Positions 1 to 11,426 of a stretch of DNA of 11,426 bases are shown in pieces. The notes under the pieces were generated by a model. It saw nothing but the letters and a program-made list of their open reading frames with translations, made no database searches and was not told where the DNA came from. The stretch spans positions 1 through 11,426 of the forward strand of contig JBMYPC010000099.1 in the NCBI GenBank assembly GCA_049599895.1, given 5' to 3'. Within the stretch, counting starts at the first letter, position 1. Each line of letters starts with the position of its first letter. The DNA comes from Bacteriovoracaceae bacterium (GTDB lineage: Bacteria > Bdellovibrionota > Bacteriovoracia > Bacteriovoracales > Bacteriovoracaceae). A program made the translations under genes and the position numbers.

Positions 1-2
1 CC

Positions 3-1781
3 CAAGATCCTAGTGTTATTTATCATGAACTTGGTCACTCACTTGTGAACCTTATGATGAACATTAGATCAAACACTTCAAACTCAATTGTTCAATCACA
101 GCTTAGCCACCTCTTTTATGATGAGGCCAATGCCATTAACGAAGGGATTGCCGATTGGATGAGTTATTTTATGACCAACCGAACTCGTATTGGAGAATGG
201 GCCCTCGGAAGATTTCTTGATGCTTCAAGACCTCTTACTGAAAGTGACCCACTTCATGTGGCAACAGTGGGAGACTTTGATGGTGGATCACTCTCCTATC
301 CTACTTATCTTAACTATGATGTTCGTTCGGCGTCAGTGCCTGTTGAAGATGTTCACTACGCTGGACAAATTATGACCCATTACCTTGTGGCCCTGACAAA
401 AAACATTGATAATAAATGTGGATTTAATGACATTGATAAATCCCAGGCCCAAGTCTTTAGAATTCTCATTGAGACTCTCTCTGAACTCGGTGACATGAGT
501 GCTAGAGGAAGTGACTCAGCTCAAAACTATTTTGGAACTTCTGAGTATGAGTACAAAGTCAATTTAAGCCCTACTCATGCCTATGAATGGAACCGTATTA
601 ACAATCCCATAAACTACAGAAAGTTCTCTCAAACTCTGGCAAAATACCAAAAAGAGCTTTTAGTGGATTCAGCAAGTGATAGCTCGGTTTGTCCTGGAAC
701 TTATTGTCCTTGTCCTAATCGAGTTTATACAACAGACGACATTGAAAGCTTACTTGATAAGTATGGCCTTCTTCTTTTTGAAACTTATAACGAAAATGGA
801 AACAGTGCTCTTCGCTCTATTTCAAGCGTCCCTGGTTCAAGCCCCTTAGGTCACTCAGGAACGAATAAGCTCGTTTCTCCAGCAAACAGAGTTCAATCAC
901 AACTCATCAACAAGGAACATATTAAGATCGATGATCGCGCAGGACAAAGTACAGCTTATGTCTTTGACGATCGAAGCGATATGCTAAGTGTCCTTGACGG
1001 AGCAGGACTTGGCGCCTTCCTCTCGGATCAGATTGATAGCCAACTCATTCACAATAACGGCAACGGAAAAATAAGCCCTGGTGAATTCCTCGGAGTTCTT
1101 CCTAATCTTTATAATGACTCCACATCAACTATGGCCGGAGTCCAACTTCTGGCCAATGACTGGGATCATTTTAAGGATGATAAACCTTGTAATAATCTAG
1201 GTGATAACTTTCCTTTTTCATCTGAAGGAGCTGCTGATATCTCCACAAATGAAGGAACTCCAGGAGCTTGTGATTACACAACTCGAGAAAATGGCGATGA
1301 AACCGAAGAAGACCTTGCTCCAGTTTGTTTTGTGCAAACAGAAGAGTCTGGAAGCCTTGTTTGGGTTTCACAAGAAAAATTCAGAGACAAAATGAATCTT
1401 GATAAATCAAAATGTCTGAGCCCATCAACCACGAATAGCTCTAATCAAACAGTCTATAATACGAGCAATTGCTTTATCAGGGCCTTTAAAGACCGTGATC
1501 ACGCTTATTATTCAAAAATCAATCCTAAATCAAACTGGGTCGACACTTTAAAAGATGACACTGGTACTCCGCAATTTAGTGTCTCAAATCTTATTTTCTT
1601 TGAAGTTTCCCCTTGGATTCCACCGGGTACTCAATTTAATTGTCGTTTCCGTGCAAGGTTCACAAACTGTAAGGACTGCTTTCACGATAGTTTAAATTCA
1701 AACGATGATTACCTTGATTATGAATATTCTGGAGCTCGTCCGTTTAAGATTATCAACTTTCAATTTAGGGTTATCGATTAA
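3..1781 (+). CDS. Zinc metallopeptidase, thermolysin/fungalysin-like (M4/M36, gluzincin); 5'-partial, with a long Cys-rich C-terminal extension
   Basis: The frame is open from the window edge. 3..47 reads QDPSVIYHELGHSLV, with HExxH at 24-38 upstream of the ORF-track GTG at 45. The third-ligand motif AINEGIADW has NEGIAD at 138-155. EDVHYAGQI (His codon 354-356) resembles the thermolysin GGVHxNSGI active-site His. 12 Cys in the visible part suggest an exported protein. Stop TAA at 1779-1781. Confidence 0.8.
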   Translation, partial: QDPSVIYHELGHSLVNLMMNIRSNTSNSIVQSQLSHLFYDEANAINEGIADWMSYFMTNRTRIGEWALGRFLDASRPLTESDPLHVATVGDFDGGSLSYPTYLNYDVRSASVPVEDVHYAGQIMTHYLVALTKNIDNKCGFNDIDKSQAQVFRILIETLSELGDMSARGSDSAQNYFGTSEYEYKVNLSPTHAYEWNRINNPINYRKFSQTLAKYQKELLVDSASDSSVCPGTYCPCPNRVYTTDDIESLLDKYGLLLFETYNENGNSALRSISSVPGSSPLGHSGTNKLVSPANRVQSQLINKEHIKIDDRAGQSTAYVFDDRSDMLSVLDGAGLGAFLSDQIDSQLIHNNGNGKISPGEFLGVLPNLYNDSTSTMAGVQLLANDWDHFKDDKPCNNLGDNFPFSSEGAADISTNEGTPGACDYTTRENGDETEEDLAPVCFVQTEESGSLVWVSQEKFRDKMNLDKSKCLSPSTTNSSNQTVYNTSNCFIRAFKDRDHAYYSKINPKSNWVDTLKDDTGTPQFSVSNLIFFEVSPWIPPGTQFNCRFRARFTNCKDCFHDSLNSNDDYLDYEYSGARPFKIINFQFRVID

Positions 1782-2377
1782 TGCTAAAAAAAATTGGATT
1801 TTTGACATTCATGGTTTTCCTCGGGTTTTCTCTGACATTTCTCGTACAAGAGAATGATCAGACGAACAATCAAGTTGTGACAAACGTTGAGGATGAAGTA
1901 GATACTCAACCCACTTCGAATAAAAACGTACTGGTGAAAAAGAACAAGCAAACAAAAACAATTACAAAAAGAGAACCTGCTGCAAAAAAGCCGACTCAAA
2001 AAAGTAAAATCAAAGTTCAAAGAATTGCCGGAAGAAGACTTCTTTTACCAATTAAAGATCTCAAAAATATCTCCTACCTCAATACTCCGAACAAAGACTG
2101 GGATAAAAAGCTTCTTAAAAGACTTGGCCGATTCGGCAATGAAGATAAAGAGTTTAAGATTGAACATCTTGATTCTGTTATTCATCCTCAAGGTCAAAGT
2201 AAAGCCGTATTTTATGAGTGGGTCAGAGTCAGATACACAGACGGAAATATCCCAAAGTCTTATGAGGCTTTAGTGAATTCTGAGTCAGGGACAGTCTTTA
2301 AGGTCTGGAATACCACTCAGATTTCAAATCAAAAGCCGATGAAGCTTTCGCCTTCTGGGAGTTATCAAAATATTTAA
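1781..2377 (+). CDS. Membrane-anchored or secreted protein with a Lys-rich linker and a PepSY-like C-terminal region
   Basis: 198-aa ORF. The N-terminus is basic then hydrophobic (MLKKIGFLTFMVFLGFSLTFLV). The C-terminal YEALVNSESGTVFKVWN resembles the PepSY 'vDA.tG.il' strand-turn. The start overlaps the protease stop (TAATG, 1779-1783). Confidence 0.7.
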   Translation: MLKKIGFLTFMVFLGFSLTFLVQENDQTNNQVVTNVEDEVDTQPTSNKNVLVKKNKQTKTITKREPAAKKPTQKSKIKVQRIAGRRLLLPIKDLKNISYLNTPNKDWDKKLLKRLGRFGNEDKEFKIEHLDSVIHPQGQSKAVFYEWVRVRYTDGNIPKSYEALVNSESGTVFKVWNTTQISNQKPMKLSPSGSYQNI

Positions 2378-2386
2378 TATACGGTC

Positions 2387-2481
2387 TGCAGTTACTGTCC
2401 GGGCGGTCCGAGCAGTGAGACTGACTGACAGTTTCAGACAAGCGGAGATACAGTGCGGACGGTCCCGACTGTAACAGCATC
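2387..2481. repeat. Palindromic extragenic repeat, copy 1 (direct repeat of 3158..3261)
   Basis: About 57% GC (54/95 by hand count) in an AT-rich background. Terminal inverted arms gttactgtccgggcggtccg (2391-2410) and cggacggtcccgactgtaac (2456-2475). The 27-nt core 2427-2453 is identical to 3197-3223. Confidence 0.92.
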
Positions 2482-2497
2482 TAAAGATAAATTATTC

Positions 2498-2809
2498 CTA
2501 AGCAACTTCATCAGAGTTAACTCTTTTTCTATCAAAATCTGTTGTTCTTAATTGAACATAAACCACATAAAGATTTTTATCCTTCGGGTTTTCACAATAA
2601 TAAATAGAATTGCCTTTATAGATGAGCTTAGAAAAAAGAGGGTTAGACTCTAAGATTGAACCAGCCAAGGGGTTTGAGCTAAGTAAGTTTTCAGTGTAAT
2701 CAATTAGGTCATTAACGGTGTCAATTGCGAGATTGATATTAAAATTTTCAGCAATATATTCCATCATTTTCTCAAGATCATCCTGAGATTTGGGAGTCCA
2801 TTTAAGCAT
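2498..2809 (-). CDS. Type II toxin, RelE/ParE superfamily (ParE-like)
   Basis: 103 aa. The N-terminal WTPKSQDDLEKMMEYIA and the NPLAG motif are typical of ParE/RelE-fold toxins. It lies directly downstream of a Phd/YefM antitoxin gene and overlaps it by 8 nt. Confidence 0.85.
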   Translation of the reverse strand: MLKWTPKSQDDLEKMMEYIAENFNINLAIDTVNDLIDYTENLLSSNPLAGSILESNPLFSKLIYKGNSIYYCENPKDKNLYVVYVQLRTTDFDRKRVNSDEVA

Positions 2810-3077
2810 ATTTTTTACGGAGTTCTTTTTCTTTCTTTTTTAGTTTGGCCTTAAGTTCACCTGAATCAACGCCTTCACCTCTTAAAGCCTGAGCGTAACC
2901 AATTGCAAGGTTTTTATGAAGTTCCACTTCTTGTTCAAGTTTTTCTATATGATCAACAGATACCATAGCTATTTCTGAGCCATTCTTGTGGGAAATGAGC
3001 TGAACCTCTCCCTCCACAACTTCTTCAAAAGTTTCAAAAAGGGTGGTTCGGAGTTCTGTGATTGTTTTCTTTTTCAT
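2802..3077 (-). CDS. Type II antitoxin, Phd/YefM family
   Basis: 91 aa. MKKKTITELRTTLFETFEEVVEGEVQLISHKNGSEIAMVSVD matches the Phd/YefM N-terminal DNA-binding pattern. First gene of a bicistron with a YefM-type operator upstream. Confidence 0.88.
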   Translation of the reverse strand: MKKKTITELRTTLFETFEEVVEGEVQLISHKNGSEIAMVSVDHIEKLEQEVELHKNLAIGYAQALRGEGVDSGELKAKLKKKEKELRKKYA

Positions 3078-3102
3078 GTGTACATCTTAATGTACACATG
3101 AA
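3073..3102. promoter_or_regulatory. Antitoxin operator: perfect 13-bp inverted repeat containing two TGTACA cores
   Basis: ttcatgtgtacat-ctta-atgtacacatgaa. TGTACA at 3079-3084 and 3091-3096, 12 bp centre to centre, the core and spacing known for YefM-YoeB operators. It overlaps the -10 box and the start codon. Confidence 0.85.
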
Positions 3103-3112
3103 TTTTTGTCAA
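3084..3112 (-). promoter_or_regulatory. Sigma70-type promoter of the TA operon
   Basis: Minus strand: TTGACA (3112-3107), 17-nt spacer, TAAGAT (3089-3084), 6 nt, then ATG (3077). Confidence 0.82.
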
Positions 3113-3157
3113 TTAAGACTGTTAAACCATCAAAATTACTGGAATTAATAAACAGCT

Positions 3158-3261
3158 TGCCGTTACTGTCGGGACGGTCCGAGCAGTGACCTGAGCGACA
3201 GTTTCAGACAAGCGGAGATACAGCGCGGACGGTACGGACAGTCCCGACTGTAACAGTCATC
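3158..3261. repeat. Palindromic extragenic repeat, copy 2 (direct repeat of 2387..2481, with one extra 9-nt unit)
   Basis: Arms gttactgtcgggacggtccg (3162-3181) and cggacagtcccgactgtaac (3235-3254) pair at 18/20 positions. It differs from copy 1 by 7 substitutions, two 1-nt indels and one 9-nt indel (hand alignment). It lies 3 nt past the stop of the minus-strand OMP gene. Confidence 0.92.
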
Positions 3262-3264
3262 GGA

Positions 3265-3888
3265 TTATAAGAAATCAAACGGCGCACTAATCGAAAACAA
3301 AATCTGAGTCAAATCAACTTCACTCTGCCCATCAACAGGAAGATCAGATGAACCTGAGTTATCCTTGAGCTCATCATAAGTAAAAGTTCTGTATTCAAGG
3401 TTTAATGAAATAAAAGGAATTCCGGTGTAACCAGCACCGATCATCATCCCGGTTCCAGAAAGTTCAGAACCTGATTGAAACTGACCTTTAGAGTCATTTC
3501 CATCAGTAAGCTTTGCACTTGGGAAAAAGGCACCATAGGCCCTAAAAAGAATAGGAAGATCAAAGTTTACAAAGACACCAATATTTTGAGCGTCCATCTC
3601 ATCACAATTATCTGAACATTCTCCACCATTAGTAAGATCGGTCCATTTATAATCCCCCATTCCCATATCAACCTGAACACCAGCGGCCACAGGACTTGAG
3701 GAAACACCAACACGGAGTCCGTAATTAATAGAGTTATAATCAGCTTCAGCGTTCATAAGACTGTTTTGAAACTTAGAAGTTCCCTGAACCGCATAACCAA
3801 CATAAGGATCAATATAAAGAAGTCCGTGAGCACTAAAGCTCGTCATTAAAAATAAAAGAACAAGATATTTAAATCCATTAGACTTCAT
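3265..3888 (-). CDS. Outer-membrane beta-barrel protein (small, OmpA/OmpW-like size)
   Basis: Signal peptide ending SFSAHG; alternating aromatic/Gly strands (YIDPYVGY, YGLRVGV, GAGYTG, LNLEYRTFTY); C-terminal strand ILFSISAPFDFL; RBS AGGAG at 3898-3894. Confidence 0.8.
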   Translation of the reverse strand: MKSNGFKYLVLLFLMTSFSAHGLLYIDPYVGYAVQGTSKFQNSLMNAEADYNSINYGLRVGVSSSPVAAGVQVDMGMGDYKWTDLTNGGECSDNCDEMDAQNIGVFVNFDLPILFRAYGAFFPSAKLTDGNDSKGQFQSGSELSGTGMMIGAGYTGIPFISLNLEYRTFTYDELKDNSGSSDLPVDGQSEVDLTQILFSISAPFDFL

Positions 3889-3923
3889 AATAACTCCTAA
3901 AATTGGTGATAGGCTTTCTATAC

Positions 3924-5882
3924 CTAATCAAGCGTTAATGTGTCACGTAGCTTTTGATATTCAGATAGGACTTCAGGATTAGCCACAGCTTCTAAGTTAT
4001 TGAGATCACGTCCATTTATCAACCTTGTCACCGCAAGCTCCATCTTTTTCCCACTTCGGGTGTAGGGAATACCTCCTACAGCGCAGATAAACTTTGGCAC
4101 ATGTCTTGGAGTCGTGCCCTTGCGGATCTTAGTTTTAAGGTCTTTGATTTTATCTTCATCAAGCTTTTCAGATTTATTAAGCTTCACAAAAAGACAGACT
4201 TCAACATCACCGTCATTTTGAAGACCAACACAAATCGAGTCCTCTAAATAACTTAACCCTTCAATTTGGCGATAAATTTCAGATGTTCCAATTCTCACAC
4301 CCCCAGGATTGAGAGTCGCATCCGATCTTCCAAAAACTTTGACTCCTCCATTTGAAGTAATTTCAATGAAGTCACCGTGATGCCAAATATCTTCATATTT
4401 TGAAAAATAGGCCTTCTTAATTTTTTCTTTATTTTCATCATTAAGAAAATAAAGTGGCCGACTCGGAAAAGAGGAAGCGCAAACAAGCTCACCTTCTTTA
4501 TCGATAACCGCATCTCCGTTTTCATCAAAGCACTTAACATCCATGCCAAGCCCTAAGCATTGAATCTCACCTCTTCTCACTTCAAGATCAGGGTTACCAA
4601 GCATAAAGCAACCAATAATATCAGTGCCACCGCAGATGCTTGATACACAAAGATCCTTTTTAAAGGAGCTATAAATATAATCAAACTGCTCGGGAAGAAG
4701 AGGTGCTCCCGTTGAAAGAAGAGTTCTTAGTTTTGAAAAATCATTTTCTTTAAATTTATAACCACTGTCTTCAAGGGCCCTTAAAAATTTTGGAGAGGTT
4801 CCAAGAATATCAATCTCTTTTCTTGAAAGTTTATCCATAAATCCTTCAAGACTAGGACAACCTGGAGACCCTTCATAAAGAACAACTCTTGGGCCAAAAT
4901 AAAGGGACGAAACTAGCCAGTTCCACATCATCCAGCCACAAGTTGTGAAGTACATAATGCTATCAGTTTGGTTTAAATTTGTATGAAGACCTAGCTCTTT
5001 AATATGCTGAAGAAGTGTTCCTCCTTGGGAATGAACGATACACTTAGGTTTTCCCGTTGTGCCTGATGAATACATCACATAAAGAGGAGACTGAAAGGAA
5101 GTTTGTTTGAAAGTCGGCTCGCCACTTCCCTTTTGAATGTCCTGCCAATAGCAAAACTTCTCACTATTAAAGTTCGTTTTTTCATCATCGACAAAATTAA
5201 CAAGAATGACTTTTTTCAGATTTGGGATTGCTTTAACGATTTGTTCAATCTTTTCAGATTGATCAAAAACTTTTCCATTATAAATGTATTTTGTTGCAGC
5301 AATTAAAAAATGAGGCTTTGACTGTCCAAATCGATCAATAACTCCTTCAACACCAAAGTCACAACTCGTTGAAGTGAACGCCCCACCAAGACTTGAGCTT
5401 GCCAGCATTGCGATAACGGTCTCAGGAAGATTGGGCATAAAAGCGGCAACTAAAGGCTGAGTCTTTGATTTTTCGATTTCTTCAAAATGAGGACGTAAGA
5501 AGTTTTGTATCCGTGAGACTTCTAAACGAAGTTCTTTATAGCTAATCTTTCTTTCAAGCTCTGATTCATGAACAAAATGAAGAGCACAAGAATCATCTTC
5601 ACCAGATTTTAAAAGGTTTTCAGCAAAATTAAGTTTGAGCCCTGGAAACCAGCCGTAATCTTCAAACTTTTCATCTTCACAAGCGGGGCTCAACTCTCCA
5701 GAGTAACTCATTTTAAAATGATCAATAAGATGGCGCCAAAAGCTCTCAGACTCGCTTACACTCCATGCATGAAGATCTTGATACGATTTAAAACTGTGCC
5801 CATTATCATTTAAATGGCCTTTAAATCTATTGAGATGAGTATTTTGGTCTTCCTTCGGACGCCAAAGAACTTCATTTTCCAA
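3924..5882 (-). CDS. acsA: Acetoacetate--CoA ligase (acetoacetyl-CoA synthetase)
   Basis: 652 aa. AMP-binding motif YSSGTTGKPKCIVH, plus the family-typical segments YFTTCGWMMWNWLVS, SICGGTDI, GRSDATLNPGGVRIGTSEIY and SGKKMELAV. The TTG start is uncertain by a few codons. Confidence 0.92.
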   Translation of the reverse strand: MENEVLWRPKEDQNTHLNRFKGHLNDNGHSFKSYQDLHAWSVSESESFWRHLIDHFKMSYSGELSPACEDEKFEDYGWFPGLKLNFAENLLKSGEDDSCALHFVHESELERKISYKELRLEVSRIQNFLRPHFEEIEKSKTQPLVAAFMPNLPETVIAMLASSSLGGAFTSTSCDFGVEGVIDRFGQSKPHFLIAATKYIYNGKVFDQSEKIEQIVKAIPNLKKVILVNFVDDEKTNFNSEKFCYWQDIQKGSGEPTFKQTSFQSPLYVMYSSGTTGKPKCIVHSQGGTLLQHIKELGLHTNLNQTDSIMYFTTCGWMMWNWLVSSLYFGPRVVLYEGSPGCPSLEGFMDKLSRKEIDILGTSPKFLRALEDSGYKFKENDFSKLRTLLSTGAPLLPEQFDYIYSSFKKDLCVSSICGGTDIIGCFMLGNPDLEVRRGEIQCLGLGMDVKCFDENGDAVIDKEGELVCASSFPSRPLYFLNDENKEKIKKAYFSKYEDIWHHGDFIEITSNGGVKVFGRSDATLNPGGVRIGTSEIYRQIEGLSYLEDSICVGLQNDGDVEVCLFVKLNKSEKLDEDKIKDLKTKIRKGTTPRHVPKFICAVGGIPYTRSGKKMELAVTRLINGRDLNNLEAVANPEVLSEYQKLRDTLTLD

Positions 5883-5890
5883 AGAAAGAC

Positions 5891-6454
5891 CTACTTTTGT
5901 GCTTCAGGAGCCGTTTGTTTCACTCCAGACCTTAGCTGATGGGCCTCAACAAACTTCATAAGGTTTTGATAGTCTTCATAGTTTTTAAGTCCTCTGAACT
6001 TGGCCCACTCAAGAAGACTTAATAAGGCCATTTGAGGAAATTCCCAGTCGTCAATGAAGCTATCCACCTGTTGTTCTAAAAAGTCATAAAGAACTTCTGT
6101 TCGGTGAATGGTCTTTTTTCGATACTCTAAAGAATCATCTTTAATTCCCGATCGATCAAGTTGAAGTAATGTCAAAAGAGCATCAGTCGCTTCATTAATG
6201 ATAGTGAGGAAGTTCTCATCATCCCAAGAGAGCTGTTCACGATCGTGTTTTTCTCTGAGGTAGTTATAGATGAGTCGTGAATCATAAATTTGCTGCTTCC
6301 CATCTTCAAGAAGCGGCACTTTTTGAATGGGAGACCGCATTAAAAAGTCTTCATCATCAACACCGTCAAGTGTTTCAAACTTATAATCCATCTCCGCCAT
6401 ATAGAGTCTTACTCTTCTCACATAAGGAGAATAAATCGTTCCGTATAAAATCAT
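5891..6454 (-). CDS. Glutathione S-transferase family protein
   Basis: N-terminal SPYVRRVR, cis-Pro region PIQKVPLL and the YDSRLIYNYL motif of the GST N-domain, followed by a helical C-domain. GAGG RBS upstream. Confidence 0.88.
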   Translation of the reverse strand: MILYGTIYSPYVRRVRLYMAEMDYKFETLDGVDDEDFLMRSPIQKVPLLEDGKQQIYDSRLIYNYLREKHDREQLSWDDENFLTIINEATDALLTLLQLDRSGIKDDSLEYRKKTIHRTEVLYDFLEQQVDSFIDDWEFPQMALLSLLEWAKFRGLKNYEDYQNLMKFVEAHQLRSGVKQTAPEAQK

Positions 6455-6479
6455 CTTTCCCTCACCAATTAAAAAAGAT

Positions 6480-7865
6480 TTATGGTCTTGTCATTTTTTC
6501 TGGATCAACATATTGATCAAATTCAGATTCATTTAAAAACCCAAGTTCAAGACAGGCCTCTTTAAGAGTTGTCCCTTCTTTATGGGCCTTCTTCGCAATT
6601 TGCGCCGCTTTATCATAACCGATGTGTTGATTTAAGGCCGTCACAAGCATTAAAGAGTTATTAAGGTGCTGCTTAATATTTTTCTCATTAGGCTCAATTC
6701 CCACAAAACAATTGTCATTAAAGCTTTGCATGGAATCCGCTAACAATCTTACAGAGTGAAGAAGATTGTGAATCATAACAGGCTTATAAACATTAAGTTC
6801 AAAGTTCCCTTGTGACCCAGCAAACCCGATGGCCGCATCATTACCCATTACCTGAGCACAAACCATTGTGATCGCTTCACATTGAGTAGGATTAACTTTC
6901 CCTGGCATGATAGAAGATCCAGGCTCATTGGCAGGAATGATAATTTCACCAATTCCACAACGAGGACCTGAAGCAAGCCAACGAATATCGTTTCCTATTT
7001 TCATTAAAGATGCCGCTAGTCTTTTTAAGGCCCCAGAAGTTCCCACCACAGCATCATGAGCAGCAAGGGACTCAAACTTATTAGGGGCCGTCACAAAGTC
7101 ATGCCCTGAAATTTTCGCAATTTCTTCAGCGACCATTTTGGCATAATCAGGATGAGAGTTAAGTCCTGTCCCAACAGCAGTTCCTCCAAGCGCCAGCTCT
7201 TTTAAAAACTTAAGAGTTGAAAGAATCGCTTCTTTTCCATTTGTCAGTTGTTGAGCATAACCAGAGAACTCCTGGCCTAAAGTTAAAGGGGTCGCATCCA
7301 TTAAATGGGTTCTACCAATCTTAGTCACTGATTCAAACTTTTTCGCTTTCTCTGTAATCGTTTTAAGAAGGTTATCAAGTGAAGGTAGAAGAAGATCTTC
7401 AATTTGCTCAACAGCAGCAATATGCATGGCCGTTGGAAAAGTATCATTAGAACTTTGCGATTTATTGACATCGTCATTAGGATGCACTGGAACTTTTGAA
7501 CCGAGCTCACCACCAGCAATTTCGATTGCACGGTTCGCGATCACTTCATTAGAGTTCATATTGGTTTGGGTTCCAGATCCCGTTTGCCAGACAACTAATG
7601 GAAAATGATCATCGAGCTTTCCTTCAATCACTTCATCAGCCGCTTGGCAGATAAGATTCATTTTTGTTTCATCGATTTTTCCAAGCTTATGATTAGTAAT
7701 CGCCGCTGCTTTTTTAAGAATTCCTAGTGAGCGGATCACAGGTCTTTTGAATCGATCGTCTCCGATCTTGAAGTTTTGAATTGATCTTTGGGTTTGGGCC
7801 CCCCAATAACGATCACTTGGAACCTGAACATCACCCATAGTGTCTTTTTCAACGCGAAAAGTCAT
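6480..7865 (-). CDS. fumC: Class II fumarate hydratase
   Basis: 461 aa. Motifs [44 protein letters not shown] and the signature [20 protein letters not shown] upstream. Confidence 0.97.
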
Positions 7866-7894
7866 ATAATTCTCCTTAAATAAAAATCCTTTAA

Positions 7895-7923
7895 ATTCTA
7901 GACAGCTAAATCAAATCCGTCCA
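7895..7923 (-). promoter_or_regulatory. Candidate sigma70 promoter for fumC
   Basis: Minus strand: TGGACG (7923-7918), 17 nt, TAGAAT (7900-7895), about 30 nt upstream of the fumC ATG, within the divergent intergenic region. Confidence 0.4.
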
Positions 7924-7965
7924 TATTTTAGAATGCAAACCAAAAACAAGGTACCATCGTAGACT

Positions 7966-10008
7966 ATGATTTCATTAGCCGGACTCAATGATCCCCAAAG
8001 AAGTGCTGCAGAACTCATAGAGGGGCCTATTCTCATCCTTGCAGGCGCTGGAAGCGGTAAGACAAGAACCATTACCTATCGCATCGCACACATGGTCTCA
8101 AACCTTGAGATTCCTTCAAAAAATATCCTAGCTGTTAGCTTTACTAATAAAGCCGCTAAAGAAATGCGTGAAAGAGTGGAGGCCTTAGTTGGCAAGCAGA
8201 AGGCCAGAAAGATGGCCCTTCTCACCTTTCACTCTCTTGGAGTCAGAATTCTTAAAAATGAAATCCATCACCTTGGTTACTCTAAAAAGTTCACCATCTA
8301 CGACACCACAGATCAGCTAGCGATTATTCGTGAGGGTTTGAAGACTTACAAAGCCGGTAAAAACTTTGATCGAAAAGTCATTCAGGCAAAAATAAGTTTT
8401 CTTAAGAATAAAGATATAGGCCCTGATGAATATATAGGAACTGAATACTTTGATCCTATATCTCCCTATGATGAGGCGACCGAGTATATTTATCATTATT
8501 ACCAGGAAAGGCTTAAGTTTTACTCGGCTATTGATTTTGATGACATTCTCTATCTGAGTGTAAAGCTTTTTAGAGAATTTCCAGAAATTGCAAAAAAATA
8601 TTCTGAACTTTATCAATACATTATGGTTGATGAGTATCAAGACACTAACCGTCTTCAGTTTGACTTTATTATGGCGCTCACTAAAACCCATAATAATATC
8701 TGTGTGGTTGGTGATGATGATCAATCTATCTATGCCTTTCGAGGAGCCGATGTCAGTAATATTCTCGACTTTGAAAAAAACTTCCCAGGGGCAAAAGTCA
8801 TAAAGCTAGAACAGAACTATCGATCCACAACTCCTATTCTTGATCTTGCCAACGAGATTATTAAACAAAACAAAGTGAGAAGAGAAAAAACTCTTTGGAG
8901 TGAAAAACCTTCTGAAGTTAGGCCGGTTATCTGGAAAGCCGGAAATGCTGATCATGAAGCCCAGATAGTCGTCGAAGATATCTTTAACTTTCAAAAAGCC
9001 GGGGGGCATTTAGGAGACATCGCCATCCTCTATCGCTCAAACACTCAAGCTCCTGCATTCGAGGAACTCCTCAGACAATTTGTCATTCCCTACAAAATTC
9101 TCGGTGGCCAAAAGCTTTATGAAAAAAAGGAAGTTAAAGATCTTATGGGTTATCTTTCTTTTATTCATAATCCAAAAGATGAGTTGGCCTTTCGTCGAGT
9201 CCTCAACACTCCCCAAAGAGGTATTGGACTTAAGACTCTTGAAAAGATCTTAAACTTTGCTCATGAAAATAAACTGCATCTTATTGAGACTCTTGAACGA
9301 GCCGAAGAATATGTTCCAGAGAAGGCCAAAGTTCTCCATCAGTTCGTAGAACTTATTAAAGACTTTCAAAATATCTTTGAGAATGCTGAGCTTGAAAGTG
9401 CGCTAAGACAATTAGTCGAAAGAATCAACTTTGATGAGTATCTGCAAAAGATCTATGACCTTGCCAAACAGCTCGATCGACGACGTAATGATGTGGAACA
9501 ATTCATCCAATCAGCGAAAAGATTTGAAGAGTATGTGGGAAGAAAAGTGACCTTAAGAGAATTTGTGGAAAAAATTGTCCTTCAAGATTCACAAGATAAT
9601 CAAAAAGAAAAAGACTCTGAAGAAGATGAAGATATCCGCGCCAATGAAGTCACCCTTATGACTCTGCATAGCTCTAAAGGCCTAGAGTTTAAAAAGGTCT
9701 ATCTGGTTGGGACTGAAGAAGAGTTCCTTCCCCATAAAAAGACAATAAGTGAAGGGCAAGACCTCTCAGAAGAGTTAAGGCTTTTCTATGTTGGCGTCAC
9801 TCGCGCTCAAGAAGAACTGATTATGACCTATTGTGGGGAAAGAAATCTTTACGGAAAAGATGTTCCGCGATTGAGAACTCGCTTTCTTCGGGACCTTGGA
9901 GACTACTTCAAAGAGGTTGATCGCAATGATCTCTCTCTATTAGAAGAAGAGGAAAGAAAAGAGTACACCAAAGGCTTTTTCTCGAACCTTCTTGACAACT
10001 TAAAATAG
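7966..10008 (+). CDS. Superfamily 1A ATP-dependent DNA helicase, UvrD/Rep/PcrA family (Rep-like architecture)
   Basis: 680 aa. Motifs LAGAGSGKT, SFTNKAA, TFHSLG, VDEYQDTN, VGDDDQSIYAFRGA, LEQNYRST, TLHSSKGLEF and EELRLFYVGVTRA. Confidence 0.95.
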   Translation: MISLAGLNDPQRSAAELIEGPILILAGAGSGKTRTITYRIAHMVSNLEIPSKNILAVSFTNKAAKEMRERVEALVGKQKARKMALLTFHSLGVRILKNEIHHLGYSKKFTIYDTTDQLAIIREGLKTYKAGKNFDRKVIQAKISFLKNKDIGPDEYIGTEYFDPISPYDEATEYIYHYYQERLKFYSAIDFDDILYLSVKLFREFPEIAKKYSELYQYIMVDEYQDTNRLQFDFIMALTKTHNNICVVGDDDQSIYAFRGADVSNILDFEKNFPGAKVIKLEQNYRSTTPILDLANEIIKQNKVRREKTLWSEKPSEVRPVIWKAGNADHEAQIVVEDIFNFQKAGGHLGDIAILYRSNTQAPAFEELLRQFVIPYKILGGQKLYEKKEVKDLMGYLSFIHNPKDELAFRRVLNTPQRGIGLKTLEKILNFAHENKLHLIETLERAEEYVPEKAKVLHQFVELIKDFQNIFENAELESALRQLVERINFDEYLQKIYDLAKQLDRRRNDVEQFIQSAKRFEEYVGRKVTLREFVEKIVLQDSQDNQKEKDSEEDEDIRANEVTLMTLHSSKGLEFKKVYLVGTEEEFLPHKKTISEGQDLSEELRLFYVGVTRAQEELIMTYCGERNLYGKDVPRLRTRFLRDLGDYFKEVDRNDLSLLEEEERKEYTKGFFSNLLDNLK

Positions 10009-10103
10009 CTTCTCATCATATAGGATAGACAAAATTGATCAACTGAAGGCAGTAAAACCAGGATTGAACAAGTCACAGAATAACTTTCTTTTGGCAAGGC
10101 CCT

Positions 10104-10676
10104 CTATTCCTCAAAGTCATCTTCAGAATACTCAGTATCCTCATCACTGCCGTCTAGAATCGCCTCAATATCAGCGTCGGTCTCTTCTTCTGCTTGAACG
10201 TTATCGATAGCTTCTTCAGAGGGAGTTGGAGTCGTTGATCGCTCTTGATCAATCTTTTCATAAAGCTCTTTATCTTCTTTTCTTTGATAGCTTGCTCTAA
10301 TTCTAAGGCTTCTTACTCGAAGAAGTGGAATAATACTCAGAGCTGATTCAAACCAGGTACTATAAGTCGTGACTTGAAAGGTTTGGATGTCATTACATTT
10401 GATCTTTTCGTATTCAAAGACCTCTTCAAAGCTCATCTTCTTTGTTCCAACTCCGCCCCAGACAAGAAGGTCTTTTTCAATAGCAAGATCATACTGGTTT
10501 TGCAGAATATATCGATCTTTAACTTCGTTATCTGTCTTCTTAGAATCAATAGTGTAATTTTCTGGGATATTGATCCATTTCCCATCGGTATCACAATAAA
10601 TAGGGACAATGGTGATGTCAGTACTACAAGAAGTAAGAGCAAAAAGTAATACGATAAGAACTGATTTGATCTTCAT
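10104..10676 (-). CDS. Lipoprotein with a Bor-like core and an acidic C-terminal tail
   Basis: Signal peptide and lipobox MKIKSVLIVLLFALTS-C. The LLVWGG and TWFESALSIIPL segments align by eye with the neighbouring Bor-like protein. D/E-rich tail. Confidence 0.72.
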   Translation of the reverse strand: MKIKSVLIVLLFALTSCSTDITIVPIYCDTDGKWINIPENYTIDSKKTDNEVKDRYILQNQYDLAIEKDLLVWGGVGTKKMSFEEVFEYEKIKCNDIQTFQVTTYSTWFESALSIIPLLRVRSLRIRASYQRKEDKELYEKIDQERSTTPTPSEEAIDNVQAEEETDADIEAILDGSDEDTEYSEDDFEE

Positions 10677-10679
10677 CTC

Positions 10680-11087
10680 TTATCTCTCTTTTGACTTTCG
10701 ATCACGATAAATATGCTCAGTTCGAATCCGTTTTAAACTAGCACTTGGAGAGATTCCAAAACCAGAAATTTCATAATTCACGGGATAAATAAGACCTAAA
10801 CTTAAGACACTAATAAGCGAGTTTCCAAAAGATTGATATTCTCTAATTTTAATTTTTGAAGCACTTTTAATTCCTGCATCAGCAAGAATCTTATCAATAG
10901 GAACTTTATGCTCTTTAGGGACAACTCCCCATAAGAAGAATAGCTGCTCTTTTTTCACATGAAATTGATATTCATGACTTCTTTTCCCACCGATGATCAC
11001 TGGTATTCGATCTTCAGAATAATAATGAATTGTGGTACAGCCACTAAGAATCAAAAAGAAAAGACTTGATTGGTAAAGTGCTTTTAT
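10680..11087 (-). CDS. Bor/Iss-like lipoprotein; start proposed at ATA 11087 rather than the ORF-track TTG at 11054
   Basis: FFLWGVVP and SFGNSLISVLSLGLIYP segments are typical of Bor-family lipoproteins; lipobox LSG-C. A full signal peptide (MKALYQSSLFFLILSG-C) needs the upstream ATA, which has AAGGA 7 nt before it. Confidence 0.72.
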   Translation of the reverse strand: MKALYQSSLFFLILSGCTTIHYYSEDRIPVIIGGKRSHEYQFHVKKEQLFFLWGVVPKEHKVPIDKILADAGIKSASKIKIREYQSFGNSLISVLSLGLIYPVNYEISGFGISPSASLKRIRTEHIYRDRKSKER

Positions 11088-11425
11088 TTTCCGATCCTTT
11101 TGAGATGATCAGGATGACTCTGACAGATTCCTTGATAAGTTGAAAGATGTTCAAGATTATCTTTTAATTGATTATGATAAGCTGATTTTAAAGCCTGCTT
11201 AGCATATCCCATGGCAAGGCTAGAGTTTTTCTTTAGCCCATCTAAAAGTTCTTTGATTCCATGATCAAGCTTTTCAACATTCTCAAAGGTCTCATTAAGA
11301 ACACCATTTTTAAGGGCCCAAGAAGAATCAATTCGTTTACCTGTAAGAGTCAGTTCAATGGCCTTATTGTAACCGATTAATCTTGTTAAAAAATAAGTTC
11401 CGCCAATTCCTGGAACGAGACCTAG
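11084..11425 (-). CDS. Enoyl-CoA hydratase/isomerase (crotonase) family protein; 5'-partial, not in the ORF track
   Basis: Manual translation from the window edge gives LGLVPGIGGTYFLTRLIGYNKAIELTLTGKRIDSSWALKNGVLNE...AMGYAKQALK...QGICQSHPDHLKRIGK*. This matches the crotonase C-terminal pattern 'GL.PG.GG...L.RLIG...A.EL.LTG..I'. Stop TAA at 11086-11084. Confidence 0.9.
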   Translation of the reverse strand, partial: LGLVPGIGGTYFLTRLIGYNKAIELTLTGKRIDSSWALKNGVLNETFENVEKLDHGIKELLDGLKKNSSLAMGYAKQALKSAYHNQLKDNLEHLSTYQGICQSHPDHLKRIGK

Positions 11426-11426
11426 C

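Follow-up and report, generated by a model that had tools for sequence, protein, structure and literature searches.

A lineage-specific, REPIN-like family of palindromes brackets a predicted toxin-antitoxin operon in a Bacteriovoracaceae genome

Introduction

A site-gene-site layout with promoter-bearing toxin-antitoxin (TA) cargo is known from integron cassettes, which are bounded by attC sites with a core GTTRRRY and an inverse core at their ends, and from pdif modules, in which 28-bp XerC/XerD sites flank the cargo.

Dispersed palindromic repeats offer a second set of comparisons. REPINs, in the portions of PMC3116915 available to us, are composed of two inverted arms and a spacer, occur as singlets and doublets, lie between genes and are lineage-specific, and their tandem clusters are made of flank-REPIN-flank units separated by a non-repeated stretch. 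The TIR families of TIRYT transposases, as far as the excerpted text of PMC3733652 describes them, are non-GTAG repeats of moderate abundance that bear the motif GGGGWSAS, form dimers and lie close to gene 3' ends, where REPs are placed as well. At the E. coli REPtron locus, hicAB is found in place of the REPtron, the BIMEs having been lost together with the transposase gene (PMC3333891, in its accessible part).

The window considered here, which is the whole stretch of 11,426 nucleotides that was analyzed, belongs to a Bacteriovoracaceae assembly of 3.27 Mb in 266 contigs (97% complete, 37.7% GC). Among sequencing runs, a seawater metagenome contains it, and no RNA run is listed as containing it. 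A first-pass annotation had described in it a TA operon lying alone between two direct copies of an unrecognized palindrome of about 100 bp, which might be the recombination site of an undescribed gene-capture system acting in trans. In this article, the operon, its junction in relatives, the palindrome family and its candidate partner genes are described and compared with the systems above, and the possible origins of the bracketed layout are weighed. Contigs of the source assembly are given as C and other genomes of the family as G, each with a number.

The Toxin-Antitoxin Operon and Its Junction

The features of the region are listed in Table 1. Only two open reading frames, both on the minus strand, lie between the element copies; their Pfam matches, one to an antitoxin and one to a toxin, agree with the description of a TA module as the sole cargo. 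The antitoxin gene stands upstream of the toxin gene and overlaps it, which is the arrangement of type II Phd/YefM and ParE/RelE pairs, and the operon is classed as a predicted type II TA operon of this kind, the function of the toxin being read from its sequence. Orthologues of the toxin in relatives are 47-68% identical to it, and its comparison with solved structures gave no significant match. Control sequences were found as the first-pass annotation had proposed: the promoter, sigma-70-like, spans 3112-3084 and is overlapped by an operator palindrome at 3073-3102. The operator palindrome recurs upstream in all nine close orthologues having upstream sequence. Since the antitoxin ATG falls within this palindrome, the transcript is likely leaderless. 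A start codon inside the operator is seen here and in G101, most orthologues having a leader with a ribosome-binding site.

Table 1. Positions of the genes, repeat arms and control region described in the text.
Feature	Position	Strand	Description
Left host gene	1781..2377	+	198 aa; conserved in the family, without a recognized domain
Copy 1 of duplicated block (element and short flanks)	2374..2481	+	118-column alignment to 3145-3261, 81%
Element 1 left arm	2391..2419	+	three phased 9-base words; weaker outer C-N-G word from 2382
Element 1 spacer	2420..2446	.	largely common to element 2
Element 1 right arm, inverted	2447..2475	-	three words
ParE/RelE-superfamily toxin gene	2498..2809	-	103 aa; Pfam PF05016 ParE_toxin, E 9.7e-5, 23.3 bits against a cut-off of 23; predicted
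Phd/YefM antitoxin gene	2802..3077	-	91 aa; Pfam PF02604 PhdYeFM_antitox, E 4.3e-9
TA promoter and operator	3073..3112	-	sigma-70-like; -35 at 3112-3107, -10 at 3089-3084
Element 2 left arm	3162..3190	+	three words; outer C-N-G word from 3153
Element 2 right arm, inverted	3219..3254	-	four words against three in element 1; outer word to 3263
Right host gene	3265..3888	-	207 aa, outer-membrane beta-barrel-like; Pfam PF13505, E 3e-5, below cut-off

The antitoxin was matched in 15 of 150 family genomes, and searches of viral contigs and plasmids for the TA pair returned none. Orthologues of the pair occupy 16 loci in other contexts, several of them near contig ends, and none of the 16 has a flanking direct repeat pair or a match to the repeat arm. 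The source genome has one more Phd-like antitoxin (C75:9775 onward), which is followed by a small open reading frame and lies behind a structured-looking non-coding stretch; no copy of the palindrome is nearby.

The left host gene was matched in 99 of 150 family genomes; it has zero matches in Pfam and in NCBIfam, so the label "PepSY-like" given to it earlier is unsupported. A large open reading frame at window positions 3-1781, which is cut by the contig start, carries an HExxH motif near its first residues and has no Pfam match; among the 29 loci compared in relatives, 28 have it upstream of the left host gene. The cluster of the outer-membrane protein on the other side has one additional member, on a 981-bp ENA contig.

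For the comparison of the junction, the 29 best loci of the left host gene in relatives were taken with 1.5 kb each. The outer-membrane protein gene is directly convergent with the left host gene in three of them, with a gap of 31-58 nt, and lies one gene away in another; the three direct junctions hold an ordinary terminator-like hairpin, with neither the element nor the TA pair. No TA pair was found within 1.5 kb at any of the 29 loci. The searches turned up no second genome of the genus. Because the compared relatives belong to other genera, they show the state "no element, no TA" and not "one element, no TA". The TA operon is thus accessory at this site, as had been supposed, and both it and the elements are additions to a junction that holds an ordinary terminator-like hairpin in relatives. 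Excision was checked on assembled contigs, where one contig from a possible source sample spans the region without the joint, a result that cannot show excision to be absent.

The Palindrome Family

The two window copies, at 2387-2481 and 3158-3261, have the same orientation, and their alignment over 105 columns reaches 82.9% (E 3e-24), which confirms that two copies of a palindrome of about 100 bp bound the TA operon. If two indels, of 9 nt and 1 nt, are set aside, the copies agree at 78 of 84 positions (93%). The distances of 3 nt and 16 nt on the minus strand between the copies and the stop codons of the outer-membrane protein gene and the toxin gene, respectively, were likewise right according to the ORF ends. 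Each copy is a doublet of two inverted arms of about 29 nt that recur elsewhere in the genome. Folding of the window elements as DNA is modest (z -1.8 to -2.7); as RNA, the three window strands folded gave z values of -2.4, -1.0 and -2.5, and four other doublets gave -2.6 to -6.3.

The arm reads GTTAC-N-GTC, GGGAC-N-GTC, CG-[AT]-[GA]-C-N-GTA, that is, as three phased words of nine bases each. The lag-9 autocorrelation of the arms is 0.54, compared with 0.25 for shuffled arms, and reaches p 0.008 for the consensus alone. Arms change by whole words, as element 2 and a copy on contig C26 carry four on one arm. Within the words, the centers of C-N-G are free (four positions at 1.6-2.0 bits of entropy, against 0-0.7 for the flanking C and G). 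Of the 18 center positions tested, only 4 are alike in the two arms of a doublet, compared with 111 of 132 other positions; a doublet therefore folds into a long stem interrupted at regular intervals by single mismatches. Covariation in the pairing within one arm did not exceed that of shuffles. A free center in a palindromic word would fit recognition by a symmetric protein. The idea of a restriction site was set aside, as genome-wide counts of ACNGT show neither avoidance nor enrichment (ratio 0.98).

In the source genome, the same 16 arms at 10 loci come out of a motif scan, a profile search and a covariance-model search; they comprise six inverted doublets, two of them in the window, and four single arms. 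Under a simple ORF model, all 10 loci lie 5-34 nt from a stop codon, a placement near gene 3' ends like that of REPs in the accessible part of PMC3733652. Five of the 10 lie between convergent genes, compared with 162 of 1313 intergenic gaps of 40 nt or more in the genome (p 0.004), and none between divergent genes. Among 11 open reading frames that neighbor copies are lgt, signal peptidase I, AIM24, lysylphosphatidylglycerol synthase, one TPR protein, one weak HTH match and five without a match. At the other eight loci no second copy encloses a gene, which leaves a single enclosing pair among the 10 loci; the chance of two of the 10 lying as close together as the window pair is p 0.02-0.07.

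Beyond the source genome, the family was not recovered. Searches with blastn in 40 relatives and with a pattern allowing 2 mismatches in 236 other family genomes gave no match; an arm profile gave only three single matches in 149 family genomes (E 0.06-0.25, all within open reading frames) and none in an overlapping class sample of 149. Two patterns found no arm in viral contigs, and blastn against plasmids and phages returned only matches of E 0.3-4. The exact arm pattern matched three times in a genome collection and once in a metagenome collection, each time singly and without a second arm, and these matches were judged to be chance. A loose three-word pattern has 14 matches in the source genome against one in the control; its high counts in other genomes, among the matches listed, were single tandem runs or near control level. 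Rfam gave three weak matches far below gathering scores, which bears out the impression that the element is absent from catalogued families, and literature searches, judged from listings, brought up no description of the family.

Taken together, the family is classed as uncatalogued, lineage-specific and REPIN-like. It shares with REPINs the inverted arms with a spacer, here predicted to form a long hairpin, the occurrence as singlets and doublets, the dispersed intergenic placement near 3' ends with enrichment between convergent genes, and the restriction to one lineage (PMC3116915, as available). It differs from them in having phased 9-base words, only 10 loci and no GTAG/GTGG foot, as two of the 16 arms have such a tetramer nearby, in no constant position, and in having no cognate RAYT flanked by its arms. 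The likeness to TIRYT TIRs (PMC3733652, in part) extends to the moderate abundance, the non-GTAG sequence, the dimers and the position close to gene 3' ends; the likeness to GGGGWSAS is partial, with weak best-of-window matches at six of eight positions in 14 arms and seven in two, and the Y1 gene of this genome is flanked by another repeat. That comparison was made with the motif, and sequences in Figure 9 and the additional files of PMC3733652 and in Table S1 of PMC6006769 could bear on membership. What we rate as new is the REPIN-like sequence family, the REPIN-like kind of palindrome being known.

Integron cassettes and pdif modules share the site-gene-site layout. The attC core GTTRRRY occurs in none of the 16 arms, and no integron integrase over the cut-off was found in the genome (TIGR02249, best 37.8 bits against 265). 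XerD-arm matches in the window number 8 against 7.7 expected by chance, none of them within the elements, and copies of the family are dispersed without cargo. The exclusion of attC, dif and GTAG-type REP signatures in the first-pass annotation is upheld.

Candidate Partner Genes

No partner gene was found beside any copy of the family. The genome has one RAYT-like Y1 gene (C53:3513-4088, 191 aa; PF01797 over cut-off; NF047646 at 63.6 bits, below the cut-off of 80), which sits between 36-nt inverted repeats (C53:3409-4109) distinct from the 9-base-word arm. These repeats form a dispersed family of their own at about 12 loci, with gene-less inverted pairs 140-220 bp apart and, at several loci, a tandemly duplicated arm. 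The assembly, being split into 266 contigs, could lack a second RAYT.

Among other candidates, GxxExxY genes are absent from the source genome, and of 237 family genomes one has a match above the cut-off, where the words differ. G067:C122 carries two GxxExxY genes flanked by direct palindrome copies with words of 9-10 bases of another type. The one GIY-YIG gene of the source genome has no such repeats, and DUF559 gave one marginal match there.

Stand-alone four-helix-bundle proteins (PF05635/TIGR02436) give the closest likeness in design. Their genes occur in 45 of 236 family genomes, and none was found in the source assembly; one protein of relatives matches the solved XCC0516 structure (E 7e-5). 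Six or more C-N-G per 50 nt were counted at 38 of 85 ends of such genes and at 8 of 208 control ORF ends, a contrast that is overstated because the relatives are kin; the sample consisted of 23 of 30 returned loci (the short clade and two others, with 7 long-clade loci left out) and 40 further stretches. The ten 9-base-word loci score 7-12 on the same scale. Gene-less palindromic C-N-G word arrays with free centers are dispersed between genes in G069 and G168, and literature searches, judged from listings without supplements, gave no description of repeat arrays at stand-alone four-helix-bundle genes. These arrays and the 9-base-word family have in common short palindromic C-N-G words with a free center, a position at gene 3' ends and gene-less copies; the arrays differ in their period (6-7 against 9) and words, and the arm profile has zero matches at the four-helix-bundle loci of relatives. 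The likeness is treated as "works like" and not as membership. A short clade of these proteins (about 100 aa) is found in relatives such as G022, G046, G066, G082, G108 and G165, and one genome has as many as 17 matches. Its genes often stand in divergent pairs, with a hairpin spanning both starts and C-N-G arrays at the outer ends.

As to what the 9-base-word elements are, gene-less arms of the four-helix-bundle word-array type would be the most likely answer, although a tentative one; substrates of the genome's RAYT in trans are less likely.

Origin of the Bracketed Layout

The preferred reading, to which a probability of roughly 0.55 is given, is that the window elements are sister copies of the REPIN-like family and that the TA operon owes its place between them to a single local duplication, which copied the element together with its short flanks. 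Within the window pair the likeness is 93%, compared with 70-85% for the other 14 doublet pairs, and the outer 17-nt flanks agree at 12 of 17 positions, the best of 120 arm pairs (mean 5.4). By sequence the copies are therefore each other's closest relatives, flanks included, which argues for a local duplication like that of tandem REPIN clusters, in which copies are likewise duplicated with flanks around a non-repeated stretch (PMC3116915, in the part available); that stretch is here a whole TA operon of 0.66 kb. The proposal that the copies are related and not two unrelated insertions is upheld by the same figures. The likeness of the flanks, which are AT-rich and include the stop-codon context, could also reflect target choice. 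Moreover, the extra word of element 2 is common to the C26 copy and has no counterpart in element 1, so later slippage or conversion must be assumed.

Under the local-duplication reading, the ancestral junction would have held a single element 13 nt and 10 nt from the two stop codons, like four other convergent sites. Repeat-primed recombination, as the TA operon entered or just before, would then have produced the order flank-element-TA-flank-element. The operon could be lost again by RecA-type recombination between the copies, a loss that the toxin would select against. A TA pair at the site of a palindromic repeat recalls E. coli hicAB at the REPtron locus (PMC3333891, in its accessible part), except that here two copies remain on either side.

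The site-gene-site layout by itself is weak evidence of capture, because direct repeats enclose ordinary genes in the same genome. Seven pairs of direct intergenic repeats enclose genes there; besides the window's pair, three of the seven belong to another repeat family and bracket a ribosomal-protein pair, which we take to be S13 and S11, a pair of genes that presumably encode glycosyltransferase-like proteins, and a four-gene block. Two repeats of this genome were seen in passing. A modular GC-rich hairpin, the fourth repeat family, occurs at about 50 loci (for example, C45:21365-21484, C17:28279 and C26:10209), and has direct copies that bracket ordinary genes on C6, C30 and C100; stretches of its flanking DNA are duplicated locally, a tRNA end on C45 among them. 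A third repeat, probably a collapsed multicopy element, stands at the contig ends of C44, C100 (both), C174, C196 and C236 and directly adjoins a 9-base-word arm on C196.

Bracketing of ordinary genes also lends some credit to the possible, if somewhat unlikely, course of events in which the TA operon was already in place, having come by an unrelated route, when one element inserted behind a stop codon; a short hop to the next stop codon would have given the second copy, so that the bracketing is incidental. Each copy follows its own stop codon, like every member of the family, and the TA orthologues occupy other sites without repeats. The closeness of the pair (p 0.02-0.07) and its rank as the most alike of 15 pairs count against chance but would both be explained by a local hop, whereas the flanks, the most alike of 120 pairs, are not clearly explained in this way.

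An unlikely course, too, is that the genome's RAYT-like Y1 transposase spread the elements as a TIR/REP family and that the duplication is a product of RAYT strand transfer. The presence of one such gene, the REPIN-like doublet architecture, the partial match of the arm core to the TIRYT motif (PMC3733652, as excerpted) and the rolling-type amplification model given for BIMEs in the accessible part of PMC3333891 speak for it. Against it, the gene is flanked by its own 36-nt repeat family, the arm is present at none of 29 RAYT loci of relatives, the motif match is weak, and each tnpA-REP is reported with its own REP family in the available part of PMC6006769. It is improbable that the element is a gene-less arm pair of an undescribed mobile class of C-N-G word arrays, a class linked in relatives to four-helix-bundle genes, and that its copying can pull an unrelated operon between direct copies, which would be a minimal capture route driven by repeats and independent of an integrase.

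Least probable of all is the dedicated trans-acting capture system of the first-pass annotation, in which a circle of the TA operon and one element joined a resident element: the layout with its self-contained operon, the typical convergent-site element left when the cargo and one copy are removed, and the resemblance of the spaced words with free centers to a protein-binding array would suit it. Against it, there is one case of cargo among 10 loci, the 16 loci of TA orthologues lack the element, the best integron integrase score stays below the cut-off, and searches beside the copies gave no partner gene; nor was the element found by pattern in 236 family genomes or convincingly by profile in 149. 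That idea is left unsupported by a family whose copies follow stop codons at 10 of 10 loci, several beside housekeeping-type genes; it is this recurrence at ten loci, always after a stop codon, that makes local duplication the likelier origin of the layout. The same annotation had named as contrary evidence a family lying after stop codons with no enrichment around accessory genes, the copies being independent insertions; the placement is largely as described there, while the independence is not, as the copies are sisters. Capture of cargo by the 9-base-word family as such is possible but unsupported.

Implications

The result adds to the known repeats a REPIN-like family that is specific to one lineage and has an unusual internal code, made of 9-base words with a free center base. 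In one clear case, a duplicated repeat of this family has a TA operon inside it. The result has value as a control as well, as in repeat-rich genomes site-gene-site layouts also form around ordinary genes. Should repeats of this design truly bring in cargo, accessory genes would have small palindromes as points of entry, and it would become possible to test what the widespread stand-alone four-helix-bundle proteins do.
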